Assembly (NCBI GenBank): GCA_965263185.1 | Contig: OZ253588.1 | Location: 1,153,454 to 1,217,453, forward strand | Length of the DNA: 64,000 nt | DNA from: Dehalococcoidia bacterium | GTDB lineage: Bacteria > Chloroflexota > Dehalococcoidia > Lucifugimonadales > UBA2985 | Direction of reading: 5' to 3' | Shown here: positions 1 through 64,000 of the stretch, in pieces | Numbering within the stretch: position 1 is the first letter of the stretch | How the letters are laid out: each line of letters starts with the position of its first letter | Made by a program: the position numbers and the translations under genes | The notes under the pieces: generated by a model | The model's input: the letters and a program-made list of their open reading frames with translations, nothing else | Databases searched by the model: none | Told to the model about the DNA's origin: nothing

Positions 1-2
1 TA

Positions 3-917
3 ATGAACGAGGAGCTTGGCATGACCCTCCAGTTGGCCGATGCCCTGAAGGCCTCACAGGGGAGGGCTTTCTTCATCAACACAGGCTTCCTGGACCGCAC
101 CGGCTCCCAAATAAGGGCGCAGATGCACGCAGGCCCCGTAGACATCCGGGACGACCTCACCCAGGCAACCTACAACGCGAGCTATGAGATGCATAACGTG
201 GACGTGGGCATTCAGACGGGCATCCACAAGCACGGCAAGATAGGCAAGGGGATGCAGGTCCGGAACCGCGCCATGTCGGAGATGCTCCAGAGGAAGATAG
301 ACCATCCCAGGACCGGCGGCAACACCGCGTGGGTTCCCGCCCCGTACCCCAGCGACCTCCACTCCATGCACTACCACATGATAGACGTTGACCAGGTACA
401 GCGGGTCATGGAGGATTCGCCGGCGCGGGACATCGGCAGGAAGGCCCTCCTCACCTTCCCGCTCTTGGACCCGTCCAAGCTCTCGGACCAGGACGCAAAG
501 GAGAACCTCCTGCTGCGATACATCCACAGCATGGTTGCCTACGCAGAGCCCTGGGTGAACCGCGGAATAGGTTGCAGCGGAGTGCTGAACTTTGACCGCG
601 TGGAGGAGATGAAGGACAGGGCTACCGAGAGGATCGACAGCGCCATCCTGGCCAACTGGAGGCTGCACGGAGTCATCAGCCAGGCGGACATCGAGGGCGC
701 GCTGAAGAAGGTCGTTGAAATCCTGGACGAGCAGAACGCCGGGGTGCAAGACTACATGCCCCTGGCTGACACCCCGGAAAAGCGAGAGGGCATCCTTGCC
801 AACCCTGCTATTGCCTCAGTCATTGAGGTGATAGACGAGGCTGCCACGTCCCCAAGCGCCTTCGTGGAGCCCGGCCTTTTCAGAAACCGCAAGGCCATCA
901 AAGCCGCCGCAAGGTAG
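3..917 (+). CDS. glcB: Malate synthase G, C-terminal ~300 aa (5' end lies upstream of the window)
   Basis: ORF is open to the window edge. Motifs FINTGFLDRTG, IGKGMQ, GGNTAWVPAPY, GIGCSGV, MKDRATERIDS..ANWRLHG and DEQNAG match the conserved C-terminal half of GlcB. Confidence 0.85.
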   Translation: MNEELGMTLQLADALKASQGRAFFINTGFLDRTGSQIRAQMHAGPVDIRDDLTQATYNASYEMHNVDVGIQTGIHKHGKIGKGMQVRNRAMSEMLQRKIDHPRTGGNTAWVPAPYPSDLHSMHYHMIDVDQVQRVMEDSPARDIGRKALLTFPLLDPSKLSDQDAKENLLLRYIHSMVAYAEPWVNRGIGCSGVLNFDRVEEMKDRATERIDSAILANWRLHGVISQADIEGALKKVVEILDEQNAGVQDYMPLADTPEKREGILANPAIASVIEVIDEAATSPSAFVEPGLFRNRKAIKAAAR

Positions 918-1002
918 GCTGGGCGTCCGGGCGGGCCTCAGACGCGGAGGCCCGCCTCAAGGTGGCTGCGATGCGCTAACAGGGCGTTGGGCCGGGCCAG
1001 GC

Positions 1003-1893
1003 TCACTCCGGCAACAGGACGTTGCCAATGCTCCCGACCTCGCCTCCCGCAAGGCTCCGCTCTTTTGTCATGGAGTCGGCTCTGTAGACGTAGGTCCTGT
1101 CCGGTTCCAGTTGCTCCATGTACAGGACTTCCTCGTGTCCGGGGTACTTGATTACCAGGGCGTACCAGTTGGGAGCCGGCAGGGTTATCTCGGCGTAGCC
1201 ATTCTCGTTGGTCCTGGAGCGGCCGCCGCCGCCAACCGTCACCTCTGCCTCGGCCACCGATCGGCCCTGCTCGTCCAGCACCCTGATCCAGCTCGGCTGG
1301 CCGGGCAGATCCGTAACCGGCATCTTCTCAACCACGTCCTTCTCATACGCCCCCGCCTTCTTCGGGACCATCCACTCCGCGCCGTACTTCAGGGCAAGGT
1401 ACTCCTCAGGGGGGTTCGGCACGTTGAACCTCTCGCCGAGGAACTCTATCTCTTTTGGATGGATAAACATGAGGGCTGGAAGCGAAATCCCGGGGTAGGC
1501 GTACACGCAGTCATCTTCGATACGCAGGGCCTCCAGGCTTATTCTCACGTGGTCTTTTACCGTCATCTTGGTGGTCGAGTGGGGGGCGTCCAGCTCGCCT
1601 ACGAAATACCCCTTCTCCCTTAACGCCACCACCGCGGTATCGACTATCTCCTCCGTCAGGCCGTTGGCGCCGATCACCGTCAGCAGGTCTACGTCATCGT
1701 CCCAGGGGATGAACGCCTTGTTTCTCGTCGCCCCAAGGCATGAGCCTGAGCCGAGGAGAAACACAACTCCCAGCCCGTCCAGTATCCCCTTTATCTCCTT
1801 CAGGTTGCGTTCAGCCACCGCCAGGTCCATGGGCGGGTTGTACTTGAGGGTATAATCCAGGGTGGCTTGATCTGATCCATTGCCCGTGTCCAT
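1003..1893 (-). CDS. LicD-family transferase-like protein with a C-terminal carboxypeptidase-regulatory-like beta domain
   Basis: LGSGSCLGATRNKAFIPWDDDVDLL resembles the LicD DxD core. Start moved from the ORF-track 2103 to ATG 1893, which is preceded by AAGGAGGTGA. Confidence 0.65.
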   Translation of the reverse strand: MDTGNGSDQATLDYTLKYNPPMDLAVAERNLKEIKGILDGLGVVFLLGSGSCLGATRNKAFIPWDDDVDLLTVIGANGLTEEIVDTAVVALREKGYFVGELDAPHSTTKMTVKDHVRISLEALRIEDDCVYAYPGISLPALMFIHPKEIEFLGERFNVPNPPEEYLALKYGAEWMVPKKAGAYEKDVVEKMPVTDLPGQPSWIRVLDEQGRSVAEAEVTVGGGGRSRTNENGYAEITLPAPNWYALVIKYPGHEEVLYMEQLEPDRTYVYRADSMTKERSLAGGEVGSIGNVLLPE

Positions 1894-1999
1894 TCTCACC
1901 TCCTTGCATGAGTTCTGTGGACGCAGCTGTCCACAGCTAAGTCTATCAGTATACACGATAATGAGGCCGCCCGCCCGGCGCGAGGTGGACGCGGCCTGG

Positions 2000-2587
2000 C
2001 TACCCGCGCCACGTCCCGGCCTCCAGGGCCGACAGCCAATCGCGAGTCGCCCCCGGCGAGCGAAGGTGGACCACCTCAAGGTTGGAATGCTCAGGCAGCC
2101 CAATCTCCAGGGGTATGGCCCGCCGTCTCCGCCGGTAGGTGCGGAGCAGCCACAGGAACAGGGAGTCCCTGCTTAGGAACTGGACACGGAACTCCTCCCT
2201 GTTGCCGTTCCAGAGCTCCTCCCCGGTCAGCGTCCGTCGCAGTGTCCGGCGAAGAAGCCGCCAGAGCAGCGTCCTTAGGGGATAGTCGAGCCAGATGAGC
2301 GCGGTCGCGCGAGGCCACATCAGGTCTCTCACGGCGGTGTAGTTGCCGTCCACCACCCAAGCGTCTCCCGCAACGGCGTCCTCTACCCGCTGCCGGAAGA
2401 CCTCTAACTGAGCGGCGACCCAGTTTGGCTCCCAGTTGAGGGCGTCCAACTCCACGTGCGGGATATCCAACAGCGCTGAGAGACGCCGGGCCAGCGTCGT
2501 CTTGCCGGCACAGGTCGAGCCTACGACGACTATCCGCGGCGTCCGTCCCACGAGGCCGCTGCGGCTGCCGGCAGAGATGGAGGTCAT
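2000..2587 (-). CDS. P-loop NTPase / adenylate-kinase-like small kinase
   Basis: Walker A motif VVGSTCAGKTTLARRL near the N-terminus; ~195 aa, the size of AAA_18/topology-modulation-like kinases. Confidence 0.6.
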   Translation of the reverse strand: MTSISAGSRSGLVGRTPRIVVVGSTCAGKTTLARRLSALLDIPHVELDALNWEPNWVAAQLEVFRQRVEDAVAGDAWVVDGNYTAVRDLMWPRATALIWLDYPLRTLLWRLLRRTLRRTLTGEELWNGNREEFRVQFLSRDSLFLWLLRTYRRRRRAIPLEIGLPEHSNLEVVHLRSPGATRDWLSALEAGTWRG

Positions 2588-2744
2588 GCGTCAATTCTAC
2601 AGCATCGCGTAACGCCGCGCGGATATTCCCGGATATGTCTGGTGAAGACGGGCCGCTTGGGCTACAATGGGCGGTATACCGGCCCCGGAAAGACGCCGGG
2701 GCGTCTCTGACCTCCGACAGCGAGGGAGAGCAAGGGGGTAATCC

Positions 2745-3389
2745 ATGACAATCCATGAGTCCGGCGCAAAGCTGGTTCCCGTCACCGTGTGGTACGACTA
2801 CATTTGACCCTGGTGCTACATTGGCCTGGCCAGGTTGGACCAGCTAGAGCGGGAATTTCCACTGGACATCACCTATAAGACCTTCTATCTCAGGCCGGAC
2901 ACGCCTCCGGATGGCATTGTACGCGCGCCGAGGGAGGGCGAACAGCCGGGAGCGCCCCTCACGGGCCACATCGGCGAGGTGGCGGAGGAGGCCGGGCTTG
3001 TCATGAAGCGCGCGCCCCTCACTCCCAACAGCCGTCTGTCCTTTGAGGCATCCGAGTTCGCCAAGGACAAGGGCGTTTTTGAGCCTTTCCACAGGGCGTG
3101 CTACCGCGCCTTATGGGAAGACGGCGCCAACTTGGGCCTGCTTTCGGAGCTTCAGCATCTGGGGGAGCAGGTGGGCCTGGACCCTGCGGAGATGAAGGAA
3201 CGCCTGGACGCGGGCTACTACACCGCCCAGGCTCAGGCCCAGTACGAGGAGGCTATCTCCGTAGGCGTGCAGGGCATACCCTCCTTCATCATAGGGAGGT
3301 ACTTCTTCTCAGGCGCTCAGCCCTACGAGCTTTTCAAGAAGGTGGCCGATATGGCGCAGAAGGAGGGCAACTCCGAAGGGGAAGGCTGA
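2745..3389 (+). CDS. DsbA/FrnE-like thiol:disulfide oxidoreductase, putative selenoprotein (Sec at TGA 2805-2807)
   Basis: The ORF track starts at TTG 2835, which removes the redox motif. Reading the same frame upstream from ATG 2745 (GGGGGT SD-like) gives MTIHESGAKLVPVTVWYDYI-TGA-PWCYIGLARLDQ, i.e. UPWC where FrnE/DsbA proteins have CPWC. The C-terminal GVQGIPSFIIG is typical of DsbA. Confidence 0.7.
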
Positions 3390-3712
3390 TGGCCGGCCCC
3401 GCGTGACGCCTTTTGCCCGAATAAATGTCGAAAAAATTGCGTTGCCAGCCTATTGCATCATCGCAGGGGCTGGTGTATCTTATTCGGTAAGCTAAGAAAG
3501 GAGGTGATCAATATTTTGTTACCTGATAAACGGACTTCTAGTGAGGTGTCTGTAGCGTAAACGGCACCGGACGAAATGGCGCTCTGGTATCCGTTTACGG
3601 AATACCGGCAGGCACCGGACCCCGAAGTTCCCGGCTCAGTCCACCGGGACGGTCATTGACCGAAGCGCTTCGGGGTTCTTCATTTATCCGGATCAGCGGG
3701 GGCGTCCGCCCT

Positions 3713-4087
3713 TTAAGCGAACCAGATGCCGAGGTACTTGGTGAACCAGAATAGGCCGGCGTATGTGGCTGCGCCCGACGCCATTAGGACGATCAGCATG
3801 CGGCGGTATTGATATGCGCCACGTACGTTGCAGACTCCGCGGCCGCGCAGAAACAGGATGACAGCCAACGCCGCTATGCCGAGTCCGGTTGCCCTAAAGT
3901 ACCAACCGTAAGTGTAGTAGAGAGTGTCCCCAAGCGTCACCGCTTCGGCAGCGGTCGCTACGCCCAGCAATGCCAACACTACCGGCGATACGCAGCAAGT
4001 GATGGCGACCAGACCCGAAGCCACACCCACTAGGACTCCCCTTCTCAGAGACCTGTTCGCTGCCTCAGGCGCCGCGTTTTCAGACAT
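3713..4087 (-). CDS. Small 3-TM membrane protein with vicinal Cys in TM1 (MerT/MerF-like architecture)
   Basis: AITCCVSPVVLALLG resembles MerT ACCLGPLVLIALG. It has three hydrophobic segments and one further Cys in the loop. Assignment is by architecture only. Confidence 0.45.
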   Translation of the reverse strand: MSENAAPEAANRSLRRGVLVGVASGLVAITCCVSPVVLALLGVATAAEAVTLGDTLYYTYGWYFRATGLGIAALAVILFLRGRGVCNVRGAYQYRRMLIVLMASGAATYAGLFWFTKYLGIWFA

Positions 4088-4267
4088 CGTCTAGTCCTTC
4101 GTTCAGAGAAGTTGCTACCCTGATCTTGGCTGATTCATCAGGCCTGTCTGCTGTGTTTGGGCACGTCAACAAGGGTTTGATGCCGATGGGGTCCAGACGG
4201 TTTCACCCAGAACCACCTCTAAAGCCGACAGTGGGCAGGTGGGGGTTTGCTATGCTGGATTCGCCTC

Positions 4268-5350
4268 CTAGTCGAAGCTCTGGAGGCCTTGAACGGCGCC
4301 CGCGTCCAGCCTGCGGATGACGGCTTCCACCAGGTCAACCGTGCGGTCGAAGTCCTCGCGGCTGATTATCCCGTAGTGGCTGTGGAGATAGCGGGTTGGG
4401 ACGGCTATGTTGATGGCGGGAGCGCCACCGTGCGACCGCTGCATCTCGGCGCCGTCCTCGCCGTAGCCGCTCAGGACGTCGAACTGGACGGGTATCTCCT
4501 GGGCCTCAGCCACGTCCAGAATCAGGTCCCGCAGCTTAAGGCTGGGCAGCATGGAGGAGTCGTGCAGAAAGATGGCCGGGCCTTTGCCCAGGCTTTCCTG
4601 GGACTCGTCCTGGGTCATGCCCGGGAAGTCCCCGGCAACTCCCGACTCTATGTTGATGCCTATGTCCGGCTCAATGCGATAGCTGCTGGTGTGCGCCCCC
4701 CGCAGTCCAACTTCCTCCTGGACCGTTGCCACGGCGTAGACCGCGCAGGGCGGCGCGCCGGCCTTGAGACGCTTCACCACCTCAATCATGACCGCCAGGC
4801 CAACGCGGTCATCCCAGGCCTTGGCAAGGTACAGCTTGCCGCCGCTCATAGGCGTGAAGAGGCTGTCCGGCGCTATGGGGTCGCCGGGACGGATGCCAAG
4901 CCGCTCCTCGGCGTCCTTCAGGTCGGCGGCGCCCACGTCAATGAACATCTGCTCCCGTTTGAAGACCTGCGCGCGGGCCTCCGTAGTCATAACGTGGACG
5001 GTCTTGATGCCCGAAACGCCGTGCACCGGGCCGTTCCTGGTCTGAATCACCCAGCGTTGGTTGATTAGGGCCTGGTCCAGCCACCCGCCCAGGGCCTGGA
5101 ACTTCACGTAGCCCTCCGGGGTAACGAACCTGACCATCAGGCCAACCTCGTCCATGTGAGCGGCCATCATAACCCGCGGAGCGCCGCCGTCCTCGCCCAG
5201 CCTACCTATCAGCGACCCGATGCCGTCGGTCTCGACGTGGTTGCAGAGGGGCGATAGCTCGCGCTGCATGACGGCCCTGACCGGGCCCTCAAAGCCCGAT
5301 GGCCCGTGAGCGTTGGTCAGCTCCTCAAGCAGAGACTCGATATTGTCCAT
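4268..5350 (-). CDS. M42 family metallopeptidase (FrvX/PepA-like aminopeptidase)
   Basis: The N-terminus LLEELTNAHGPSGFEGPVR, the motif HMDEVGLMV and a 360-aa length are typical of M42. Confidence 0.85.
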   Translation of the reverse strand: MDNIESLLEELTNAHGPSGFEGPVRAVMQRELSPLCNHVETDGIGSLIGRLGEDGGAPRVMMAAHMDEVGLMVRFVTPEGYVKFQALGGWLDQALINQRWVIQTRNGPVHGVSGIKTVHVMTTEARAQVFKREQMFIDVGAADLKDAEERLGIRPGDPIAPDSLFTPMSGGKLYLAKAWDDRVGLAVMIEVVKRLKAGAPPCAVYAVATVQEEVGLRGAHTSSYRIEPDIGINIESGVAGDFPGMTQDESQESLGKGPAIFLHDSSMLPSLKLRDLILDVAEAQEIPVQFDVLSGYGEDGAEMQRSHGGAPAINIAVPTRYLHSHYGIISREDFDRTVDLVEAVIRRLDAGAVQGLQSFD

Positions 5351-5465
5351 TGCTGCGCCCCCTGTACGTGTGATACCGGTAGCGTACTCGCAATCCGTGC
5401 GGTGTCAAGCGCAGAGCCGAGTGCGCAAGCGCGCGTTCATAGTCCAATGAGCCGGTTGCAAACGG

Positions 5466-6236
5466 GTGGCTTTGCCCGCTCCGTCCTTGTATCCTAGAAA
5501 AGGACTTGCGGGAGGAAGGAGACAGCCCGTCTTGGAAGGAGCCCTGAGCGAGAGGCTGATGGACGTGTACAACAGGCTGCTTGGCCGGTACGGGCAGCAG
5601 CGCTGGTGGCCCGGAGACGGAGCCTTCGAGGTCATCATTGGGGCCATTCTCACCCAGTCGGCCGCCTGGACCAACGTGGACAAGGCGCTGGATAACCTGA
5701 AAACCAGGGGTCTTCTGACCCCGGCGGCCCTGAGGTCGCTTCCCATCGAGGACCTGGCTGTCCTTATACGCCCCTCGGTGTACTTCAACTCCAAGGCGTT
5801 GAAGGTCAAGGCCTTTGTGGAGCGCCTGGGCGACCATTACAACGACGACCTTGAGGCGATGTTCCGGCAAGACGTCAAACCTCTCCGCCGTGAGTTGCTC
5901 TCCATCTATGGGATAGGGGAGGAGACCGCCGACGATATTCTGCTGTACGCCGCCGGCAAGCCCATCTTCGTGATCGACGCGTACACCAGGCGCATACTTG
6001 GTAGGCTGGAGGTCACCCCCGTTGAGGACAGGTACATCGTCTACCAGGCCCTCTTCATGGATAACCTCACTCACGAAGCGGCGTTGTTCAACGAGTACCA
6101 CGCTCTGCTGGACCGTCACGGAGTGGAGGCGTGCCGGAAGCGGGAACCCCTGTGCGGGGGATGCTGCTTGCTGGATCTGTGCCCCACCGGAGCGCAGCGG
6201 ACTGCCGGACTGCCGGGGGCCGACGCCCGCTCATAG
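5466..6236 (+). CDS. Endonuclease III-related HhH-GPD family protein with a C-terminal Cys cluster
   Basis: FEVIIGAILTQSAAWTNV, IYGIGEETADDILLYA (HhH) and C-x6-C-x2-C-x5-C at the C-terminus. Start is ambiguous: GTG 5466, TTG 5532 (AAGGAGA upstream) or ATG 5559. Confidence 0.75.
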   Translation: MALPAPSLYPRKGLAGGRRQPVLEGALSERLMDVYNRLLGRYGQQRWWPGDGAFEVIIGAILTQSAAWTNVDKALDNLKTRGLLTPAALRSLPIEDLAVLIRPSVYFNSKALKVKAFVERLGDHYNDDLEAMFRQDVKPLRRELLSIYGIGEETADDILLYAAGKPIFVIDAYTRRILGRLEVTPVEDRYIVYQALFMDNLTHEAALFNEYHALLDRHGVEACRKREPLCGGCCLLDLCPTGAQRTAGLPGADARS

Positions 6237-6312
6237 CCTGCCTCCGCATCAAGCGCGGGGCAAGCTCCGTACTTGATACGTGGGTGAGTGGGTCGAACCA
6301 AATGAGCGTGGG
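6237..6312. repeat. Intergenic modular repeat (CCGTACTTGATACG hairpin module plus GTCGAACC module)
   Basis: atcaagcgcggggcaagctccgtacttgatacgtgggtgag..gtcgaacc shares modules with the sites at 9.2, 15.0, 25.1, 31.7 and 62.9 kb. Boundaries are approximate. Confidence 0.6.
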
Positions 6313-6392
6313 AAGGGAGTCCCCAGGACGCTCCTGCCGCTGGTCGTGCGCGCTCTTCAATTTTTGCGATCTCTTGCTGGCAAGCATCCTGG

Positions 6393-7166
6393 CTATTGAT
6401 CAACAACCTCCAGTAGTATCGTCACTTTCTCGTAAACCAGGGTCTTGTTTCCCCCGGCGTCCACGGCCCAACGCTGGTTGCGCTTGATCAATGGGTTCTC
6501 AACCACCAGCTCATAGCGCGCCAGTATATACAGTGGTTCCAGGTCATCGAAGTAGGGCAAGCTGTAGCCTGGTTCGTTCGAAAGACGGAGATACTGATAA
6601 CTAGGCGCGGAGTAGTCATACTCTCTCTCGTAAATGACCGTCCTCTTTCCGTCCCAGTCCCCTTCGCCCACCTTTTCCAGTCCAAGGTCTGCCAGTTTTT
6701 GAGGAGCGCTCCCGGCCCGCCGCGCCCACTCTTGGAGGGAGTAGGGTGTGTAGGGGGCGCGATGCTCCCTGTCGCAGTTGGCATACTGGTGAACGGTCTC
6801 GCCATCAATCGTCTGGCTCGTCATATAGGCATCGCCGTTGAGCTCTGTGGACCTTCCCCGTCTTTCGGATGCAAGGCCATCATTGTCGACCTGGATCCAG
6901 GACTCGCTATAGAATCGTTCAGGCTGAGCACATGGATCTGATGCAATTCTGTCTGCCATGGGGCCATGCCGTAAGTACCGCTCGTGTACTCTGCGCAGCG
7001 TTTTCCCGGGCAGCAGCTCGTCGGCAAAAGAGGTTGATGCAGCCTGTTCCGGAGCAGTGGCGCCCGCTTCCGCTGGAGGCTCAAGCGCAGCACACGCAAG
7101 AAGTATGCCGGCGAAGAACGCTGCCAGTGACCCCCCTACTATAATTGTTCCAATTTGACGTTTCAT
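6393..7166 (-). CDS. Hypothetical lipoprotein
   Basis: Start set at ATG 7166 (MKRQIGTIIVGGSLAAFFAGILLAC, signal peptide plus lipobox). No recognisable domain. GC is lower than the flanks. Confidence 0.5.
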   Translation of the reverse strand: MKRQIGTIIVGGSLAAFFAGILLACAALEPPAEAGATAPEQAASTSFADELLPGKTLRRVHERYLRHGPMADRIASDPCAQPERFYSESWIQVDNDGLASERRGRSTELNGDAYMTSQTIDGETVHQYANCDREHRAPYTPYSLQEWARRAGSAPQKLADLGLEKVGEGDWDGKRTVIYEREYDYSAPSYQYLRLSNEPGYSLPYFDDLEPLYILARYELVVENPLIKRNQRWAVDAGGNKTLVYEKVTILLEVVDQ

Positions 7167-7375
7167 TACAACTACACTGTAACATATACTGGTGGTCTGT
7201 TTGGCAACCAGCAAAATTCGGACGTTTTGAGGTTCGAGAGATCAGGGGTCGGATTGAGGTCTTGTAAGCTCCCTGAGGGCCCTGTTGCTCTGACCCACAT
7301 ACAACGGCTTTACTGTGCCCGTTGTGTCCTGATAAACTAGAGGGGAAGACTTGGGAACGGTCAGGAGGTGGCCCT

Positions 7376-7522
7376 ATGAGTGACCGAGACTACAGGCATC
7401 GAGAGGCCAAGAAGCCCAAAAAGGCGAGCCGCCCCATCAAAGTGGAGGCGCTGGCGCCTTCGGTGGAGGTTGCGGTGGTGAAGAAAAAGAGGTCAAAGCG
7501 GGAAGAGGACCCCTCCGGCTAG
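7376..7522 (+). CDS. Small lysine-rich hypothetical protein (48 aa)
   Basis: ATG 7376 is preceded by AGGAGGTG. It ends 2 nt before acyP. No homology recognised. Confidence 0.3.
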
Positions 7523-7523
7523 A

Positions 7524-7829
7524 ATGGCAGAGCGCGAGGGACTTCATGCCGTAGCGCGCGGGCGGGTGCAAGGCGTCGGCTTTCGCGACTTCGTGCTGCG
7601 CAATGCGAAGAGCCTGGGCCTGAAGGGGTACGTGCGCAATCTGCCGGACGGTTGTTCCGTGGAGGTGGCGGCGGAGGGAGGACGAGAAGGTCTGGATGAG
7701 CTTCTGGGACGTATTCGCCAGGGGCCGCCGTCTGCCGAGGTGCAGGGGGTGGATGTACAATGGACGGAGGCATCGGGCGAGTACGAGGACTTTCGCTTGG
7801 TTTACCGGACGCCCGCAGGCGGGGCGTAG
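7524..7829 (+). CDS. acyP: Acylphosphatase
   Basis: [28 protein letters not shown] is the acylphosphatase signature. Confidence 0.85.
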
Positions 7830-7849
7830 GTCTCAGGAGGGTGACATAA

Positions 7850-9157
7850 ATGGAAATGGACGTTAACAGGGGTCTGCCCTATATGCTGAGCGTAGAAGAG
7901 GCTCAGGCCAGGATTCTGGGCATGTTCCGTACCCTGGAGTCGGAAAGGAAACCCCTGCTGGATGCCTTGGGCCAGGTACTGGCCGAGGACGTGGTATCCA
8001 CGTTGGATATTCCTCCCCTGACCAACTCCGCTATGGACGGGTATGCCGTGTGTTACGAAGCCATTGCAGGGGCAACCTACGACAGCCCCAGGGAGCTGCG
8101 GGTCATTGGACACTTGGCTGCGGGCCAGCTTCCTGAGCAGGAGGTGTCCGGCGTGAACGCGGTGCGCATAATGACCGGCGCTCCAATACCCTCCGGCGCG
8201 GACACGGTCGTGCCCTTTGAGGAGACGGACGAGTTCGAGAGGAAGGGCATGGGCATGGGCCCCCTGGACATAACGGAGATAATGGTCAGAACGGACGTTC
8301 CAAGAGCAGCAAACCTGCGGCCCGCCGGTCAGGACGTGCAAAAGGGTCAGATGGTACTGGAGAAAGGCGCTCTCCTGCGCCCTTCAGAGATAGGAGTGCT
8401 GGCATCCCTTGGCCGTGACGCGGTGGAGGTGACGCGCCGCCCGGTGGTGGCGGTCATAGCCACCGGGGATGAGCTTTTGGAGCCTGGAGAGCCCGCCGCC
8501 GCCGGCAAGATCTACAATAGCAACAGCTACAGTGTAGCGGCGGCCGTCCTTCGCTACGGCGGGATTCCCAGGATGCTGGGCATAGCCGGGGACAACCTGG
8601 AGTCGATGAACGCCAAGCTGGAGGAAGGGCTGACGGCGGATATGCTGTTGACCTCCGCCGGGGTGTCCAGGGGGGACTACGATATTGTAAAGGACGTGCT
8701 GGCCAGCCGCGGGGAGATCGACTTCTGGTCGGTCAGAATGAGGCCGGCAAAGCCCCTGGCATTTGGGGTTTTTCCTGGTCCGGGAGGCAGGAAAGTCCCC
8801 CACATTGGTCTGCCGGGGAACCCGGTGAGCGCGCTGGTCGCCTTTGAGGAGATGGTGCGTCCCGCCATCCTGAAGATGCAGGGGCGCACAGACCTTGGAA
8901 AGCCTGTTGTGAGAGCGGCGCTGGAGGACGACATCGTCAATGGCGATGAGCGGAGGGTGTACGCCAGGGCGGTTATTACCCGTAAAGACGGGCGCTACTA
9001 CGCCCGCTTGACGGGAGACCAGGGGTCCGGGGTGCTCACCTCAATGGCGCTGGCTAACGGTCTGGCCATATGCCCGGAGGACGTTCCGGTGATGAAGGCG
9101 GGTGAGGAGGTGGATGTCCAGATGCTGGACTGGCCGGAGGACGCGGGGCAGCGCTGA
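7850..9157 (+). CDS. moeA: Molybdopterin molybdenumtransferase MoeA
   Basis: SVEEAQARIL, PLTNSAMDGYAV, GDELLEPG, TSAGVSRGDYD and GLPGNPVSALV motifs. AGGAGGGTGA lies upstream of the ATG. Confidence 0.9.
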   Translation: MEMDVNRGLPYMLSVEEAQARILGMFRTLESERKPLLDALGQVLAEDVVSTLDIPPLTNSAMDGYAVCYEAIAGATYDSPRELRVIGHLAAGQLPEQEVSGVNAVRIMTGAPIPSGADTVVPFEETDEFERKGMGMGPLDITEIMVRTDVPRAANLRPAGQDVQKGQMVLEKGALLRPSEIGVLASLGRDAVEVTRRPVVAVIATGDELLEPGEPAAAGKIYNSNSYSVAAAVLRYGGIPRMLGIAGDNLESMNAKLEEGLTADMLLTSAGVSRGDYDIVKDVLASRGEIDFWSVRMRPAKPLAFGVFPGPGGRKVPHIGLPGNPVSALVAFEEMVRPAILKMQGRTDLGKPVVRAALEDDIVNGDERRVYARAVITRKDGRYYARLTGDQGSGVLTSMALANGLAICPEDVPVMKAGEEVDVQMLDWPEDAGQR

Positions 9158-9159
9158 GG

Positions 9160-9245
9160 CCGGACTACACGGGCATCGTGGGTGGGGGTCCCGCTCACCC
9201 ACGTATCAAGTACGGCGCAGGCTCTGAGCCTGTCGAATGGCGTGG
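9160..9245. repeat. Intergenic modular repeat
   Basis: cgtatcaagtacggcgcaggctctgagcctgtcgaa carries the same modules as the other repeat sites. Confidence 0.6.
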
Positions 9246-9272
9246 GCGAAGATGGCAGGCAGAGGTCCCAGC

Positions 9273-10145
9273 CTAAGGGATGTCCTCGGACGTTTCGGCG
9301 GACGTTGTGGTTATGATCCCCTTAAGAACGTCGGCGCCCGTGGGGTCGTGGCTTCCCTCGACCGGCTCTATGGACACCGCGATATTATCGAAATCCCTGA
9401 TGGAGCCTATACCCTGCACCATTAGCTGGCCGTAGCCCGCGCTGTTCACGGTGAAGGTCCCTCCGCTTTCCATGGCGCCGTTTGTCATGAGCCACAGCTG
9501 GTACGCCTGGTCTCTTGGCAGCGGGTCCAGATTCAGCGCTTCCAGGACGGCCCAGGTGGCGCGAGGGCTGATCATGAGCATACCCCTGGACTTGGGAGAA
9601 GCCTCAGCTCCGTCCAGCATGACGGTGGAAACCCCAGGCATGGCCGCGACGTAGGCCAGGTCCAGCTGGTCGAAGAGCAGCTGGGATATCTTCTGGTTCT
9701 CCTCTTGCATCTGGCTCAACTCTTCCCGGAGGCTCGCCGAAAGGCGAGCGTCCTCGTCCTTCAGCTCATTCACCTCCATCCACAGCAGCAAAGCGCCCAG
9801 GCTCAAGCCCACCAGGGATATGGCTACGACAGCCATCGCCGAGGCGGCCAGGGGTTGTCTCAGGCTGCTTCTGAGGAGCCCCAGGATTCCGCCCGCCATA
9901 TCCGGCCTCGTCTTCGGCCTGGCGCCGGAGTCCACAATCGCCATGATGCGCTGCTTGAGTCCCAGGGGCGCCGGCAGCGAATCGCCCAATCTCGATAGGG
10001 TTACGGTAGCCGGGCTTTCCTCGTAGAACAGGGCAAGGCAGCCCGGACACCCCTGCATGTGGGTCTCCAGCGCGGCCCGCTCATGCTCATCAAGCGCGCC
10101 CAGCAGGTAGGCTGGTATTAGCTCCTCCGCCTCATAACACTTCAT
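9273..10145 (-). CDS. Anti-sigma factor (zf-HC2 N-terminus, TM segment, RskA-like C-terminus)
   Basis: H-x3-C-x2-C motif (THMQGCPGC), a central TM segment and YQLWLMTNG in the C-terminal domain. It overlaps the upstream sigma gene by 4 nt. Confidence 0.75.
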   Translation of the reverse strand: MKCYEAEELIPAYLLGALDEHERAALETHMQGCPGCLALFYEESPATVTLSRLGDSLPAPLGLKQRIMAIVDSGARPKTRPDMAGGILGLLRSSLRQPLAASAMAVVAISLVGLSLGALLLWMEVNELKDEDARLSASLREELSQMQEENQKISQLLFDQLDLAYVAAMPGVSTVMLDGAEASPKSRGMLMISPRATWAVLEALNLDPLPRDQAYQLWLMTNGAMESGGTFTVNSAGYGQLMVQGIGSIRDFDNIAVSIEPVEGSHDPTGADVLKGIITTTSAETSEDIP

Positions 10146-10708
10146 AATAGCTCCTCCGCCGGAACTCCAATGCTCTCTCTCAGCCTCTTCAGGGCGGACC
10201 TCATGTGGGTCTTCACCGTGCCAAGGGGTTGGCCCAGCATCTCGGATATCTCCTTCTGTGTGTAGCCCTGGAAATAGCTCAGGTATATCACCTTTTGGTA
10301 CTGGTCAGGCAGATCGCGGAGAGCGCCCTGTACCCGGTAAAACTCCGCGCCCGTTTCCAGTGAAGGGGCATCCTGAGACTCAAGCTGCTCCAACATCTCA
10401 TTCTCCATGGGTGTTTCCTGCGACCTCCTGCGTCGCTTCCTGAGCTCGTCCACGGCGCGGTTGTGGGTAATGTGAGTTATCCAGGTCGAAAACCGCGCTT
10501 TCAGGGGATCGAAATTCCCACTGTTGCGCCACACAGACAGAATTACGTCCTGGGTCACCTCTTCCGCGTCCGCGCGGTCTCCCAGAATGGTCATAGCCAG
10601 AGAGAACACCCTGGAAGAATGCCGGTCATACAAAGCCGCCAGGGCCTCTTGGTCGCCGGAAGAGACCAGGTAGGTTAGCTCCGTGTCCTCCAGGAGGTTG
10701 TATTCCAC
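10142..10708 (-). CDS. ECF-type RNA polymerase sigma-70 factor
   Basis: Region 2 (EEVTQDVILSVWR, FSTWITHITHNRAVDELRK) and region 4 (YFQGYTQKEISEMLGQPLGTVKTHMRSAL). Confidence 0.9.
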   Translation of the reverse strand: MEYNLLEDTELTYLVSSGDQEALAALYDRHSSRVFSLAMTILGDRADAEEVTQDVILSVWRNSGNFDPLKARFSTWITHITHNRAVDELRKRRRRSQETPMENEMLEQLESQDAPSLETGAEFYRVQGALRDLPDQYQKVIYLSYFQGYTQKEISEMLGQPLGTVKTHMRSALKRLRESIGVPAEELL

Positions 10709-10912
10709 GGCGTTCCCTCATCCGGACGCGCACCGCCGCGTGACTTAATATACGTAGCAACGGCGCGTTCGGATGTTATCTTGACTGGGTAGATTATAAA
10801 TGAAACGGCCGAAAATCCCTAATCGTTCCTACGGCTGAATTGCGCTGCCATGCAGAGGCTGTTAGAATTCTCGCAGCGCCATCGGTGTGTAGACCCATTT
10901 TGGGAGGGCGGC

Positions 10913-11485
10913 ATGGTCCTTAGCGACCGCACAATCAAGGATGAGCTGGAGCAGGGGAGGATAGTCATTGAGCCTCTGGATCCTTCGTGCATACAACCGG
11001 CCAGCGTTGATCTCCATCTGGACCGCAGGCTGCTGGTGTTCCGCAATACACGGCAACCCTTTATAGACGTGCGGAAGGAGATGCAGGGCTTGACGGATGT
11101 GGAGGAAATACCCGGCGACGATCCGTTCATCCTGCACCCGGGGGAGTTCGTCCTGGGCAGCACCTTGGAGTCGGTTGCCCTGCCGGAGGACATTGTGGCG
11201 CGCCTGGAGGGCAAAAGCTCACTGGGCAGGCTGGGCCTTCTCATCCATTCTACGGCGGGCTACGTGGACCCGGGTTGGAAAGGCCACCTGACCCTGGAGT
11301 TGAGCAACGTTGCCAACCTGCCCATTACACTCTACTTTGGAATGAAGATAGGCCAGATCTCCTTTCTCCGGCTTACTACGGCGGCGGAGAACCCATACGG
11401 CTCCCCGGCCCTGGGTAGCAAGTACCAGGGACAGACGGAACCCACCGCCAGCAGGATTCACAGGGACTTCACGAAGAGCGGATAA
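10913..11485 (+). CDS. dcd: dCTP deaminase
   Basis: [32 protein letters not shown]. Start set at ATG 10913 (GGGAGGG upstream) rather than the ORF-track 10850. Confidence 0.9.
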
Positions 11486-11490
11486 CGCCC

Positions 11491-12573
11491 ATGGGCTACA
11501 TGAAGCGGGCTCTGGAGCTGTCCCGAGAGGCTTTGGGCCCTTCCAGTCCCAATCCCCCGGTAGGGGCGGTGGTGGTGAAGGATGGGCGGGTGGTAGGCGA
11601 GGGTCATACGCTGCCCCCGGGCCAGTCTCACGCAGAGGTCATCGCCCTGGAGCAGGCGGGGGAGCAGGCAAGGGGAGGCGCGCTGTACACCACTCTTGAG
11701 CCCTGCTGTCACTTCGGAAAGACACCGCCCTGCACCGGAGTCATAATCCGGGCGGGCATCGCCCAGGTCCACATTGCTACCCTGGACCCAAACCCCTTGG
11801 TGAACGGCAAAGGCATGGCCGAGTTGGAGGGCGCGGGACTCAGCGTTCACATGGACGAGCGCGGTGAAGAGGCCAGGGAGGTGGCGGAGGCATACATCAA
11901 GTTCGTGACCACCGGCCTCCCGTTTGTGATAGCCAAGTTCGCTATGAGCCTGGACGGGAAGATAGCCACATCCTCAGGCGACTCAAAGTGGATCAGCTCA
12001 GAGGCAGCTCGCCGGTGCGCCGGTGAGCTGCGGCGGCAGGTCGACGGCGTAATGGTAGGGGCCGGCACCATCCTGAGCGACGACCCACGACTGACCGCTC
12101 GCGATGCGGAAGGCAACCCATTGGCAAGGCAGCCGCTGCGTATAGTGGTGGAAGGCTCCACCCCTGTGCCTCTGACCGCGCAGCTCTTCCGAGAGGACGG
12201 CCCGCTCCTGGTGGCGGCGGCGCGCTCGGAAGGGGACAGGATGGAGGAGCTGTGCGCCGCCGGAGCGCAGGTAATGATTTTCCCTACGGAGGATGGGGCC
12301 GTAGACCTGACCGCCCTTCTCCAAGCGCTGGGAGAGCGTGGCATAACCAGCCTGCTGGTAGAGGGAGGAGGCGCTCTGCTGGGCTCCTTCTTCGACCTTG
12401 GATTGGTGAACAAGGTGGTGGCCTTTGTATCGCCCGTCATTCTGGGAGGCAGGGACTCTCCCTCGCCGGTTGCGGGTACGGGCGTAGCCGCCCTGGCCGA
12501 CGCCCTGCGCTTGAGCCGTACAAGAGTGGAGATAATTGGAGATGACGTGATGATGACTGGGATCGTGAGGTAA
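11491..12573 (+). CDS. ribD: Bifunctional riboflavin biosynthesis deaminase/reductase RibD
   Basis: NPPVGAVVV, HAEVIAL and TLEPCCHFGKTPPC deaminase motifs, plus a C-terminal reductase domain. Confidence 0.9.
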   Translation: MGYMKRALELSREALGPSSPNPPVGAVVVKDGRVVGEGHTLPPGQSHAEVIALEQAGEQARGGALYTTLEPCCHFGKTPPCTGVIIRAGIAQVHIATLDPNPLVNGKGMAELEGAGLSVHMDERGEEAREVAEAYIKFVTTGLPFVIAKFAMSLDGKIATSSGDSKWISSEAARRCAGELRRQVDGVMVGAGTILSDDPRLTARDAEGNPLARQPLRIVVEGSTPVPLTAQLFREDGPLLVAAARSEGDRMEELCAAGAQVMIFPTEDGAVDLTALLQALGERGITSLLVEGGGALLGSFFDLGLVNKVVAFVSPVILGGRDSPSPVAGTGVAALADALRLSRTRVEIIGDDVMMTGIVR

Positions 12574-12579
12574 CGGAGG

Positions 12580-13167
12580 GTGTTTACAGGCATCATACAG
12601 GAGGTGGGAAGGCTCAAGGAGAGCGATCAAGGCTCCATGAGCGTGGAGGCCGCGGCCTGCCTGGAGGGGCTTCGAGAGGGGGACAGCATAGCCGTCAACG
12701 GGACGTGCCTGACAGTGAAGGCCTTAGGCGAGGGGAGCTTCTCCCTGGACACCATGCCGGAGACCCTCAGACGCACTAACCTGGGATCCTTGAAGCTGGG
12801 AGACCCGGTAAACCTGGAGACGGCGCTCACACTCAACACACCCCTGGGGGGACATCTCACCCAGGGACACGTGGACGCTACCGGCGCCATTTCCTCCATG
12901 CAGCCGGAGGGCGACGCCCTGCTGATAAGGTTCCAGGCGCCTCCCCAGGTGATGAAGTACGTGGTGGAGAAGGGCTTCATAGCCGTGGACGGCATCAGCC
13001 TCACAGTGACGGAGTGTGACGACTCTACCTTTGGGGTATCTGTGGTAAAATATACATTGGAGCATACAAACTTGGGCCGGCGCGGGCCAGGCGACGTTGT
13101 GAATCTGGAGGTGGATATCCTGGCTAAATACGTGGAGAAACTTCTGTCTTTCCGTGGGCCGCAGTGA
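12580..13167 (+). CDS. ribE: Riboflavin synthase alpha chain
   Basis: MFTGIIQEVG and duplicated GDSIAVNGTCLTV / GFIAVDGISLTV motifs. GTG start. Confidence 0.9.
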   Translation: MFTGIIQEVGRLKESDQGSMSVEAAACLEGLREGDSIAVNGTCLTVKALGEGSFSLDTMPETLRRTNLGSLKLGDPVNLETALTLNTPLGGHLTQGHVDATGAISSMQPEGDALLIRFQAPPQVMKYVVEKGFIAVDGISLTVTECDDSTFGVSVVKYTLEHTNLGRRGPGDVVNLEVDILAKYVEKLLSFRGPQ

Positions 13168-13216
13168 CGCTCCGCGTAACTGCCCCAACACCCCCGACGC
13201 TATTTGGAGGGCGCTT

Positions 13217-14431
13217 ATGGCTCTAGTCACCATCGAAGAGGCGATCCAGGATCTCCAGGACGGCAAGTTCGTTATCCTGGTGGACGACGAAGACCGGGAG
13301 AACGAGGGCGACCTGATCATGGCTGCGGAGAAGGTTACTCCTGAGTCCATCAACTTCATGGCCATACACGGTCGAGGCCTGATATGCATGCCGGTCACCG
13401 GCCAACGCCTGGAGGAGCTCAGGCTGCCCATGATGGTCCAGGATAACACCTCCCGCTACACCACGGCATTCACCGTCACTGTCGACGCAATCCACGGCGC
13501 TACCACCGGCATCTCCGCTTTCGACAGGGCGACGACGGTCCAAGCCGTTCTTGACCCCGCCACCAAGCCGGAAGACCTGGCAAGGCCGGGACATATCTTC
13601 CCACTGCGATACCAGGAGGGCGGCGTCCTGGTCAGGGCAGGCCAGACGGAGGGGTCGGTGGACCTGGCCAAGCTGGCCGGCCTGTATCCGGCGTCCGTCC
13701 TCTGCGAGATGATGAAGGAGGACGGCACGATGGCCCGTATGCCGGACCTGGAGGAGTTCTCTGAGCTTTACGGAATCAGGATTGTCAGCGTAGCCCAGAT
13801 TATCGCCCACCGCCGCCGCCATGAGAATATGGTGCAGCGAGTGGCCGAGGCCAGGCTCCCCACGGAATTCGGAGAGTTCACCGCTGTGGCATTTAAGAGC
13901 GAGGTGGATAGCGCGGAGCACTTGGCCCTGGTTATGGGTGACGTTAAGGACGAGGCCCCGGTACTGGTCAGGGTGCACAGCGAGTGCCTCACGGGAGATG
14001 TCTTCGGCAGCCGGCGCTGTGACTGCGGCGCCCAGATAGACCTGGCGCTGGGACTCATTGCCAAGGAAGGCAGGGGTGTCTTCCTCTACATGCGACAGGA
14101 AGGGCGGGGCATTGGACTGCACAACAAGATAAAGGCCTACGCGTTGCAGGATACAGGGCTGGATACGGTGGAGGCCAATGCCAGTCTGGGCTTTGCGCCG
14201 GACCTGCGCCACTACGGCATTGGCGCTCAGATACTGGTGGAACTGGGGGTACGGAACATGCGCCTCCTTACCAACAACCCCAAGAAGGTGATAGGGCTAG
14301 AGGCCTATGGCCTAAAGCTGGTGGAGAGGGCGCCGATAATAGCGCCTTCCACGCCTGAAAACGAGAGGTATATGGAGACGAAGCGCCGGAAACTCGGCCA
14401 TCTGTTGGAGGTAGAGGGGGCGAAGGGTTGA
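13217..14431 (+). CDS. ribBA: Bifunctional 3,4-dihydroxy-2-butanone-4-phosphate synthase / GTP cyclohydrolase II
   Basis: DDEDRENEGDLI and RVHSECLTGDVFGSRRCDCG motifs. Start set at ATG 13217 (GGAGG upstream). Confidence 0.9.
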   Translation: MALVTIEEAIQDLQDGKFVILVDDEDRENEGDLIMAAEKVTPESINFMAIHGRGLICMPVTGQRLEELRLPMMVQDNTSRYTTAFTVTVDAIHGATTGISAFDRATTVQAVLDPATKPEDLARPGHIFPLRYQEGGVLVRAGQTEGSVDLAKLAGLYPASVLCEMMKEDGTMARMPDLEEFSELYGIRIVSVAQIIAHRRRHENMVQRVAEARLPTEFGEFTAVAFKSEVDSAEHLALVMGDVKDEAPVLVRVHSECLTGDVFGSRRCDCGAQIDLALGLIAKEGRGVFLYMRQEGRGIGLHNKIKAYALQDTGLDTVEANASLGFAPDLRHYGIGAQILVELGVRNMRLLTNNPKKVIGLEAYGLKLVERAPIIAPSTPENERYMETKRRKLGHLLEVEGAKG

Positions 14432-14976
14432 AGGGCCCTTCCTTTGACGACGATGAGCCGCAGGGCCCCGGACTCCACCTGAGGGGCGGCCTGGACGGCC
14501 GCGGCCTCAGGATAGCGATAGTCGCCGCCAGGTTCAACCGCTTCGTCACATCCAGACTGGTAGAGGGCGCACGCGAGGCTCTCATATCCCACGGCATTGC
14601 GGAGAATGACCTGGTTGTTACCTGGGTTCCCGGCTCTTTTGAGGCGCCGTTGGTGGCTCTGGAGATGGCCAGGACCGGGGAATGGGACGCCCTGGTCTGC
14701 CTGGGCGCCGTCATTCGAGGGGAGACCGCCCACTTCGATTACGTGGCCAGAGAGGCGGCGCGTGGCATTGCCTCCGCCTCCGTAGAGACGGGAGTCCCCA
14801 TGTCATTCGGCATCCTAACCACGTACACGGAAGCGCAGGCGCTGGAGCGCGCAGGCGGCAAATCCGGCAACAAGGGCTACGACGCGGCCCTTGCAGCCAT
14901 AGAGATGGCCAACCTGATGCGCCTTCTGCGGCGGACAGAGGACCGGCAGCCCCCGGCGCCCCCCTCGCGCCCTTAG
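14428..14976 (+). CDS. ribH: 6,7-dimethyl-8-ribityllumazine synthase
   Basis: IAIVAARFNRFVTSRLVEGA, VPGSFE and GAVIRGETAHFDYV motifs. It overlaps the ribBA stop. Confidence 0.9.
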   Translation: MKGPSFDDDEPQGPGLHLRGGLDGRGLRIAIVAARFNRFVTSRLVEGAREALISHGIAENDLVVTWVPGSFEAPLVALEMARTGEWDALVCLGAVIRGETAHFDYVAREAARGIASASVETGVPMSFGILTTYTEAQALERAGGKSGNKGYDAALAAIEMANLMRLLRRTEDRQPPAPPSRP

Positions 14977-15345
14977 ACAAGCTCAGAGCCTGCCCCGTAC
15001 TTGATACGGGGGTGAGCGGACAGATAGATCCCGCTCGTGTGCCAACCCCCGCCCGTTCGTGGTGAGCCTGTCGAACCAGGTGAGCGGGGCAACCATCCAC
15101 AGTCATTCCTGCGTAGGGAGGAATCCAGGGCGGGGGCGGTGGAGGCCCCTCCCCCCTCTGGATGACCGCGTTCGCGGGCATGACGACGTGACCCCTCTTT
15201 TCATAGATGAGCTTGTCGAACCAGGTGAGCGGGCGAATGGGGTGGCCCCCTGCGTTCCGCTCACGCCCTTCGACACGCTCAGGACGAGCGGAACCCCCGC
15301 GTCCCTTGAAAGCCCGCGGCTGTGATAGTAAGCTGTCTTGCAGAA
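14977..15345. repeat. Cluster of modular intergenic repeats (four or more modules, both orientations)
   Basis: Contains cagagcctgccccgtacttgatacggggg; ttcgtggtgagcctgtcgaaccaggtgagcgg (also at 15207-15240); ggatgaccgcgttcgcgggcatgac; and cccttcgacacgctcaggacgagcgg. Spurious ORFs here read VSLSNQVSG / LTWFDKL, as at the other sites. Confidence 0.75.
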
Positions 15346-15356
15346 AGGGGGTGGAC

Positions 15357-15695
15357 ATGACGGAACTGGTGCAGGAAAAATGCGTGGCGTGTCGCAGAGA
15401 TTCGCCCCTGGTGACCGATGAAGAGGTGGCCGAGCTGCATCCCAAGGTAGCGGAGTGGGCGATGACCTCCGAAAACTCCATCCCCCAGTTGCAGCGCACG
15501 TTCAGCTTCCCCAACTTTGCCCGGGCCCTGGCCTTCGGCAACAGCGTTGGCGAGGCGGCCGAGGACGAAGGGCACCACCCGCGCATCGTCACGGAGTGGG
15601 GCAGAGTAACGGTCACTTGGTGGACTCACAAGATACGAGGGCTTCACCGCAACGACTTCATCATGGCGGCCAAGACGGACCGGCTTTACGGCTAG
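15357..15695 (+). CDS. phhB: 4a-hydroxytetrahydrobiopterin (pterin-4-alpha-carbinolamine) dehydratase
   Basis: FSFPNFARALAFGNSVGEAAEDEGHHPRI..WGRVTVTWWTH is the PCD signature. Start is ATG 15357. Confidence 0.85.
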   Translation: MTELVQEKCVACRRDSPLVTDEEVAELHPKVAEWAMTSENSIPQLQRTFSFPNFARALAFGNSVGEAAEDEGHHPRIVTEWGRVTVTWWTHKIRGLHRNDFIMAAKTDRLYG

Positions 15696-16405
15696 CCTTC
15701 CAGAAGCCGCCGGACATCTGAGAAGACGCCCTCGAACATCTCCCGCGTGAGCCTTCCGGTTTGGGTGTTCTGCCGGCTGGGGTGGTAGGACGATACCAGG
15801 GTCTTGCCGTCCGGCAGCCGATGGGCCGCCCGATGGGAGAAGCGCGGCTTGGGCGCAGGCGTCTCCTGCCCCATCTCCCGCCGGGCCGTCAGGTAGCTGT
15901 CGAAGGCGATCTTCCCCAGGGCCACTACGACGCTTACCCCGGTTAGCAGCGACAACTCTTGCAGCAGGTAGGGGCGGCACGCGGCTTTCTCAACGGTCGA
16001 TGGCTTGTTGTCAGGAGGCGCGCACCGCACCGCCGCTGTGATGTAGGCGTCCCTCAGCGCAAGCCCATCGTCGCGGCGCTGTGAAATGGGGGAGCTGGCG
16101 AACCCAAATTTGTATAGCGTCTCGTAGAGCCAGTCGCCGCTGCTGTCGCCGGTGAACATGCGCCCGGTGCGGTTTCCGCCGTGGGCTGCGGGGGCCAGCC
16201 CGATGATCAACGCCCGCGCATTGGGGTCTCCAAAAGAGGGCAGCGGCCGACCCCAATACTCCTGGTCAAGGTACATACGGCGCTTCTCTCGGGCCGTCCG
16301 CTCCCTGTGCTCCACCAGCCGCGGGCACAGGCGGCAGGCCGTCACCGCAAGGTTCAGCGTCTCAAGGGCCTGGGCAAGGCCCGTTTGCGTGGCGGTGTGC
16401 GTCAT
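15692..16405 (-). CDS. Uracil-DNA glycosylase, family 4/5 (Fe-S type)
   Basis: CRLCPRL, LIIGLAPAAHGGNRTGRMFTGDSSGDWL and HPSRQNT motifs. Start set at ATG 16405. Confidence 0.85.
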   Translation of the reverse strand: MTHTATQTGLAQALETLNLAVTACRLCPRLVEHRERTAREKRRMYLDQEYWGRPLPSFGDPNARALIIGLAPAAHGGNRTGRMFTGDSSGDWLYETLYKFGFASSPISQRRDDGLALRDAYITAAVRCAPPDNKPSTVEKAACRPYLLQELSLLTGVSVVVALGKIAFDSYLTARREMGQETPAPKPRFSHRAAHRLPDGKTLVSSYHPSRQNTQTGRLTREMFEGVFSDVRRLLEG

Positions 16406-16455
16406 GGGGTTATTGGTGGGAAGATGTTCTGGAAGCGCAAACGGTCCCGGCCGGC

Positions 16456-17439
16456 CTACTCCTGGGGCCGAATCAGCAGCACGGGGCTGTAGGACGACCT
16501 GAGGACGCGATCGGCCACGCTTCCCATTATCCAGCGTCCCAGGCCGGAGCGGCCGTGGGTGCACATTACGATGAGGGTTCCATCGTTCTCGGCGGCCAGG
16601 TCGACAATGTGGTCCGCCGGAAAGCCGACCTTCACCGTGCAATCGACGTCAAACCCCTTCATCTGCAGCTCCGCCTGCTTCTCATTCAGATAGCTGACGG
16701 CGGCGCTCTCTATGCTCTCGACCATCTGCGGGTCAAAGGCGTAGCCCTCCATGGACGGGTAGGCCATTGTGGGCGTGGTCACCACCTGCACCAGGGACAG
16801 CTTGACGCCCATTGGCCCGGCCAACGCCTCCGCGTGGGACAGCGCCAACTCCGCCAGCGCTGAGCCGTCCAGGGGCACCAGGATGGTGTCGATTGTCTTT
16901 CTCTCCAACGCGGTCTCTCCGCCGTCTCTGGGCCGCAGGAGAAACAGGGGGACGGACGAGGATTGCAGCAGCTTGCCGGCGTTGCTGCCGTACACCCACC
17001 TGCTCAGTCCGGAGCGGCCGTGAGTGGACATGGCTATGAGGTCGATGTCCTCCTCCTGGGCGATGGCCGTTATCGCCGATGTGGGGTCGTCTCCGTGGAC
17101 GGCCCTTGTCCTGGTCCTGAGCGACGGCAACGATGCGGCGACCTGCGCCAGTCGCTCCTCCGCGGCGCGGAGGGCGCGTTCCATCATCTGCTCCCTGGTC
17201 TCGGCGGAAGCGACCGAGGAGTCCGGCATGTCGCGAAGGTATGACGTCCCCGCCATGCCGAACGCGCCCGTGGCCTCGTCGACCATGGGCAGGGCCTCCA
17301 TCCAGGTGCCTCCGATCTTTGGCTCCTCCACCACGGTCAGCAGAAGCGCCTCAGCGTCGACCGCCTCCACCAGCTGAGCCACCCGTCCCAAAACCGCTTC
17401 CGAAAACCTGGAGCCGTCCAGAGGAACGAGGACCTTCAT
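16456..17439 (-). CDS. Tandem-domain universal stress protein
   Basis: Two UspA domains, each ending in the G-x2-G-x9-GS motif (MSTHGRSGLSRWVYGSNAGKLL; MCTHGRSGLGRWIMGSVADRVL). Confidence 0.85.
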   Translation of the reverse strand: MKVLVPLDGSRFSEAVLGRVAQLVEAVDAEALLLTVVEEPKIGGTWMEALPMVDEATGAFGMAGTSYLRDMPDSSVASAETREQMMERALRAAEERLAQVAASLPSLRTRTRAVHGDDPTSAITAIAQEEDIDLIAMSTHGRSGLSRWVYGSNAGKLLQSSSVPLFLLRPRDGGETALERKTIDTILVPLDGSALAELALSHAEALAGPMGVKLSLVQVVTTPTMAYPSMEGYAFDPQMVESIESAAVSYLNEKQAELQMKGFDVDCTVKVGFPADHIVDLAAENDGTLIVMCTHGRSGLGRWIMGSVADRVLRSSYSPVLLIRPQE

Positions 17440-17558
17440 TGCAACCTCCCGTCTTGTTTCATCACAGGCTGGGTATATTATACTCCACCGTCAACCTCCT
17501 CACGTCCTATTTGCGTGTGGTATTATCTAGGGACTTGGGTTGCCGGAGAGAAGTTGCA

Positions 17559-17901
17559 ATGCACATAACGAGCATAGCTAGTCAAGACATACCACAGATA
17601 GACGGTATTGATTTCCAATTTCATAAGCGGGTGAACCTGTTCATCGGCCCAAACGCGTCCGGCAAGAGTACCATCCTGCGGGCTATAATGCATTTGCGCT
17701 CCTTGGCGCTAGCGTCGGGGGGATCTACTATTCGCTCATTAGAAGCCAGAGGTATCTTTAACTGGGGCGATAGCACTACATATGTGGATGGAATCAACTA
17801 CCCCAGCCCTGGGGGTGGTCTGTCATTTGGTATGGAAGCAAGCGATGATTGGCCGCGAGATGACAAAGGGGGCATCAGATGGACCGAAGTGCCTTTCTTA
17901 T
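17559..17901 (+). pseudogene. ptuA: Septu-like PtuA ATPase, N-terminal fragment (gene split by IS1380-family insertion)
   Basis: Walker A motif LFIGPNASGKST. The reading frame runs straight into the IS left end at 17902. Confidence 0.7.
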
Positions 17902-19606
17902 CCCGAATCCACCGAAGGACACGGATGGGCGGCGTGAGGACCGGAGAAGGGGGATGAGAGAGCTACAGGGGAGATGGCCTGGGCTCGATTGGGGTAGATG
18001 GGAGGTCGGCGGAGGGACTTCAGTCACCGCACAGGCCCCCAATGGCCGTCTGCGGGAGCTGGGATGCGGGGGATGGCAAGAGAATAGGCAGCAGGGAACT
18101 CCCGCGGAGCTGGTTGGTGCGAGTTGGCGGGGACGTTGGGTCAGTGGCGGAGGGCGCCGTCAGGCTGGGAGTGGAATGGCTCGCAGCCGGGCCAGGGCGC
18201 GACTGAACTGGGTATCCCAGGGCCAGCGCCGGGGAAGATGCAGGGTCAATCGGCGTGCCGAGCGAGTGAGCCGTCCGGCCAAGGCGAAGACCCGTCGTCT
18301 GAGGGTCTTGGTGGTCACGATCTGCTCACCCAGGCCGATGCGGGCTGTCCAGCGGGCCAGGTTGTGTGCCATCACCTGTACCGCCAGCCAGGCTCCGTTG
18401 GCGGCGAAGCGGCCGGACGGCATGTGGTTCAGTCCGACACCGTACTTGAGGTCGCGTATCGCATTCTCGATCTCGGCGTGACGGCGATGATCAGCCTCCA
18501 GTTCGAGCATCTCCCCATCGCGGTCGGTGATGAAGCCGTGATAGCTGTAGGTGGCGAAGAGGGCCAACTGGGAACCGGGCGTGGGTTTCACCCGCCGGAC
18601 GATGAGCCGCACCGGCGCGGCGTCGGGCTCACTCTGGAAGGGGATATAGGTGGTCTCTGCCACATCGGCGGCGCCGTCCATCCAGTAGGGAATGGGAGTC
18701 CAGTCCTCTTCTGGTATGGCCTCGATGACATTGTGCAGGCTTTTGTGCTGGCGGATGGTGATGGAGAAGCGGACATCCATCTTGCGGCAGACGGATACCA
18801 CGCTATGAGCGTAGAAGCCGCTGTCGGCCCGCATCGTGAGTTGTCCCCTGGCCCCGGCGAAGCGCACCCGCCCCACCGTCTCACGCAGGAAGTGGGCGGC
18901 GCCGCGGGCGGTGTTGGCCCGGCCCTCGCGCAGCCGGGCCATCAGCACGTCTCCGGTTCCGGCGGCGACGGCCAGCAGCGGGTGATAGCCCCGCTGACCG
19001 GTGTAACCATGGTGGCGCGCCCCTTCCTTGGCCAGTCCATAGGTCTCGCAGATGGTGGAGTCCAGGTCGATGGTCAGGGGCCCGTCGCCGGGTCCGGCCC
19101 CGGCAGCCCAGGCCCGGGCCAGCAACTCCCGGCTAACCCGGTCCAGTTGGCGGACATGGCCCCACCTGAAGCTGCGCAGGAAGGCGCCCAGGGTGGAGGG
19201 AGCCTTAGCCGTGAAACCGAGAACGCGGGCGGTCCCGCCGGCGCGTAGCACATCGGCGTCGTCGATGCAGTCGCCACCGGCCAACGCGGAGGCCACCAGC
19301 GTCATCATCTTGTCACCGGTGTTGGCTCTGCCTTTTGCATGGCCCAGGTCCAGGTGCCGGTCAACCAGTTGGGGCAGGCCAAGGCGCAGGGCCAGGGTGG
19401 ACGGAAGAATCAGCCCGGCATTGGCCACCAGGCGGTGATCATCGAAGGCGATGCGGATGCGGTCGGGTTGGTGGCGTGGTAGCATCTATTGGGTGCTCCT
19501 TTTCCGGGACTGGTTTGCTGTTACAAAACCATTATCCCAGATTCAGAGGAGCACCCTTTGGCCACTTCAGGACGCTGACCCGACGCCCTCCTTCGGTGGA
19601 TTCGGG
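17902..19606 (-). mobile_element. IS1380-family insertion sequence, copy 1 (1705 bp)
   Basis: Perfect 17-bp terminal inverted repeats CCCGAATCCACCGAAGG. 5-bp direct target duplication CTTAT (17897-17901 and 19607-19611). Near-identical second copy at 54921-56625. Confidence 0.9.
18160..19485 (-). CDS. IS1380-family DDE transposase
   Basis: 441 aa. The C-terminal HRRHAEIENAIRDLKYGVGLNHMPSGRFAANGAWL block is typical of IS1380 transposases. Confidence 0.85.
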   Translation of the reverse strand: MLPRHQPDRIRIAFDDHRLVANAGLILPSTLALRLGLPQLVDRHLDLGHAKGRANTGDKMMTLVASALAGGDCIDDADVLRAGGTARVLGFTAKAPSTLGAFLRSFRWGHVRQLDRVSRELLARAWAAGAGPGDGPLTIDLDSTICETYGLAKEGARHHGYTGQRGYHPLLAVAAGTGDVLMARLREGRANTARGAAHFLRETVGRVRFAGARGQLTMRADSGFYAHSVVSVCRKMDVRFSITIRQHKSLHNVIEAIPEEDWTPIPYWMDGAADVAETTYIPFQSEPDAAPVRLIVRRVKPTPGSQLALFATYSYHGFITDRDGEMLELEADHRRHAEIENAIRDLKYGVGLNHMPSGRFAANGAWLAVQVMAHNLARWTARIGLGEQIVTTKTLRRRVFALAGRLTRSARRLTLHLPRRWPWDTQFSRALARLRAIPLPA

Positions 19607-20618
19607 CTTATATATACCCTCAACTCGGATCAGCCTCCCGGTCCAGCATGTTTTTGAGCCTCACATTTTTGACCAAGCAATAGAGGAGCCGGAAGATGTA
19701 GACGCAGATACAATACTGAAGCGCCTGTTTGACACTGAATCCGGTATCTTTGACGGCCGGTACGTGGAGTTGGCTATAGACCGGCTTCGCAAGGGAATGG
19801 TTGGGAATATAATCCAGCAGAACAACCTCAGTCGTGCTTTAGAGGACGCGTATACCTGTGCCTCGCGCATTTGTTCAGAGGTAATAAGCGATCGTTCCCC
19901 GCATCCCTACGTTGACCAGTATGAGACCGAGGGGACTAAGAGGACTGTTCATCATGCCATGGGGATAGGGACAAGCGACGTTTCTTGGAATACAGAGCAG
20001 CCTCTGTACGCAGGCGCTTTGAGCTCGGGGACCCAGGGAACTCTCCTGTGGGTCTACGCCCTAGCTCTCAAGATAGGAGAGCACTATGGGTTCGACGAGT
20101 ATTGGTGGGGCGGACAAGATAAGCCTGCAATCCTACTGATTGACGAGATAGAGAACCACCTGCATCCCACCTGGCAGCGGAGGGTTATACCGAAGCTGCT
20201 GGAGCATTTTCCCGGCTTGCAGATATTCGCTACAACCCACTCCCCCTTCGTGGTGGCCGGCCTGAAGGCCTGGCAGGTCCACCTGCTGAAGCGCGACGAA
20301 AACGGACGCGTCACCGCCACGACCTACCCCGAGGACGTTATCGGCTGGACGGCGGACGAGATCCTGCGGAACATGATGGGCGTTGAGGAGCCTACTGACC
20401 AACTCACAGTCGACCGCGCTAACCGGCTGCGGCAGCTCAGGGAAAAGGAAACGCTGACTCCCGAGGAAGAGTCCGAGTTGAACGAGCTGCGACGCCAGGT
20501 AAACGAGGATTTGTTGTCCAAGGGCGGCCCACTGGAAGCTCAGAGGGAGCGTTACGCGGACTTGATGGAGCGATTCCTGCTTTCCCGACAATCTGATCTC
20601 ACTCAAGAAGGAGATTAG
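19607..20618 (+). pseudogene. ptuA: Septu-like PtuA ATPase, C-terminal fragment
   Basis: ABC-type signature LSSGTQG, Walker B ILLIDEIENHLHP and H-loop ATTHSP. Deleting the IS and one TSD copy joins it in frame to 17559-17901 (..TEVPFLYIPSTRISLP..). Confidence 0.7.
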
Positions 20619-20623
20619 GCGGG

Positions 20624-21298
20624 ATGCGATGGATTGACAGAGGGCCGGAACCAGGCGGAGTCGCCGGATACGCCGGACGGTTCACACAAGGCTGGATCGA
20701 TTATTTTGAGAACGCAGTTGGCGGGAGGCCGTCGGATTTCTTCTGGGCAGAGTTCCGGTCAACCCTCGGAAGCCGGACCAACAGTATCTGCTGGTATTGT
20801 GAGAGGCAATGCTACGCCAATGCTGAGTCCGGTGGACGCGCCCCTACTGTTGACCACTTCCGGCCCCTCAGCAGGTTTCCGGTGCTGGCCTACGATTGGT
20901 CGAACTGGGTTTTCAGTTGCCGGCGGTGCAACGTTGAGAATAAACAAGACGGGTGGCCGGAACAGGGGTACGTGGACCCTTGCGCTGCCGTTGCTGCAGA
21001 GCGACCGGACCGTTACTTTGACTATGACGCTAAAACCGGGGGAATAATACCCAATGGCGGTCTTGCCGGTGACGCCCGCCTGAAAGCTGTGCGTACTATA
21101 AATGACTTGGGGCTAAACAAGCTGGACGTACAACACTATCGCTTTTATCATACGCAAAGGTTCATCAACGACTTGAGGAAGCTGCCCGTTAGCGACAGGC
21201 AGGATTTCATCGCTCTATTCACTGAACAGTTCGTTGAATATGCCGGAGTGACCAGGATGGTTGTAGAACAAGAGCCTGAACTATTCCAGGAGAATTGA
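20624..21298 (+). CDS. ptuB: HNH endonuclease of the PtuB / TIGR02646-like type
   Basis: CWYCERQC..TVDHFRPLS..NWVFSCRRCNVENK (HNH with Cys pairs). 224 aa, 5 nt downstream of the ATPase gene. Confidence 0.7.
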   Translation: MRWIDRGPEPGGVAGYAGRFTQGWIDYFENAVGGRPSDFFWAEFRSTLGSRTNSICWYCERQCYANAESGGRAPTVDHFRPLSRFPVLAYDWSNWVFSCRRCNVENKQDGWPEQGYVDPCAAVAAERPDRYFDYDAKTGGIIPNGGLAGDARLKAVRTINDLGLNKLDVQHYRFYHTQRFINDLRKLPVSDRQDFIALFTEQFVEYAGVTRMVVEQEPELFQEN

Positions 21299-21329
21299 TG
21301 CCCGGCGCGCATAGATGCTCGCCTGATAA

Positions 21330-21650
21330 TCAGCCGCCGACCTGCGCCGTATCCCTGGGCTGCACCTGTTCCCTGATGTCCTTGCCGGACGCTATCTCCG
21401 CCGTTCGCAGCTCAAAGGTCTTCTGGAGGTTTAACCAGAGCTGCGGGCTTGTGCCAAGGTAGCGGGACAGGCGCAGGGCGGTGTCGGCGGTTACGCCACT
21501 CTGCCCCTTTAGGATAGCCGTGATCCGGTTGGTGGGGACTCCCAAGGCAAGAGCCATCGCATTGGCCGACATGCCAAGCTCTCCAAGCTCCTCGCTCAGT
21601 ATCTCGCCGGGATGCACCGGCCGCATACCGTTGCTCACGTTCATCTCCAA
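21330..21650 (-). CDS. higA: HigA-family antitoxin (XRE-type HTH)
   Basis: RPVHPGEILSEELGELGMSANAMALALGVPTNRITAILKGQSGVTADTALRLSRYLGTSPQLWLNLQ is the canonical HigA HTH. No intact higB is adjacent. Confidence 0.8.
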   Translation of the reverse strand: MEMNVSNGMRPVHPGEILSEELGELGMSANAMALALGVPTNRITAILKGQSGVTADTALRLSRYLGTSPQLWLNLQKTFELRTAEIASGKDIREQVQPRDTAQVGG

Positions 21651-21808
21651 AGTGGCTCAAAGGTTGATTTTCAACTCTACTGCAGGCCGCTTGGCCTGGC
21701 AACCGGCAGGGCAAATGCAGCCCGGTATGGGGCCTGTGGTGAGATATGGTATGATTCGACTACTACACTATCGCACAGGTCTATAAGGCCGTCATTCAAG
21801 GAGGCAGC

Positions 21809-23497
21809 ATGCAATCTAGCGCACGGGATTTCAACCCAAAGCACATGAGCCAGGAGATAACCCAGGGCCCGGAGCGCGCCCCGGCCCGTACCATGCTCCG
21901 GGCAACCGGACTCGATGACGCCGCGCTGGCAAACCCCTTTGTCGGCATTGCCAACCTTGCGAGCGACGTTACACCCTGCAACATGCACCTGGGACGCCTG
22001 TCCGTCAGGATCAAGGAGGGCATACGGGCCGCTGGCGGCACACCCTTCGAGTTTGGGACCATCACGGTCAGCGACGGCATCTCTATGGGCACAGAGGGCA
22101 TGAAGGCCTCCCTGGTCAGCCGCGAGGTGATCGCCGACTCCATTGAGCTTGTGTCTATGGCCGAATGGTTTGACGGCCTGGTGACCGTTGGCGGCTGCGA
22201 CAAGAACCTGCCGGGGTGCCTCATGGCAATGGCGCGGCTGAACATACCATCAGTTTTCGTCTACGGGGGAACCATCCTTCCGGGCCGGTTCCAGGGGCGG
22301 GACGTCAACATCCAGGACGTGTTCGAGGCTGTGGGCGCCCACTCCCGCGGCAATATGTCGGACGCCGAGTTGCTGGAGCTGGAGCGCGTCGCTTGCCCAG
22401 GTGAGGGTTCCTGCGCCGGCCTCTTTACCGCCAACACCATGTCCTCGGCCATCGAGGCCCTGGGCATGTCTCTCCCAGGCGATGCCTCAATTCCGGCGGT
22501 TGACCCCCGGAAGGCGGACGAGTGCAAGCGCGCCGGGGAGGCGGCGCTTCATCTGCTGGAGTTGGGCATCAGGCCCAGCGACATCCTCACCCGCGCGGCC
22601 TTCGAGAACGCCATTGCCGTGGTGGTGGCGATGGGCGGGTCGACCAACGCGGTGCTTCACCTGCTGGCCATCAGCCGAGAGGCGGGCGTGCCGCTGGAGA
22701 TAGACGACTTCGACTACATCAGCCGGAACACCCCCTACATCGCCGATATGCGGCCCGGCGGGAAGCACGTCATGGCAGACCTGGACAGGGTGGGCGGGCT
22801 TTCCCAGGTGATGAGGCGTCTGCTGGATGCAGGCCTGCTTAACGGCGATACCCTGACCGTTACCGGCAAGACCCTTCGCGAGAACCTGGAGGGTATTGAG
22901 GAGGCGAGCGACCAGAGCATTGTCTATCCCGTGTCCTCGCCGCTGAGCGAAACAGGCTCCCTGGTCATACTCAAGGGCAACCTGGCTCCGGAGGGCGGGG
23001 TCATAAAGGTGGCCGGCAACCAGAAGACGTACCACCAGGGGCCCGCCAGGGTGTTCGACCGGGAGCAGGATGCCTTTCAGACGGTGCGGAGCGGGGGAAT
23101 CAACCAGGGCGACGTGGTGGTCATTCGCTACGAAGGGCCCAAGGGCGGGCCGGGGATGCGGGAGATGCTTGCGGTGACGGCGGCGCTGGTGGGACAGGGG
23201 CTTGGTGAGCATGTAGCCCTGCTCACCGACGGCAGGTTCTCAGGCGCAACCCACGGACTGATGGTTGGACACGTAGCCCCGGAAGCGGCGGTGCAGGGGC
23301 CAATCGCCGCGCTGCAAGACGGCGACATCGTAACACTGGACGTCCCCAACCGGCGGCTGGACGTGTCTCTCTCCGATGACGAGATAGCTGAGCGGTTGGC
23401 GGCGTGGGCTCCGCCAGCGCCAACGCACACCACCGGCGCCTTGGGCAAGTACGCGCGGCTGGTGGGCTCCGCGTCGATGGGCGCGGTCACGGGGTAG
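21809..23497 (+). CDS. ilvD: Dihydroxy-acid dehydratase
   Basis: [35 protein letters not shown] and TDGRFSGAT motifs. Confidence 0.95.
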
Positions 23498-23558
23498 CTG
23501 TGACGGAGGCGCTGAAGGCGGGGACGGACCCCCCGGAGTACCCGCTTCGCGCGCTCTA

Positions 23559-23587
23559 TTGACTATGGCGATGTGGGGATATACTAT
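23559..23587 (+). promoter_or_regulatory. Candidate sigma-70-type promoter of tatA
   Basis: TTGACT (23559-23564), 17-nt spacer, TACTAT (23582-23587), about 40 nt upstream of the tatA ATG. Confidence 0.4.
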
Positions 23588-23625
23588 GGTTGCCAAATAC
23601 GGGGAGCCTGTGAGGAGAGAAGGGT

Positions 23626-23829
23626 ATGCCTAGAATAGGACCCACAGAGCTTATAATCGTCTTGGTCATCATACTTATCATATTCGGCGCGGGCCGCCTG
23701 CCTGAAATAGGCTCGGCGCTTGGCAGGGGCATCAAGGAGTTTCGCAAGGGTCAGTCCGATCAGGCGGACGCGGAGATCGTCGTCGAACCCGAGCCGGCGG
23801 CAGGCAGGAAGAGGAAGGGCAAGGCGTAG
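23626..23829 (+). CDS. tatA: Twin-arginine translocase TatA/E family protein
   Basis: [39 protein letters not shown]. Confidence 0.9.
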
Positions 23830-23851
23830 CTCTTCGATACAGGCATTCGAC

Positions 23852-23896
23852 AGGCCGAGTCCCCATCTGCATTAAGGGGTCTCGGCCTTCTTGTTT
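23852..23896. terminator. Hairpin terminator between convergent tatA and tatC
   Basis: AGGCCGAGTCCCC...GGGGTCTCGGCCT stem followed by TCTTGTTT on the + strand. Confidence 0.55.
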
Positions 23897-23899
23897 CCG

Positions 23900-24694
23900 C
23901 TAGCTTCTGGAAGTCTTGGAGGGGACCGCCTCAACCAACTGATCCTTCTGGCCCAGGCGGGCCAGCCTTGCCAGCCAGATGCCTATCTCATACAAGAGGA
24001 CTATTGGCACCGCGACAAGGGTCTGGTTGACGGGGTCGAAGGTGGGCGTTATCAGCGCGCCGAGGATGAAGGCGGCAACGACGGCAAAGCGTCGCTGACG
24101 CGCCATTGCCCTGGGCGTAATGATCCTGACCTTGCTCAGGAAGAACATGACAAGGGGTGTCTGAAAGGATACCCCAAGCCAGAACAGCAGAGTCACCACC
24201 AGGTTTATGTAGTTTCCCACCCTTATCATCGGCGTTGCTATGTCTGAGCCGAAGGTGAGCAGGAACCCGATGGCTGGTGGCAGCAGGAAGAGGTACCCGA
24301 AGGTGGCGCCCGCCACAAAGGCTATCATGGTCCCGGGGAGGAGAGCAAAGAGATAGCGTTTCTCTCTGGGGGTCAGGCCGGGGGCCACGAACATGACCAT
24401 CTGGTACAGGATGATGGGAGAGACCAGCGCCAGCCCACCCATGAGGGAGACCTTCATGGTGATGCCGATCATCTCCGTTGCCTGGGTGAAGATGAGCTTG
24501 TTGTCTCTGAGGGACTCGAAGCCCTGCGCCGGGCCCATCAACACGTCGAAGATCATTCTGTGGAAGACGAATGCCACCACGGTGCCAACAATGAGGGCTG
24601 CTACGGCCACGACTAGCCTGCGCCGCAGCTCTATAAGGTGCCCTGCAAGGGAAAGCTCTCTATCTTGCAACGGGGCCCTCCTCGTCGGGGCCAC
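23900..24694 (-). CDS. tatC: Twin-arginine translocase subunit TatC
   Basis: LSLAGHLIELRRRL start and a 6-TM profile. 264 aa. Confidence 0.9.
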   Translation of the reverse strand: MAPTRRAPLQDRELSLAGHLIELRRRLVVAVAALIVGTVVAFVFHRMIFDVLMGPAQGFESLRDNKLIFTQATEMIGITMKVSLMGGLALVSPIILYQMVMFVAPGLTPREKRYLFALLPGTMIAFVAGATFGYLFLLPPAIGFLLTFGSDIATPMIRVGNYINLVVTLLFWLGVSFQTPLVMFFLSKVRIITPRAMARQRRFAVVAAFILGALITPTFDPVNQTLVAVPIVLLYEIGIWLARLARLGQKDQLVEAVPSKTSRS

Positions 24695-24914
24695 CCCCTG
24701 CCGGCTCTGCCTTCTTACCCGTTTCGGACGAGGGCTTTTTGGGCCCCTCCTCCAGCTCTAGCAGTTTGGGCAGCTCGCTGGTGGTTCGCCTCACCTCCTG
24801 AACGAAGCTGCTCAAGGAGCGCGCCACGTTCACCATCCGGGCAGGGCCCAGGACCAGGTAGGCAACGAGCAGTATTATCAGGACCTCTATTGGGCCTATT
24901 CCCAGAAAATCCAT
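24660..24914 (-). CDS. TatA/TatB family protein
   Basis: MDFLGIGPIEVLIILLVAYLVLGPARM N-terminal TM plus amphipathic helix. It overlaps the tatC start. Confidence 0.75.
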   Translation of the reverse strand: MDFLGIGPIEVLIILLVAYLVLGPARMVNVARSLSSFVQEVRRTTSELPKLLELEEGPKKPSSETGKKAEPAGGGPDEEGPVAR

Positions 24915-25074
24915 CTACCGCTATCCTCACTATCGGGCGCGAAGGGTTGTCCTTCCGGGCACTCAGCGCTCTAGGAGTTCAACTATACCCTATCGGTAGT
25001 GGAGCGCCAAGGCTCTTTCTCTCAGCTCCTCAGGGTGAGCCGCCAAACTTACTCCTCACATCCGCTCATATGGT

Positions 25075-25385
25075 TCCACCAACTCACACCCCGAATCAAG
25101 TATGGAGCAGGCTATGAGCGGGGTAGTTTGGGTTTCCGCTCATCCCCGTATCAAGTACGGGGCAGGCTCTGAGCGTGTCGAAGGGCATGAGGGGAACGGG
25201 ACGGCCCTCCCGCTTACCTGGTTCGACAAGCTCACCATGAGCGGAGCAACCAACCACCATCATTCCTGTGTCTGGGCGATGCGATGTAGGGGCGGTTCGC
25301 GAACCGCCCCTACTCATATGGTTCGACCGGCTCACCATGAGCGGGAGGAGGTTGGCATGAGCGTTAAGGGCGGAAGGTCTATGCA
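25075..25385. repeat. Cluster of modular intergenic repeats
   Basis: Two copies of the cgtatcaagta(c/t)gg module, two GTTCGAC..CTCACCATGAGCGG modules, and CATTCCTGTGTCTGGGCGATGC plus the 28-bp palindrome GTAGGGGCGGTTCGCGAACCGCCCCTAC (25286-25313). Confidence 0.75.
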
Positions 25386-25436
25386 CGCGCGTGAAGGTCG
25401 CGCCCATGCAGGGTTTGTACACGCGTGTTACAATAA

Positions 25437-27932
25437 TTGTATCCCACGGATTCCAGAATGTGGAGGCCCACATTGCCAGAGCTGCTACCGGAATCTCTAC
25501 GCAACGTCTGTGACGACTCGTGTCTGCAATTCCAGACCACCGCAGACCTGCCGCCACTGCAAGCCATAATAGGACAGCGGCGCGCGGTGCGGGCCCTGGA
25601 GTTTGGACTTGGCATAGAGGAAAAGGGTTACAACGTATACGTGGCCGGCCAGTCCGGGACGGGGAAGACCTCCGCCATAACCACCTTTCTCCGGGAGCGA
25701 GCCGGCGACAGAAAACCTCCCCCCGACTGGTGCTACGTCCAGAACTTCAGGGACCCCAGCCAGCCCAGGGCGCTGCGACTGCCCGCCGGCATGGGCAGAG
25801 AGCTCCAGCGAGACATGAGGAACCTGGTGGACGAAGCCAAGCGCGACATCACTAGTTCCCTGGAGGGCGAAGAGTACTCCAATCGTAGAGAAGACCTTAT
25901 CCAGGAGTTCCGTCGTGAGAGAGAGCGCCTCTTCGGCGCCCTCAACGACCGCGCCAGGGAGGAGGGGTTCCTCCTTCAGACAACCTCCACCGGCCTGGTC
26001 CTGGTCCCGCACAGAGACGGCAGGCCCCTATCCGAAGACGAGACTGCCTCCCTTACCGCCACCCAGCGGGAGAGACTGACCCAGACGCGGGAGTCCCTGG
26101 AGAGCGACCTGAAACAGGTCTTCACACAGGTGCGCAGGACCGAGCGGCACTCCTATGAGCGCATCCAGCAAGTGGACCAGGAGATAGTCCGCTTTACCCT
26201 TGATTTTCTCATTCAGGAGCTGACGGAGAAATACGATTCCCTCCCGCAGGTCAAAGCCTACCTGGATGAGGTGGAGTCTGACATGGCGGATAACGCCGAC
26301 CTGTTCCGGGCCAAGCCCCAGGAGGAACGGAACCCCGCCCAAGCGCAGTCCGCCACAGTCTCCTCTCACGCCCTGCGGCGTTACGAGGTCAACGTCATTG
26401 TGGACAACTCCCAGACTCAAGGCGCGCCGGTGGTGTCGGAGTTCAACCCCACTCCCGGCAACATCATGGGGCGCGTGGAGAGGGAGGCCCAGTTCGGCGC
26501 TCTGGAGACGGACCTGACCATGATACGGCCGGGCTCGCTGCACCGGGCCAACGGCGGCTTCTACATCCTCAGAATAGAGGAGGCGCTGCGCAACCCCTTC
26601 TCCTGGGAAGGACTCAAGCGGTGCCTCAAGGAAGGCAAGATAGCCATTGAGGAGACGGCGGAGCGCATGGGCTTTATGGCCACCAAGGGGTTGTCGCCAG
26701 AGCCTATACCTCTGGATATAAAGACCATACTCATTGGCAACCCCGGGCTCTATCACAGGTTGTACTCCCTTGACCCGGACTTTGTGGACCTGTTCAAGGT
26801 GAAAGTGGAGTTCGATAGCAGCATGGATCGCACGGACGAGAACGTCAGGGACTATGCCGCCTTCATCTGCGCCCTTGGAGAGAAGGAAGACCTGCTGCCG
26901 GTGGACCGCAAGGGCGTGAGTAAGCTGGTGGAGCACAGCTCGCGCCTGGCAGACAACCAGTCGAAGCTGTCCACACGCTTCTCGGAGATAAGCGACATCA
27001 TCCGCGAGGCCAACTACTGGGCCAAGAAGGATGGCGCTCCCTGCATCTACGCGCAGCACATGACCCGCGCCATCGACGAGAAGATATACCGCTCGGACCT
27101 GATTCGGGAGAAGATCCTTGATCTGATCGCCAGGGGGACCATCGACATAGACACGGAGGGCGAGGTCGTAGGGCAGGTGAACGGCCTGGCAGTCCTGGAC
27201 CTGGGCGACTTCTCCTTTGGACGGCCCGGCCGCATCACGGTCAGCGTCTCACCCGGCAGGCAGGGACTCATAGACATTGAGAGGGAGGCCAACCTGGGAG
27301 GAAGGCTCCACACAAAGGGAGTGATGATCCTGGGCGGCTACCTGGCGGACAGACACGCGCAGGATATTCCCATGTCGCTTGCAGCCCGCCTGACAATGGA
27401 GCAGAGCTACGCGGAGATTGAGGGCGATAGCGCATCCAGCGCAGAGCTGTACGCCCTTCTATCTCGCTTGGCGGACCTGCCCATCAAGCAGGGAATCGCG
27501 GTTACCGGCTCCGTAAACCAGAAGGGGCAGGTGCAGGCCATAGGGGGCGTCAACGAGAAGGTGGAGGGGTTCTTCTACGTCTGCCAGGCCAAGGGTCTGA
27601 CGGGAGGCCAGGGCGTGATGATACCCGCGGCCAACGCGCAGAACCTGATGCTCCGGGAAGAGGTTGTGCAGGCGGTGAGCGAAGGCCGGTTCCACGTCTA
27701 CAGCGTGAGCACGATCGACGAGGGTATTGAGGTTCTCACCGGGGTGAAGGCAAGCGCCAAGGGAGCCGACGGCTCCTTTGAGGAGGGGTCGGTGAACAGG
27801 CGGGTCAGCCAGAAGCTGCGAGACATGGCCAGGGGCCTCCGGGACTTCGGCCGCCGAGAGCGCAACAGGCCCACGAACGGCGCGGAGCCAACCGCAGCCG
27901 AGGAATCGCCCGGCAGCCCCACCGAAGGCTGA
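25437..27932 (+). CDS. Lon-like ATP-dependent protease (COG1067-type: AAA+ module plus C-terminal S16 protease domain)
   Basis: Walker A motif VAGQSGTGKTS. C-terminal IEGDSASSAELYALLS and GSVNQKGQVQAIGGVNEKVEGF are typical of the Lon S16 domain. Start is uncertain (TTG 25437 or ATG 25458). Confidence 0.8.
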   Translation: MYPTDSRMWRPTLPELLPESLRNVCDDSCLQFQTTADLPPLQAIIGQRRAVRALEFGLGIEEKGYNVYVAGQSGTGKTSAITTFLRERAGDRKPPPDWCYVQNFRDPSQPRALRLPAGMGRELQRDMRNLVDEAKRDITSSLEGEEYSNRREDLIQEFRRERERLFGALNDRAREEGFLLQTTSTGLVLVPHRDGRPLSEDETASLTATQRERLTQTRESLESDLKQVFTQVRRTERHSYERIQQVDQEIVRFTLDFLIQELTEKYDSLPQVKAYLDEVESDMADNADLFRAKPQEERNPAQAQSATVSSHALRRYEVNVIVDNSQTQGAPVVSEFNPTPGNIMGRVEREAQFGALETDLTMIRPGSLHRANGGFYILRIEEALRNPFSWEGLKRCLKEGKIAIEETAERMGFMATKGLSPEPIPLDIKTILIGNPGLYHRLYSLDPDFVDLFKVKVEFDSSMDRTDENVRDYAAFICALGEKEDLLPVDRKGVSKLVEHSSRLADNQSKLSTRFSEISDIIREANYWAKKDGAPCIYAQHMTRAIDEKIYRSDLIREKILDLIARGTIDIDTEGEVVGQVNGLAVLDLGDFSFGRPGRITVSVSPGRQGLIDIEREANLGGRLHTKGVMILGGYLADRHAQDIPMSLAARLTMEQSYAEIEGDSASSAELYALLSRLADLPIKQGIAVTGSVNQKGQVQAIGGVNEKVEGFFYVCQAKGLTGGQGVMIPAANAQNLMLREEVVQAVSEGRFHVYSVSTIDEGIEVLTGVKASAKGADGSFEEGSVNRRVSQKLRDMARGLRDFGRRERNRPTNGAEPTAAEESPGSPTEG

Positions 27933-27970
27933 GGCCGGAACGGCGGGCAGACTCAAGGAAGGGGACACAC

Positions 27971-28747
27971 TTGACGGACCGGCCGTCTTTCTTGCAACGG
28001 CTCCGTGAGGCTGTGCGCGACAGTCGCGATGCTATGCGCGGCAGTTATGACTGGCGCTCGGCTCCCAACCACAGGACCGCCCGAGGCGAGCAGCCCGGCC
28101 GCGAGTTTCTGACCCCCTACTTCTCCAACAGGGATGACTTTTCCTCAGGCTTGTATGCATGCCTGTGCGCTTTTGACGTTGAGGACTTGGACTTTCATTT
28201 CCGCCTTCAGCAATGGGGAGGCGTAAATGAGACGGGTGGGACGGTACCAAGCAATTACGTCCGCCTGGTTTACACGTTCCCTCAATTCGAGAACCCTACC
28301 AAGGCCATCGAACTGGAGCAGGTTGACATAGCAAAGGGTTCAAAGAGAGGGCTGCACCATGGGCTGTCGGACGAAGGGCGACAAGAGGCTCTATTGTTAT
28401 CCCTGAAGCATAACCTGTACGCCTCTAGCGATAAGGAGCGACGGCTCCACCACATGGATAAGCGGACGGTCACTCTGGATGCCATTCCAGAGACCCCGGC
28501 GATACTGGATTACTGGAGAGGCCCAACGCGCGGTTATTGTATAATGCAGGTTTTTGTAAATGATGTCCGGATCCAAGCCGCGTTGTCGGGGTTTGACAGA
28601 GAAGAGGCTGCCAGCATCTTGGAACGGCTTGCTCCTATCGCAGGCAATGACCGCCTGGCTGAATGGCACGACACGACCATAAGGCAAATGCAAACCATCC
28701 GCCAACCTTTGGGAGGTAGCTACGCGGAGGGAAGGTGGCACACTTGA
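27971..28747 (+). CDS. Hypothetical protein (258 aa), orphan insert
   Basis: TTG start preceded by AAGGAAGGGGA. Lower GC. No domain recognised. Its RBS, start and first 6 codons duplicate those of the next gene. Confidence 0.5.
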   Translation: MTDRPSFLQRLREAVRDSRDAMRGSYDWRSAPNHRTARGEQPGREFLTPYFSNRDDFSSGLYACLCAFDVEDLDFHFRLQQWGGVNETGGTVPSNYVRLVYTFPQFENPTKAIELEQVDIAKGSKRGLHHGLSDEGRQEALLLSLKHNLYASSDKERRLHHMDKRTVTLDAIPETPAILDYWRGPTRGYCIMQVFVNDVRIQAALSGFDREEAASILERLAPIAGNDRLAEWHDTTIRQMQTIRQPLGGSYAEGRWHT

Positions 28748-29400
28748 CGGACCGACCGTCGGAGCTGAAGGCGCTGGCTGAGAAGGCGCGCGCCTTCTTC
28801 GGCGACAAGCACGCAGCGCGTGAGCGCGCGTTGCAGCTCTCCCGCGTGACAGTCCAGCTATCCTCGACCGCCATCCGCGCCGTGCATCGCAACGAGTACG
28901 ACGAGGCCCGCGCGCTCATCCGCTCGGCCGGGGAGCGCGTGGCTGAGATGAAAGACATCCGGGAGAACCACCCGGACATCTACTACACCGGCTTTGTGCA
29001 GGACGCCCAGAAGGAGTACGTTGAGGCCAACGCAACCCTGGCGTTCATCACCGGCGCATCGCTGCCCTACCCGGAGGAGCTTGGAATATCCTACGGCGCG
29101 TACCTGAACGGCTTGGGCGAGACCATTGGAGAGATGCGAAGATACCTGCTGGACTCCCTCCGCCGCGGCGACGTGTCGCGCTGCGAGGAGCTGCTGGACC
29201 TGATGGACCACGTCTACACGGAGCTGTTCACCATGGACTTCCCAGAGGCTATCACCGGCGGGCTCAGGCGCACCACGGACGCCATGCGGGGCATTCTGGA
29301 GCGCACCCGAGGAGACCTGACCACGGCCCTGAGACAGCAGAGCCTGGAGGAGCGGCTCAGCCGGCTATTGGACAGGTTAACCACGCAAAACCTTGACTAG
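28735..29400 (+). CDS. Translin-family protein
   Basis: YLNGLGETIGEMRRYLLDSLRRGD and the helical repeat organisation resemble archaeal/bacterial translin. Start is GTG 28735 or TTG 28744. Confidence 0.6.
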   Translation: MAHLTDRPSELKALAEKARAFFGDKHAARERALQLSRVTVQLSSTAIRAVHRNEYDEARALIRSAGERVAEMKDIRENHPDIYYTGFVQDAQKEYVEANATLAFITGASLPYPEELGISYGAYLNGLGETIGEMRRYLLDSLRRGDVSRCEELLDLMDHVYTELFTMDFPEAITGGLRRTTDAMRGILERTRGDLTTALRQQSLEERLSRLLDRLTTQNLD

Positions 29401-29542
29401 AAGAAGGGGTAGTGATAGATTGCACACTTGGATAGAACCGGGCAAGAGACCTGCCATCGACTTCCCCGGCCCTTTATCCCGCGCATGGCGAGACTATTAT
29501 TGTCCGCTCATGCCGAGCTTGTCGGACCATAGGAGATAGCAA

Positions 29543-31552
<2,010 letters not shown>

Positions 31553-31554
31553 GC

Positions 31555-31865
31555 GCAGCCGTCCCGCGGGGTATGTTTGAGGCGTGGCCCGCTCATGCCC
31601 CCCGCCCGTTCGTGGTGAGCTTGTCGAACCATATGAGCGGTATGCGGCAGTACGTAGTCATGCCCGCGGACGCGGGCATCCAGAGGGGGGAGGAGGGATG
31701 GATTCCCGCTCGTAGGCGGGAATGACGGGGGAGGGTTGCCCCCGCTGACGCCCTTCGACACGCTCAGAGCCTGCCCCGTACTTGATAGGGGATGAGCGGA
31801 CAGATGGACTCCGTTCGTGGTGAGCTTGTCGAACCATATGAGCGGGTCAACGCTTGCCCCTGCGG
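31555..31865. repeat. Cluster of modular intergenic repeats
   Basis: ttcgtggtgagcttgtcgaaccatatgagcgg occurs twice, plus the catgcccgcggacgcgggcat hairpin and cccttcgacacgctcagagcctgccccgtacttgatagggg. Confidence 0.75.
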
Positions 31866-31938
31866 CAGCGCGGGGTAGTATGCTATAATTGGGGGCACAA
31901 CAAACGCGGGCCGCGTACCTCGCGCCAGGAGTTGAAAC

Positions 31939-32796
31939 ATGACCCCAAGCGACTATCCTCGCCCGGACCTCTTGGTGGAGTCGGAATGGCTTGAGGCTCA
32001 CCTGAACGACCCAGACCTGCGAATCATCGACTGCGACCAGTACGACCTGTACACCCGCGCCCACATCGCGAACGCCGTGGGCATCCCGGAGCACAACTTC
32101 ATCAAGAATCCGAACTTCCCCAGCGATCCCACTGGCTATCCCTTGGTGGCGTCGGCGGAGGACTTTGCGCGTTTGATGGGCAGAATGGGTATTGGGAACG
32201 ACACGACTGTTGTGGCCTACGACGCCGGTGGAGGAACACGCGCCGCCCGGCTGTGGTGGGTTCTCAACTACTACGGGCACACCAAGGCCATGATGCTCAA
32301 CGGCGGCTGGAAGAAGTGGCACGACGAGGGTCGGCCCACGTCGACGGACGCGCTGAGGCCACCGGAGGCCTCTTTCACCTCTACGGAAGTCCCCGACTTG
32401 GTCTGCCTGATGGACTACGGAGTCTCGTGCGTCGGGGACCCGGACACGGTGTTCCTGGACGTGCGATCCGAAGACGAGTGGACGGGCGCCGGCGCACGCG
32501 GCAACAAGCGGGCAGGCCACGTGCCAGGAGCCGTACACCTGGAGTGGCTCAACTTCGTCACCAGCGACAAGCACCAGACCGTCAAGCCCGCCGCAGAACT
32601 GCGAGCGATGCTGGAGGAGCGCGGCGTCACCCCGGACAAGCAGGTGATCACCTATTGACAGGGAGGAATCCGTGCGGCGCACGGCGCGTTCGTTCTCACC
32701 CTAATGGGATACAACCGGGTACGTAACTATGACGGCTCCATGGGAGAGTGGGCCAACCGAGACCACACTCCTCTGATGGTGGAAGGCGCTGGCTGA
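31939..32796 (+). CDS. Two-domain rhodanese-like sulfurtransferase, putative selenoprotein (Sec at TGA 32656-32658)
   Basis: The ORF track stops at 32658 (..KQVITY*). Reading through gives [44 protein letters not shown], so the TGA sits at the catalytic Cys of the CxxGxR loop. The true stop is TGA 32794-32796. Confidence 0.75.
32670..32684 (+). promoter_or_regulatory. Candidate bacterial SECIS hairpin
   Basis: CCGTGC-GGC-GCACGG begins 12 nt after the in-frame TGA and has Gs in the apical loop. Confidence 0.45.
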
Positions 32797-32907
32797 TCCG
32801 GAGCGACGCCATCCACAAGATGCGGTATTCGTTGACAGGGCTGCGCCTGTCGTATCCACAGCAGGCCCCGGCAAGGCTGGCCTGTCCCGGTAAGGAGGCA
32901 CACGTTC

Positions 32908-33921
32908 ATGATGATCAGCCCCAATGACCCGCGTATCACGTGGCAAGGCGCCATATCCTTTCAAGACGCCGGTGAGTGGTTACAGCCCTGGCGGCTCCCC
33001 TACGAGGATCTGGCCCTGTTCCCGCCGGACGCCCTGAGGGAACGAGCGGCAATGCCCGCGGGCGTGCGTATCAGCTTCCACAGCGACGCGACTACGCTGG
33101 CGGGCCGGATTGAGCCGTCCCCTGAGGCCTCGCCGCTCGACCTCCTCTGCGACGGGTTGCCCTGTGGCTCGGCGGAGCTGGCGGGCCGGAGCTCCTTTGC
33201 GTTCCACGACCTGCCGCCCGGCGAGAAGCTGATAGAGCTGTGGCTGCCCCAGTTCGGCGAGTTCCGCCTCAGGTCCCTGGAGGCGCCCGATGGGGCCACC
33301 ATCGCCCCTTACGATGACCCCAGGCCGCGATGGATTACGTATGGCAGCTCCATAACCCACTGCCGCACCGCAGGAAGCCCCAGCCTGACCTGGCCGGCCA
33401 TAGTCGCCCGTGAGCATGGACTGAACCTGACCTGCCTTGGCTACGGCGGAAACTGCCACCTGGAGCCGATGGTCGCACGAATGATGCGCGGCCTGCCCGC
33501 CGATTTCATCTCCATCAAGGTGGGCATTAACGTCTACGGCAACGGGAGCCTGAACCTTCGCACCTTCCGGCCCGCCGTCATTGGATTCGTGGAGATACTC
33601 AGGGAGGGACATCCAAACACGCCCCTGGCGGTTATTTCGCCCATCTACTCGCCCTCGCGGGAGGAGACACCCAACGCGGTGGAGTTTACCCTGCGGGACA
33701 TGCGGGAGGAGGTCGCCGAGGCGGTGAGCACTCTACAGGGGCGCGGCGACCGCAATATCCACTACGTGGACGGGCTGAGGCTGTTCGGCTCCGACTACAC
33801 ACACATGCTCCCGGACGGCTTGCACCCGGACCCGGAGGGGTACAAGACGCTTGGACACAACTTCCTGAGAGAGGTGGCGACGCCCCTGTTTCGGAAAGCC
33901 GCCGCCCCTTCAGCGCCCTGA
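32908..33921 (+). CDS. SGNH/GDSL-type hydrolase family protein
   Basis: ITYGSSITH (block I Ser), GYGGNCHLE and DGLHPDPEGY (block V DxxH). Confidence 0.65.
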   Translation: MMISPNDPRITWQGAISFQDAGEWLQPWRLPYEDLALFPPDALRERAAMPAGVRISFHSDATTLAGRIEPSPEASPLDLLCDGLPCGSAELAGRSSFAFHDLPPGEKLIELWLPQFGEFRLRSLEAPDGATIAPYDDPRPRWITYGSSITHCRTAGSPSLTWPAIVAREHGLNLTCLGYGGNCHLEPMVARMMRGLPADFISIKVGINVYGNGSLNLRTFRPAVIGFVEILREGHPNTPLAVISPIYSPSREETPNAVEFTLRDMREEVAEAVSTLQGRGDRNIHYVDGLRLFGSDYTHMLPDGLHPDPEGYKTLGHNFLREVATPLFRKAAAPSAP

Positions 33922-33995
33922 GCGCACCGGCTGCAAGATACCATTCCCACTATGAAGGAGGACGTGGTACGCCTCCTGCCCATGAATGAGGCCAT

Positions 33996-36920
33996 ATGGT
34001 AGTGAGCAGGGTAGCAGGAGCAGTCTTGGCGGTTCTAATGCTCGTGGCTGCCCTGGCGTGCCAGGAGCAGGAACCTACCAGCACTCCGGACACCCAAGCC
34101 ACCATAGACGCCAGCGTGGCCGCTACCATGGCAGCAATGCCAACCGCTTTGCCTACGCCGACTCCTACACCTACGAGTACCCCGACTCCCACCCCAATCC
34201 ATGCACCTTCCAGCATCTCCACGCCCACACCCTTTCTCATGCCGACTAGAACCCCTTCCCCGACTCCTAATCCTGTACATACAGTGACTCCCGATACAAG
34301 TAAATTTACTGCCATCAACAGCGGCGCCTGGCAAACCTGCGCGCTTCGAGCTGACGGCTCTCCAGTTTGCTGGGGTGACAATTATTCCGGCCAGACATCG
34401 CCGCCCACGGACGAGAGGTTCACCGCGGTCAGCAGTGGTAGCTCACACATCTGCGCGCTCCGCGCCGACGGCTCCCCCGTCTGCTGGGGGGACGATGGTT
34501 CGGGCCAAGCGTCGCCCCCCATGGACGAGAGGTTCACTGCAATCAGCAGTGGGAATTATCACACTTGCGCACTCCGCGCCGACGGCTCTCCGGTCTGCTG
34601 GGGCAGTGATTTCTACGATCAGATACCGCGGCCGTCGGACGAGAAATTTGCCGCCATAAGCAGTGGCGATGACCACACTTGCGCGCTTCGCGCCGACGGC
34701 TCTCCCGTCTGCTGGGGCAATAATGATGAACGCCAAACGTCTCCACCTACGAACGAGACGTTTACATCCATCAGCAGCGGTGCTAATCACACCTGCGCAC
34801 TCCGCACCGACGGTACTCCCGTCTGCTGGGGCAGTGATTCCGATGGCCAAGCGTCGCCTCCTCCAGGCAAGAAGTTCGCCGTCATCAGCAGCGGACGTTA
34901 CCACTCCTGCGCGCTCCTAGCCGACGGATCTCCTGTCTGCTGGGGAAGCAACGCCTACCGTGGTGAATATGTAGGTCAGGCGTCACCGCCTGAAGACGTG
35001 GGACTTACTGCCATCAGCAGCGGTGGTTGGCACACTTGCGCGCTACGCGCCGATGGCTCTTCCGTCTGCTGGGGGTCGGATTTGGAAGGAAAAGCCTCAC
35101 CACCCGGGGGCGAGTTCATCGACAATACTCGCGGCCAAAGTTTCACCTGTGCAATCCGAGCCGACGGATCGCCCGTTTGCTGGACAGATGATAGCGATGG
35201 TCAAGCTCTGTTTCCAACTGGTGAAAATATCAGCGTCATCAGTAGTGGCGCAAATTACACTTGCGCACTCCGTTCCGACGGGTTGCCTGTCTGCTGGGGC
35301 AAAGAAGGTTCCCGGATAGCGTCGCCTCCCACGAATGAGAGGTTCATCGCCATCAGCAGCGGCTTGATCCACACCTGCGCTCTGCGGGCCGACGGCTCTC
35401 CGGTCTGTTGGGGTAGCAACTCGGGCTTATTGGGCAACTACATCGGCCAGGCGTCGCCTCCCTTGGGCGAGAAATTCACCTCCATAAGCAGTGGCTGGTT
35501 CCACACCTGCGCTCTGCGCGCCGATGGCTCTCCGGTCTGCTGGGGTGGCGATGAGGATGGCGAAGCGTCGCCTCCCTTGGGCGAGAAATTCACCTCCATA
35601 AGCAGTGGCGCTCTCCACACCTGCGCATTGCGCTCCGACGGCTCTCCGGTCTGTTGGGGGTCCAATCTAGATGTGTTAGAAAGTGAATTCCTCGGACAGG
35701 CTTCACCACCCGCAAATGAGGAGTTCACCACCATCAGCGCGGGAGACTTCCACACCTGCGCACTCCGTAGCGACGGCTCTCCCGTTTGCTGGGGCAGCAA
35801 CTTGGGCTATCTCACCGGCTACTCCGGCCAAGCATCTCCTCCAACGGACGAGTCGTTTGCTTCCATCAGTAGTGGCGAATATCATACCTGCGCACTCCGC
35901 GCGGATGGCTCCCCTGTATGCTGGGGCAAGTATAGAGATTTCGGAAACATGATCAGCCAGGCGTCGCTGCCAGCGGACGAGAAGTTCACTTCCATTAGCA
36001 GTGGGAGCGCTTATGCATGCGGATTGCGTTCCGACGGCTACCTTGTCTGCTGGGGCAGCAACCTGGACCATCTCTCCAACTTCGTCGGCAAAGCATTACC
36101 TCCCACAGGTGAGAGCTTTACTTCCATTAGCAGCGGAGAATTCCACACCTGCGCACTCCGAGCCGACGGCTCGCCCGTCTGCTGGGGTAGTGACTTTTAC
36201 GGCCAATCGTCACCTCCCGAGGGTGAGAAATTCACTGCGATAAGCAGCGACTTTTCACACACATGTGCGATCAGTGTCGACGGCTCACCCGTCTGCTGGG
36301 GAATCAATTCATTTGGCCAGGCGTCGCCCCCCACATGGGAAAGGTTCACCGCCATCAGTAGCGGCCTTTCTCACACCTGCGCCCTCCGGGCTGACGGCTT
36401 CCCCGTCTGCTGGGGTTTTTGGAGTGATGAGTTTGGTCGTATATCACCTGTGTCGCCGCCCACAGGCGAGGACTTCACCGTCATCAGCACCGGAACTCTG
36501 CACACCTGCGCGCTCCGCGCTGACGGATCTCCTGTTTGCTGGGGCGACAATGAGAACGGCCAGGCATCGCCGCCTCCCAGCGAGAAGTTTATTGCTATCA
36601 GCAGCGGAGAATCCCACACTTGCGCGCTGCGCGCTGACGGCTCACCCGTCTGCTGGGGTGATAATGAGAACGGCCAGGCATCGCCGCCTCCAAACGAAAA
36701 ATTCACTGCCATCAGCAGTGGGGATAGACACAGCTGCGCACTCCGCTCAAACGGTACTCCCGTCTGCTGGGGCAGTAATCTGTTTGGCCAAGCGTCGTAT
36801 CCCGCGGGCCAGAAGCTGATTGTCATCAGCTGTGGAGATAGTCACACGTGCGCGCTACGCCCAAACGGTACCCCAGTCTGCTGGGGCTGGGATAATGATG
36901 GCCAAGCGTCGCCGCCTTAG
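33996..36920 (+). CDS. Secreted lipoprotein with about 22 short RCC1-like repeats
   Basis: Signal peptide plus lipobox (LVAALAC), a PT-rich linker, then 22 repeats of about 37-43 aa of the form F(T/A)xISSGxxHTCALRxDGSPVCWGxxxxGQASPP. Confidence 0.8.
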   Translation: MVVSRVAGAVLAVLMLVAALACQEQEPTSTPDTQATIDASVAATMAAMPTALPTPTPTPTSTPTPTPIHAPSSISTPTPFLMPTRTPSPTPNPVHTVTPDTSKFTAINSGAWQTCALRADGSPVCWGDNYSGQTSPPTDERFTAVSSGSSHICALRADGSPVCWGDDGSGQASPPMDERFTAISSGNYHTCALRADGSPVCWGSDFYDQIPRPSDEKFAAISSGDDHTCALRADGSPVCWGNNDERQTSPPTNETFTSISSGANHTCALRTDGTPVCWGSDSDGQASPPPGKKFAVISSGRYHSCALLADGSPVCWGSNAYRGEYVGQASPPEDVGLTAISSGGWHTCALRADGSSVCWGSDLEGKASPPGGEFIDNTRGQSFTCAIRADGSPVCWTDDSDGQALFPTGENISVISSGANYTCALRSDGLPVCWGKEGSRIASPPTNERFIAISSGLIHTCALRADGSPVCWGSNSGLLGNYIGQASPPLGEKFTSISSGWFHTCALRADGSPVCWGGDEDGEASPPLGEKFTSISSGALHTCALRSDGSPVCWGSNLDVLESEFLGQASPPANEEFTTISAGDFHTCALRSDGSPVCWGSNLGYLTGYSGQASPPTDESFASISSGEYHTCALRADGSPVCWGKYRDFGNMISQASLPADEKFTSISSGSAYACGLRSDGYLVCWGSNLDHLSNFVGKALPPTGESFTSISSGEFHTCALRADGSPVCWGSDFYGQSSPPEGEKFTAISSDFSHTCAISVDGSPVCWGINSFGQASPPTWERFTAISSGLSHTCALRADGFPVCWGFWSDEFGRISPVSPPTGEDFTVISTGTLHTCALRADGSPVCWGDNENGQASPPPSEKFIAISSGESHTCALRADGSPVCWGDNENGQASPPPNEKFTAISSGDRHSCALRSNGTPVCWGSNLFGQASYPAGQKLIVISCGDSHTCALRPNGTPVCWGWDNDGQASPP

Positions 36921-36943
36921 CGTGTGCCACTCTGCTCTTGTCG

Positions 36944-38392
36944 TGTCGTTGTCCAGTGAAAATGTCAGGGTAATTGTTCAATGATTATGTCAGTAGGGGT
37001 TTCATCCAAGGGTGGTTGGGTGATGGCTTGGTAGTGTTCTGGCTTCTTGTCTTCTTAGGGGTGAAGGGGGTGGTTCTCAGAGCATCTTGGTTGCCGTTGT
37101 CTGAGAGGCTTGGTGTGTCTGCCAACAACAGCCCGTTGTAGCGTGGACCCTTTTGCGCCCTGAGGGTGACCGGTTCAAGGGGCGCAGGGGCCGAAGCCAC
37201 GCACCTGCCCTGATGGAAGACCAGGATGCTGCCGTCCAGTCGAACTTGGACTTCGACCCTGGCTCTGGCATAGCTGGTCCTGAGGCCATCTGGCAACATC
37301 TGCAGTGCGGCGCCGTTAAAGGGGACGGTATTGTCGTTGGCTACGGTGCGCAGATACTTGAAGCACAGGGCGGCATCAAGGGAGAGGCCCGGGGCCGGTT
37401 GGCGATAGGCCGAGCCGGGTTGAGCCGGCGCGACGCCGAACCGTCGATTGTATCTTGGCAGGAAGTCCCGGAGCATTCCGTTGGCCTGCTCAATGGTAGC
37501 AGCGCCGGCGAGGCGCATCTCAGAGACCAGGCGGTCCTGGAAGGTGTCCCACGCCCGCTCCACTCTACCCTTGGCCTGCGGTGTATGGGCCAGGATGAGC
37601 CTAATGCCCAGTTCCTCCAGCGCTCTGGCGAACTGCGTGGGGTCACGCCTTCCCCGGAGTTGCTCTTCCAGACTCTCAGGTTCCCTGGTGGAGTTCTGGA
37701 ATATGCTATGCCGGTCGCTGTACAGGGCCATTGGGATTCCGTGGCGAGCGATGATCTCCCTGAGCATCAGCATGTAGCCGTGGGCGTCCTCCTGCTGACG
37801 GAACAGAGCGAAGGGGACTGTCCCGGTGGCGTCGTCCACGGAGCCGATGAGAGTCAGATGTGGTCCGCGACCCTCCAGCCAGTTGTGCCGGCTCCCATCT
37901 ATCTGCAGCAGCATTCCCTCCTGGGGGTAGCGCTCCCTTCGAAGGTAGCGCTTGGGCGCTCGGCGACGACGAGGGCTTCCGATTCCCCCGGCCAAAAGGA
38001 CCCGCCGGACGGTGGAGCGAGACAGATGGATGCCCTCCCGATCTGCCAGCATCTCGGTCAAATGCGAGTGGTTGAAGCCTGAATAAGCGCCGGTGGCCAG
38101 CTCCATCACCTTCTCCTGAATCTCCGGACACGTGGTGGTAGACGGCCTTCTGCCTCTGTTTCCGTGAGCCACTCCAGCAACTCCCTCCTTTCGATATGCT
38201 CTCAGTAGTCGCCATGCATGGCGCTCGCTCACACCCATCAGCCTGGCCGCCTCTGCCACCAACACCTTCCCTTCCATTACTCCGTTCAACACCCCTATCC
38301 TCGATTGCTCTCTGATGGTCAACGTCAGTCCTTTCATAGACTGACATTCTCATTGAACATTTAACTACTGACAAAATCATTGCACAATGACA
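36944..38392 (-). mobile_element. Insertion sequence with rve-type transposase (IS481/ISNCY-like; family call uncertain), 1449 bp
   Basis: Imperfect ~25-bp terminal inverted repeats TGTCGTTGTCCAGTGAAAATGTCAG / TGTCATTGTGCAATGATTTTGTCAG (TGT..ACA ends). Flanked by the 16-bp direct repeat CACTCTGCTCTTGTCG (36928-36943 and 38393-38408). Confidence 0.8.
36985..38337 (-). CDS. DDE (rve/integrase-core) transposase with N-terminal HTH
   Basis: N-terminal EAARLMGVSERHAWRLLRAYRKEGVAGVAHGNRGRRP. Core motifs LQIDGS, SDRHSIF and AHTPQAKGRVER. Confidence 0.85.
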   Translation of the reverse strand: MKGLTLTIREQSRIGVLNGVMEGKVLVAEAARLMGVSERHAWRLLRAYRKEGVAGVAHGNRGRRPSTTTCPEIQEKVMELATGAYSGFNHSHLTEMLADREGIHLSRSTVRRVLLAGGIGSPRRRRAPKRYLRRERYPQEGMLLQIDGSRHNWLEGRGPHLTLIGSVDDATGTVPFALFRQQEDAHGYMLMLREIIARHGIPMALYSDRHSIFQNSTREPESLEEQLRGRRDPTQFARALEELGIRLILAHTPQAKGRVERAWDTFQDRLVSEMRLAGAATIEQANGMLRDFLPRYNRRFGVAPAQPGSAYRQPAPGLSLDAALCFKYLRTVANDNTVPFNGAALQMLPDGLRTSYARARVEVQVRLDGSILVFHQGRCVASAPAPLEPVTLRAQKGPRYNGLLLADTPSLSDNGNQDALRTTPFTPKKTRSQNTTKPSPNHPWMKPLLT

Positions 38393-38475
38393 CACTCTGC
38401 TCTTGTCGTTGACACCACGGGGCGCTACTGAGAAAATGGCGACAGCCCATTCCTAATATCTAGGAGGACAACGCA

Positions 38476-39423
38476 ATGGCGATATTTCTTCGTGAGGAGG
38501 ACGTGGTACGCCTTTTGCCCATGAATGAGGCCATAGAGGTGGTGGAGCAGGGCTTCATGGAGCAGGGCAACGGGACCGGGGTAAACCTCCCCAGGGAACG
38601 GGCGCAGGCTAACGAAACAGGGCTGACCATGATGGTTGCGGTCCTGGGCGGCCTTGGAGTTGGCGGCTTCAAGACTATGGGCGCAGGCAAACCCCTGGTC
38701 ATGCTGTACGGGGGCGAGCCTAGGCAGGTCCTGGCGGTCATGGAGGCGGGGAACCTGGGGCAGATTCGCACGGGTGCGGCCAGTGGCGTGGCTACCAGGC
38801 ACATGGCACGGGAGGACGCCTCATCCGTCGGCATCATTGGGACGGGTTTTCAGGCCATGTCTCAGCTTGCCGCCGTCTGCGCCGTCCGGCCCATACGGAC
38901 CGTCAGGGCGTACAGCCGGACGCCTGAGCGCAGAGAGGAGTTCTGCCGCGACATGAGCGACTCCCTGGGCGTAGAGGTCTCGCCGGTATCCTCCGCGCAG
39001 GAGGCCGTCCGGGGGGCAGACATCGCCATAGCCATCACCAACGTCCGGACGCTGGACCCCGTGCTCCTGGGCGACTGGCTGGAGCCTGGGATGCACATCA
39101 ACGCTGCGGGCGCCAACTCCCTGAATCGCCGGGAGCTCGACGACGCTGCGGTGGTGCGCTGCTCCGTAATAGCCGCCGATGCCGTAGACCAGGCCAAGCT
39201 GGAGTGCGCCGACCTGGTCATCCCAATCGACTCCGGGCTGCTGGACTGGAGCGCGGTCTTGGAGCTGGGGCAGGTGGTCGCCGGCCAAGCGCCCGGCCGC
39301 CTCTCCGACGACGACATTACCCTCTTCGAGTCCCAGGGGATAGCCCTGGAGGACGTAGCGGCGGCGGCCCACATCTTCCGGCGCGCCCAGGAAGAGGGCA
39401 TCGGCGTACCTCTCCCCTTTTAG
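38476..39423 (+). CDS. Ornithine cyclodeaminase / mu-crystallin family protein
   Basis: LREEDVVRLLPMNEAIEVVEQGF, IRTGAASGVATRHMAR and the Rossmann motif VGIIGTGFQA. Confidence 0.85.
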   Translation: MAIFLREEDVVRLLPMNEAIEVVEQGFMEQGNGTGVNLPRERAQANETGLTMMVAVLGGLGVGGFKTMGAGKPLVMLYGGEPRQVLAVMEAGNLGQIRTGAASGVATRHMAREDASSVGIIGTGFQAMSQLAAVCAVRPIRTVRAYSRTPERREEFCRDMSDSLGVEVSPVSSAQEAVRGADIAIAITNVRTLDPVLLGDWLEPGMHINAAGANSLNRRELDDAAVVRCSVIAADAVDQAKLECADLVIPIDSGLLDWSAVLELGQVVAGQAPGRLSDDDITLFESQGIALEDVAAAAHIFRRAQEEGIGVPLPF

Positions 39424-39426
39424 GCC

Positions 39427-40779
39427 GTGAACCGAACGTTGCCCGTACCGATGTATATCCTGTCCCTGGGGCTTCTGCTCCTTGCAGGCTGCGCGGGGTC
39501 GGCGGATACGCCGGCGACCCCGCCATCCCCTACGGCAACCACACAGCCCGCGCCGACGCCTACGTCAATCCCGCCGGCAACAACACGGCCTACGCCAACT
39601 CTGCCGGCAACCTCTACGCCGACCCCTGCTACAGTCCGGCAGCCCCAACCCTCGGCCAACCCCACCGCGATGCCGACAGCCGCGCTCGCAGACGAGTCTC
39701 TACCGGCCCTTCGAGTCCAGCGAGCCTTTTCCAACCTGGCCTTCCGTCGACTCACCAATCTGGCGCAACCCCGGGACGCGCCAGACCGCATCTTTGTCAC
39801 GGAGCAGGCGGGGCTTGTCCGCGCGTTCCCCAACGATCCCCAGGCAACGGAGGCAGGGGTTTTCCTGGACATCCGGGACAAGGTGAGCGAAGCTAGCAAC
39901 GAGGAGGGGCTGCTGGGCCTGGCATTCGACCCGGACTACGCCGCCAACGGCCATTTCTACGTCTACTACTCCGCAGACTCGCCCCGGCGCTCTGTGGTGT
40001 CTCGATTCACCGTCCTGCCGGACAGCCCCATCGAAGCCGATCCTGGCAGCGAGCTGGTCATCATGGAGATACCACAGCCCTACAGCAACCACAACGGGGG
40101 CCAGCTTGCCTTTGGGCCGGACGGCTATCTGTACGTTGGGCTTGGCGACGGCGGCAGCAGGGGCGATCCAATGGGCAACGGGCAGGACCTCGGAACGCTC
40201 CTGGGGACGATACTACGCGTCGACGTGGCGGGCGCGTCCGTGGATGGGGGCTACGCCGTACCTTCGGACAACCCATTTGTCGGAATCGAGGGCGCGCGAA
40301 CGGAGATATGGGCCTACGGGCTGCGCAACCCCTGGCGATTCTCCTTTGACAGGGAGACTGGCGCGCTCTGGGTGGGCGACGTGGGGCAAAACAGGTGGGA
40401 GGAGATAGACCTGGTGGAGAAGGGGCTGAACTACGGCTGGAACATCGCCGAAGGACAGAGCTGCTTCTCCCCTTCCACCGGCTGTGACACCGCCGGGCTG
40501 GAGTTGCCTGTGGCGGTGTACGGCCGGGACGACGGCTGCTCGGTCACCGGCGGATACGTCTACCGCGGCAGCGACATGCCGGCCCTCGCGGGCGTCTACG
40601 TGTACGGCGACTTCTGCTCCGGCAAGATATGGGGCCTCCGCCACAATGGGGAGGCGGTTGCAGAGCAGACGCTGTTGGTGGATTCCGGCCTCTCCATCAC
40701 GTCCTTCGGAGAGGATGCGGAGGGCAACCTGTACGTCCTCTCCCGCGATGAAGGCATATACCGACTGGCCCCGGCGTAG
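39427..40779 (+). CDS. PQQ-dependent (soluble) sugar dehydrogenase family lipoprotein
   Basis: Lipobox LLLLAGC and a PT-rich linker. Motifs GLLGLAFDPDY, NHNGGQLAFGPDGYLYVGLGDGG, YGLRNPWRFSFD and GDVGQNRWEEID. Confidence 0.85.
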   Translation: MNRTLPVPMYILSLGLLLLAGCAGSADTPATPPSPTATTQPAPTPTSIPPATTRPTPTLPATSTPTPATVRQPQPSANPTAMPTAALADESLPALRVQRAFSNLAFRRLTNLAQPRDAPDRIFVTEQAGLVRAFPNDPQATEAGVFLDIRDKVSEASNEEGLLGLAFDPDYAANGHFYVYYSADSPRRSVVSRFTVLPDSPIEADPGSELVIMEIPQPYSNHNGGQLAFGPDGYLYVGLGDGGSRGDPMGNGQDLGTLLGTILRVDVAGASVDGGYAVPSDNPFVGIEGARTEIWAYGLRNPWRFSFDRETGALWVGDVGQNRWEEIDLVEKGLNYGWNIAEGQSCFSPSTGCDTAGLELPVAVYGRDDGCSVTGGYVYRGSDMPALAGVYVYGDFCSGKIWGLRHNGEAVAEQTLLVDSGLSITSFGEDAEGNLYVLSRDEGIYRLAPA

Positions 40780-40798
40780 CGGCGCGTCCCTTTGTGGG

Positions 40799-41605
40799 TC
40801 ACAGGTGGAGGGTCACTTCGCCGGCCGACAGGGTCTGTGTGGAGCCGTCCGCCTTGCGCAGGAGCAGGCTACCGTCGTCGTCCACCCCTTCGGCATACCC
40901 TTCGTACAGCGCGTCCCCGGAAGCCACCCGTATATGATGGCCCAGGGTGTCCAGCAGCCCTGCCCACTCATCCCGCACGGAGCCTCCCGACCTGATGCCA
41001 AGGTACAGCCACTCCAACTCCGCCATTATATCCGCCAGGAGCTCCGCCCGCGGAACGGGCTGCCCCAGCTCCTGCCGCAGGCTGGTGGCAATGTCCCTGA
41101 TCTCCGGGTACTCCCCGGGGTCGAAGTTGACGTTGACCCCCATGCCGATTATGGAGAAGCCGTCTGCGCCCTCCTGGGCAAGGGAGCTCTCTATGAGAAT
41201 GCCTCCTATCTTCTTCCCGCCGACGCGGACGTCGTTGGGCCACTTGATGGTGACCTGCGAGGCATCCGGGACAAGCCTGCGAAGCACGTTGGCAAGGGCC
41301 AGCGAGGCCATCATGCTTAACTGGGAGGATGCCTCTGGCTCCGGGCGCAGGACCAGCGAGAACAGCAGGTTTGCGCCCGCAGGAGAGACCCATACCCTCT
41401 GAAACCGGCCTCGGCCCGCCGTCTGCTCATCGACCACCACAAGGGCGCCCTCCGGGGCGTTGTCCAGGGCGGCCTTCCTTGCGTCGTCCATCGTAGACCC
41501 GGTGGTGGGAAGATAATACACGCGCCGGCCCAGCAGGGCGGTGGATAGCGCGCTCACAATCGTCTCGCGGCTCAGTTGGTCGGAAAACATATCAATGTCC
41601 ACCAA
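40799..41605 (-). CDS. birA: Biotin--[acetyl-CoA-carboxylase] ligase (no N-terminal HTH)
   Basis: QTAGRGRFQRVWVSPAG and IKWPNDVRVGGKKIGGILIE. Confidence 0.9.
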   Translation of the reverse strand: MVDIDMFSDQLSRETIVSALSTALLGRRVYYLPTTGSTMDDARKAALDNAPEGALVVVDEQTAGRGRFQRVWVSPAGANLLFSLVLRPEPEASSQLSMMASLALANVLRRLVPDASQVTIKWPNDVRVGGKKIGGILIESSLAQEGADGFSIIGMGVNVNFDPGEYPEIRDIATSLRQELGQPVPRAELLADIMAELEWLYLGIRSGGSVRDEWAGLLDTLGHHIRVASGDALYEGYAEGVDDDGSLLLRKADGSTQTLSAGEVTLHL

Positions 41606-41670
41606 TGGGTGACGGATTCGTTACTACGGTTTCAGCCTCCGCAAGTCGGGGCTGCCCGGTTCGAGAGCAT

Positions 41671-42031
<361 letters not shown>

Positions 42032-42131
42032 CACTTAAGTGTAGCGCCGACAGGCGCGCTGGTCAAAAGGGTGCTGTCTCAGGCCAAAGTCTCTCGTCTG
42101 TTTCCCCTGGACGGCCTACGAGCGAGCGGCC

Positions 42132-43502
42132 TCACTCCGGGCGCCCGCTCTCCTGTCTCAGGGAAAGCTGGACGGAGTCGTCTCCCACAGAGACGTGAGA
42201 GACCAACGCCCTGAGAACACGGCCGGCGGCCTCGCCTTCCAGTGAGTCCCAATTTTGCAGCAGAGACGACATGTCTCCGGTGGCAAGCGCTTCCTCCAGT
42301 GGGCTTGGAGATGAGGGGCCACCCTCCGGGCCGGCTCTCTGAGCGTCCAACTCTGCAATGGTTGATCGGAGCCGCCCCAAAGACGTGATGCCGGCGGCGG
42401 CGCTCTCAAGCGCTCTCAGGAACTGGGGGCTGAGAGGCCGGTCGCCCGTTTCTGCGTTGTGTTGGAGGCTGGACGGGTCCAGCCTGGATTCCCCGCTCTC
42501 CAGCGCCTCTTTGGCCCGGTCGAGCGCCCGGCGCTCCAGGGCGTCGGCGCGCCAGGTATGATAGCGGCACATTCCCTGGTTGGTCCTGGACTGGCACTGG
42601 TAGTAGCGGTACTGTCCCTCAACGCGAGAGCCGTCCTTGCGCTTCCACCCCTGACGCCTGCTCACCCCAATCATGCGATTCCCGCAAGAGGCGCAGTATG
42701 CCAGCCCCGATAGGAGGAACGGCTGGACTGCGCGAGTCCTGCGCCTCTTCCTCCCTTGCTCCATCTTGTCCTGGGCCAATCTGAAGTCGTCTCGGCCTAT
42801 GATTGCCGCGTGGTTGCTGGGAACCCTCATCCCAAAGCGGGTGTAGGTGCCAATGTAGGCGCGATTTCGCAGGATGTCCCTTATAGTGACTATGCTCCAT
42901 CCCCTGCCGCCCCTGGTTTGGACCCCTCTCTCGTTCAGGCTGCGTACTATGCGCCTCATGCCCAGTTTCTCATTGTTGTACATGTCGAATATGAGCCCCA
43001 CTGCGGCGCTTTCATCCGGCACAACCTCAAGCCTGCGATCGGAGCCAATCCTGTATCCAAAAGGAGGCTTGCCAAGCCCCTCGCCTCGCATGGCCTTGGC
43101 GATCATGGCCTCCTTGATACGCTCCCCCCTGGGCTTGCTCCCTCTCCCCCTGTTCCAATGCTTCAGGGCTTGCTGAAGCGGGTCCGGAAACTCGTCGTCG
43201 CTGCATTTGACCTCGGCCCTCAGGGCGTCCAGCTCCAGAACGCGGCGCACGGAGGACTCCAGGGTGTCTCCAAGGTGTTGGGGGCCGGCGATGATAACCA
43301 GGAACTCAGCTTTGGACTGCTTGAGGTAGTCCAGCATTTCCCCGTAACGGAGGCGTCCGCCGTCGGGGTCGTCTTCTGCAAAGGTCGCTACTTGCTGGTG
43401 GCCGTGCTTTTGGCAGTAGCTAGAGAATGCCTCCTGCTGGCCAAGCAGCGCGGTCTCTCCCTGTGCCCCGCTCTGGACGGAGAAGTAACCTATAGCCCTC
43501 AT
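42132..43502 (-). CDS. Large-serine-recombinase-like protein (recombinase and zinc-ribbon domains; N-terminal catalytic motif appears degenerate)
   Basis: The central GKPPFGYRI..VPDESAAVGLIFDMY..GMRRIVRSLNERGVQTRGGRGWSIVTIRDILRNRAYIGT and CASCGNRM..YYQC are typical. The N-terminus reads GYFSVQSGAQ where resolvases have YxRVSTxxQ. Confidence 0.7.
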   Translation of the reverse strand: MRAIGYFSVQSGAQGETALLGQQEAFSSYCQKHGHQQVATFAEDDPDGGRLRYGEMLDYLKQSKAEFLVIIAGPQHLGDTLESSVRRVLELDALRAEVKCSDDEFPDPLQQALKHWNRGRGSKPRGERIKEAMIAKAMRGEGLGKPPFGYRIGSDRRLEVVPDESAAVGLIFDMYNNEKLGMRRIVRSLNERGVQTRGGRGWSIVTIRDILRNRAYIGTYTRFGMRVPSNHAAIIGRDDFRLAQDKMEQGRKRRRTRAVQPFLLSGLAYCASCGNRMIGVSRRQGWKRKDGSRVEGQYRYYQCQSRTNQGMCRYHTWRADALERRALDRAKEALESGESRLDPSSLQHNAETGDRPLSPQFLRALESAAAGITSLGRLRSTIAELDAQRAGPEGGPSSPSPLEEALATGDMSSLLQNWDSLEGEAAGRVLRALVSHVSVGDDSVQLSLRQESGRPE

Positions 43503-43508
43503 GGGTGG

Positions 43509-44210
43509 TCAGCTTACATACAGTATTCGACTGCAACTGGGGCATTGAGCCGGCTCTTGCGAAGTGCGGGCCTGCTGCACCGCCCTGGTGGGCAGAGAGA
43601 TGCGGCAGCCCTGACATATCCCTCTTTCGACTTTGGCCACCGCCTGGCTCTGGCGGGTGGAGCGAAGGGAGTCGTAGAGCCTCATATGATTGGGGTTCAC
43701 CTGTGAGGATACGCTGTGGCGCCGCTCCTCCAGCTTCGTCAACTCCTTCTGCAGACGCGCTTTCTCCTCCAGCAGCTGCGCTTGCTCCCTCTGCTTCGCC
43801 GTCTGTACCTCGCGAAGGGTCTTCTCCAAGCCGCCAAGCCTCTGCTCCGCCTTCTCTGTGGTCTCCAGGGCCAGGAGCAGATTATCCTCTTGCTGCTTCT
43901 GTTGCTCCCTGAGGAGTTCCAACTCTTGCTGCATACCCTTCAGCTCGCGGGGGTTGCGCACCGTTCCTCCGTAGAGCTTCTCCTCCAGCTGTTTGCCCTT
44001 ATCCTGGTAGCTCCCTACGGTCAGGTCCAGATCCTTGCGCGCGATCTCCTGCTTGCTTAGAGCGGCTCGCGCCACCTCCACCGCCCGCCGGGACCTCAGG
44101 AGCAGCTGGTTATCCGCCAGTGTCTCATCAATAGAGGCTATGGATTGCCCGTGACGGTCAATTCCCCCGTCTATGCCTGAGAGGTCGTAAAGCTGCTGAA
44201 CGACTGTCAT
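43509..44210 (-). CDS. COG1579-type coiled-coil / C4 zinc-ribbon protein
   Basis: Long coiled coil followed by CQGCRISLP..CPSCSRIL. Start set at ATG 44210 (GGAGAC upstream); the ORF track extends to 44264. Confidence 0.7.
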   Translation of the reverse strand: MTVVQQLYDLSGIDGGIDRHGQSIASIDETLADNQLLLRSRRAVEVARAALSKQEIARKDLDLTVGSYQDKGKQLEEKLYGGTVRNPRELKGMQQELELLREQQKQQEDNLLLALETTEKAEQRLGGLEKTLREVQTAKQREQAQLLEEKARLQKELTKLEERRHSVSSQVNPNHMRLYDSLRSTRQSQAVAKVERGICQGCRISLPTRAVQQARTSQEPAQCPSCSRILYVS

Positions 44211-44289
44211 CGTAGTCTCCGCATCGTTGCCATTGTAGGGATAGGAAGCTATCTTTGTCAACAAAAGCGGGAGGCCACGCCGGGCGTGG

Positions 44290-45573
44290 CTATCGGGGAG
44301 CGCCTGCGGGTGACGGCTGCCAGCGAGTCACCACGGTCAGCAGCGCTGTGGACAGCACAACCCCGGCGCCGAACATGAACGCCGCCTTTGTGCCCATAGC
44401 GTCGGCCATCACGCCCGCTATGGCGGGCGCAAACGCCGATACAATGATGGCAGAGCCAAACACAAGGGAAACCGTGGTGGCCTGCGCTCCCGCCGCCACC
44501 AGGTCCATTGCGGAGGCAAGCAGGATGGACATCAATGGGAACAGGAAGCCCCCCATGAGAAACACTACCACCGCAAACACCCAACCGTACGGCGCAACGC
44601 CAAGCCCGATGAATGTCAGCCCAAGCACGACCAGGCTGGGGACCAGGATGAGCTTGCGCCCAAAACGGTCCGAGGCAAAGCCCAGAACCGGCTGCGACGC
44701 AATCCCTCCCACCTGGGCCAGGGACAGGAACAGTCCTGTGGTGGCGCTGGAGGCTCCCAAGTCTTCTTTCAGGTATATTGGCAGAAAGGTCAGAATTGCG
44801 CTCTGTCCTCCCACAAATCCGGCCGCAAACAGGAGCACCAGCAGGAGCCGTCGATTCCGCAGAAGGGTGGATGTGTCCGCCAGGTAGCGCGAGACACTCG
44901 CCCCCGAGGACCCCGTAGTGGGGATGCTCCTCAGGAAGAGCCATATCAGGATGCCGCATACAAGCCCAAGCCCTATGCTCCCCTGAAGGATAATCCGCCA
45001 GGTGATAAACCCCAGAAGAAACCCTACCAGAACCGGCCCAACGGTCTCGCCTACGCTGCCACCCGTGCCGTGAAGGGAAATGGCAAATCCCCTGCGGGAG
45101 GCGAACTCCCTGGAAAGGGATGATATGGCCGATGGATGCCAGAACGTGATGGCAATGGTGAATAGAGAGGCGGCTATCACGGCCATCCAGTAATTGGTGG
45201 CCAGCCCCAGCGCCATCGCGAAAGCCGACACCAGGATGATGGAGAGGCCAAGGATCTCGGCCCGTCGGTGGGCGAACCGGTCGCCTGTAAAGCCCGCAGG
45301 GATGTTCGCGAGCCCTCCCGCAATGTTCCTGAACGTGGACAGTGTGCCCACCTGGGTATTGCTGAGGCCCAGGCTGGCCTTGATCTCCGGAAGCAGAACG
45401 AAGAAGGCAGCATTGAAAATGTGCTTCAGGCCATGCCCCGCTACCGCGACCACCAGCAGCGTAATGCGCTGACCGCCGGTTATCTGCCGGGTTCCAGGGG
45501 TCGGATGTTCTCTATCCTGCATACACGTCTCTTTGCGGTCAGAATTTCTCCACGTCATATTACCACATGCCAA
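44290..45573 (-). CDS. MFS transporter
   Basis: 12-TM profile and the GDRFGRK-type loops (GFTGDRFAHRR; FASDRFGRK). An alternative start is at ATG 45522. Confidence 0.8.
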   Translation of the reverse strand: MACGNMTWRNSDRKETCMQDREHPTPGTRQITGGQRITLLVVAVAGHGLKHIFNAAFFVLLPEIKASLGLSNTQVGTLSTFRNIAGGLANIPAGFTGDRFAHRRAEILGLSIILVSAFAMALGLATNYWMAVIAASLFTIAITFWHPSAISSLSREFASRRGFAISLHGTGGSVGETVGPVLVGFLLGFITWRIILQGSIGLGLVCGILIWLFLRSIPTTGSSGASVSRYLADTSTLLRNRRLLLVLLFAAGFVGGQSAILTFLPIYLKEDLGASSATTGLFLSLAQVGGIASQPVLGFASDRFGRKLILVPSLVVLGLTFIGLGVAPYGWVFAVVVFLMGGFLFPLMSILLASAMDLVAAGAQATTVSLVFGSAIIVSAFAPAIAGVMADAMGTKAAFMFGAGVVLSTALLTVVTRWQPSPAGAPR

Positions 45574-45586
45574 AAGGCTTTACCTG

Positions 45587-45648
45587 CCACGTGTAGGGGC
45601 GGTTCGCGAACCGCCCCTACACGTGGCATCGCCCAGACATAGGAATGG
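45587..45648. repeat. Repeat unit: perfect 40-bp palindrome plus flanking module
   Basis: CCACGTGTAGGGGCGGTTCGCGAACCGCCCCTACACGTGG (45587-45626) followed by the reverse complement of CATTCCTATGTCTGGGCGATGC. The same unit occurs at 25262-25313. Confidence 0.8.
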
Positions 45649-45774
45649 CGGTTGAGGCCGACGCTTCAGCCGCACACGCGCGCCTTAGCTCCCTTTCCTT
45701 CAGCATACACGCTGACAGACGGGGCTAATGGTGTTAACATATTTGAGATGCACAGAATCAGGGGAGGTGAAGCC

Positions 45775-46089
45775 GTGCAAGAGTTCGTAAGGGTAGCTTC
45801 AACCGGAGACCTGGAGCCGGGCCAGATCATGCTGGCGGATGTGGATGACAAACGCATTATGCTGGTCAACGTTGACGGCCAGTACTACGCTCTGCAAGAG
45901 GAGTGCACCCATGCAGCGTGTCCGCTGTCGGAGGGCAATTTGGAGGGGCAGGTCATCGAGTGCCCCTGCCACGGCAGTGAGTTCGACGTGACCACCGGTG
46001 TGGCGCTCACCCCGCCCGCCAACGAACCGCTGGCCATGTACGCCGTCAGGGTGGAGGATGATAACATACTGGTCGGCCCGGCCGGTTGA
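45775..46089 (+). CDS. Rieske [2Fe-2S] ferredoxin
   Basis: CTHAACPL..CPCHGSEF. GTG 45775 is preceded by AGGGGAGGTGA; the ORF track starts at 45652. Confidence 0.8.
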   Translation: MQEFVRVASTGDLEPGQIMLADVDDKRIMLVNVDGQYYALQEECTHAACPLSEGNLEGQVIECPCHGSEFDVTTGVALTPPANEPLAMYAVRVEDDNILVGPAG

Positions 46090-46123
46090 GGGAAGTGGCC
46101 TATAAGCCGTCCCTGTCCCGGCG

Positions 46124-46552
46124 TTATGCCTCAGGGGCTATGTAGGAGACCTCCACCGCGGTATGGATGCCTCCGCGCGTCTTGAAGTCCAGCGTCAGAG
46201 CCAGACGACGGGGTTGGCAGACCGCCACCAGATCTGCAAGGATGCGGTTGGCGGCGTGCTCCTGGACTATTCCCACCTGCCTGTAAGACAGCAGGTAATA
46301 CTTGAAAGACTTGAGCTCCAGCAGCTTCAGGTGGGGCGTGTAGCGGACCGTAAGGGTCCCAAAGTCGGGGAGGCCGGTCCAGGGACACACGGCTGTGAAC
46401 TCATCGCTGTCCATCACTATCTCGCACTCCTGCTCCGGGTACTCGTACTCAAAGGCCAGGAGGCATGAAGCGTCTACTGCTCCCTCTTTCCGTACCTCGT
46501 AGCTGTGGTCCAGGCTGGAATACGCCTCCCGTAGCTCCTCAGCTTTAACCAT
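46124..46552 (-). CDS. queF: NADPH-dependent 7-cyano-7-deazaguanine reductase
   Basis: EFTAVCPWTGLPDFGTLTVRYTP..ELKSFKYYLLSYR..QEH. Start is ATG 46552 (GAGGTG upstream). Confidence 0.9.
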   Translation of the reverse strand: MVKAEELREAYSSLDHSYEVRKEGAVDASCLLAFEYEYPEQECEIVMDSDEFTAVCPWTGLPDFGTLTVRYTPHLKLLELKSFKYYLLSYRQVGIVQEHAANRILADLVAVCQPRRLALTLDFKTRGGIHTAVEVSYIAPEA

Positions 46553-46638
46553 GCTCTCACCTCTTACCGGGATGTGCCGCAAGTATAGCATATCCCCAGG
46601 GCCACAGCGCTCGGAGTGGCCGACCGCGAGGCCGAAGG

Positions 46639-47385
46639 CTACCTGCCCAGCTCTCCCACCTGGTACATCGCAGCAGCGGCCATGACAAGCCCCGCCGTTT
46701 CGGCTCTGAGCGTGCGATACCCCAGGCTCACCGGCGTCACCCCCGCCTCCCTGGCTTCCTCCACCTCCTCAGGCTCAAAGCCTCCCTCCGGGCCAACCAG
46801 AATGCTGACCCCTTCCGTCCTGGCCGTCTCCAGGCGCTCCATCAGGGTCTCCCGGAATCCCCTCTCTCTTTCTCCCTCCCAGGCCATGAGCCTCACGCCG
46901 GGGGCCGTATCCAGGACTTCCCTCAGCGACGCCAGGGGTCTTAGTAGCGGTATGCGAGTGCGACCGCACTGCTCCGCCGCTTCCTTGAGAATACTGTTCC
47001 AGCGCGAATACCGGCTATCGGCCCAGCCCTCGGACGCCCTGGGTATGCTGCGACGGCATAGTACAGGGACGAAGGTCGATATGCCTATCTCGGCGCCCTT
47101 CTGAAGCGCCATCTCGAACTTATCCCGCTTCAGCGCTCCCTGGTACAGAGTCAGCGCCAACCCCGGCTCGCCCGACCCGCGCCTCTTCTCCACAACCTCA
47201 CCCGCCAGGCGGGAGGGAGACACGCTATGCAGGGTCACAACGTACTCGCAGCCAAGGTTATCCAGCAGTACCACCGGGTCGCCGGGGCGGAGACGGAGCA
47301 CCTGCGCCGCTTGACGGGCTACCGGGCCATCCACCACGGCCTGCCCGCCCTGAATGCACTGTGGGTCTACGAAGAACCGGTGCAT
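46639..47385 (-). CDS. rsmE: 16S rRNA (uracil1498-N3)-methyltransferase
   Basis: MHRFFV N-terminus and ILVGPEGGFEPEEV..LGYRTLRAETA C-terminus. Confidence 0.9.
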   Translation of the reverse strand: MHRFFVDPQCIQGGQAVVDGPVARQAAQVLRLRPGDPVVLLDNLGCEYVVTLHSVSPSRLAGEVVEKRRGSGEPGLALTLYQGALKRDKFEMALQKGAEIGISTFVPVLCRRSIPRASEGWADSRYSRWNSILKEAAEQCGRTRIPLLRPLASLREVLDTAPGVRLMAWEGERERGFRETLMERLETARTEGVSILVGPEGGFEPEEVEEAREAGVTPVSLGYRTLRAETAGLVMAAAAMYQVGELGR

Positions 47386-47388
47386 CGC

Positions 47389-48294
47389 CTACCCATCGGC
47401 CTTCGAGGCCACGAGCGCGGCCCAATCGCCCTCGCGGTCCACTCGGAGAAGCGCGCAGCCCTCTGCCGCAAGCGACCGCTCCACCTCCTCCGCCCTTTCC
47501 GCCATGATGCCGGAAAGCGTGAGGATGCCGCCGGGAGCAAGCTGGGCCGCCAGGGCCTGGGTCATGCCCAGGATGACCTTGGTGTAGAGGTTCGCCACCA
47601 CCAGCCCAAAACCGCCGTCCACGGCGGAGTCAGTGGACAGGGTTCGTTGCTGCACCTTGACCACGCGTTGCAGCCCATTGGCCCGGACGTTGGCGCGCGC
47701 GGCCCTGACGGCAACCGGGTCTACGTCCAAGGCCAGGACGCGGCCTGCGCCCAGCCTGGCTGCCGCAATGCTCAGGATACCGGAACCCGTTCCCACGTCC
47801 ATCACACTCATCCCGGGGGTCACCAGCCTCTCCAACTCAGCAAGGCACATCCGGGTGGTGGGATGGTGGCCCGTGCCGAAGGCCATACCGGGGTCCATGT
47901 CGATTATCACCTCCCTGTCCCTGGCCGTGTACTCCATCCAGGACGGGCAAACGACAATGCGCCCAACGTGCAGCACGGAGAAGTGGCTCTTCCACGACTC
48001 CATCCACTCGTCTTCCTCCATCTCCCGTTCCTCAAGTGGAGATAGGGGATAGAGGCGCGAAATCAGGGCCACGGCTATTCCAATCTGCCCCCTTCGAGAC
48101 GCCGTCGTGTGGTCGACCGGAAGATAGCAGCGGAGAATGGCCGTAGGATCATCGGCCGGCGTTTCGTCCTCGTCCGGATTGTAGCCTCCCTCCAATTCCA
48201 CAGCCACGCCTCCATAGCCGTAGCGCTGGAAGACCACAGAGAGAGGCTCAACGTACTCCGGGGGCGCCCTAAGGCTCAACTCAAGCCATTTCAT
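47389..48294 (-). CDS. prmA: Ribosomal protein L11 methyltransferase
   Basis: DPGMAFGTGHHPTTRMCL and VMDVGTGSGILSIAAARLGA. Confidence 0.9.
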   Translation of the reverse strand: MKWLELSLRAPPEYVEPLSVVFQRYGYGGVAVELEGGYNPDEDETPADDPTAILRCYLPVDHTTASRRGQIGIAVALISRLYPLSPLEEREMEEDEWMESWKSHFSVLHVGRIVVCPSWMEYTARDREVIIDMDPGMAFGTGHHPTTRMCLAELERLVTPGMSVMDVGTGSGILSIAAARLGAGRVLALDVDPVAVRAARANVRANGLQRVVKVQQRTLSTDSAVDGGFGLVVANLYTKVILGMTQALAAQLAPGGILTLSGIMAERAEEVERSLAAEGCALLRVDREGDWAALVASKADG

Positions 48295-48299
48295 AGCTT

Positions 48300-48690
48300 A
48301 TGACCAGTCCTGTCTGCCCCCATACCGTATGAGAGGGCGGCCCCATGCCCTTCCCCTAGACCCCTGCTCCCCGTTAACCACAGGCCATTCCTGCGAAAGG
48401 AAACCATTGCGCAACTGCCACAACGCTCCATTTGATGTCATTCCGAGCGCAGCGAGGAGTCTAAGGCGTTGAGCCGTAGTCATGGGAAGATTCCAGCCAC
48501 AGGAACCCTCGTGGAGGATGAGAGCCTTTAGATTCCTCCCTCCGCTGCGCTCCGTTCGGAATGACAGTTGGGTCGTCTCTTCACAGGATGGCGCCCAAAG
48601 TCTCGCAAAGGTCTCCGAAAGCAGGAATCCAGGAGGAATGGGTCTTTGGACGCGGATGGGTGGCGCGCATGGGCGCTATGGATGCAGGAG
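48300..48690. repeat. Intergenic repeat cluster including a MITE-like inverted pair
   Basis: GTCATTCCGAGCGCAGCGAGGAGTCTAAGG (48437-48466) and its imperfect inverted copy (48525-65), about 58 nt apart, inside the dnaJ-prmA spacer. Confidence 0.65.
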
Positions 48691-48691
48691 G

Positions 48692-49828
48692 TCAAGAGCC
48701 CTTGCCGTCTTTGCCGAGGGCTCCCTTGAACTTCCCAAACCAGCCCTTATCGTCCTTGGAGCCGTTGCCCATAGTCTCCGCGAGCTCCATGAAGAGCCGA
48801 CGCTGACGCTCATCCAGGTGACTGGGCGTGATGACGTTCACGATGACCATCTGGTCGCCTCGCCTGCCCTTGGCGGAGTAGGGGATGCCCCTGCCCTTGA
48901 TCCGAAACTCGGCGCCGGACTGGGTGCCTCCCGGAATGCGTATGGTCTCCGGACCGTTCAGTGTGGGAACCTGCAGCTCATCGCCCAAGGCCGCCTGGGC
49001 GAAGTTTATTGGAAGCTCAAGCAGAATATCGTGGTCCCTGCGGGCAAAGATTTCGTGGGGCTGCACTCGAAGCTCTATGTACAGGTCGCCGGGCGTTCCG
49101 CCGTTGCTGCCTGCATCGCCCTCCCGTGTCAGGCGGACCTGCATCTCGTCCTCCACGCCGGGAGGAATATCCACCATGATCTTGCGATGCCGCCGTTCAC
49201 GCGCCGACCCACGGCAGTGGGAGCATGGGTTGGTTATAATGGTCCCCTCTCCGTTGCACTGTGTACACGGGCCCACCTGTGTGAACTGCCCAAAGATGCT
49301 GCGTTGGACCCTCCTGACCTGGCCCGCGCCGTTGCAATGAGCGCACTGCTCCGGGGATGACCCCGGCTCTGATCCCACGCCCCTGCAGGCGGCGCACTGC
49401 TCCACTCGCTCCACCTCTATCTCACTGCCCACCCCAAACACGGCTTCCTCAAAGGTGACGGTGGTGGCGGTATGCACGTCGCGTCCACGCTGGGGCGCCT
49501 TGCGCGTGCGAGCGCCGGAGCCTCCGAAGAAGGCGTCGAAGATGTCGCCGAATCCTCCAAAGTTCTCGGCTCCCTCAAAACCGTGGCCCGCGCCTCTCCC
49601 GCCTCCCACGCCCAGGTGACCGAAACGGTCGTACTGCGCCCTCTTTTGGGGGTCGCTGAGCGCCTGGTAGGCGGAGTTGACCTCTTTGAACTTCTCCTGT
49701 GCCCCCGGGTCCTTGTTCCTGTCGGGATGGTACTCCAGGGCCAAGCGGCGAAACTTGGTCCTTATGTCCTCCTGAGAGGCGCTGCGGGGAACGCCCAGAA
49801 CCTGATAGTAGTCTCTCTGATTAGCCAT
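48692..49828 (-). CDS. dnaJ: Molecular chaperone DnaJ
   Basis: J domain (DYYQVLGV..HPDRN), G/F region and four CxxCxGxG zinc motifs. Confidence 0.95.
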   Translation of the reverse strand: MANQRDYYQVLGVPRSASQEDIRTKFRRLALEYHPDRNKDPGAQEKFKEVNSAYQALSDPQKRAQYDRFGHLGVGGGRGAGHGFEGAENFGGFGDIFDAFFGGSGARTRKAPQRGRDVHTATTVTFEEAVFGVGSEIEVERVEQCAACRGVGSEPGSSPEQCAHCNGAGQVRRVQRSIFGQFTQVGPCTQCNGEGTIITNPCSHCRGSARERRHRKIMVDIPPGVEDEMQVRLTREGDAGSNGGTPGDLYIELRVQPHEIFARRDHDILLELPINFAQAALGDELQVPTLNGPETIRIPGGTQSGAEFRIKGRGIPYSAKGRRGDQMVIVNVITPSHLDERQRRLFMELAETMGNGSKDDKGWFGKFKGALGKDGKGS

Positions 49829-50010
49829 AACCTTAAATCATCCGTACAGATTACCAGCCTACATTATATTCCATGCCCTGCATAGGACACAACCGGATGT
49901 TTGGCGGCCCGGGGGCCGCTCCATACCCCCGGTGGCGGACAGCGCTATTGAACACGCCCCTTTGGTGGTAGTATCCTCAGAGCGCATCCCATAGACGGAG
50001 GAGTGGAGCA

Positions 50011-51203
50011 ATGCCAGGCCCCCTGAACGGAATCGTTGTGCTAGACCTTTCCCACGTTCTGGCCGGACCTTTTGCGGCCATGACCTTGGCGGATCTTGGC
50101 GCGCAGGTCATCAAGGTGGAACAGCCGGAGATAGGGGACAGGTCCCGGGCCAGCGGCCCGTTCATAGAGGGAGAGAGCTCCTACTTTATGAGCATCAACC
50201 GGGGCAAGCTGAGCGTGACCCTGGACCTGTCCAAAGCCAGGGGCAGGGAGGTCTTCCTGCAAATGGCCGCGCGGGCTGACGTGGTCCTGGAAAACCTATC
50301 GCCCGGAGCCATGAAGAGGCTGGGAGTGGACTACCCCGTCCTCGCGCAGATCAACCCGCCATCATCTACGCTGCGATATCCGGCTTCGGGCAGGACGGGC
50401 CATACGCCGGCAAGCCGGCGCTGGACGTCATTGTCCAGGGGATGGGAGGCGTCCTGAGCATTACGGGAGAGCCGGGTGGGCCGCCCATTCGCCCCGGCGT
50501 CTCACAGGGAGACATCACAGCCGGCCTCTTCGCCATAATCGGCATCCTGGCGGCGCTGCAAGAGCGCAGCCGCAGCGGCCTCGGCCAGATGGTGGACATA
50601 TCCATGTTGGATTGCCAGCTATCCATACTGGAAAACGCCTTTTCCCGCTACTTCGCCACGGGAGAAGTCCCCAAACCACTGGGAACCAGGCACCCCGTTA
50701 CGGCCCCATTCCAGGCGTTCCGCGCCAGCGACGGCTATATCACAATCGCTCTGGCCGACGGCCGGCGGGAGAAGTGGCCCCTGCTGTGCTCTGCCATAGA
50801 CCGAATTGACCTGATAGACGACCCGCGCTTCGATAACGGCTGGACGCGAAGCCTGCAATGGGACATCCTGGAGCCTATTCTGGCCGAGGCGATTAGCAAG
50901 AAGACCACCCAGGAGTGGCTGACGGAGCTGGAAGCCCTGGGTATCCCATGCGGCCCCGTGAACACCATAGACCAAGCGGCCCATGACCCCCAAGTGAGCC
51001 ATCGCGGGATGATCAAGGACGTGCCTCATCCACGCCTGGGCAAGGTGACTATGATAGATACCCCGGTGAAGCTGTCCCGCACCCCGGGCGGCGCCGAACT
51101 CCCGCCCCCAGACTTAGGGGAGCACACCGTTCAGGTACTCATGGAGATGCTGGGCCTCACCGAGGAGCAGATAGCCTCGTTGAGGGAGGAAGGGGCCATA
51201 TAG
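50011..51203 (+). pseudogene. Family III (CaiB/BaiF) CoA-transferase carrying a 1-nt frameshift
   Basis: The frame of ORF 50011-50457 gives ..VDYPVLAQINP and then nonsense. The conserved IIYAAISGFGQDGPYAGKPALDVIVQGMGGVLSITGEPG continues in the frame of ORF 50442-51203. The switch is at about 50358-50361 (CCCGCC). Confidence 0.75.
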
Positions 51204-51213
51204 CGCGCAGGCC

Positions 51214-51819
51214 CTAACCGGCCTCCTCAAACAGCGGCCGCGCTCCCTCAAGGTCCTCAGGCGAGTTGACGTCCACCCTCACAACGGGGTTGTCCATCGG
51301 CAGTTCGTAGATGTCGTCGCTATGGCGGCGGGTGATCTCCCTCATGCCCTGGCCCTCCTCAGTGATGGACATGATCTCAGGGACAAGGCTGGATGCAAAC
51401 ACCATCGGATGGCCCCCGCGCCCCTGGTACACAGGGCTGGTAATGAGCGCGGACGTCGCCAAGTGGGCCTCCAGAATGGGCCGCAATACGCTTGGCGGCC
51501 TGGGTTGGTCCACCGCCAGCAGCAGGACTCCCCGGACCGGCCCGGAGATGGCGCGCACACCCGCCTTGATGGAGGTTGTCTTCCCCTGCTTGTAGTCCAG
51601 GTTGACCACGGTAGTTACCCCGGACCTGCCCCTTACCGGCGCTCCAACCTCATCTGCCCGGTGGCCCACCACCACGACAACCTCGGCGACTCCCGCGCTC
51701 AGGAGAGACTCCACCTGGTACTCTATCAGGGTTGAACCCTGCCAGGGCAGGAGGGCTTTGAGCCGCCCCATGCGGGTGGACTCCCCAGCGGCCAGGAGAA
51801 TAGCGGAGATGCCGTCCAT
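51214..51819 (-). CDS. MobA/MocA-like molybdenum-cofactor nucleotidyltransferase
   Basis: ILLAAGESTRMGRLKALLP N-terminal motif. Adjacent to xdhC. Confidence 0.75.
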   Translation of the reverse strand: MDGISAILLAAGESTRMGRLKALLPWQGSTLIEYQVESLLSAGVAEVVVVVGHRADEVGAPVRGRSGVTTVVNLDYKQGKTTSIKAGVRAISGPVRGVLLLAVDQPRPPSVLRPILEAHLATSALITSPVYQGRGGHPMVFASSLVPEIMSITEEGQGMREITRRHSDDIYELPMDNPVVRVDVNSPEDLEGARPLFEEAG

Positions 51820-51829
51820 TACCGGTATG

Positions 51830-52951
51830 CTATACCGGGACCCCCACCTTTTGGGCCAGCCTCTGGAGGTATCTGCCCTCCATAGTCATAGCCTTGCCGG
51901 GGCGACCCTCGCGGGATGCCACAATCTCCGCAACTATGCTCATGGCTATCTCCTCCGGCGTCTTGGCGCCGATGTCCAGGCCAACGGGCGCATGGACAGC
52001 CTGCAACCTCTCCAGGGGGATGCCATGCCGAAGCAGTTCTTCGTAAATGAGGATGGTCTTGCGCCGGCTGCCCACCAGGCCCACGTAGCCTGCGGGGCTG
52101 CGAACGGCAGCCTCCAGGGCGCGGTCGTCCTCGCGGTGCCCCCTGGTCGCTATCACAACCGAGCTGTTGGGGCGAATGTCCAGTTGGGTTAGACCCTCGG
52201 CGTAGTCAGCAACCACCACGCTGTCGGCCTCTGGGAACCGCTCTTTGTTGGCGAACTCAGGCCGGTCGTCTACAACGTGCAACCGCAGGCCCATCATCTT
52301 CACCAGTGGAGCCAGGGACTTGCCTATGTGGCCTCCTCCCGCAACTATGACGGAGGCCGGCATGGTATAGCCCTCCAGGAAGACCTGCGCGCCGTCCTGT
52401 GTGACCAGCACCTTGACCCTCCCGTAGTCCACAAGCCCACGGAGAGCCTCGGACACCTCCTTGTCACGCAGTGGGTCGCCCACGGATCCACTGACCTCCC
52501 CGTCATCTCCGATAAAGAGCTTGTCCCCCACATTTCCCTTGTCCTGGGAAGGCTTCAGAAGAGTGGCCAGACCCACGCCGGGTTTCCCGTCGTACGCGCC
52601 GACGATTTCGCTCACGGGCTGCATGACAGCCCCCGGCTCCAGGACGGGGTCAATGAGGAAGTACATGGTGCCGCCGCATACCAGCCCCTCCCTGGCCGCG
52701 ATGTCCTCGTTCAACTCGTAGTCAGTAACGGTGGGCCCTCCGCCCTCCTTCAAGAGCATCTTGGCGGCAAACCATATGTCCCCTTCCACGCAGCCGCCTC
52801 CCAGGGTGCCCACGCCGCTGCCGTCCTCGCGCACCAGCAGCTTGGCTCCGGGCTTCTGGGGAGTGGACCCCTTGGCGCCCACCACCGTGGCGATTACAAA
52901 CGGCTCGCCTTTATCCAGCAGATTCAATGCTTCCCTGAAAACTTCTTCCAT
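51830..52951 (-). CDS. XdhC/CoxI family accessory protein
   Basis: VIATVVGAKGSTPQKPGAKLLV..GTLGGGCVE N-domain and a Rossmann-like C-domain (VIVAGGGHIG). Confidence 0.85.
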   Translation of the reverse strand: MEEVFREALNLLDKGEPFVIATVVGAKGSTPQKPGAKLLVREDGSGVGTLGGGCVEGDIWFAAKMLLKEGGGPTVTDYELNEDIAAREGLVCGGTMYFLIDPVLEPGAVMQPVSEIVGAYDGKPGVGLATLLKPSQDKGNVGDKLFIGDDGEVSGSVGDPLRDKEVSEALRGLVDYGRVKVLVTQDGAQVFLEGYTMPASVIVAGGGHIGKSLAPLVKMMGLRLHVVDDRPEFANKERFPEADSVVVADYAEGLTQLDIRPNSSVVIATRGHREDDRALEAAVRSPAGYVGLVGSRRKTILIYEELLRHGIPLERLQAVHAPVGLDIGAKTPEEIAMSIVAEIVASREGRPGKAMTMEGRYLQRLAQKVGVPV

Positions 52952-53483
52952 GACTGCTCCCTAATTACTCAGGATTTGGAGATATACCACAGGGCTAATT
53001 ATACCACATCGCGTTGAGTTTGCCTCAACAATTTGGACGCAGGGTCGCGATGGGCAAGTCCATTGTACTCCATTCTCCCGTTTTGCGCACGGAGACGAGT
53101 GCAAAATAGAATCCCTATAGCACCGGCCAATACTGTCCGCACTCCCGTTCCCCTTGATCTAGCCTAGCCCCTAGGGTAGTTGGCCCTGCCATCGTCTCGG
53201 ATTTAGTCGGCTGCCAAGGTAGAAGTGAAAACCTGTAGTCAAGGTCTGGCACCGTGCCCCCTTGCGAGAGGTTTTCACTTGACTCCGGCGACAATGGCAC
53301 GTAGCCAGATCCCACAGCTCATTGAAAGGCAGGTCGCCAAAGGAGTATGCTGAAGCTGTAACTCCACTCTACTAGCCTCGGATACTAATAACGGGGTAAG
53401 GTCAGTAGAGCCTACCATGCTCAGTAGATTTGTCCTACCAAATTGGTACAGAGAAGCAGGCTAATGTCTAGAGGGGGTGGACT

Positions 53484-54524
53484 ATGGTACAGAAAAATGC
53501 GAGCAAGGGCAAAACTTCGCCCAGCCATAGATTCCAGACGCTGATCCGTCGATTGTCGCAGGCAGGGTTTGACAAAGGATTCGTTCGCCCAGCCCTTCTG
53601 CCTGACTGGTGGGATGAAACTTGCGACCAAGACCCCGATCTGTTGCCAGACTTCGAAATAAGGGTGGCAAGGTTTTTAGGGATGCCTCTCACTAGCATAC
53701 GGGACTCTGGCACCACTTTGGCCCTACCACCATTTCCGGGTGCGAAGCTACGTCGGGTGCGAGACGTTGATAGTGAGCGTCTAAAACCAGCAATTCACTT
53801 GGCTGTTAGGATTGCTGAAGCAACAGTTCGTAGTCTTCGGGACCCCACATCCCAACCTGTGATACCTCCCATTGACGGGATCGAATGGCGCAAGAACATT
53901 GAGTCTAATGGCTCTGCCATCACTCTGGATCAGATGCTCGGCGACCTGTGGCTACGTGGCATCCCCGTCGTTCCGCTGGAAATAATCCCAGCTCCCAGTT
54001 TCCAGGCCATTGCGTGCATCGTAGAGGACCGGCCCGTAATCTTGCTTGGCTACAAATATGACGAACCCGGACGCATAGCCTTCTTGTTGGCACATGAGGC
54101 CGCGCATCTCGCTGTGGGCGACTGCGATTCCGACCATATCGTCTTAGATGGTGAAGAAGGGATTGTAGATGAAACGGACATTGAAGTTAAGGCTGACCAG
54201 TATGCTCACAATGTGCTTGTCGGGGAGAAACAAATACCTGAACTGGAGAATCGAGAGTTCAAGGGAATTGCCAAAGAGTCGGCGGAACAAGAACGTTTGA
54301 CGGGTATCGACGCCGGAATTATCATAGCGGACTGGGCTTCGCGCACACGGGAATACGCCAAGGCTACTATGGCGTTGAAAGCCCTCTATCGGAGTTCAGG
54401 CGGAAGGCAAAAGATTGGTCGGTATTTTAATAGTCTGGTTGACGTTGCGTCCGCGACCGAGAGTGACCGCAACCTGCTACGCTGTGTGTACGGCGTGTCG
54501 AATTTGTATGAAACTGTTGGTTGA
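53484..54524 (+). CDS. ImmA/IrrE (COG2856)-like zinc metallopeptidase domain protein
   Basis: HExxH motif in FLLAHEAAHLAVGD. 346 aa. No recognisable HTH. First gene of an overlapping operon in a lower-GC island. Confidence 0.65.
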   Translation: MVQKNASKGKTSPSHRFQTLIRRLSQAGFDKGFVRPALLPDWWDETCDQDPDLLPDFEIRVARFLGMPLTSIRDSGTTLALPPFPGAKLRRVRDVDSERLKPAIHLAVRIAEATVRSLRDPTSQPVIPPIDGIEWRKNIESNGSAITLDQMLGDLWLRGIPVVPLEIIPAPSFQAIACIVEDRPVILLGYKYDEPGRIAFLLAHEAAHLAVGDCDSDHIVLDGEEGIVDETDIEVKADQYAHNVLVGEKQIPELENREFKGIAKESAEQERLTGIDAGIIIADWASRTREYAKATMALKALYRSSGGRQKIGRYFNSLVDVASATESDRNLLRCVYGVSNLYETVG

Positions 54525-54920
54525 TACTGATGCCTTTTGCAAGTTGTCTGCGAGCGGATTGTTCTTCAAGGCGATTGATCTCCTTGGGGCAGATATCACC
54601 GAATGTGCTCGGTTACCGGCCCTTCCGTACATGCTAAAGAAGGGCCGATTGAGGACTATGTATGGCCCTGCAGTATGTGACGAATTGATGCCGATTGCTC
54701 ATAGTATGCCCATCGTGGATTGCACTAACAACGTCTGGCTGGACAAGTTGACGTTGGTGCAATCAATAGACCCTGGTGAGGCTCAACTCTTCGCAATGGG
54801 CGCTGCGACCGGGTTTCTAGTGATGACCGGAGACAAACGTGCACTTCGTGAGCTAAAGAGTATTCCCGATTTCCCCCAATTGCTTTCCGGACGTATAGTC
54901 GTATTGGAGACTGTTCTAAT
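54508..54920 (+). pseudogene. PIN-like domain protein, N-terminal fragment (split by IS1380-family insertion)
   Basis: MKLLVDTDAFCKL.., DPGEAQLFA and LVMTGDKRALREL give the D/E/D pattern of PIN-like nucleases. It overlaps the upstream gene by 17 nt, and the frame runs into the IS at 54921. Confidence 0.55.
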
Positions 54921-56625
54921 CCCGAATCCACCGAAGGACACGGATGGGCGGCGTGAGGACCGGAGAAGGGGGATGAGAGAGCTACAGGGGAGATGGCCTG
55001 GGCTCGATTGGGGTAGATGGGAGGTCGGCGGAGGGACTTCAGTCACCGCACAGGCCCCCAATGGCCGTCTGCGGGAGCTGGGATGCGGGGGATGGCAAGA
55101 GAATAGGCAGCAGGGAACTCCCGCGGAGCTGGTTGGTGCGAGTTGGCGGGGACGTTGGGTCAGTGGCGGAGGGCGCCGTCAGGCTGGGAGTGGAATGGCT
55201 CGCAGCCGGGCCAGGGCGCGACTGAACTGGGTATCCCAGGGCCAGCGCCGGGGAAGATGCAGGGTCAATCGGCGTGCCGAGCGAGTGAGCCGTCCGGCCA
55301 AGGCGAAGACCCGTCGTCTGAGGGTCTTGGTGGTCACGATCTGCTCACCCAGGCCGATGCGGGCTGTCCAGCGGGCCAGGTTGTGTGCCATCACCTGTAC
55401 CGCCAGCCAGGCTCCGTTGGCGGCGAAGCGGCCGGACGGCATGTGGTTCAGTCCGACACCGTACTTGAGGTCGCGTATCGCATTCTCGATCTCGGCGTGA
55501 CGGCGATGATCAGCCTCCAGTTCGAGCATCTCCCCATCGCGGTCGGTGATGAAGCCGTGATAGCTGTAGGTGGCGAAGAGGGCCAACTGGGAACCGGGCG
55601 TGGGCTTCACCCGCCGGACGATGAGCCGCACCGGCGCGGCGTCGGGCTCACTCTGGAAGGGGATATAGGTGGTCTCTGCCACATCGGCGGCGCCGTCCAT
55701 CCAGTAGGGAATGGGAGTCCAGTCCTCTTCTGGTATGGCCTCGATGACATTGTGCAGGCTTTTGTGCTGGCGGATGGTGATGGAGAAGCGGACATCCATC
55801 TTGCGGCAGACGGATACCACGCTATGAGCGTAGAAGCCGCTGTCGGCCCGCATCGTGAGTTGTCCCCTGGCCCCGCCGTAGCGAACCCGGCTCACCGTTT
55901 CACGCAGGAAGTGCGCGGCGCCGCGGGCGGTGTTGGCCCGGCCCTCCCGCAGCCGGGCCAGCAGCACGTCTCCGGTTCCGGCGGCGACGGCCAGCAGCGG
56001 GTGATAGCCCCGCACACCGGTGTAGCCGTGGTGGCGTGCGCCCTCCTTGGCCAGTCCGTAGGTCTCGCAGATGGTGGAGTCCAGGTCGATGGTCAGGGGC
56101 CCGTCGCCTGGTCCGGCCCCAGCCGCCCAGGCCCGGGCCAGCAACTCGCGGCTCACCCGGTCCAGTTGGCGGACATGGCCCCACCTGAAGCTGCGCAGGA
56201 AGGCGCCCAGGGTGGAGGGAGCCTTAGCCGTGAAACCGAGAACGCGGGCGATCCCCCCGGCGCGTAGCACATCGGCGTCGTCGATGCAGTCGCCACCGGC
56301 CAACGCGGAGGCCACCAGCGTCATCATCTTGTCACCGGTGTTGGCTCTGCCTTTTGCATGGCCCAGGTCCAGGCGCCGGTCAACCAGTTGGGGCAGGCCA
56401 AGGCGCAGGGCCAGGGTGGACGGAAGAATCAGCCCGGCATTGGCCACCAGGCGGTGATCATCGAAGGCGATGCGGATGCGGTCGGGTTGGTGGCGTGGTA
56501 GCATCTATTGGGTGCTCCTTTTCCGGGACTGGTTTGCTGTTACAAAACCATTATCCCAGATTCAGAGGAGCACCCTTTGGCCACTTCAGGACGCTGACCC
56601 GACGCCCTCCTTCGGTGGATTCGGG
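54921..56625 (-). mobile_element. IS1380-family insertion sequence, copy 2 (1705 bp)
   Basis: Same 17-bp terminal IRs as copy 1. 5-bp target duplication CTAAT (54916-54920 and 56626-56630). Confidence 0.9.
55179..56504 (-). CDS. IS1380-family DDE transposase
   Basis: 441 aa. Differs from the copy-1 protein at a handful of positions clustered in the N-terminal half. Confidence 0.85.
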   Translation of the reverse strand: MLPRHQPDRIRIAFDDHRLVANAGLILPSTLALRLGLPQLVDRRLDLGHAKGRANTGDKMMTLVASALAGGDCIDDADVLRAGGIARVLGFTAKAPSTLGAFLRSFRWGHVRQLDRVSRELLARAWAAGAGPGDGPLTIDLDSTICETYGLAKEGARHHGYTGVRGYHPLLAVAAGTGDVLLARLREGRANTARGAAHFLRETVSRVRYGGARGQLTMRADSGFYAHSVVSVCRKMDVRFSITIRQHKSLHNVIEAIPEEDWTPIPYWMDGAADVAETTYIPFQSEPDAAPVRLIVRRVKPTPGSQLALFATYSYHGFITDRDGEMLELEADHRRHAEIENAIRDLKYGVGLNHMPSGRFAANGAWLAVQVMAHNLARWTARIGLGEQIVTTKTLRRRVFALAGRLTRSARRLTLHLPRRWPWDTQFSRALARLRAIPLPA

Positions 56626-56829
56626 CTAATTGCTCTTTGTGATCGGTTCGGGCCTGACAAGATACGCCAATGCATTCAGGGACTGGCCGCATGGGACATA
56701 GTCGCCCGGAATAGTTTCTCCTCTGGCAACACCGATCCTCGGGATGGCCTGAACTCGTATTACAATGACCTCGAGGTCGAAGTCGACCCGTTAGTCCTGT
56801 GGAATCCTAGATCGCAAGGGAACTCATGA
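56626..56829 (+). pseudogene. PIN-like domain protein, C-terminal fragment
   Basis: Removing the IS and one TSD copy restores ..VVLETVLIALCDRFGPDKIRQ.. in frame. The stop overlaps the next start (ATGA). Confidence 0.55.
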
Positions 56830-57866
56830 CTTTCGGCTCTTGCCATTACGTGCCTGTATTGAAAATGAAGCGTGGTGAAAAGGGCGCGCTTCGTGCCATC
56901 ATACCTAGCCTTCGACCACGCATTACACCATTGCTAGAAATTGTGGAGAGAACTAAACCCACAGTGGGGGAGCACCTCGATACTGCTTTCAAGGATCTTG
57001 CAGAGAGCCTTCAAGGATACCAGCGTTGTTTCCTAGACACCCGTGCAATCGCTCTGGACGGCCCACCGGCTGCAGAAGAAGTCTTCAATCGGGCGAATGC
57101 GGCTGGTATTTCCTTTACACCAGTTACTGGAGTCACTAGGACCGAGGACGTTGCTGCTGCCCTTAGCCACAATTCCAACGGAGTGGCCTTACGTCTAACC
57201 CGTCAGGAATTCGAGGACGGACTCCTCCCCGGAGCTATTCCAAGAGTAATGGGTACGCATGGGCTTACTCCAGAGGAAATAGACCTCATAATTGATCTGG
57301 GCCCAGTTGATGATTTCGTTACCGATGGTATTGTCGCGTTAACCAACGCCTTTCTCGCAGAAGTCCCCCATCATACAAGATGGCGGACATTCACCATTTC
57401 AGGATGCGCATTCCCGCCGAACATGGGGATAGTACCACGAAACTCTTATGCTTATGTTGAGCGTACAGAGTGGCTTGCTTGGAGAGATAATCTCCGGGCG
57501 AGTGCGAATGCGATTCCACGTGTCCCAACATTTAGCGACTGCGCCATTCAGCACCCCATTGGCGTGGAGGGCTTTGACCCAACGTTCATGAAAGTCTCTG
57601 CCTCCCAAAGATACACGCTAGATGAGCACTGGCTTTTAATTAAAGGTGAAAGCACAAAGAACTTTCCAGCAAGGGATCAATTTCCAAGTCTAGCCACCCA
57701 ACTAGTTTACGGATTTCATAGGGGTTCTTATATGGGACCCCAGCATTGTCAGGGATGTGAACAAATTGAAAGAGCGGCAAATGGTGAACCCAAACTCGGT
57801 TCAGCAGAAGTTTGGCGCCGGATCGGCACAATTCACCACATTTCTACAGTTGTGCAGCATCTGTAA
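56826..57866 (+). CDS. Beta-protein / sce7725-like family protein (function unknown)
   Basis: The N-terminal YVPVLKMKRGEKGALRAI matches, from memory, the YxPxLKxKxGExxAL hallmark of the Beta_protein family. 346 aa. Confidence 0.55.
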   Translation: MTFGSCHYVPVLKMKRGEKGALRAIIPSLRPRITPLLEIVERTKPTVGEHLDTAFKDLAESLQGYQRCFLDTRAIALDGPPAAEEVFNRANAAGISFTPVTGVTRTEDVAAALSHNSNGVALRLTRQEFEDGLLPGAIPRVMGTHGLTPEEIDLIIDLGPVDDFVTDGIVALTNAFLAEVPHHTRWRTFTISGCAFPPNMGIVPRNSYAYVERTEWLAWRDNLRASANAIPRVPTFSDCAIQHPIGVEGFDPTFMKVSASQRYTLDEHWLLIKGESTKNFPARDQFPSLATQLVYGFHRGSYMGPQHCQGCEQIERAANGEPKLGSAEVWRRIGTIHHISTVVQHL

Positions 57867-58440
57867 TTCTTTTCCTGACCCTAAGCTGGGTCCTCACCCT
57901 GTCGGCGATTTCCTGTGTTTTGAAGAAATGACACACTTTGTCCCAGACAACCCTGCGAGGCTTTCCACGTACGCCACGCGCCGCAGAGCGTTCTTCCAGA
58001 AGTGCGATGGCTTCGTTATGCCATAACAGCTCAACCAAAGCCCTAGAATCGACAGATACGTTTTTCTTGGGTCGCCTTATAGTCTTAATTCTTGAAGTTC
58101 TTGGACCACCCGTAAAGAGTAAGACCCCCCACCATTCAGGAACGATCTCCAGGACTGAAGTGAGGTGACGTTCGCCCACAACTATCGTGGCCCGGTCTAA
58201 TACTTTACTGTACAGCTCAACCTGATGGTCGAGGCGATGTAGACTGTCACGATCAGACTTAATTTCGTATCCCTCGAGAGAGGAATTTACCACCAACATG
58301 TCTATTCGCACTGAACCCCGACAGATTCCGAGCTCTTCAATTAACAGGAAATCTGCGCAATTTGTATGTCTACTGAACAGCCGCTGACGTAACGCTTGTC
58401 GAATATCTGAGTCACTCGAAAGGGGGTTCCGGTTATCCAT
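57844..58440 (-). CDS. sce7726-like protein, predicted PD-(D/E)xK nuclease fold
   Basis: IEELGICRGSVRIDMLVVNSSLEGYEIKSDRDSLHRL gives a D..E-x-K arrangement. Start is ATG 58440. The 3' end overlaps the convergent gene by 23 nt. Confidence 0.55.
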   Translation of the reverse strand: MDNRNPLSSDSDIRQALRQRLFSRHTNCADFLLIEELGICRGSVRIDMLVVNSSLEGYEIKSDRDSLHRLDHQVELYSKVLDRATIVVGERHLTSVLEIVPEWWGVLLFTGGPRTSRIKTIRRPKKNVSVDSRALVELLWHNEAIALLEERSAARGVRGKPRRVVWDKVCHFFKTQEIADRVRTQLRVRKRITDAAQL

Positions 58441-58495
58441 GCCGTTCGGATTCTCCTTAAGTGATCCTGTTCTCACTCTACCACGTCCCGAAGCT

Positions 58496-58765
58496 TCATG
58501 CCACCCGCCTGACCTGCCAGCGCAGGTACTCAACCTGACCAGAGACAACGCGCGTCAGAGCCGTCGCCTGGAATGCCAAGACCGACATAGTGTTGTGCAG
58601 GCTGATCTTCCTGATCCCACGCACACAGTGGGCTTCCAGCCGTCTGGATTGCTTCAGGCTCTTGAAGACCCGCTCCACGCTTTGCCGCAGGACGTACAGG
58701 TCCTTCCACTCACGGCTCCCCGCACGTAAAAGGGGTTGACAGGCGTTATCAGGAGCGGGTATCAT
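58496..58765 (-). pseudogene. C-terminal remnant of an IS4/IS5-superfamily (DDE_Tnp_1) transposase
   Basis: YVLRQSVERVFKSLKQSRRLEAHCVRGIRKISLHNTMSVLAFQATAL is the typical C-terminal block. No catalytic N-terminal part is present. Confidence 0.6.
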
Positions 58766-58781
58766 GTAAGCAAACGCTTAC
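58736..58781 (+). promoter_or_regulatory. Candidate promoter plus palindromic operator upstream of the TetR gene
   Basis: TTGACA (58736-41), 18-nt spacer, TATCAT (58760-65), then GTAAGC-AAAC-GCTTAC (58766-81). Confidence 0.5.
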
Positions 58782-58794
58782 TTGCAACAATGCT

Positions 58795-59372
58795 ATGAGT
58801 ACACGGATGGAAAGACAGAGCACCCTGATACGGCAGCACCAGATTATAGAAGCTGCCAGAAATCTCATCACCGAGCAGCCATAGCCGAGCAGGTGGGACT
58901 GACCGAGGGGGCCATCTACCGCCACTTTGCCAGCAAGCGACAGATATTCTCCCTGCTCATAGACGACATAGAGACAAACCTGCTGAATACGGTGCGCAAC
59001 GCCCGGGTGGAAGGGGCCTCCGCAATGGAGAACATGGAACGCATCCTTGAGGCCCATCTCAGCGACGTAGAGAGTCACAGAGCGGTCTCCTTCATCATCA
59101 TCACAGAGGCCGTGAGCTTCGACGGCATTGGCCTCAGCTCCCGCGTATCCCTGATGCTTACTCACTACCTGGAGTTTCTGCGTGGAGTCCTGGAGGAGGG
59201 TATCCGGGAGGGCAGCATCAGGCCCGACCTAGACCCGGATGCGGCGGCGACCGCGTTTCTCGGCATGGTGCAGAGCACTGCCACTCTGTGGGCCCTCAAC
59301 AGCTACTCGATGACGTTGGCGGAGCAGCGGGCCCAGATGTGGAGCATATATAAGAGAGGGGTTGCCTCCTAG
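58795..59372 (+). pseudogene. TetR-family regulator with disrupted HTH region (frame change near 58880)
   Basis: ATG 58795 gives MSTRMERQSTLIRQHQIIEAARNLITEQP* (helix 1). The rest (AIAEQVGLTEGAIYRHFASKRQIF..) is in the frame of ORF 58782-59372. The linker residues between the two are missing. Confidence 0.6.
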
Positions 59373-59572
59373 GTTTGACCCCAATCTCAAAATTGCCTCC
59401 CGGCGTCATGGGGCCGCAGAAATTGGACGGACCCCGTGAGACTCATCCGGGAGAGGCATAGATACACCCGGGGCATCTGCTCCGGATGAGACCCGGCGAT
59501 GGACGCCAACACAGGAGGACACGCGCTGCTAATGGCGCGTCCACTATGAAGGGTCTACAAAGGAGGTAAACC

Positions 59573-60868
59573 ATGAGCTTGGATAACGGACTGTCAACCG
59601 GCGGGACTGCCGTAGCCAGCGCTTTCTCACGCGACGTGAGCGGGGTCTGCATTTCCGTCAACTCGCTCTGGAAAGTGTTCGGAAACAACCCGGAACGGGC
59701 CATGACCCCGGAATACGCCGACCGCACAAAGGCGGATATTCAGGCTGAGTTGGGCTGCGTGGTAGCCCTGCAGGACGTGAGCTTCGACGTGTCCCTCGGC
59801 GAGATATTCGTGGTCATGGGACTCTCAGGTAGCGGCAAGTCCACCCTCATACGCTGCCTTATTCGCCTCATAGAGCCCAACGCCGGCGAGATAGTGATAG
59901 ACGACGAGAACATCCTGGAGTACGACGACCGCAGGCTTAACGACTTCCGCCGGCGCAAGTCCGCTATGGTTTTCCAGCACTTTGGCCTGCTCCCCCACCG
60001 CACCATCATAGACAACGCGGCTTGGGGGCTGGAGGTACAGGGGATGGGCAAGAGAGAGCGCCACGAGCGAGCCATGGAGTCTCTTGATCTCGTGGGGCTG
60101 CGGGGATGGGAGAACGCCTACACCACGGAGCTAAGCGGGGGTATGCAGCAACGCGTGGGACTGGCTCGAGCCCTGACGGTTGACCCGGAGATCCTGCTAA
60201 TGGACGAGCCGTTCAGTGCCCTTGACCCCCTGATACGCCGCGAGATGCAGGACGAGCTGTTGAACCTGCAACAGCGAATACAGAAGACCATAATATTCAT
60301 CACCCATGACCTTGACGAAGCGCTGAAGCTGGGAGACCGCATAGCCATTATGCGGGACGGCAAGATAATCCAGATGGGCGCCCCGGAAGACATCGTTGAG
60401 AATCCCGCCGACGCTTACGTGAGTGAGTTCATAAGAGACGTTTCCAAGACCAAGATCCTTGGAGCCGGCAGTATAATGGAGAGTCCGCAGGTCACTGTGC
60501 CGGGTTCCCAGCCGGCCCAGGCGGCCCTGGAGGTGATGCGGGGCAACAACGCGGGGTATGCCTTTGTGGTGGACTCGGAAGGCGCCTTCATAGGAGTAGT
60601 TACGGCAGAACAGGCGACCGCGGCCGCCCAACGCGGGTCCACGCCCCTTCAGGGCCTGGACTATCCCGAATCTCCACACCGGCCCAGGGTCTCCCCGTCC
60701 ACCTCCATAGATGCCCTTATCCCACTGTCTGCGGCGACCGATTGCCCCATTGCTGTGGTGGACGACGGAGGCAAGCTCCTTGGAGTGATACCCAGAACAG
60801 CGCTCCTATCCAGCTTGGCCGAGAACCAGCAGAATCAAACGGATGCCCCCGTCACACCCACCAGATAG
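59573..60868 (+). CDS. proV: Glycine betaine/proline-type ABC transporter ATP-binding protein with tandem CBS domains
   Basis: Walker A GLSGSGKST, signature LSGGMQQRVGLARAL, Walker B ILLMDEPFSALD, and a C-terminal CBS pair. AAAGGAGGT lies upstream. Confidence 0.9.
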   Translation: MSLDNGLSTGGTAVASAFSRDVSGVCISVNSLWKVFGNNPERAMTPEYADRTKADIQAELGCVVALQDVSFDVSLGEIFVVMGLSGSGKSTLIRCLIRLIEPNAGEIVIDDENILEYDDRRLNDFRRRKSAMVFQHFGLLPHRTIIDNAAWGLEVQGMGKRERHERAMESLDLVGLRGWENAYTTELSGGMQQRVGLARALTVDPEILLMDEPFSALDPLIRREMQDELLNLQQRIQKTIIFITHDLDEALKLGDRIAIMRDGKIIQMGAPEDIVENPADAYVSEFIRDVSKTKILGAGSIMESPQVTVPGSQPAQAALEVMRGNNAGYAFVVDSEGAFIGVVTAEQATAAAQRGSTPLQGLDYPESPHRPRVSPSTSIDALIPLSAATDCPIAVVDDGGKLLGVIPRTALLSSLAENQQNQTDAPVTPTR

Positions 60869-60958
60869 GACGTTTCGAATACCCGGCGGCACGGCCGGTC
60901 AAACATTGCACACAGCCGAACTACGAGACCTGATACCTTACTGACATAGGAGGATACA

Positions 60959-62197
60959 ATGGACATTCCTCGTAGCATGAGCACAGTTCGCACTTGGAGC
61001 AGCGCCTCTTCCCTACGGCAATGGGCTTTGCGCAGCGCCTTTGTTTTGGTGGCTGCCTTTTTGATATGGGACCTGGCTATGAAGTTCATTGCCGGCCCAA
61101 CCATGGAGCATTTCTTCCCACGGCTCTACGTGTGGCTTTTCGTGGGATTCATGGGATTCCTCCTGTGGAACACCCTGAAAGCCCTGAACCGATGGACGTG
61201 GCGGCTGGCTCTCGGCGTGGTGGTGCTCCTGGCCGCCACAATCTCCACCGTTGGCCCCACGGACTCGTTCCCGTTCCGCGCGCCGAGCCAGGAGATAACG
61301 GTGGAAGGCCGAAACGTATTCGTAAAGCCTCTGACCGTGAATGTGTTGGGCCTTGAGGTCCGCCCCGGCGCCCTGGACAACTGGATAGATGCCAGGGTGA
61401 AGTGGATGGTGGCCGAGTGGCGCGGCTACTTCCAGTCCTTCAGAAACGGCTTGAACAAGGCCCTTGTCCCCCTGGAAAAGGGGCTGATAGCAATGCCCTG
61501 GTGGCTCTTCATAGGGTCAACCGCCCTGATAGCGTGGAAGGTGAGTGGGTACAGGATAGCGCTCATTGCCGTCCTGGGTCTTATGGGCATAGGGATATTC
61601 GGCCTGTGGGATAACGCCATGCGCACTATGGCCGTGGTGGGCACTGCAACCATGATGTCCGTAGCCGTGGCCATCCCCGTGGGCATTCTGATGGCCAAGA
61701 GCGAACGCCTCCAGGGCGCGATGGGTCCCGTCCTGGACCTGATGCAGGTCATGCCCGCTTTCGTATATCTCATACCGGCCATATTCTTCCTGGGAATCGG
61801 GAAGGTGCCGGCGGTGATGGCCACCATGATCTACGCCACACCCCCGGCCATGAGATTGACCAGCCTGGGTATCCGCCTGGTGTCTCCGGAGCTGATCGAG
61901 GCCGCCAAGGCCTTCGGCACCACCCCTTGGCAGCTGCTCGTCAAGATTCAACTCCCCCTGGCGCGGCCTACCATAATGGCAGGGGTCAACCAGACCATAA
62001 TGATGTCTCTTGCAATGGTGGTAGTCGCCTCTATGGTGGGCGCCGCCGGCCTGGGCGCGGACGTGCTTGCGGGTATCAACCAGCTGGAGTTCGGCAGAGG
62101 CCTGCTGGGTGGCATTGGCATCGTCATTCTCGCCATCATCATAGACCGCACGTCCCAGGGTCTTGCAAAGGACCCCCGCAACCAACGCGAATCATAG
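60959..62197 (+). CDS. proW: Glycine betaine/proline-type ABC transporter permease
   Basis: BPD_transp_1 core with the EAAKAFGTTPWQLLVKIQLPLARPTIMAG loop, plus an N-terminal extension with extra TM segments. Confidence 0.85.
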   Translation: MDIPRSMSTVRTWSSASSLRQWALRSAFVLVAAFLIWDLAMKFIAGPTMEHFFPRLYVWLFVGFMGFLLWNTLKALNRWTWRLALGVVVLLAATISTVGPTDSFPFRAPSQEITVEGRNVFVKPLTVNVLGLEVRPGALDNWIDARVKWMVAEWRGYFQSFRNGLNKALVPLEKGLIAMPWWLFIGSTALIAWKVSGYRIALIAVLGLMGIGIFGLWDNAMRTMAVVGTATMMSVAVAIPVGILMAKSERLQGAMGPVLDLMQVMPAFVYLIPAIFFLGIGKVPAVMATMIYATPPAMRLTSLGIRLVSPELIEAAKAFGTTPWQLLVKIQLPLARPTIMAGVNQTIMMSLAMVVVASMVGAAGLGADVLAGINQLEFGRGLLGGIGIVILAIIIDRTSQGLAKDPRNQRES

Positions 62198-62388
62198 CAG
62201 CGCTCGGCTGAAGGCTAGCCGGAGCGGTGGTCCGTTCCCCAGGGCCCATTGAAGGCTCAACGGGTTCAAGGGGAACGGACGCCCTCACCTACCCAACCTC
62301 CGCGGCGCGTTGCCGTTGGGCCACCGCGCGTATCGCAGTAAGGCCACGTTTTGCGCTATGATAGAGTCATAAACTTCAGGAGGTACAA

Positions 62389-62847
62389 ATGCCGGCAGAG
62401 GTAGGAGACAAGGCGCCAGATTTCACACTCCGCTCCCACACGGGTGAAGACGTCACCCTGAGCCAGTACCTTGGACAGAAGACGGTGGTGCTCCAGACCC
62501 ACGTTCTATCCTTCACAGGCGGTTGAACGCACCAGTGCTCCTCATTCCGGCTGGATAACCGCCGGTACGAGGAGCGCGACGCCCAGGTCCTGGGCATGAG
62601 CGTTGATAGCGCGCCAACTCAGAGGGCTTTCGCCACAGGGTTGGGAAACCTCCCATACCCGTTGCTGGCCGACTTCCACCCCAAGGGACAGGTGTCGGAA
62701 CTCTTCGGCATTTACAACGAGGAGCGGGGCGTAACAAGGCGGGCCGTGATCATCATAGACAAAGAGGGTGTGATAAGGTACAAGAGGATTTACACCGAGG
62801 GCCTGCCGGACTCCAAGGAGATTCTGGAGGAGTTGGACAGGCTGTAG
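62389..62847 (+). CDS. Peroxiredoxin (AhpC/TSA, BCP-like), putative selenoprotein (Sec at TGA 62524-62526)
   Basis: ATG 62389 follows CAGGAGGT. Translation is MPAEVGDKAPDFTLRSHTGEDVTLSQYLGQKTVVLQTHVLSFTGG-TGA-THQCSSF, and it continues in frame into ORF 62596-62847 (..RAVIIIDKEGVIRY). The TGA is at the peroxidatic Cys (TxxC) position. Confidence 0.75.
62535..62577 (+). promoter_or_regulatory. Candidate bacterial SECIS hairpin
   Basis: The 7-bp stem GCTCCTC/GAGGAGC encloses the 5-bp stem CCGGC/GCCGG with a 9-nt loop TGGATAACC. It starts about 10 nt after the TGA. Confidence 0.5.
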
Positions 62848-63140
62848 AGGCCACCCAAATCCCTTCCCACGCTCAGAGCCTGGATTCCTGCCCCGTATCG
62901 GAGTACGGGACAGGCTTTCGCAGGAATTACGGTTGGGCGCAAAGGGCAACGTCGTAATTGTAGGGGGGCAGGTGTCAAACCTGCCCCCCCATACGCGCCC
63001 GATCCCCTCTCCCCTCTGGATGCCCGCTTTCGCGGGCATGGCGATGGTGAGAGTGTGCCCGCTCGTGTGGTTCGACAGGCTCACCACGAACGGGCATGAA
63101 CGGGAGGCGGTGGGATTGCGTTTGCGCTGCGGCGTCCTGC
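62848..63140. repeat. Cluster of modular intergenic repeats
   Basis: cacgctcagagcctgg.., the ccccgtatcggagtacggg hairpin, ggatgcccgctttcgcgggcatggc, and gtggttcgacaggctcaccacgaacggg. Confidence 0.7.
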
Positions 63141-63156
63141 GCCCTACAATACCCTC

Positions 63157-64000
63157 ATGGCGGCGGACATTCACCCCGATACGGCAAATGGGCCTCGCCT
63201 GTTTGCAGAGGGTGACCCCGCTCTACTGGTGGACAGGCGCGGCAGGCGGTATCTGCTCTCGCTGTCGCCGGATAAGTCATACCACACCCACATGGGGGTG
63301 GTAGCCCACAACGACCTGATTGGCCGGGCGACGGGAGCCCGGCTGTACACCACCACCGGCCACATGCTGCTGGCCTTCTCCCCCACCCTGGGCGACTACG
63401 TCCAGGAGATGCCACACTCCACCCAGGTGATATACGCCAAGGACCTGGGCGCAATACTACTGTACGGAGACATCTTCCCCGGCGCCACAGTCCTGGAGGC
63501 CGGCCTGGGGTCGGGAGCCCTGACCATGGCCCTTCTGCGAGCGGTAGGGGGGAGGGGCAGGGTCATCTCCTTTGAGATGAGACCGGAGTTGGTGGAGAAG
63601 GCTCGAAAAAACATCAAGACCATAGTCCCGGACACGGCCAACCTGGAGATACAGGTTAGAGACGTCTACCAGGGCTTGGACCAGACCGTTCTGGACCGGA
63701 TCGTACTGGACATTCCTGAACCCTGGCGCGTAGTCCCGGAGGCCGCCAGAGCGCTGGCTCCCGGGGGAATCTTCCTCAGCTACCTTCCCACCATTCTTCA
63801 GGTACACCAGCTTCACGAGGCGCTGGCGGACGACCCACACTTTGAGCTGATGGAGGCTGTGGAGCTGCTGGCCCGGCCTTGGTCGGTTACCCATCGCAGC
63901 GTGAGGCCGGAGCATCGTATGATAGGCCACACCGGCTTCATCACCACCGCGCGAAAATGCGACCCAAAGCAGGCCGCGTCGGAAGAGGAGAGCGACCCGC
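63157..64000 (+). CDS. trmI: tRNA (adenine-N1)-methyltransferase TrmI/Gcd14 family (3' end beyond the window)
   Basis: Not in the ORF track because there is no stop in the window. Translation gives ..THMGVVAHNDLIG.., VLEAGLGSGALTMALLRAVG, DRIVLDIPEPW and SVRPEHRMIGHTGF. Confidence 0.8.
   Translation, partial: MAADIHPDTANGPRLFAEGDPALLVDRRGRRYLLSLSPDKSYHTHMGVVAHNDLIGRATGARLYTTTGHMLLAFSPTLGDYVQEMPHSTQVIYAKDLGAILLYGDIFPGATVLEAGLGSGALTMALLRAVGGRGRVISFEMRPELVEKARKNIKTIVPDTANLEIQVRDVYQGLDQTVLDRIVLDIPEPWRVVPEAARALAPGGIFLSYLPTILQVHQLHEALADDPHFELMEAVELLARPWSVTHRSVRPEHRMIGHTGFITTARKCDPKQAASEEESDP

Follow-up and report, generated by a model that had tools for sequence, protein, structure and literature searches.

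The gene at positions 2745-3389 of the window (the whole 64-kb stretch of DNA analysed here) very likely encodes a genuine selenocysteine-containing oxidoreductase of the FrnE/DsbA-like type; we put the probability of this reading at about 0.85. The long frame starts with ATG 2745-2747 and translates as MTIHESGAKLVPVTVWYDYI before an in-frame TGA and PWCYIGLARLDQLEREF... after it, the motif region being VTVWYDYI-TGA-PWCYIGLARLD. From this ATG to TGA 3387-3389 the frame contains a single stop codon, TGA 2805-2807, and the coordinates and the reading proposed in the earlier note, which was made from the sequence alone, are exact. The residue inserted at UGA 2805 is probably selenocysteine (Sec). 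The evidence for the Sec reading consists of the gain in the Pfam score, the alignment with Cys homologues, the conservation of the TGA, the Shine-Dalgarno-like site, the standard genetic code, the synonymous constraint downstream of the TGA, two sister genes in the same window and the literature. GGAGG-like sites are also found just before the equivalent ATG in the orthologous loci L001, L004 and L005. The coordinates of all features are given in Table 1.

Table 1. Features of the candidate selenoprotein gene and of the other read-through genes of the window
Feature	Coordinates	Strand	Remarks
Shine-Dalgarno-like site AAGGGGGT	2732-2739	+	5 nt before ATG 2745; read from sequence
Full DsbA/FrnE-like candidate selenoprotein CDS	2745-3389	+	214 residues, predicted Sec at residue 21, stop TGA 3387-3389
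In-frame TGA, proposed Sec codon	2805-2807	+	opens the redox motif U-P-W-C, 2805-2816
Truncated ORF, TTG start	2835-3389	+	mechanical ORF finding; 184 aa; strand beta-1 and redox motif missing
GGC CTG GCC AGG, Gly-Leu-Ala-Arg codons 27-30	2823-2834	+	synonymous constraint; core of every candidate SECIS fold
Candidate SECIS-like hairpin S3, CUGGCCA / UGG-A-CCAG	2826-2843	+	7 bp; best supported in the window
Long irregular hairpin (MFE fold)	2810-2843	+	CUGGU 2810-2814 / ACCAG 2839-2843; apical loop CUG 2826-2828
Two-domain rhodanese	31939-32796		TGA 32656-32658 at the catalytic Cys (UxxG); Pfam 1.2e-38
Peroxiredoxin, SFTGG-U-THQC	62389-62847		TGA 62524-62526 at the catalytic Cys (TxxU); AhpC-TSA 1.6e-31

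When the TGA is read through, the protein scores 96.5 bits against the Pfam family DSBA (PF01323, cut-off 25.6 bits), residues 13-199 being aligned with profile positions 2-188 of 191. The truncated ORF, described in the earlier note as devoid of any redox motif, indeed contains none. It scores 58.8 bits, still above the threshold, and covers the profile only from position 31 (positions 31-188). Thus the upstream extension makes the DSBA domain complete. The best sequence match among solved structures is FrnE of Deinococcus radiodurans (5cnw, E=1.2e-19, residues 8-196). In this alignment VDIWSDIACPWCYIGKRRF stands opposite VTVWYDYI-U-PWCYIGLARL, and thus the TGA corresponds to the first Cys of the CPWC active site, in the column of Cys22 of FrnE. 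The first Cys of CPWC occupies the same column in the 65%-identical protein P0009 and in several FrnE-like proteins at 35-39% identity (P0065, P0067, P0084, P0120). The coincidence of the TGA column with the Cys column, for which the earlier note had suggested an alignment with Cys-containing homologues, is therefore seen at all these distances.

The structure was considered on the AlphaFold model of the Cys orthologue P0009, which stands in for the window protein (mean pLDDT 93.7). In the model, a helical domain is inserted into the thioredoxin fold. The motif residues 24-27 follow the strand 14-20 and open the helix 25-40. The top Foldseek matches are FrnE entries and SCO1869 (3gl5), with E from 1e-15 to 7e-14 and TM of 0.76-0.78, whereas HCCA isomerase, GST-kappa and DsbA match with E about 1e-8 or weaker; the model is nearer to FrnE and SCO1869 than to periplasmic DsbA or the HCCA isomerase/GST-kappa group. 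No signal peptide is visible at the N-terminus of the window protein, which suggests that the enzyme is cytoplasmic.

Homologous DNA was collected from species-representative genomes, JGI/ENA metagenomes and contigs encoding database matches. The site is covered by 42 homologous loci, 40 of which have TGA and two TGT (L031, of the P0009 type, and the distant L013). The TGA loci represent 31 distinct 66-nt contexts. Their sources are at least seven Dehalococcoidia MAGs, one SAR202 MAG and many marine metagenome contigs, and they extend to proteins only 51-53% identical to the window protein (L039, L040). The nucleotide relatives of the window include the Dehalococcoidia MAG chromosome OZ252024.1 (97% over 3.8 kb, the same species-level group) and OZ244924.1 (95%), and the window is 99.8% identical to a 387-kb ENA contig; these matches assign it to a marine Dehalococcoidia MAG. 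As 40 of 42 homologous loci share the codon, the pattern is not due to chance.

The protein is conserved on both sides of the TGA. The amino acids encoded by codons 12-20 upstream and by all downstream codons are conserved in the presence of synonymous variation. In the immediate vicinity of the site, Tyr is encoded by tac and tat, Ile by att, ata and atc, Pro by ccc, cct, cca and ccg, and Cys by tgc and tgt. In the upstream segment Pro12-Val-Thr-Val15 four codons are used at each position. Since amino acids are retained while codons change synonymously, translation of the upstream segment occurs in this frame, and selection keeps the TGA. The upstream extension, whose lack of conservation would have spoken against the earlier note, is thus conserved at the protein level.

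Against this background of free synonymous change, a short region downstream of the TGA is unusual. Among 33 distinct genes aligned by codons, 32 encode Leu28 by CTG and 30 encode Arg30 by AGG, and the choice of codons for Gly27 and Ala29 is restricted too, whereas other conserved Leu and Arg positions use from four to six synonymous codons. The normalised synonymous entropy of codons 22-33 is lower than that of 52 other comparable columns (Mann-Whitney p=1.6e-4). Codons 27-30 alone, situated 19-30 nt past the UGA, likewise have less synonymous variation than the remainder of the gene (Mann-Whitney p=6e-4). This constraint is the strongest evidence for an RNA element, and it is independent of structure. 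The element acting on the nucleotide level overlaps codons 27-30, where a bacterial SECIS is expected.

In what follows, bases are numbered from the TGA as 1-3, so that the window coordinate is 2804 + n. A hairpin of the right size and spacing is possible in every sequence, with GG starting the apical loop 20-25 nt past the UGA. The sequences fall into two classes. In class 1, which includes the window, Leu31 is encoded by TTG, TTA or CTG followed by GAC-CAG, and the candidate hairpin S3 can be formed. Its register runs from C22-G39 to A28-U32 with bulged A35 and the loop G29-G30-U31; in the window, the bulged A is at 2839 and the apical loop GGU at 2833-2835, 25 nt past the UGA, and the hairpin folded alone has an energy of -6.6 kcal/mol. 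S3 is paired in 99.1% of cells over 16 class-1 orthologues and contains one compensatory pair, C27-G33 to U27-A33 (L012, L023), and two G-U-compatible changes; its covariation score is reached by 6 of 500 shuffles, the fold having been derived from the same sequences. In class 2, Leu31 is CTC in most members, S3 is not formed, and a different hairpin, S2, is found instead (U17-A35 to U23-A28, bulged U32, loop GGCN, about -8 to -9 kcal/mol). It is paired in 92.9% of cells over 12 class-2 sequences and has one compensatory change, C21-G30 to U21-A30 (L030). However, the covariation in S2, also derived from these same sequences, is not significant, as 119 of 500 shuffles reach its score. Covariation is thus slight in both classes. 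S3 is the best supported candidate fold in the window and may represent the SECIS hairpin. The one Cys orthologue has the lower half of S3 disrupted, and the stability of the region is worse than that of shuffles (z = +1.39); this is one sequence and thus anecdotal.

The two stems proposed in the earlier note are present in the sequence and yet are not the best supported folds. The stem CCTGG 2809-2813 / CCAGG 2830-2834 (5-9/26-30) is paired in 88.6% of cells, and CTGGT 2810-2814 / ACCAG 2839-2843 (6-10/35-39), which is a part of the MFE fold, in 78.6%; neither has a compensatory change. Over all 28 distinct 48-nt sequences, S3 is paired in 80.1% of cells and S2 in 82.7%, and no stem exceeds 89%. 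S3 and the long irregular hairpin of the MFE fold are mutually exclusive. As for the expectation that a SECIS-like structure would score above the background, in thermodynamic terms it does not: the MFE of the region 2800-2870 is -19 kcal/mol, with z = 0.15 against dinucleotide shuffles and p = 0.12-0.33 against synonymous recodings of the same peptide with the codon usage of the window. A single fold for all 31 contexts was rejected, as the RNAalifold consensus has only -1.9 kcal/mol. No Rfam family matched the candidate SECIS site at the gathering thresholds.

One possibility, in our opinion rather unlikely, is that this gene family is recoded by a signal other than a fixed, canonical SECIS hairpin. 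A near-invariant 12-nt core, GGNCUGGCNAGG, is common to the orthologues at 19-30 nt past the UGA, and this core is paired in two mutually exclusive registers dependent on the following Leu codon (TTG or CTC). If so, either SelB makes a sequence-specific contact around which the SECIS architecture is free to drift, or the core works by a mechanism other than a stem-loop. According to BSepDB, about 13% of bacterial selenoprotein genes have no canonical SECIS (PMC13326102).

The same 64-kb window contains two further genes with the pattern found here, as the earlier note had stated: a two-domain rhodanese and a peroxiredoxin (Table 1). In each of the three genes the in-frame UGA falls exactly on a catalytic Cys position, and the families concerned have known Sec forms. 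Past the TGA of the peroxiredoxin gene there is a hairpin of -29.4 kcal/mol, with z = -5.9, which is more stable than synonymous recodings (p = 0.004). In the scan of the window for read-through genes, the filter by GC content of codon positions worked; codon-bias scans produced nothing or noise. A candidate at 23242 on the minus strand and several others were rejected, as they are antisense to real genes.

The genes selA, selB, selD and tRNA-Sec were found neither within the 64-kb window nor in the fetched loci. SelA, SelB and SelD were not seen by Pfam among window ORFs of at least 300 aa and many smaller ones, ARAGORN produced no tRNA-Sec on 25 loci, and no Sec genes occur in about 8 kb past the right end of the window, represented by the near-identical contig L045. 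The only Rfam match at the gathering thresholds is RNase P RNA. A 72-nt "tRNA-Tyr" reported by ARAGORN in the window lies antisense inside the MoeA gene and is probably spurious. We assume that the Sec machinery is present in the source organism. In cultured Dehalogenimonas alkenigignens, which is also of the class Dehalococcoidia, selC, genes for Sec synthesis and an elongation factor specific for Sec are present (PMC4918011). BSepDB takes in only species with the Sec pathway; two Dehalococcoidia MAGs, for which it counts 49 and 46 selenoprotein genes, stand in its top ten (PMC13326102). The Sec-rich proteome suggested for the organism in the earlier note would agree with these counts.

Standard gene callers truncate the gene, as had been suggested. 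The public gene call P0001 coincides with the TTG 2835 ORF except for one residue, most of the closest protein clusters begin at or just past the same point, and only two among the best 64 clusters reach query coverage of at least 90%. Taken literally, mechanical ORF finding and nearly all public calls would mean that the UGA is a true stop, and the truncated ORF does pass the Pfam threshold. The locus then would be a pseudogene or an assembly error, or else would encode a 20-residue leader peptide and a truncated protein starting at TTG 2835 and having no redox motif. However, TGA in 40 independent loci with 31 distinct sequences can be neither an error nor a recent nonsense mutation, and the nine codons before it, conserved as amino acids under free synonymous change, are translated in frame. 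Further, strand beta-1, the active site and the beginning of helix alpha-1 of the thioredoxin fold would be missing from the TTG 2835 product. The start points selected by the callers differ among orthologues (M-GLARLD, M-ARLD, M-DQLE, M-EQDF) and thus are artefacts, being the first start codon past the "stop". A true stop seems hardly probable at all.

Read-through of the UGA might also place one of the standard amino acids Trp, Cys and Gly at this site through a near-cognate or suppressor tRNA, or depend on a recoding signal other than SelB/SECIS. This would agree with the lack of sel genes and tRNA-Sec within the window and the fetched loci, and with the thermodynamically unexceptional folds and the lack of a canonical SECIS fold common to the orthologues. 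Besides, P0014, one of the two clusters with 90% query coverage, shows W at the site in one public pipeline. However, the DNA behind P0014 (L047) has TGA at this position, and thus W is a translation-table artefact caused by a code without the TGA stop. Genome-wide reassignment of TGA is ruled out by stop-codon usage: the 58 predicted genes of the window end with TAG (29 genes), TGA (23) and TAA (6), and the DsbA-like gene itself ends with TGA. As TGA is an ordinary stop for about 40% of window genes, the code is standard, and the decoding at 2805 must be local, site-specific and context-dependent. The location of three UGAs exactly at the catalytic Cys of families with Sec forms is a signature of Sec rather than of general suppression, and Dehalococcoidia are documented that have the full Sec machinery and large selenoproteomes (PMC4918011, PMC13326102). 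Thus we regard decoding by a standard amino acid or by another signal as improbable, and prefer insertion of Sec.

With Sec inserted, the product of the region 2745-3389 would be a single thiol-disulfide oxidoreductase of 214 residues, cytoplasmic and of the DsbA-like/FrnE type (PF01323, COG2761), whose active-site CxxC has Sec in place of the N-terminal Cys, giving U21-P-W-C24. Translation would start at ATG 2745. At UGA 2805, a SECIS hairpin situated in the mRNA 15-40 nt downstream would recruit a SelB-type elongation factor with Sec-tRNA(Sec), the codon-constrained block GGCCUGGCCAGG (2823-2834) being the likely core of the recruiting element. Sec would be inserted, and translation would proceed until the normal stop codon, UGA 3387. 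In thiol-disulfide exchange the selenolate, located at the N-terminal end of helix alpha-1, may make the nucleophilic attack, and Cys24 may act as the resolving residue. By analogy with FrnE, a reductase or isomerase role may be suggested for the enzyme.

The practical value of this analysis is the correction of annotation. The orthologous group is stored publicly almost entirely as N-terminally truncated proteins, which are named "DsbA family" or "hypothetical" and miss the active site, and in at least one case Sec is stored as Trp. The two further candidate selenoprotein genes of the window are likewise split or truncated. Since standard gene calls truncate selenoproteins, inferences on function and redox metabolism drawn from such calls for marine Dehalococcoidia and SAR202 MAGs would systematically miss the catalytic residues. 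The 31 distinct orthologous UGA contexts could form a small test set for models of the bacterial SECIS.

Among proteins of solved structure, the closest is FrnE of D. radiodurans (PDB 5cnw, 5co3, 5coh, 5xwh), a cytoplasmic DsbA-like disulfide oxidoreductase with x-PWC at the equal position. The two proteins share the thioredoxin fold with the inserted helical domain, and the G-[IV]-P loops are aligned. On the other hand, the identity is only about 29-30%, and the window protein has predicted Sec where FrnE has Cys22. The window protein is also shorter, 214 aa against 260, and lacks the C-terminal tail, the alignment ending at residue 210 of the 260 in the FrnE chain. In FrnE, this tail carries a second motif, CxxxxC. 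The window protein ends with KEGNSEGEG at residue 214 and has no Cys there; the tail characterizes the Deinococcus protein and not COG2761 in general.

In the bacterial SelB/SECIS type of recoding, as in fdhF of E. coli, the hairpin is a part of the coding sequence and comes immediately 3' of the UGA. The candidate element described here is similar in this position, in an apical loop that begins with G residues about 20-25 nt past the UGA, and in a one-base bulge of the stem. It differs in that the orthologues appear to use two pairing registers on one conserved 12-nt core. Criteria for bacterial SECIS elements were reportedly formulated by Zhang and Gladyshev in 2005 (Bioinformatics).

Finally, the gene agrees with the DsbA-like selenoprotein family of COG2761. 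This family was described as new by Zhang, Fomenko and Gladyshev in the Sargasso Sea study of 2005, where the "DsbA-like protein" with UxxC was represented by nine sequences; the same study reported a rhodanese-related sulfurtransferase and a Sec-containing Prx (TxxU) (PMC1088965). The survey of Peng et al. (2016) lists 45 DsbA-like selenoproteins in 41 organisms (PMC5029168), and a review of 2026 includes both "DsbA-like protein form 1, PF01323, UxxC" and "rhodanese form 2, UxxG" (PMC13188914). Thus FrnE/DsbA-like proteins are a reported bacterial selenoprotein family, as the earlier note stated, and all three read-through genes of the window belong to known selenoprotein families. The biology is already known: DsbA-like UxxC selenoproteins have been described since 2005, and a catalogue of 2026 includes Dehalococcoidia MAGs rich in selenoproteins. 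Judging by the family, motif and habitat, the window gene probably belongs to the same orthologous group as the published AACY01178397 and NIP15863.1. Likened in these respects, the family and the window gene have no substantive difference: both have the same Pfam and COG assignment, UxxC with Sec for the first Cys (predicted in the window protein), an origin from marine uncultured bacteria, a putative bacterial SECIS directly after the UGA, and widespread Cys homologues.

A public metagenome gene call (P0014, positions 104-739 of the homologous contig L047) is a full-length orthologue of the DsbA-like protein (211 aa). It has tryptophan at the position of the proposed selenocysteine (WYDYIWPWC). 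The underlying DNA of L047 contains TGA at this position, so a genetic code in which TGA specifies tryptophan was used to translate the contig. This is a second type of annotation error in the DsbA-like family. The DsbA-like protein also has a third cysteine, Cys119 (FHRAC119YRA, codon at about 3099-3101). It is at least 90% conserved inside the selenocysteine-containing clade, and the corresponding column is not cysteine in the examined distant cysteine-type FrnE-like homologues (for example, valine in the cluster P0065).

The predicted membrane protein encoded next to the DsbA-like gene has no Pfam match. The first hydrophobic segment of the protein contains a paired-cysteine motif (VAITCCVSPVVLALLG), and in this it resembles transmembrane helix 1 of transporters of the MerT type. 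The linkage with the DsbA-like gene is not conserved, as the neighbour varies between genomes: this position is occupied by Fic in locus L001 and NUDIX in locus L004.

In the peroxiredoxin gene, the context of the in-frame TGA is SFTGG-U-THQC, corresponding to the TxxU motif. On the near-identical contig L045 the public calls break this gene into pieces of 45 and 83 aa. The hairpin downstream of the TGA codon has p = 0.004 when compared to synonymous recodings of the same peptide. In the rhodanese gene, gene calling ends at 32658, that is, at the in-frame TGA, and the GGC loop of the candidate hairpin begins 17 nt past this codon. The putative product matches the known selenoprotein family "rhodanese-related sulfurtransferase, UxxG".

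Features in the window (positions in nt)
Feature	Position	Strand	Details
Predicted membrane protein, 124 aa	3713-4087	-	directly downstream of the DsbA-like gene
tRNA-Tyr(GTA) call, 72 nt	8491-8562	-	ARAGORN
Two-domain rhodanese/sulfurtransferase	31939-32796	+	in-frame TGA 32656-32658 at active-site Cys position
Rhodanese hairpin CCGUGC-GGC-GCACGG	32670-32684	+	6 bp, -8.5 kcal/mol, starts 11 nt past TGA
RCC1-repeat protein, 974 aa	33996-36920	+	Pfam RCC1_2, 16 stretches
Bacterial RNase P RNA class A	41673-42024	-	316 bits
Large serine recombinase	42132-43502	-	Recombinase and zinc-ribbon domains
AhpC/TSA peroxiredoxin	62389-62847	+	TGA 62524-62526 at peroxidatic Cys position
Peroxiredoxin hairpin, very stable	62535-62577	+	3' of TGA; -29.4 kcal/mol, z = -5.9 (vs shuffled sequences)
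Insertion sequence, two copies, ~1.7 kb each	17895-19608; 54914-56630
DDE_Tnp_1_4 transposase, 441 aa, one per copy	18160-19485; 55179-56504	both -
Intergenic repeat family	6250-6292, 9178-9244, 14959-15020, 15046-15087, 15191-15232, 15240-15282, 25123-25211	both orientations
Same family, further copies	31599-31640, 31652-31693, 31740-31791, 31804-31845

The tRNA-Tyr call lies antisense within the MoeA gene (7850-9157, plus strand) and lacks the long variable arm, a feature of bacterial tRNA-Tyr. Rfam at the gathering score yields no tRNA at this site, and the call is probably a false positive. The serine recombinase gene is situated approximately 100 nt from the RNase P RNA, on its 5' side and on the same strand; this pair could mark an integrated element.

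The DNA of the RCC1-repeat gene is a diverged tandem array of about 21 copies with period 114 nt. The two insertion sequence copies are 100% identical over the first 300 nt, the stretch compared. The units of the intergenic repeat family are 40-65 nt long, 75-93% similar to each other, and have the core ...CCGTACTTGATACGGGGGTGAGCGG... / ...GCAGGCTCTGAGC.TGTCGAA...; in ORF scans they produce the recurring pseudo-peptide YQVRGRL*ACRRA. Clustered between genes, these repeats look like REP or MITE elements.

Follow-up and report, generated by a model that had tools for sequence, protein, structure and literature searches.

The window analysed here, a stretch of 64,000 nucleotides from a metagenome-derived assembly of an uncultured Dehalococcoidia bacterium, contains a chromosomal locus between usp and ilvD. 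In this locus an ATPase gene (ptuA) is split by an insertion sequence (IS) and is followed by an intact HNH nuclease gene (ptuB) and a lone antitoxin gene (Table 1). The ptuA gene starts at an ATG with GGAGAG 7 nt upstream, and its stop codon is at 20616-20618. The ATG of ptuB, preceded by AAGGAG, lies 5 nt past this stop. As the sequence stands, the 5' fragment of ptuA runs into the IS as far as a stop at 17955-17957 and would encode 132 aa. Gene callers begin the 3' fragment at a GTG at 19596 in the IS end and obtain a protein of 340 aa (P0002). The first-pass annotation had listed the ATPase motifs, the 5-nt gap to a 224-aa HNH gene, the cut at about codon 114 and the 1705-bp length of the IS, and all of these were found as claimed.

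Table 1. Features of the usp-ilvD locus, in positions of the window
Feature	Position	Strand	Evidence
Variable cargo of the usp-ilvD hotspot (Septu pair, IS, higA)	17543-21791	.	Homology to L167 stops and resumes at the edges
ptuA 5' fragment, codons 1-114 plus 1 nt, with Walker A	17559-17901	+	PADLOC PtuA N-terminal match, 2.2e-8 for the fragment alone
Left target-site duplication, CTTAT	17897-17901	.	Single CTTAT at the L048 empty site
IS1380-family insertion sequence, 1705 bp, transposase antisense to ptuA	17902-19606	-	Perfect 18-nt inverted repeats at 17902-17919 and 19589-19606
Intact IS1380-family DDE transposase gene, 441 aa	18160-19485	-	NF033539, 324 bits (cut-off 180); Pfam DDE_Tnp_1_4, 3.8e-58
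Right target-site duplication, CTTAT	19607-19611	.	Single CTTAT at the L048 empty site
ptuA 3' fragment, codons 115-449: signature, Walker B, H-loop, helical C-terminal extension	19612-20618	+	PADLOC PtuA, 8.3e-34 for the fragment alone
ptuB, intact 224-aa HNH nuclease	20624-21298	+	PADLOC PtuB, 7.5e-18; Pfam HNH; fold matches to PtuB
Orphan higA antitoxin gene (HTH_3)	21330-21650	-	TIGR02607, 94.7 bits (cut-off 47.7)

When the IS and one copy of CTTAT are excised in silico, ptuA becomes a 1350-nt frame that is free of stops, encodes 449 aa (the earlier estimate was about 450) and reads ..GGIRWTEVPFLYIPSTRISLPVQHVF... In the joined protein the Walker A motif GPNASGKST occupies residues 30-38, the signature LSSGTQG residues 251-257, the Walker B/D-loop ILLIDEIENHLHP residues 288-300 and the H-loop ATTHSP residues 321-326. 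The residues that are invariant in 69 homologues (G30, N32, G35 and K36; L251-S252-x-G254-x-Q256; D292-E293; H324) are all kept. Across the junction the joined protein is colinear with six syntenic orthologues (..VPFLYIPATR..). It had been claimed that the locus carries no further lesion, and we agree: the joined frame has neither stop nor frameshift, and one of 104 conserved positions is changed (G335W), a position being counted when it is conserved at ≥95% among 114 homologues. In PtuB, none of 56 clade-conserved positions is altered.

To assess family membership, both proteins were compared with profiles, solved structures and predicted folds. The best PADLOC matches of the joined ATPase are PtuA models (best 2.7e-38), and nearly all of its top matches are PtuA. 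The closest solved structure by sequence is the PtuA of E. coli Septu (8ee4, 4e-17). For the AlphaFold (AF2) model of the protein, the best 50 fold matches are all PtuA, with E. coli Septu 8EEA first. Because the identity to solved PtuA chains is only 16-20% in the fold alignments, the target and trigger of the system may differ.

The HNH protein carries C56xxC59, D77-H78, N94 and C99xxC102-N103, of which H78, N94 and both CxxC pairs do not vary among homologues. Its best PADLOC matches are PtuB models. It scores 31.3 bits against Pfam HNH, over the cut-off of 21.4, and 46.1 bits against TIGR02646, slightly below the cut-off of 52.15. The AF2 model of PtuB (pLDDT 91.2) gave 11 significant fold matches, all of them full-length and to PtuB chains, among them 8EEA_G of E. 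coli Septu (TMq 0.71). The closest PDB sequence match is a retron-associated PtuB. Helical parts are predicted at H378-442 of PtuA and H149-221 of PtuB. The NCBIfam equivalog models for PtuA (NF041760, 116.8 bits, cut-off 500) and PtuB (NF041761, 41.7 bits, cut-off 150) were built on retron Ec78. The first-pass annotation had proposed a Septu-like ptuA/ptuB architecture and had made it depend on matches to the PtuA and PtuB profiles; both proteins match these profiles, and the folds as well. In all, 1677 PtuA-like and 787 PtuB-like clusters were retrieved, with a large Dehalococcoidia-specific clade. Of 47 related loci, nearly all have the ptuA-ptuB order with a few nucleotides between the two genes; the commonest spacing is 5 nt, as in the window.

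Members of the IS1380 family, such as IS1380 and ISEcp1, are about 1.7 kb long, encode one DDE transposase of about 440 aa, have short inverted repeats that start with CC and duplicate 5 bp of their target. The element in ptuA shares the size, the single transposase, the short terminal repeats with their initial CC and the 5-bp duplication, and it passes the NCBIfam equivalog cut-off; it differs in belonging to a Dehalococcoidia-specific lineage, with a target consensus derived in the present analysis. Its inverted repeat, CCCGAATCCACCGAAGGA, is perfect over 18 nt, and this 18-mer occurs four times in the window and never in 100 shuffles. The same repeat bounds 57 distinct full copies in other Dehalococcoidia MAGs (1674-1748 bp, mostly 1703-1719 bp). 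For 36 of these 57 copies the 5-bp duplication is perfect, and the target consensus is Y-T-W-A-N, which the CTTAT in ptuA fits. The window holds this IS twice; the other copy interrupts a 203-aa ORF, which matched no family in Pfam or PADLOC, in a further defence-like islet. A promoter and terminator scan of 17400-21850 gave nothing above shuffled controls and no outward promoter-like site at the IS ends.

A natural empty site exists in a relative with 89% nucleotide identity (L048). Its ptuA homologue (P0001) is intact and contains one CTTAT; the junction peptide is identical, the DNA reads ..GTGCCTTTCTTATATATACCC.., and the two ptuA flanks of the window align to it so that they overlap by 5 bp. 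An IS-free copy of the interrupted allele itself was searched for with the exact left flank in the GTDB species representatives, without a match, and JGI metagenome contigs searched with the empty-site and right-flank patterns matched neither form. When the joined PtuA was compared with 5.8 billion protein clusters, the best full-length match was P0001 (78% identical), and the matches at 100% were truncated fragments.

The first-pass annotation had called the inactivation recent. This holds only in the sense that no decay has accumulated. A second assembly (L001), with 14 SNPs relative to the window over 20.7 kb, has the same insertion. A long history of ptuA as a pseudogene was considered and rejected: dN/dS against L048 is 0.18-0.46, and the frame has no stops and hardly any change at conserved sites.

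The usp-ilvD gap is a variable defence hotspot. In a near-conspecific genome (L167; 98% identity in IlvD and 96% in Usp), DNA homology stops at 17542 and restarts at 21792, and the gap holds a D12 methyltransferase and a 282-aa ORF, an R-M-like pair, instead of Septu. Many related Dehalococcoidia have Septu in this gap and in others it is empty. Judging by their bin names, many of the related MAGs may be host-associated. The locus had also been described as a low-GC island. The GC content is indeed lower in the ptuA fragments (0.50 and 0.56) and in ptuB (0.55) than in usp and ilvD (0.65), but the comparison with relatives points to a variable hotspot rather than a single acquisition. The gene downstream of ptuB was correctly identified as an orphan higA: no higB was found by tblastn near it or anywhere in the window, which leaves HigA without a HigB partner. 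A higB remnant in 21651-21808 was considered and rejected (tblastn negative). Two relatives (L006 and L009) have an intact higB-higA pair at the same place.

Among near-identical strains the N-terminal cassette of PtuA differs and appears swappable. In strains whose usp, udg and ilvD share 95-98% identity, PtuA codons ~42-283, from Walker A to the signature/Walker B region, come in at least four unrelated versions with 36-48% identity and saturated synonymous divergence. The PtuA tail and PtuB form a second module (92-94% and 83-89% identity) that is inherited together across strains, and one strain has a wholly different module in its place. The variable cassette is a candidate specificity region and may set the specificity of PtuA. 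We suggest tentatively, at somewhat below even odds, that Septu in this Dehalococcoidia lineage consists of exchangeable modules: if the cassette senses phage, recombination would diversify specificity at a fixed hotspot, with the conserved ATPase motifs as recombination anchors, and a bloom of one IS1380-family element that prefers AT-rich YTWAN sites would be eroding low-GC defence loci of this kind. Both IS copies in the window interrupt genes of defence-like islets.

Septu was reportedly first described by Doron et al. in 2018. In the E. coli Septu literature, PtuA is an oligomerising ABC/SMC-like ATPase whose helical C-terminal extensions, in pairs, clamp the helical C-terminal domain of PtuB; the complex is inactive until infection and then cuts nucleic acid, which arrests phage production. 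Plasmid nicking in vitro and cleavage of tRNA-Tyr in vivo have been reported for it. The binding of the PtuB C-terminal domain by the PtuA C-terminal extension is described in PMC12819146, and immunity needs the Walker A and B motifs of PtuA and the HNH histidine and asparagine of PtuB, each of them (PMC13096335). By analogy, the intact form of the pair studied here would be expected to act against phage.

We conclude, with a probability of about 0.9, that the locus is a stand-alone (type I) Septu operon, composed of a PtuA ATPase and a PtuB HNH nuclease, in which ptuA has been broken by an IS1380-family insertion and the defence lost. In the sequence of events that we propose, the element would have entered ptuA inside codons 114/115, where CTTAT offers a YTWAN target, and would have duplicated these 5 bp. 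The insertion would part the Walker A P-loop from the signature, Walker B, H-loop and PtuB-binding tail. The remainder of the operon would be set apart from the promoter by about 1.7 kb of antisense DNA. With the motifs parted and the operon separated in this way, functional PtuA presumably cannot be made, and defence would be lost despite the intact ptuB.

One may object that the locus still works, whether by reassembly of the two PtuA fragments, through PtuB on its own, or by way of a truncated but active PtuA driven from the GTG at the IS end. The wholly intact ptuB and the lack of decay agree with this, as does the in-frame GTG, whose 340-aa ORF is accepted by gene callers. However, the 340-aa fragment has no Walker A P-loop, and Septu PtuA Walker A mutants lack immunity (PMC13096335). 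In retron Ec78 PtuA alone is inactive and so is PtuB alone (PMC12819146), and the IS has no outward-facing promoter-like site above the shuffle background. We thus consider a working locus improbable. It is still less probable that the IS was mis-joined into ptuA during assembly while the true genome is intact. The assembly is metagenome-derived, and the element is multi-copy, with two copies in the window and many in related MAGs, which are circumstances where such an error could arise. Against this, both junctions are exact, the 5-bp duplication fits the element's own target consensus, mis-assembly does not produce target-site duplications, and the L001 assembly (a 387-kb contig at 17x) shows the same junctions.

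The least probable alternative, to which we give almost no weight, is that the pair belongs to another ATPase and nuclease system, such as a retron type I-A effector, PARIS, Gabija or a restriction-associated AAA ATPase. The ATPase does have weaker matches to ATPase_I-A (1.5e-35), AriA (1.9e-27), restrict_AAA_1 and MADS3, and ABC ATPase cores cross-match broadly. However, PtuA or PtuB make up nearly all of the top PADLOC matches, and what accompanies the ATPase is neither a TOPRIM nor a DUF4435 protein but an HNH protein whose helical C-terminal domain is of the PtuB type. A retron would moreover require a reverse transcriptase and msr/msd RNA, and both are absent: no reverse transcriptase ORF lies between usp and ilvD, and a scan of the locus with Rfam turned up neither retron nor other RNAs. 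Because the locus has no reverse transcriptase, we classify the pair as stand-alone Septu.

The interruption of a Septu pair of known type by an IS is a genuine yet ordinary event, and the swapping of cassettes and the second IS copy are of greater interest than the insertion itself. The insertion does have a practical consequence. Because the 340-aa C-terminal fragment alone scores 8e-34 against PtuA models, an automated census of called genes, for instance by PADLOC or DefenseFinder, may count a dead locus as intact Septu. A clean natural knock-out, intact sister alleles and a hotspot with other cargo also make this lineage suitable for studying how Septu is gained and lost and how its modules are swapped.

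Among known systems, the PtuAB proteins of type I-A retrons (Ec78/Eco7 and Ec83) are homologous to both proteins of the window and are the source of the NCBIfam names. The window differs from them in having no reverse transcriptase or ncRNA and in staying below the NCBIfam equivalog cut-offs. Its PtuA, at 449 aa, is also shorter than the retron PtuA of about 550 aa, being without the N-terminal extension of about 100 aa that binds the reverse transcriptase and the ncRNA (PMC12819146). The stand-alone Septu of E. coli (PDB 8EE4, 8EE7, 8EEA and 8SUX; Ec-B88 in PMC13096335) is the best fold match and the closer counterpart. Both loci are co-directional pairs with the ATPase gene first and without a reverse transcriptase. 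In both, PtuA is an ABC-type protein about 450 aa long that carries Walker A and B, signature and H-loop motifs together with a helical C-terminal extension, and PtuB, about 220 aa long, combines an HNH core with a helical C-terminal domain. The HNH pair H75/N91 of Ec-B88 PtuB corresponds to H78/N94 in the window, with an equal spacing of 16 residues. The two differ in sequence, with 16-18% identity in fold alignments, and in that the system of the window belongs to a large Dehalococcoidia-specific clade and its ptuA is interrupted by an IS.

The ptuA-ptuB pair between usp and ilvD is interrupted within ptuA by an IS1380-family element. Homology in the ptuA frame is lost past codon 114, and the frame reaches a stop codon at 17955-17957. 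Joining 17559-17901 to 19612-20618, which removes the element and one CTTAT, gives a 449-aa frame with zero stops (hereafter the joined PtuA). The transposase scores 324 bits against the NCBIfam IS1380 equivalog (cut-off 180) and matches Pfam DDE_Tnp_1_4 at 3.8e-58. The 18-mer terminal repeat occurs four times in the window and never in 100 shuffles. The coordinates and motifs listed for the pair in the first-pass annotation were correct throughout.

Features of the interrupted Septu locus and other elements of the window
Feature	Position	Strand	Remarks
ptuA 5' fragment	17559-17901	+	ATG 17559; GGAGAG 7 nt upstream; Walker A GPNASGKST
Target-site duplication CTTAT	17897-17901 and 19607-19611		both IS flanks
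IS1380-family element (copy 1)	17902-19606		1705 bp; perfect 18-nt inverted repeats CCCGAATCCACCGAAGGA
DDE transposase	18160-19485	-	441 aa; intact; sole gene of the IS; antisense to ptuA
ptuB, HNH protein	20624-21298	+	224 aa; ATG 5 nt past ptuA stop (20616-20618)
Orphan higA region	21330-21808		
RNase P RNA class A, bacterial	41673-42024	-	316 bits
IS copy 2	54921-56625		duplication CTAAT; differs from copy 1 by 26 changes over 1705 bp

The insertion is precise. An ENA contig from a relative (L048) has the same left-hand synteny as the window (ribBA-ribH-pterin dehydratase-udg-usp) and carries an intact PtuA homologue, P0001. Its peptide RWTEVPFLYIPSTRISLPVQHVFEPHIFDQAIEE is identical to the joined PtuA over the junction, and its DNA at the site reads ..GAAGTGCCTTTCTTATATATACCCTCAACTCGG.., with one CTTAT only. 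Aligned to the L048 gene at 89% identity, the left flank in the window covers nt 1-337 and the right flank nt 333-1113, with 5 bp shared by the two. Six more syntenic orthologues read ..VP(F/L)LY(I/V)P(A/S)TR.. over the insertion site. An assembly artefact is very unlikely as the source of the insertion, because the same junctions occur in a second assembly: a 387-kb ENA contig (L001, 17x), with 14 SNPs relative to the window over 20.7 kb, has identical junctions. We found no IS-free copy of the window allele in GTDB representatives, JGI metagenome contigs or 5.8 billion protein clusters. Given this result and its presence in both assemblies, the insertion appears to be fixed in the material sampled so far.

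The reading of the pair as Septu (PtuA/PtuB) was borne out by profile, PDB sequence and fold matches. For the joined PtuA, nearly all top PADLOC matches are PtuA models (best 2.7e-38), Pfam assigns AAA_21 and AAA_15, and the nearest solved structure by sequence is the E. coli Septu PtuA 8ee4 (4e-17), followed by retron PtuA chains. The ptuB product has PtuB models as its top PADLOC matches (best 7.5e-18), a Pfam HNH match and retron Ec78 PtuB chains as its nearest solved structures by sequence. The AlphaFold2 model of the joined PtuA (69-sequence alignment, pLDDT 78.8) has only PtuA proteins among its best 50 PDB fold matches, with E. coli Septu 8EEA at ranks 1-4. The PtuB model (pLDDT 91.2) has 11 significant fold matches, all of them PtuB and all full length (8EEA_G, TMq 0.71); the matches that come after these are Cas9 HNH domains with E >0.1.

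PtuB reaches 46.1 bits against TIGR02646 ('retron system putative HNH endonuclease'), just below the cut-off of 52.15, and scores on the two NCBIfam equivalogs derived from retron Ec78, one for PtuA and one for PtuB, fall far below their cut-offs, as expected for a stand-alone Septu. The usp-ilvD interval contains no ORF for a reverse transcriptase, and an Rfam scan of the window found no family in the Septu locus; retron-associated PtuA has an N-terminal extension of ~100 residues, which the PtuA of the window lacks. On these three grounds the pair is a stand-alone, type I Septu. The sole Rfam match in the window is the RNase P RNA.

With the IS in place, the Walker A P-loop (residues 30-38) lies on one side of the element, and the signature, Walker B and H-loop motifs (residues 251-326) lie on the other together with the tail that binds PtuB. 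In Septu and retron-borne PtuAB, PtuA is described as an oligomerising ABC ATPase, and a single PtuB is held by its helical C-terminal domain between two PtuA C-terminal extensions (PMC12819146). Before infection the stand-alone PtuAB complex is off; ATP reportedly inhibits it, and a phage tail-fibre protein reportedly sensitises it. Once released, PtuAB introduces nicks into supercoiled DNA in vitro (PMC12819146). In E. coli Septu, mutants of PtuA Walker A/B and of PtuB H75 or N91 abolish immunity (PMC13096335). Parting the P-loop from the other ATPase motifs and the PtuB-binding tail would leave no Septu function, and we infer with high confidence (probability roughly 0.9) that the function is completely lost at this locus. 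The intact allele would presumably have had anti-phage activity, and any view on whether its loss was neutral or selected would likewise be inferential. A promoter scan found no promoter-like site above background facing out of the IS towards ptuB. We also noticed that a GTG in the IS terminal repeat (19596) shares the reading frame of the ptuA 3' fragment, because of which gene callers report a 340-aa (19596-20618) or 367-aa 'AAA ATPase' that matches PtuA models at 8.3e-34. The dead locus could thus pass as intact in automated defence censuses.

Apart from the insertion, the pair appears well preserved, in keeping with the earlier claim that it has no further lesion. Only one of 104 PtuA columns conserved at >=95% in 114 full-length homologues deviates, at residue 335 (20271-20273), which is G in 110 of the 114 and W in the window. 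As this position is R in the closest relative, P0001, and E at the aligned position of E. coli PtuA 8ee4, W335 does not seem clearly disabling. PtuB shows no deviation at the 56 columns that are >=90% conserved in 43 relatives, which include C56, C59, D77, H78, N94, C99, C102 and N103. The dN/dS of ptuA against L048 is 0.18-0.46, and not near 1 as expected for an old pseudogene, which supports 'no decay yet'. The inactivation had been called recent: the lack of stops and the dN/dS agree with this, but the insertion is already common to two assemblies.

The window comes from an uncultured Dehalococcoidia bacterium (Chloroflexota), and all close loci lie in MAGs of this kind. Relatives with an intact ptuA-ptuB in the usp-ilvD gap (L002-L004, L006, L009, L013, L165, L166, L169-L175) have IlvD 79-98% identical and two unrelated PtuB types. 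In the near-conspecific genome L167 (IlvD 98%, Usp 96%), the gap holds an R-M-like pair, a D12-class N6-adenine methyltransferase and a 282-aa ORF (L167:3409-6000, GC 0.485). The gap is empty in L177 and contains higA alone in L176. The window is homologous to L167 up to 17542 and again from 21792, so the cargo of the gap is 17543-21791. The gap is a defence hotspot: the first-pass annotation was right that GC is lower than in the neighbours (0.50-0.56 vs 0.65), but its 'island' is a variable hotspot among relatives instead of a one-off. Its orphan higA is a true orphan. L006 (9025-9444) and L009 carry an intact higB (93-105 aa) upstream of higA; no higB gene or remnant is detectable in the window and L002, where ~158 bp are left.

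The ptuA gene itself is, to judge from sequence comparison, a mosaic. The strains compared are 95-98% identical in usp, udg and ilvD, with dS about 0.1. One segment of ptuA, the part between Walker A and the signature/Walker B region, shows 36-48% aa identity and saturated dS; it begins at codon ~42 in the comparison with L002, at the start codon in those with L166 and L164, and runs to codon ~245-283. The rest of the gene is 92-94% identical and ptuB 83-89% (dS about 0.2). The comparison with L048 shows the opposite, with 82-91% identity in the N-terminal part of PtuA, 63% in the tail and 28% in PtuB. The breakpoints sit at conserved ATPase motifs. The PtuA tail and PtuB travel together as a second module, replaced in L048, and this module agrees with the published physical interface of PtuA and PtuB. 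A low-coverage sister strain (L164, ERZ25071132, a 3x contig) from a metagenome that holds the IS-interrupted allele is 95-98% identical from ptuA codon 283 on and has a third, unrelated N-terminal cassette without the IS. It also shows an apparent frameshift, perhaps an error due to low coverage.

The IS has multiplied strongly in related MAGs. Among the matches listed, its exact 18-nt repeat occurs in >115 Dehalococcoidia MAG stretches (L049-L163), and several related MAGs have many copies. These matches include 57 distinct full copies, mostly of 1703-1719 bp; 36 of them are flanked by a perfect 5-bp duplication, whose consensus is Y-T-W-A-N, and CTTAT in ptuA fits it. In some pairs the flanks do not match, which suggests IS-mediated rearrangements. 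Against a background of 0.606, GC around copies in other genomes is 0.52 in the nearest 30 nt and 0.584 in the nearest 250 nt; the flanks are slightly AT-richer than their surroundings, with GC under background in 39 of 53 copies.

IS copy 2 of the window splits a 203-aa ORF (MKLLVDTDAFCKL..), whose frame is restored when the flanks are joined, in another low-GC islet (GC about 0.51; context 53484-58548). This ORF lies between an ImmA/IrrE-like HEAAH protein with a weak PD-Lambda-2_B match and a Beta_protein/PD-Lambda-2_C-like gene (4.4e-33); a PADLOC 'cll' match (1.4e-27) lies nearby.

About five of 46 related Septu loci (L026, L039, L043, L044, L046) have lesions of their own, with sequencing errors a possible source. 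The ptuB of L046 is split by a ~1.2 kb insertion encoding a different DDE transposase. Apparent frameshifts in ptuB (L039, L043, L044) and truncations of ptuA (L026, L044) may be sequencing errors. L015, L018, L020 and L035 have second Septu pairs, in tandem or close by, and L035 has three ptuB copies.

We tentatively propose, as a combined view that we hold to be somewhat short of probable, that PtuA specificity resides in an N-terminal cassette, exchanged as a module at a fixed hotspot, and that, in addition, one IS lineage erodes low-GC defence loci in these genomes. Septu itself is a known system, and knock-outs of defence genes by insertion sequences are common.

Follow-up and report, generated by a model that had tools for sequence, protein, structure and literature searches.

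Does the TGA triplet that interrupts a rhodanese-like gene of a Dehalococcoidia bacterium end its protein just short of the catalytic residue, or is it read as selenocysteine (Sec)? The gene lies on the + strand of a stretch of 64,000 nt, hereafter the window, and positions are numbered from its first letter. According to the original prediction, which was made from the letters of the window, the TGA occupies the position of the catalytic cysteine, the product is a probable selenoprotein, and a compact hairpin downstream of the TGA has the spacing of a bacterial SECIS element.

Gene structure and reading frame

The gene starts with an ATG at position 31939, and a Shine-Dalgarno-like AGGAG box can be seen 7 nt upstream of it (31927–31931). 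The encoded N-terminus aligns with those of homologues from residue 1. From the ATG, the open reading frame runs for 239 aa to the TGA at 32656–32658. The coordinates of this stop, which had been placed just before the active-site loop, were confirmed, and the TGA itself, codon 240, is the predicted Sec codon at the catalytic position. Reading through it adds 45 sense codons and leads to a second TGA, the terminal stop, at 32794–32796. The predicted complete selenoprotein coding sequence (31939–32796) thus comprises 285 codons, with Sec at codon 240, followed by TGA.

The read-through product matches the Pfam Rhodanese family in two stretches (E = 1.2e-38). The second of these, aa 166–273 (32434–32757; profile positions 10–101 of 102 in PF00581), spans the TGA and represents the C-terminal catalytic domain. 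Pfam coordinates were printed for this second stretch only, and the approximate limits of the N-terminal, non-catalytic domain (~aa 10–135; 31966–32343) were inferred from the alignment to the structures 1UAR and 3HWI. A tandem of rhodanese domains, of which the C-terminal one holds the catalytic residue, is indicated both by Pfam and by full-length alignment to 1UAR, 3HWI, and 1RHD. The predicted active site, U-Q-G-G-I-R, is a loop of the C-x-x-G-x-R type with a helix after it, in which U stands in place of C. Translation and the Pfam match therefore bear out the expectation that read-through restores the rhodanese loop and a C-terminal end at 32794–32796.

A H+-pyrophosphatase-like gene, assigned by eye, lies upstream of the rhodanese gene, and a gene for a GDSL-type hydrolase lies downstream. 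These neighbours are shared by the closest relatives only (loci L001, L004, and L005), so the gene context yields no functional clue.

Homologues and the catalytic cysteine position

A search of a protein collection returned 5,328 relatives. Among the best 120 of these, ~95 are 236–243 aa long, at identities down to 58%, and such lengths indicate that they have been ended at the same position as codon 240 of the window gene. Another 19 of the best 120 are ~270–287 aa long and 52–58% identical, and the long homologues (~280 aa) carry Cys in the alignment column of the window TGA. The 45-aa tail downstream of the TGA is 84% identical to that of one such Cys homologue, P0048 (E = 1e-25, a single comparison).

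The best matches among solved structures are the rhodanese of Thermus thermophilus (1UAR; E = 3.7e-46) and the mycobacterial enzymes 3HWI and 3AAX. The alignment of 1UAR and 3HWI covers residues 6–279, and in both structures the catalytic Cys falls on the TGA. Across the Cys-type thiosulfate sulfurtransferases (TSTs) 1UAR, 3HWI/3AAX (Mycobacterium), and 1E0C (Azotobacter RhdA), the tandem rhodanese fold aligns with the window protein over the full length (E = 3.7e-46 to 8e-36). As in the window protein, the catalytic residue of these structures is at the same position and is the first of a C-x-x-x-x-R loop with a helix after it. The loop of 1UAR and 3HWI/3AAX reads C-R-I-[AG]-E-R-S, preceded by Y; U-Q-G-G-I-R-A-A-H of the window protein aligns to C-R-I-A-E-R-S-S-H of 1UAR. 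Relative to the Cys-type TSTs, the window protein would therefore differ in having Sec for Cys, and its loop continues as Q-G-G-I-R. The alignment with Cys homologues that had been proposed as a check thus places the TGA on their catalytic Cys, and on that of 1UAR and 3HWI.

The nearest NCBIfam model is that of the 3-mercaptopyruvate sulfurtransferase SseA (NF008557), but the score of 122.9 bits is below the cut-off of 250, and the window protein is therefore related to SseA without being an SseA equivalog. The loop pattern expected of SseA is CG[ST]GVT, and the Q-G-G-I-R of the window protein does not match its G[ST]GVT. No dedicated selenoprotein model in NCBIfam matched the read-through protein, which explains why annotation pipelines truncate the gene.

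Genomes were scanned at one genome per species, which gave 80 related loci at 49–97% identity. These are mostly from Dehalococcoidia/Chloroflexota metagenome-assembled genomes (MAGs), with others from Candidatus Binatia, Entotheonella/Tectomicrobia, Methylomirabilota, Desulfobacterota-type, and Gemmatimonadota MAGs. The catalytic codon is TGA in 79 of the 80 loci, which share the architecture of the window gene, and TGC in the remaining one, L078. More loci came from a metagenome scan in which Cys forms served as queries, and the distinct sequences then totalled 111 TGA forms and 28 Cys forms, the latter with TGC or TGT at the catalytic position. The gene thus belongs to a Sec/Cys pair, in which UGA aligns with Cys both in homologues and in solved structures.

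A hairpin downstream of the TGA

The core of the SECIS-like element is the hairpin CCGUGC-GGC-GCACGG (32670–32684), with a stem of 6 bp and a loop of 3 nt, which begins after an 11-nt spacer from the TGA. It overlaps the codons Ile-Arg-Ala-Ala-His-Gly, which belong to the active-site loop and to the helix after it. Because the hairpin is inside the coding sequence of the active-site loop, the same nucleotides would act both as codons and as a recoding signal.

Published constraints on bacterial SECIS (bSECIS) elements are an apical loop of 3–9 nt, an upper stem of 4–16 bp, a distance of 16–37 nt between UGA and loop, a G among the first two nucleotides of the loop, and a minimum free energy (MFE) of ≤ -7.5 kcal/mol (PMC13188914). 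The window hairpin lies within all of these limits, with a loop of 3 nt (GGC), a stem of 6 bp (7 bp in most relatives), a UGA-to-loop distance of 17 nt, GG at the first two loop positions, and an MFE of -8.0 kcal/mol. The hairpin and its SECIS-like spacing were thus confirmed as originally described. In the bSECISearch model and in the E. coli fdhF-type upper stem-loop, a small loop starting with GG, a stem of 6–7 bp, and an intragenic location are found as well. The minimal E. coli SECIS element is a 17-nt stem-loop located 11 nt from the UGA, and the spacer in the window is of the same length. Compared with the bacterial SECIS consensus, the window element is very compact (15–17 nt, with a triloop) and is without a conserved lower stem. 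A scan of the window with Rfam at gathering thresholds returned RNase P RNA only, and no SECIS family.

Taken alone, the hairpin is weak evidence. Its region does not fold more stably than shuffled sequence (z = -0.24 and -0.93), and a comparable hairpin follows 56 of the 1793 UGA triplets of the window (3.1%). Since the z-scores are not significant, thermodynamic stability was dropped as evidence, comparative data were used in its place, and it is from the relatives that the hairpin derives its weight.

In the TGA forms, the 17 nt AUCCGUGCGGCGCACGG are near-invariant, also at synonymous sites. The Arg codon is CGT in 106/111 TGA forms but in only 2/28 Cys forms, although the amino acid is the same. 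Comparable differences are found for the first Ala codon (GCG in 108/111 TGA forms vs. 15/28 Cys forms), the second Ala codon (GCG in 110/111 vs. 13/28), and the His codon (CAC in 105/105 vs. 20/27). The outermost codons were compared among TGA forms, in which Ile is ATC in 101/110 and Gly is GGA in 87/101. By contrast, the two Gly codons just 5′ of the hairpin and the codons 3′ of it vary freely in the TGA forms. Synonymous divergence (pS) in the TGA forms is accordingly 0.12 in the six hairpin codons vs. 0.65–0.72 in the flanks, and it is 0.61 for the same six codons in the Cys forms. Some of the nucleotide conservation in the hairpin is due to the conserved amino acids IRAAHG.

Pairing itself also appears to be maintained. 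A compensatory change from C-G to A-U is found in L035, L097, L108, and L125, where it entails the replacement of Gly by Val, and one from G-C to U-A is found in L155, together with Ala-to-Ser and His-to-Asn; compensatory changes in the stem are thus tolerated even where they alter amino acids. Covariation is limited to these five sequences, at two pairs, because the stem is otherwise invariant. Overall, 97.9% of the stem cells are paired, and the observed values were not reached on a single measure in any of 500 shuffles. The 6-bp stem is also what RNAalifold predicts, and a seventh pair, U-A, is contributed by the GGA codon in most relatives. The MFE fold of 32656–32700 (-15.5 kcal/mol) includes an extended stem around the core hairpin (GGGA.GAAU ... 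GUUC.UUCU; 32661–32696), which is not conserved in relatives and was not recovered by RNAalifold on 106 sequences. The SECIS check set out in the original prediction therefore had a positive outcome, with a hairpin inside the bSECIS limits, synonymous-site conservation confined to the TGA forms, and compensatory changes in the stem.

Different hairpins occupy this position in more divergent relatives. A divergent clade of TGA forms (L128, L136, and L140) has CAGCGCA-GUC-UGCGCUG, and another divergent TGA form (L147) has GGCGAACA-GUG-UGUUCGUC; both follow the same loop and spacing rules. None of these hairpins is present in L078, the corresponding Cys form. The main hairpin is retained in two Cys forms, L081 and L085, which may reflect recent changes from Sec to Cys.

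Indirect evidence for selenocysteine decoding

The 64-kb window contains a single tRNA (Tyr) and no tRNA-Sec. With approximate E. coli queries, tblastn searches of the window and of 164 loci detected neither SelA nor SelD, and the SelB query gave three weak GTPase-type matches, all of them in unrelated loci and none in the window. The ~10 kb past the right end of the window are likewise devoid of sel genes. With four such genes in a ~2-Mb genome, their absence from the window is expected by chance. In a Binatia MAG (L079), a tRNA-Sec is located 1.2 kb upstream of the TGA orthologue. It was called by ARAGORN and by Rfam (RF01852, 73.8 bits), and has the anticodon UCA and the discriminator base G73; a Pfam scan of the genes around it found no sel genes.

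In two further genes of the window, a TGA occupies the position of a redox Cys within a Pfam domain. The first is a DsbA-like candidate selenoprotein with the TGA at 2805–2807 in a U-P-W-C motif. The second is an AhpC/TSA peroxiredoxin candidate with the TGA at 62524–62526, in the context G-G-U-T-H-Q-C, and a very stable hairpin (z = -5.0) comes after it. Both came from the relaxed version of a window-wide TGA screen, which also recovered the rhodanese gene; the strict, GC3-based version had missed the latter. In BSepDB, the ten richest bacteria include Dehalococcoidia MAGs, with selenoprotein gene counts of 46 and 49 (PMC13326102). The tRNA-Sec of L079, the two additional candidates, and the selenoproteomes of Dehalococcoidia lend indirect support to Sec decoding.

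These observations also bear on the identity of the inserted amino acid. The UGA could be recoded by SECIS and SelB, but with Cys being delivered by a Cys-charged tRNA-Sec-like tRNA; the UGA, the hairpin, and the conserved tail would look the same whichever amino acid is inserted. Such tRNAs reportedly occur in some bacteria, according to work by Mukai and colleagues from 2016. The tRNA of L079, however, is a canonical tRNA-Sec with G73 rather than the U73 expected for Cys identity, the family has been published as a selenoprotein family, and the mechanism has a low prior, which together make Cys insertion highly improbable. Delivery of Sec to codon 240 is the reading followed below.

Conservation of the reading frame past the TGA

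The frame downstream of the catalytic codon is open and conserved in all 80 genome loci. In the TGA forms, tail codons +10 to +38 have a pN/pS of 0.27, with pS saturated at 0.72, and the true stop is located 40–47 codons past the Sec codon in every case. Coding conservation past the UGA is therefore found in UGA-bearing orthologues elsewhere, represented by 79 of the 80 loci and by the 111 TGA forms. It had been suggested that 46 well-conserved codons would be lost if the TGA were a stop; their conservation was substantiated, but the number of sense codons is 45, as the count of 46 includes the TGA. Relatives that terminate at the same TGA with no conservation downstream, which would have spoken against the selenoprotein, were not seen in the related genomes.

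The terminal stops of the 111 orthologues are TAG in 48, TGA in 33, and TAA in 30. TGA is thus still used as a stop, both in 33 of the 111 orthologues and in the window gene itself, and many of the high-GC3 open reading frames of the window also end at TGA. Taken together, the conservation of the TGA and of the tail and the use of TGA as a terminal stop exclude a pseudogene, a shortened product, a sequencing error, and a genome-wide reassignment.

A genuine stop at codon 240 would leave either a pseudogene or a 239-aa protein without its catalytic loop, with the 135 nt downstream being non-coding. Public gene callers do give 239-aa products, and TGA is a normal stop in the source genome. Yet 79 of 80 genomes, which represent several phyla, have the same TGA in spite of saturated synonymous sites nearby, and the tail remains in frame, ends at the same point, evolves at a pN/pS of 0.27, and is 84% identical to that of a Cys homologue. 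The 239-aa product would, in addition, lack both its catalytic residue and one half of the domain that holds it, so that a genuine stop is barely credible. Reassignment of TGA to a standard amino acid throughout the genome, in the style of code 4 or code 25, or misreading of a TGC in sequencing, would likewise open the frame across the TGA, with nothing specific in its favour, and can practically be dismissed, since the window gene and 33 of the 111 orthologues end with TGA at a conserved C-terminus, many high-GC3 open reading frames of the window also have TGA as their stop, an error cannot recur in 111 independent assemblies, and the constraint on the hairpin is confined to the TGA forms.

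Decoding of the TGA as Sec is the explanation retained. As judged from sequence comparison, 31939–32796 very probably encodes a rhodanese of 285 residues and two domains, of the thiosulfate sulfurtransferase type, in which the catalytic Cys is replaced by Sec. The central claim of the original prediction, a probable selenoprotein with TGA at the catalytic Cys, is upheld by the aligned Cys homologues and structures, by the TGA in 79 of 80 loci, and by the constrained hairpin. The proposed comparison of conservation past the TGA in related genomes gave a conserved, in-frame tail (pN/pS 0.27) and points the same way.

Relation to known Sec-containing rhodaneses

In 2005, a Sec-containing “rhodanese-related sulfurtransferase” (COG2897) with a predicted SECIS element was described from the Sargasso Sea (PMC1088965). 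Sec rhodanese was found again in the GOS data in 2008, as the catalytic TST repeat cd01449 (TST_Repeat_2; PMC2398784), and a review from 2026 distinguishes two “UxxG” forms of rhodanese-related sulfurtransferase, 2 and 4 (PMC13188914). The window protein has the UxxG motif, as U-Q-G-G, in a PF00581/COG2897-type protein. As in the published family (COG2897/cd01449), it has two domains and a predicted Sec for the catalytic Cys, the SECIS-like element lies directly downstream and has G in its apical loop, and Cys homologues are widespread. No difference emerged from a comparison with the descriptions of the published family, whose exemplars are AACY01016424, MBM9537886.1, and MCY3690685.1. Since Sec rhodaneses were published in 2005 and 2008, the window gene adds to a known selenoprotein family that uses a standard mechanism. 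The family and its decoding are thus known already, and what is new is one more gene that is publicly mis-annotated. The corresponding “sulfurtransferase” entries at NCBI and JGI end at residue 239, so that half of the catalytic domain is missing along with the catalytic residue, and the public entries for the Sec-rhodanese family that require correction number in the hundreds.

By the established bacterial pathway, SelB would bring Sec-tRNA(Sec) to the UGA at 32656–32658, which would then be read as Sec, and SelB itself would be recruited by the mRNA hairpin CCGUGC-GGC-GCACGG starting 11 nt downstream of the UGA. After insertion of Sec, translation would proceed through another 45 codons to the stop at 32794–32796 and complete the catalytic domain. 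By analogy with rhodaneses, the selenolate may take up sulfane sulfur as a Se-S intermediate and hand it to an acceptor; this chemistry is inferred for the window enzyme.

Bacterial SECIS elements are generally dissimilar between genes (PMC13188914), and in comparison with other such elements the near-invariance of the window hairpin across phyla is unusual. That the hairpin is near-invariant in Chloroflexota, Binatia, Tectomicrobia, and Methylomirabilota, while neighbouring synonymous sites are saturated, could be taken as a sign that Sec is used here in a special arrangement and not as a matter of routine, which we consider unlikely. Under such an arrangement, Sec-competent lineages might exchange the gene and its signal by horizontal transfer, as one self-contained unit. 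Alternatively, the Sec-rhodanese might not be just a faster Cys enzyme but have a chemistry of its own, e.g., as a selenium or sulfane carrier that supplies selenophosphate synthesis.

The locus is a clear case of a recoding signal and an active-site loop encoded by the same nucleotides. The cross-phylum invariance of a compact SECIS-like element over an active-site loop is mildly notable, as is the occurrence of three Sec candidates within 64 kb. In agreement with recent surveys, the three genes with TGA at a Cys position mark a selenoprotein-rich bacterium of the Dehalococcoidia type.

Divergent and cysteine-containing relatives of the Sec-rhodanese

Divergent clades of TGA-containing rhodanese homologues (L128, L136, L140 and L147) carry the motif T-V-U-QGGIRAAQSALTL, among others, around the predicted selenocysteine (Sec). 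The SECIS-like hairpin of the Sec-rhodanese in the window is absent from all four of these loci, and their own, different hairpins lie at least 6 nt further downstream. These hairpins, CAGCGCA-GUC-UGCGCUG and GGCGAACA-GUG-UGUUCGUC, both have a G at the first position of the loop. In L140, two Sec-rhodanese paralogues are arranged in tandem, with TGAs at ~1688 and ~2652. The exact SECIS hairpin sequence AUCCGUGCGGCGCACGGA is also retained in two homologues with a TGC cysteine codon at the catalytic position (L081, ~983; L085, ~1703), which is consistent with a recent replacement of Sec by Cys.

A canonical tRNA-Sec gene is found 1.2 kb upstream of the Sec-rhodanese orthologue (10001–10819) in a Candidatus Binatia MAG (L079). 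This tRNA (8740–8835, forward strand) was called by ARAGORN and matched Rfam RF01852 with 73.8 bits; it has the anticodon UCA and the discriminator base G73. No sel protein genes were detected near it by Pfam.

Other selenoprotein candidates in the window

Two further genes on the forward strand of the window, each with an in-frame TGA, are candidate selenoprotein genes. The first (2745–3389, TGA at 2805–2807) would encode a DsbA-like thioredoxin-fold protein, with Pfam PF01323 spanning residues 13–199 of the read-through product and the motif Y-D-Y-I-U-P-W-C (UxxC) around the TGA. The standard ORF call for this gene (2835–3389) starts 3′ of the TGA. DsbA-like UxxC selenoproteins are an already published family. 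The other, the third Sec candidate in the window, is an AhpC/TSA peroxiredoxin gene (62389–62847; PF00578, residues 5–131), in which the TGA (62524–62526) occupies the peroxidatic position within the motif F-T-G-G-U-T-H-Q-C and is followed by a very stable hairpin (−30.8 kcal/mol, z = −5.0). In L166, a record matching the genes at the right end of the window, gene callers have broken the peroxiredoxin gene into pieces of 45 and 83 aa.

Other features of the window

A ~1.7-kb element is present in two copies (17900–19608 and 54919–56627), whose 441-codon minus-strand ORFs differ at 26 positions. The corresponding L166 gene matches Pfam DDE_Tnp_1; the element thus codes for a DDE transposase and is an insertion sequence. 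Rfam and ARAGORN detected just two RNA genes in the window, both on the reverse strand: an RNase P RNA of bacterial class A (41673–42024, 316 bits) and a tRNA-Tyr (8491–8562). On the forward strand, 33996–36920 encodes a 974-residue protein with very regular repeats of ~50 residues (…HTCALRADGSPVCWG…), which look like the RCC1/beta-propeller type and are preceded at their N-terminal side by a Thr/Pro-rich linker.

Follow-up and report, generated by a model that had tools for sequence, protein, structure and literature searches.

The locus at positions 53484 to 58440 of a 64,000-nucleotide stretch of Dehalococcoidia DNA (the window) is, we think rather probably, an inactivated copy of a widespread, mobile four-gene cassette, which is composed of two separable modules and would work as an abortive-infection defence. 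It seems to belong, as a so far undescribed relative, with gop-beta-cII and PD-lambda-2, two anti-phage systems that are validated by experiment and mechanistically unexplained. Its gene structure, the insertion event, the homologies, the fold predictions and the conserved linkage and overlaps are results of the sequence analysis. The abortive-infection role, toxicity, neutralisation and the roles of single proteins are extrapolated from distant relatives.

Operon structure and the IS1380 insertion

Gene 1 (53484-54524, plus strand, 346 aa) encodes an M78-type peptidase-like protein and has a purine-rich Shine-Dalgarno sequence directly 5´ of its ATG at 53484. A sigma-70-like promoter candidate on the same strand (TTGAAA-18-TATGCT, 53322-53351) was obtained by consensus scan; as it agrees with 9 of 12 consensus positions, which equals the level of shuffled sequence, we regard it as a candidate only. 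Gene 2, the PIN-like gene, begins with ATG at 54508 and overlaps gene 1 by 17 nt. According to our reconstruction, it lies on the plus strand in two parts, a 5´ part with codons 1-137 (54508-54920) and a 3´ part encoding the C-terminal helical extension (56631-56829). Its stop codon overlaps the start of gene 3, Beta (PF14350; 56826-57866, plus strand, Pfam and PADLOC matches), in the ATGA read directly at 56826-56829. Gene 4 (57844-58440, minus strand, 198 aa), assigned to the P4 cII/sce7726 family by NCBIfam and PADLOC matches, converges on Beta and the two 3´ ends share 23 nt. ORF calls and direct reading thus agree with the reading frames, coordinates and all three overlaps given in the first-pass annotation.

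The two parts of gene 2 are separated by an IS1380-family insertion sequence of 1705 bp (54921-56625, minus strand) with perfect 18-nt terminal inverted repeats, flanked by target-site duplications CTAAT at 54916-54920 and 56626-56630. Its transposase (55179-56504, minus strand) is antisense to the operon and matches the NCBIfam transpos_IS1380 equivalog at 2.9e-96 (322.6 bits, cutoff 180) and Pfam DDE_Tnp_1_4 at 1.6e-57. The proposal that removal of the IS and one duplication copy restores gene 2 proved correct. Only when both are removed is the frame restored, giving a 203-aa protein with 525 homologues, mostly of exactly 203 aa, one of them intact and 98% identical; further, alignment of the IS-cured DNA with two related loci requires no gaps. 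As the IS interrupts gene 2 behind codon 137 and cuts Beta off from the operon promoter and from translational coupling, the cassette copy in the window is most probably non-functional.

It had also been suggested that the insertion reflects selection against a costly toxin. We do not find this supported, since the argument rests on one insertion and in other genomes split or truncated copies are seen of Beta and of the peptidase as well as of the PIN-like gene, with no concentration in the latter. A second IS copy, 98.5% identical, resides in the window at 17902-19606, at a similar CTWAT target.

The cassette occupies a low-GC island (GC 0.49-0.54 versus 0.60-0.65 in the flanks), with XdhC and a MobA-like gene to its left and TetR, ABC/CBS and permease genes to its right. 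As the first reading had it, the right edge of the island in the GC profile is marked by a transposase remnant (58496-58765, minus strand, 89 aa). Its matches (Pfam DDE_Tnp_1, 1.6e-5; NCBIfam IS1182, 3.5e-6, far under its cutoff) mark it as a C-terminal piece of an unrelated IS1182/IS5/IS701-type DDE transposase.

Predicted properties of the four proteins

Gene 1 appears to combine an N-terminal domain of unknown fold, a zinc-peptidase core of M78/ImmA/IrrE/CapP type and a helical tail. The core carries HEAAH at residues 204-208 (H204-E205-x-x-H208) plus E234, i.e. HExxH and a glutamate 26 residues downstream, as in the peptidases of CapH/CapP (CBASS), ImmR/ImmA (ICEBs1) and IrrE/DdrO. When the family profile was compared with the PDB, CapP was the best solved relative (7t5t, 4.8e-5), with IrrE next. 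PADLOC matches were to PD-Lambda-2_B (1.7e-5), capP (1.5e-4) and, weakly, RmrA, and Pfam Peptidase_M78 scored 14 bits, below its gathering cutoff of 22 bits. Across 40 sequences H204, E205, H208, E234, P40, W42 and W43 are invariant, and so is the LPxWW motif of the N-terminal domain. The family comprises 769 clusters at 50% identity, nearly all of 325-350 aa and with full-length matches. CapP, ImmA and IrrE cleave an adjacent Xre-type repressor and so turn transcription on. In contrast, family scans detected neither an HTH in gene 1 nor an XRE/HTH repressor partner at the window locus, in agreement with the first-pass annotation, and the adjacent gene encodes a nuclease-fold protein. Because the Pfam M78 match is sub-threshold and no HTH was detected, gene 1 may not act on a repressor in the manner of ImmA or CapP.

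Gene 2 most likely encodes a PIN-fold nuclease of an unannotated family. Its AF2 model (pLDDT 92.5) retrieved from the PDB by Foldseek top matches that were all PIN/VapC/PAE2754 structures, with probability 1.0 and TM about 0.6 on target, at weak E-values of about 1e-2. The conserved acidic residues D6, D8, D88/E91 and D109 are all encoded in the 5´ part; in the family alignment D6, D8 and D109 are invariant, and D88 and E91 nearly so. No match was found in Pfam at E 0.1, neither DUF4411 nor any other Pfam PIN family, and none in PADLOC. The PIN-like and M78/ImmA-like assignments made at first sight are upheld. VapC toxins are the top structural neighbours and share the PIN fold with its acidic residues; unlike VapBC, the window has no small DNA-binding antitoxin of VapB type but a 346-aa peptidase-like partner, and its 203-aa PIN-like protein ends in a helical C-terminal extension of roughly 65 residues.

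These two genes could also be read as part of a regulatory module at the decayed edge of an integrated element, in which the M78 protein is an ImmA-like anti-repressor protease and cII and Beta are maintenance or lysogeny genes. M78 peptidases are best known for ImmA/ImmR-type logic (PMC2701414), some viral contigs (L103, L132) have a short, stand-alone M78 peptidase directly 5´ of Beta, an integrase abuts the cII gene in locus L009 and in P4, and the transposase fragment bounds the island in the window. We nevertheless consider such a module very unlikely: family scans detected no XRE/HTH repressor partner at the window locus, the cassette enters unrelated contexts as a compact four-gene unit without other element genes, and the partner of the peptidase is a PIN-fold nuclease with intact acidic site, typical of toxins and not of regulators.

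Beta matches Pfam PF14350 at 9e-57 and PADLOC PD-Lambda-2_C at 4.4e-33. The P4-specific PADLOC model "beta" gave no match to it, PD-Lambda-2_C being closer (PADLOC model names were checked on P4 itself). BLASTP between window Beta and P4 beta yielded marginal local matches (best E 0.023), and both proteins match PF14350 at about 1e-56. Y8, P10, P35, P99, D238 and H338 are invariant across the whole family, and conserved polar residues lie at, or close to, the C-terminal ends of predicted strands. The AF2 model (pLDDT 92.7) predicts a divergent TIM-barrel-like (beta/alpha) protein; its top BFVD match is Gordonia phage Powerball gp33 (TM 0.82, E 1e-21), and its Foldseek matches in the PDB are weak and consistent TIM barrels (E about 1e-3, TM 0.3-0.5). 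Since these neighbours are metabolic enzymes (e.g. DHPS, TIM, aldolases, MTHFR) and some flanking genes are metabolic as well, Beta might be imagined as an enzyme of ordinary metabolism with accessory proteins. This is extremely improbable given the weakness of the structural matches, the patchy distribution, the low-GC island, the homologues in phages, a satellite and plasmids, the obligatory pairing of Beta with nuclease-like cII and its homology to a defence-tested component.

Gene 4 matches NCBIfam sce7726_fam NF033832 at 7.7e-48 and PADLOC "cll" at 8.2e-28, and shares 30% identity with P4 cII (E 4e-16). Its homologues bear the precomputed annotation PF26915 Phage_P4_cII, and RefSeq labels P4 cII as "sce7726 family protein". 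By these matches "sce7726" is the phage P4 cII family. The protein has a PD-(D/E)xK-like signature (E36, D47, E59-x-K61, Q73), whose E..D..ExK is invariant in an alignment including P4, Rac-SA53 and Powerball. The opinion that Beta and sce7726 have no assigned function has to be revised, as sce7726 corresponds to P4 cII and Beta belongs to the P4 beta/PD-Lambda-2_C family.

Conservation and modularity of the cassette

We surveyed 80 loci from GTDB species-level genomes of at least nine phyla. All four genes are present in 66 of these independent loci, a recurrence beyond chance, and 47 are intact and canonical (peptidase, PIN-like, Beta, convergent cII). Among these 47, the 17-nt peptidase/PIN overlap is kept in 34, the PIN/Beta overlap is ATGA in 30 and 1 nt in 6 more, and Beta and cII overlap convergently by at least 23 nt in every one. 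In seven distant loci, from relatives of Variovorax, Roseateles, Comamonadaceae and Lysobacter, the gene order is rearranged and all four genes are retained. The four genes form one conserved, tightly overlapping, horizontally mobile unit with patchy cross-phylum spread; the single coupled unit originally proposed is thus borne out.

The two halves also occur apart. Beta and cII, which form a convergent pair almost universally in phages and plasmids, lack an accompanying peptidase/PIN pair in 42 of 58 viral contigs; among 25 plasmids, at least 19 likewise carry Beta/cII without it. The reverse holds for an Annamia plasmid, whose distant peptidase/PIN pair matches RmrA at 3e-13, and for locus L079. 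One may then ask whether the cassette is merely two pairs, a toxin-antitoxin of peptidase and PIN and a Beta/cII one, that happen to travel together without functional interaction. This seems quite unlikely to us in view of the PIN/Beta overlaps, of linkage that persists in at least nine phyla, at identities of 45-98%, and also in the seven rearranged loci, and of the genetic requirement for the Beta homologue beside the toxin/peptidase pair in PD-lambda-2 (PMC9519451).

Transposases or integrases flank relatives of the cassette, which are also found on or beside IS clusters, integrative elements and plasmids. Two relative loci adjoin defence-type genes (MTase/helicase). The surroundings are heterogeneous, and the expected enrichment beside defence genes is not clear: of 132 ORFs flanking about 35 loci, only few have a role in defence or mobility and many are housekeeping genes. 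These contexts would suit a pure addiction module, i.e. a multi-component toxin-antitoxin that retains its mobile element by post-segregational killing and plays no part in phage defence; the earliest description of P4 gop/beta was indeed that of a toxin/antitoxin-like pair (PMC9122126, citing Ghisotti 1990). We find this unlikely, because both characterised relatives sharing Beta protect against phages (PMC9122126, PMC9519451) and many copies are chromosomal, amid housekeeping genes, where no element in need of stabilisation is apparent. Moreover, addiction and defence can coexist. The domain make-up of the cassette supports its placement among conflict systems, for which it is typical.

Relation to known systems and a possible mechanism

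The first-pass annotation recognised no named system in this combination, neither defence nor toxin-antitoxin. The cassette is not unrelated to known ones, since its Beta matches PD-Lambda-2_C and its "sce7726" is P4 cII. For gop-beta-cII, protection against lambda and P1 has been shown, as has toxicity of gop in the absence of beta (Rousset et al. 2022, PMC9122126). PD-lambda-2, composed of HigB-like, Xre-peptidase and Beta proteins, is, like gop-beta-cII, a validated anti-phage system of toxin-antitoxin-like character (Vassallo et al. 2022, PMC9519451). For combinations of a COG2856/DUF955 peptidase with PIN or RelE proteins, a role as three-component toxin-antitoxin systems has been predicted (Makarova 2009, PMC2701414; Matelska 2017, PMC5499597).

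With gop-beta-cII the cassette shares a Beta gene (PF14350) followed by convergent cII, at least one extra, tightly coupled gene immediately 5´ of Beta, and location in mobile DNA. It differs in the slot before Beta, where P4 has Gop (133 aa, no Pfam match) and the window has peptidase and PIN-like genes; the PADLOC gop model matched none of the four window proteins, and the cassette is without gop. P4 beta and cII also lie 27 nt apart, over an annotated terminator, whereas the window pair overlaps.

With PD-lambda-2 it shares the Beta-family third component, the M78-type zinc peptidase (by a weak match), an RNase-type partner gene and the co-oriented, tightly overlapping operon. Unlike PD-lambda-2, it has no HigB/RelE-like A but a PIN-fold protein, its genes follow in the order peptidase, nuclease, Beta (in PD-lambda-2: toxin-like, peptidase, Beta), its peptidase has another N-terminal domain (LPxWW) and no detectable Xre HTH, and cII is a constant fourth member. 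A genuine PD-Lambda-2_B/C locus with convergent cII does exist on Rhizobium lentis plasmid p4, in the order PD-Lambda-2_B (3.6e-74), PD-Lambda-2_C (5.5e-38) and convergent cll (1.3e-26) with the same overlaps, and it appears to bridge PD-lambda-2 and the cII-bearing cassette.

The juxtaposition of an ImmA/IrrE-type peptidase with a PIN-like nuclease recalls the COG2856/DUF955 + PIN/RelE systems and Rosmer (RmrT/RmrA), to whose RmrA models the window peptidase matches weakly. In contrast to both, neither an HTH domain nor a separate Xre gene was found in the window; the predicted COG2856/DUF955 systems further lack the Beta/cII coupling, and the window PIN belongs neither to DUF4411 nor to any Pfam PIN family. 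With an M78 peptidase, in which no HTH is detectable, and a PIN-fold protein in the slot 5´ of Beta, the cassette would be a variant of PIN type that unites traits of gop-beta-cII and PD-lambda-2.

A possible model has two modules. Module 1, the M78-type zinc peptidase and the PIN-fold nuclease, would be a pair of toxin and toxin controller, analogous to HigB and Xre-peptidase of PD-lambda-2, to Rosmer and to the predicted COG2856+PIN systems. Module 2 would be the convergent pair of Beta (TIM-barrel-like) and cII (PD-(D/E)xK-like) known from P4 gop-beta-cII, with its Beta half corresponding to PD-lambda-2C. In the uninfected cell, the peptidase-like protein and the PIN-like nuclease would keep each other inactive. 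For the related peptidases IrrE, CapP and ImmA, the activating signals are of DNA-damage or ssDNA type. Infection might be sensed or licensed by Beta, with or without cII, upon which the peptidase would be triggered. The PIN nuclease thereby freed would cleave RNA, halt translation and abort the infection. In PD-lambda-2 it is the peptidase protein B that is toxic, not the RNase-like one, and A rescues (PMC9519451); either partner of module 1 may thus be the toxin. The Beta homologue PD-lambda-2 C is needed for defence and dispensable for toxin neutralisation (PMC9519451).

The interrupted cassette and its distribution

The ORF list contains four genes and confirms every coordinate proposed for the cassette in the first-pass annotation. 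On the + strand, gene 1 (53484-54524) encodes a peptidase-like protein of 346 aa, gene 2 starts with ATG at 54508 and encodes a PIN-like protein whose frame runs into foreign sequence, and gene 3 (56826-57866) encodes Beta (PF14350). Gene 4, cII of the sce7726 family (57844-58440), converges on them from the - strand, with ATG at 58440 as the family-consistent start. The overlaps previously read from the sequence hold as well, namely 17 nt between the peptidase and PIN-like genes, ATGA between the PIN-like gene and Beta, and 23 nt between the convergent ends of Beta and cII. Beyond cII lies an 89-aa ORF (58496-58765), a fragment of a DDE transposase different from the IS1380 one.

The foreign sequence is an IS1380-family element of 1705 bp (54921-56625) with perfect 18-nt terminal inverted repeats. 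Its 441-aa transposase, encoded on the - strand, scores 322.6 bits against the NCBIfam IS1380 equivalog NF033539 (cutoff 180). CTAAT stands on both flanks as a 5-bp target duplication, backed by frame restoration and by empty-site comparison. Among the junctions tried, the frame is restored only by deleting the IS plus one 5-bp copy, which yields a 203-aa protein. This protein has 525 homologues in a 90%-cluster database, most of them exactly 203 aa long, and one intact homologue is 98% identical to it; a further match (100% identity, 68% of the query covered) is to the gene of the window's own contig in its truncated form. Because the cured DNA aligns free of gaps with two related loci, the insertion is proven by empty sites. 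Judged from its sequence relatives, the reconstructed 203-aa protein is real.

A second copy of the same 1705-bp IS is present in the window in the same orientation (17902-19606; 26 mismatches, 98.5% identity). Its 18-nt inverted repeats are identical, and the 5 bp duplicated at its flanks read CTTAT. Taken with the CTAAT of the PIN-like site, this suggests that the element prefers CTWAT targets and has recently been active in this genome. In the cassette, codon 137 is the last one of the PIN-like gene before the IS, and the helical C-terminal part is lost; the antisense transposase gene now lies between the operon promoter region and Beta, and the PIN/Beta coupling is broken. The window copy of the cassette is very probably inactive.

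The interruption was originally taken to fit a costly, toxic module; selective loss of the toxin is not supported by the situation in other genomes. Among the 80 homologous loci analysed, split or truncated genes are spread over three of the four genes (PIN-like 3, Beta 4-5, peptidase 1-2), and the idea of disruptions aimed at the putative PIN toxin was rejected; many of these cases may be assembly errors. One locus (L093) was considered as a second independent inactivation of the PIN-like gene, called there at 156 aa, and was rejected, as the gene is intact on translation and its apparent truncation is a gene-calling artefact.

GC content across 52950-58750 is 0.49-0.54, down from 0.60-0.65. 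This island lies between XdhC with a MobA-like gene and, at its other edge, TetR with ProV/ProW-type genes. Neither a tRNA gene nor an attachment-type repeat was found at its edges, the Rfam search over 52500-59500 found no RNA, and promoter and terminator scans of the locus gave scores within shuffled background.

To place the cassette among other genomes, one genome per GTDB species was scanned with the PIN-like profile, which gave 103 confirmed loci, 80 of them analysed by an ORF/HMM census. These come from Chloroflexota, Acidobacteriota, Gemmatimonadota, Nitrospirota, Myxococcota, Planctomycetota, Pseudomonadota, Bacillota, Actinomycetota and others. All four genes are found together in 66/80 loci. 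The canonical order with each gene at least 85% complete is kept in 47/80, the canonical order with one gene split or cut in 12/80, and all four genes in rearranged form in 7/80 (Variovorax, Roseateles, Comamonadaceae, Lysobacter relatives), while 14/80 are incomplete, being remnants or cut by contig ends. In the 47 loci of intact canonical form, the peptidase/PIN-like junction is 17 nt in 34, the PIN-like/Beta junction is ATGA in 30 and 1 nt in 6 more, and the convergent Beta/cII overlap reaches at least 23 nt in every case (19 with 35 nt, 17 with 44 nt). At 63-98% identity, the same cassette is seen in metagenome contigs. With the arrangement recurring in GTDB loci and metagenome contigs alike, co-occurrence of the four genes in other genomes, on which their reading as one system had been made to depend, is established.

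In the rearranged loci (L080-L084, L090, L091), Beta and cII stand upstream of the peptidase/PIN pair; the two are co-oriented, not convergent, in Variovorax, and Variovorax paradoxus MEDvA23, whose locus L081 is on NZ_JXQQ01000010, is a cultured carrier of such a four-gene locus. Five remnant-like loci (L085-L089, e.g. in Candidatus Palauibacter MAGs) lack Beta and cII. Most keep a full or split peptidase-like gene, followed in most by only the first 43-53 PIN-like residues (58-67% identical), and they represent either decayed cassettes or a different C-terminal fusion. In a Vicinamibacterales MAG (L034, OZ251506.1), cII comes straight after the PIN-like gene, with Beta all but missing (HMM coverage 0.06), possibly through a natural deletion.

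Neighbourhoods of the cassette vary. MmeI/Eco57I-type MTases and a PLD-SNF2 helicase lie beside it in 2/5 metagenome contexts; elsewhere its neighbours are an integrase and conjugation genes, IS clusters or plain metabolic genes. As raw counts, Pfam and PADLOC searches of 132 neighbour ORFs from about 35 GTDB loci identify only 2-3 defence-like helicase/MTase genes, 4 transposases and 2 integrases. The cassette apparently moves within DNA rich in IS elements. We conclude that it is real, conserved and mobile, and that it is present in the window as a copy very probably killed by the IS. In the ENA contig with the 98%-identical intact cassette (L003), IS1380-type (DDE_Tnp_1_4) transposase fragments are found immediately upstream (3206-4277), with an HNH gene and an HTH_3+M78 gene also nearby, and the cassette of L093 is bracketed by other IS elements.

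The four proteins

Gene 1 scores 14 bits against Pfam M78 (PF06114), below the 22-bit cutoff. Its family profile, built from 40 sequences, finds CapP (7t5t, 4.8e-5) and IrrE (0.02-0.2) in the PDB, and PADLOC returns PD-Lambda-2_B (1.7e-5, a weak match to the peptidase part only), capP (1.5e-4) and RmrA. The HExxH motif and the downstream Glu (H204, E205, H208, E234) are invariant in these 40 sequences, distant ones included, and so is an N-terminal LPxWW motif. The family comprises 769 clusters at 50% identity, nearly all of 325-350 aa. A tblastn search with the peptidase against cultured phage genomes gave no match; all four cassette proteins match PHROG families.

The absence of an HTH partner, remarked upon in the first-pass annotation, holds: none of the four proteins matches an HTH family in Pfam, NCBIfam or PADLOC. 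No cognate Xre-type repressor was found beside the peptidase in the locus, the TetR gene lying beyond the transposase fragment and outside the cassette. Residues 1-150 of gene 1 (53484-53930) contain the invariant P40-x-W42-W43 ('LPDWWD') and match no family. As this domain is placed where PD-lambda-2B and RmrA of Rosmer carry their Xre HTH, it could represent an HTH that has degenerated or else a sensor domain of a new type.

The PIN-like protein belongs to no family in Pfam, NCBIfam or PADLOC (the latter to E 0.1), so its membership in DUF4411, tried as a candidate, is unsupported. When its AF2 model (pLDDT 92.5) is compared with the PDB by Foldseek, the top 14 matches are all PIN/VapC/PAE2754, with probability 0.99-1.0, TM on target of 0.5-0.64 and weak E of about 1e-2. 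An alignment of 65 sequences shows no variation at D6, D8 and D109 and at least 90% conservation at D88 and E91. Model and alignment point to a PIN alpha/beta/alpha fold with conserved acidic residues, putatively those of the active site; the core is followed by a helical extension of about 65 residues. Profiles of the PIN-like protein, Beta and cII found nothing meaningful among PDB sequences, where relatives were found for the peptidase only.

Beta matches Pfam PF14350 (9e-57) and PADLOC PD-Lambda-2_C (4.4e-33, residues 8-344); no paper was found in the literature under the name PF14350. Foldseek relates its AF2 model (pLDDT 92.7) weakly but consistently to TIM barrels (DHPS, triosephosphate isomerase, aldolases, MTHFR), and the best viral structural match is gp33 of Gordonia phage Powerball (TM 0.82). 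On these models, Beta is likely a TIM-barrel enzyme. Family-wide, P4 beta included, Y8, P10, P35, P99, D238 and H338 do not vary, and E18, D157 and Y263 hardly do. TIM-barrel active sites are located at the C-terminal ends of strands, and the secondary-structure string of the model places several conserved charged Beta residues apparently at or near such ends. H307-C308-x-G310-C311 and H337-H338 are invariant within the four-gene subfamily, whereas the wider family keeps H338 only and has SxGD in place of the first motif. These His and Cys motifs hint at a metal site.

cII matches NCBIfam sce7726_fam (7.7e-48, 162.8 bits, cutoff 70) and PADLOC 'cll' (8.2e-28), and it is 30% identical to cII of phage P4 (BLASTP E 4e-16). 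RefSeq labels P4 cII 'sce7726 family protein' and P4 beta 'beta family protein'. PDB sequences gave no match for cII, and PHROG a weak 'DNA repair protein' match only. E36, D47, E59-x-K61 and Q73 are invariant in 30 aligned sequences including P4, Rac-SA53 and Powerball; by this residue pattern, cII carries a PD-(D/E)xK-like signature.

Relation to PD-lambda-2 and P4 gop-beta-cII

Two experimentally studied systems contain relatives of the cassette proteins. Rousset et al. (PMC9122126) showed that lambda and P1 are countered by P4 gop-beta-cII and noted toxicity of Gop when beta is missing. The three proteins of PD-lambda-2 are one like HigB, one in which an Xre HTH is fused to a peptidase, and one 'related to a P4 phage antitoxin'; toxicity comes from the peptidase protein and is relieved by the HigB-like one, and defence depends on the Beta-like protein (Vassallo et al., PMC9519451). 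Three-component systems of a COG2856/DUF955 peptidase and a RelE or PIN toxin have also been predicted (Makarova et al. 2009, PMC2701414; Matelska et al. 2017, PMC5499597). No published mechanism for PD-lambda-2 or P4 gop-beta-cII was found in the literature.

The PADLOC models were checked on P4, where Gop matches 'gop' (4.8e-70), beta matches 'beta' (8e-188) and cII matches 'cll' (3e-113); P4 beta also matches PD-Lambda-2_C. The v2.0.0 models do not call the window locus a complete PD-Lambda-2 or gop_beta_cll system. Compared with PD-lambda-2, the cassette contains component C (Beta family). Of component B, an Xre HTH plus M78 peptidase, gene 1 has the peptidase core, and no HTH family was detected in it. 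Component A (HigB/RelE-like, encoded first) is absent from the window; a predicted PIN fold is encoded in second position, and the order differs as well. The cassette has cII in common with P4, and Beta lies beside convergent cII in both, but the 3´ ends overlap by 23 nt in the window and do not overlap in P4. Gop, the toxin encoded upstream of Beta in P4, has no equivalent, as PADLOC 'gop' matches none of the four window proteins.

From homology to the parts of PD-lambda-2 and P4, together with the predicted peptidase-PIN/RelE systems, we conclude that the window cassette is a PIN-type counterpart of the RelE/HigB-type PD-lambda-2, plus the cII partner known from P4. The first-pass annotation had taken it for an unrecognised kind of system. 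Being related to both known systems, it is not categorically new, and it is best filed with the TA-like defence systems PD-lambda-2 and P4 gop-beta-cII, distinguished by a PIN module, no detected HTH and a constant cII.

A bridging PD-lambda-2-like operon is found on Rhizobium lentis plasmid p4 (L157, NZ_CP071458.1, 51463-54823). A 162-aa PDC-M63A-like gene, not HigB-like, is followed by PD-Lambda-2_B (3.6e-74) and PD-Lambda-2_C (5.5e-38), and cII (cll, 1.3e-26) is convergent on the latter and overlaps it. Given this operon, cII may be an overlooked fourth member of some PD-lambda-2-type systems.

Presumed mode of action and modularity

We suggest that the peptidase-like and PIN-like proteins would act as a toxin and toxin-controller pair, and that Beta, with or without cII, would supply an infection-dependent step. 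The latter is proposed by analogy to PD-lambda-2C, which is dispensable for neutralisation and essential for defence. Activation would then release the PIN nuclease activity and abort the infection. Either the peptidase-like or the PIN-like protein could be the toxin partner; in PD-lambda-2 it is, unexpectedly, the peptidase protein. DNA damage or ssDNA-type cues act on the M78 relatives IrrE, CapP and ImmA, and a nuclease-type site is predicted for cII, so the trigger could plausibly be a nucleic acid. Where their ends overlap convergently, Beta and cII could in addition be controlled by antisense transcription or transcriptional interference. Such overlap is not obligatory, since in P4 a 27-nt gap separates Beta and cII over an annotated terminator and in Variovorax the genes are co-oriented.

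Beta and cII also occur as a pair. When IMG/VR is seeded with cII, 58 viral loci are obtained, and Beta adjoins cII on the opposite strand in 42 of them, mostly with overlapping ends and in no case with a peptidase or PIN-like gene. In PLSDB, 'beta family protein' and 'sce7726 family protein' are named together for at least 19 of 25 Beta matches, from hosts that include Agrobacterium, Rhizobium, Sinorhizobium, Rhodococcus, Bacillus, Acinetobacter and E. coli. The same pair is present in the Rac-SA53 prophage and phage Powerball. The region upstream of Beta varies: P4-like elements have Gop-sized genes there, two loci have short M78 peptidases, others have HTH or MazE-like genes, and some have none. 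Because a tightly coupled upstream gene is often missing, Beta/cII may be a self-contained two-gene module. Its convergent arrangement with overlapping 3´ ends is near-universal (L098-L155, PLSDB H8-H32, L001, L002), spanning phages, prophages and plasmids of Proteobacteria, Actinobacteria and Firmicutes.

A more far-reaching reading, which we consider rather unlikely at present, is that Beta/cII is a general portable infection-sensing core, in which Beta is a toxin-licensing enzyme and not a passive 'antitoxin'. The core may then combine a modelled TIM-barrel enzyme with a PD-(D/E)xK nuclease-fold protein, usually wired by convergent overlapping transcription. Gop (P4), HigB plus Xre-peptidase (PD-lambda-2) and M78 peptidase plus PIN (window) would be its swappable killing modules, and Beta would make, destroy or bind a small molecule or nucleic-acid end, thereby licensing the toxin. 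If this were true, a single large defence superfamily would have gone unrecognised, with the four-gene family as its most widespread form in bacteria.

The main value of the locus is that it directs attention to Beta and cII as a common core whose toxin modules can be exchanged; for the window genome the message is smaller, very probably that of a copy dead through an IS which has a second copy in the window. The cassette links PD-lambda-2 and P4 gop-beta-cII, both validated as anti-phage, by two facts. Firstly, Beta/cII is found again and again, in chromosomes of many phyla as well as in plasmids, phages and a satellite, and the toxin modules upstream of it differ. Secondly, at least one true PD-lambda-2_B/C operon also has cII. 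Handles for further study are the core itself, with Beta (invariant D238, H338) and cII (invariant E..D..ExK), natural 'module swaps' for comparison, and Variovorax paradoxus as a cultured carrier. The defence catalogue gains two families that have no Pfam model, that of the 203-aa PIN-like protein and that of the LPxWW peptidase.

The other half of the cassette is likewise found on its own. Annamia dubia plasmid pANN4383.04 (L156, AP025634.1, 13908-15617) encodes a distant peptidase-like and PIN-like pair with Beta/cII absent nearby, and another locus (L079) has such a pair with neither Beta nor cII nearby; the distant peptidase-like and PIN-like HMM E-values are 5e-53 and 4e-21. Since Beta/cII and peptidase/PIN are each found apart, the cassette stably unites two modules that exist on their own as well. 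The Annamia peptidase resembles Rosmer RmrA (3e-13), and a UvrD-type helicase is encoded downstream on the plasmid.
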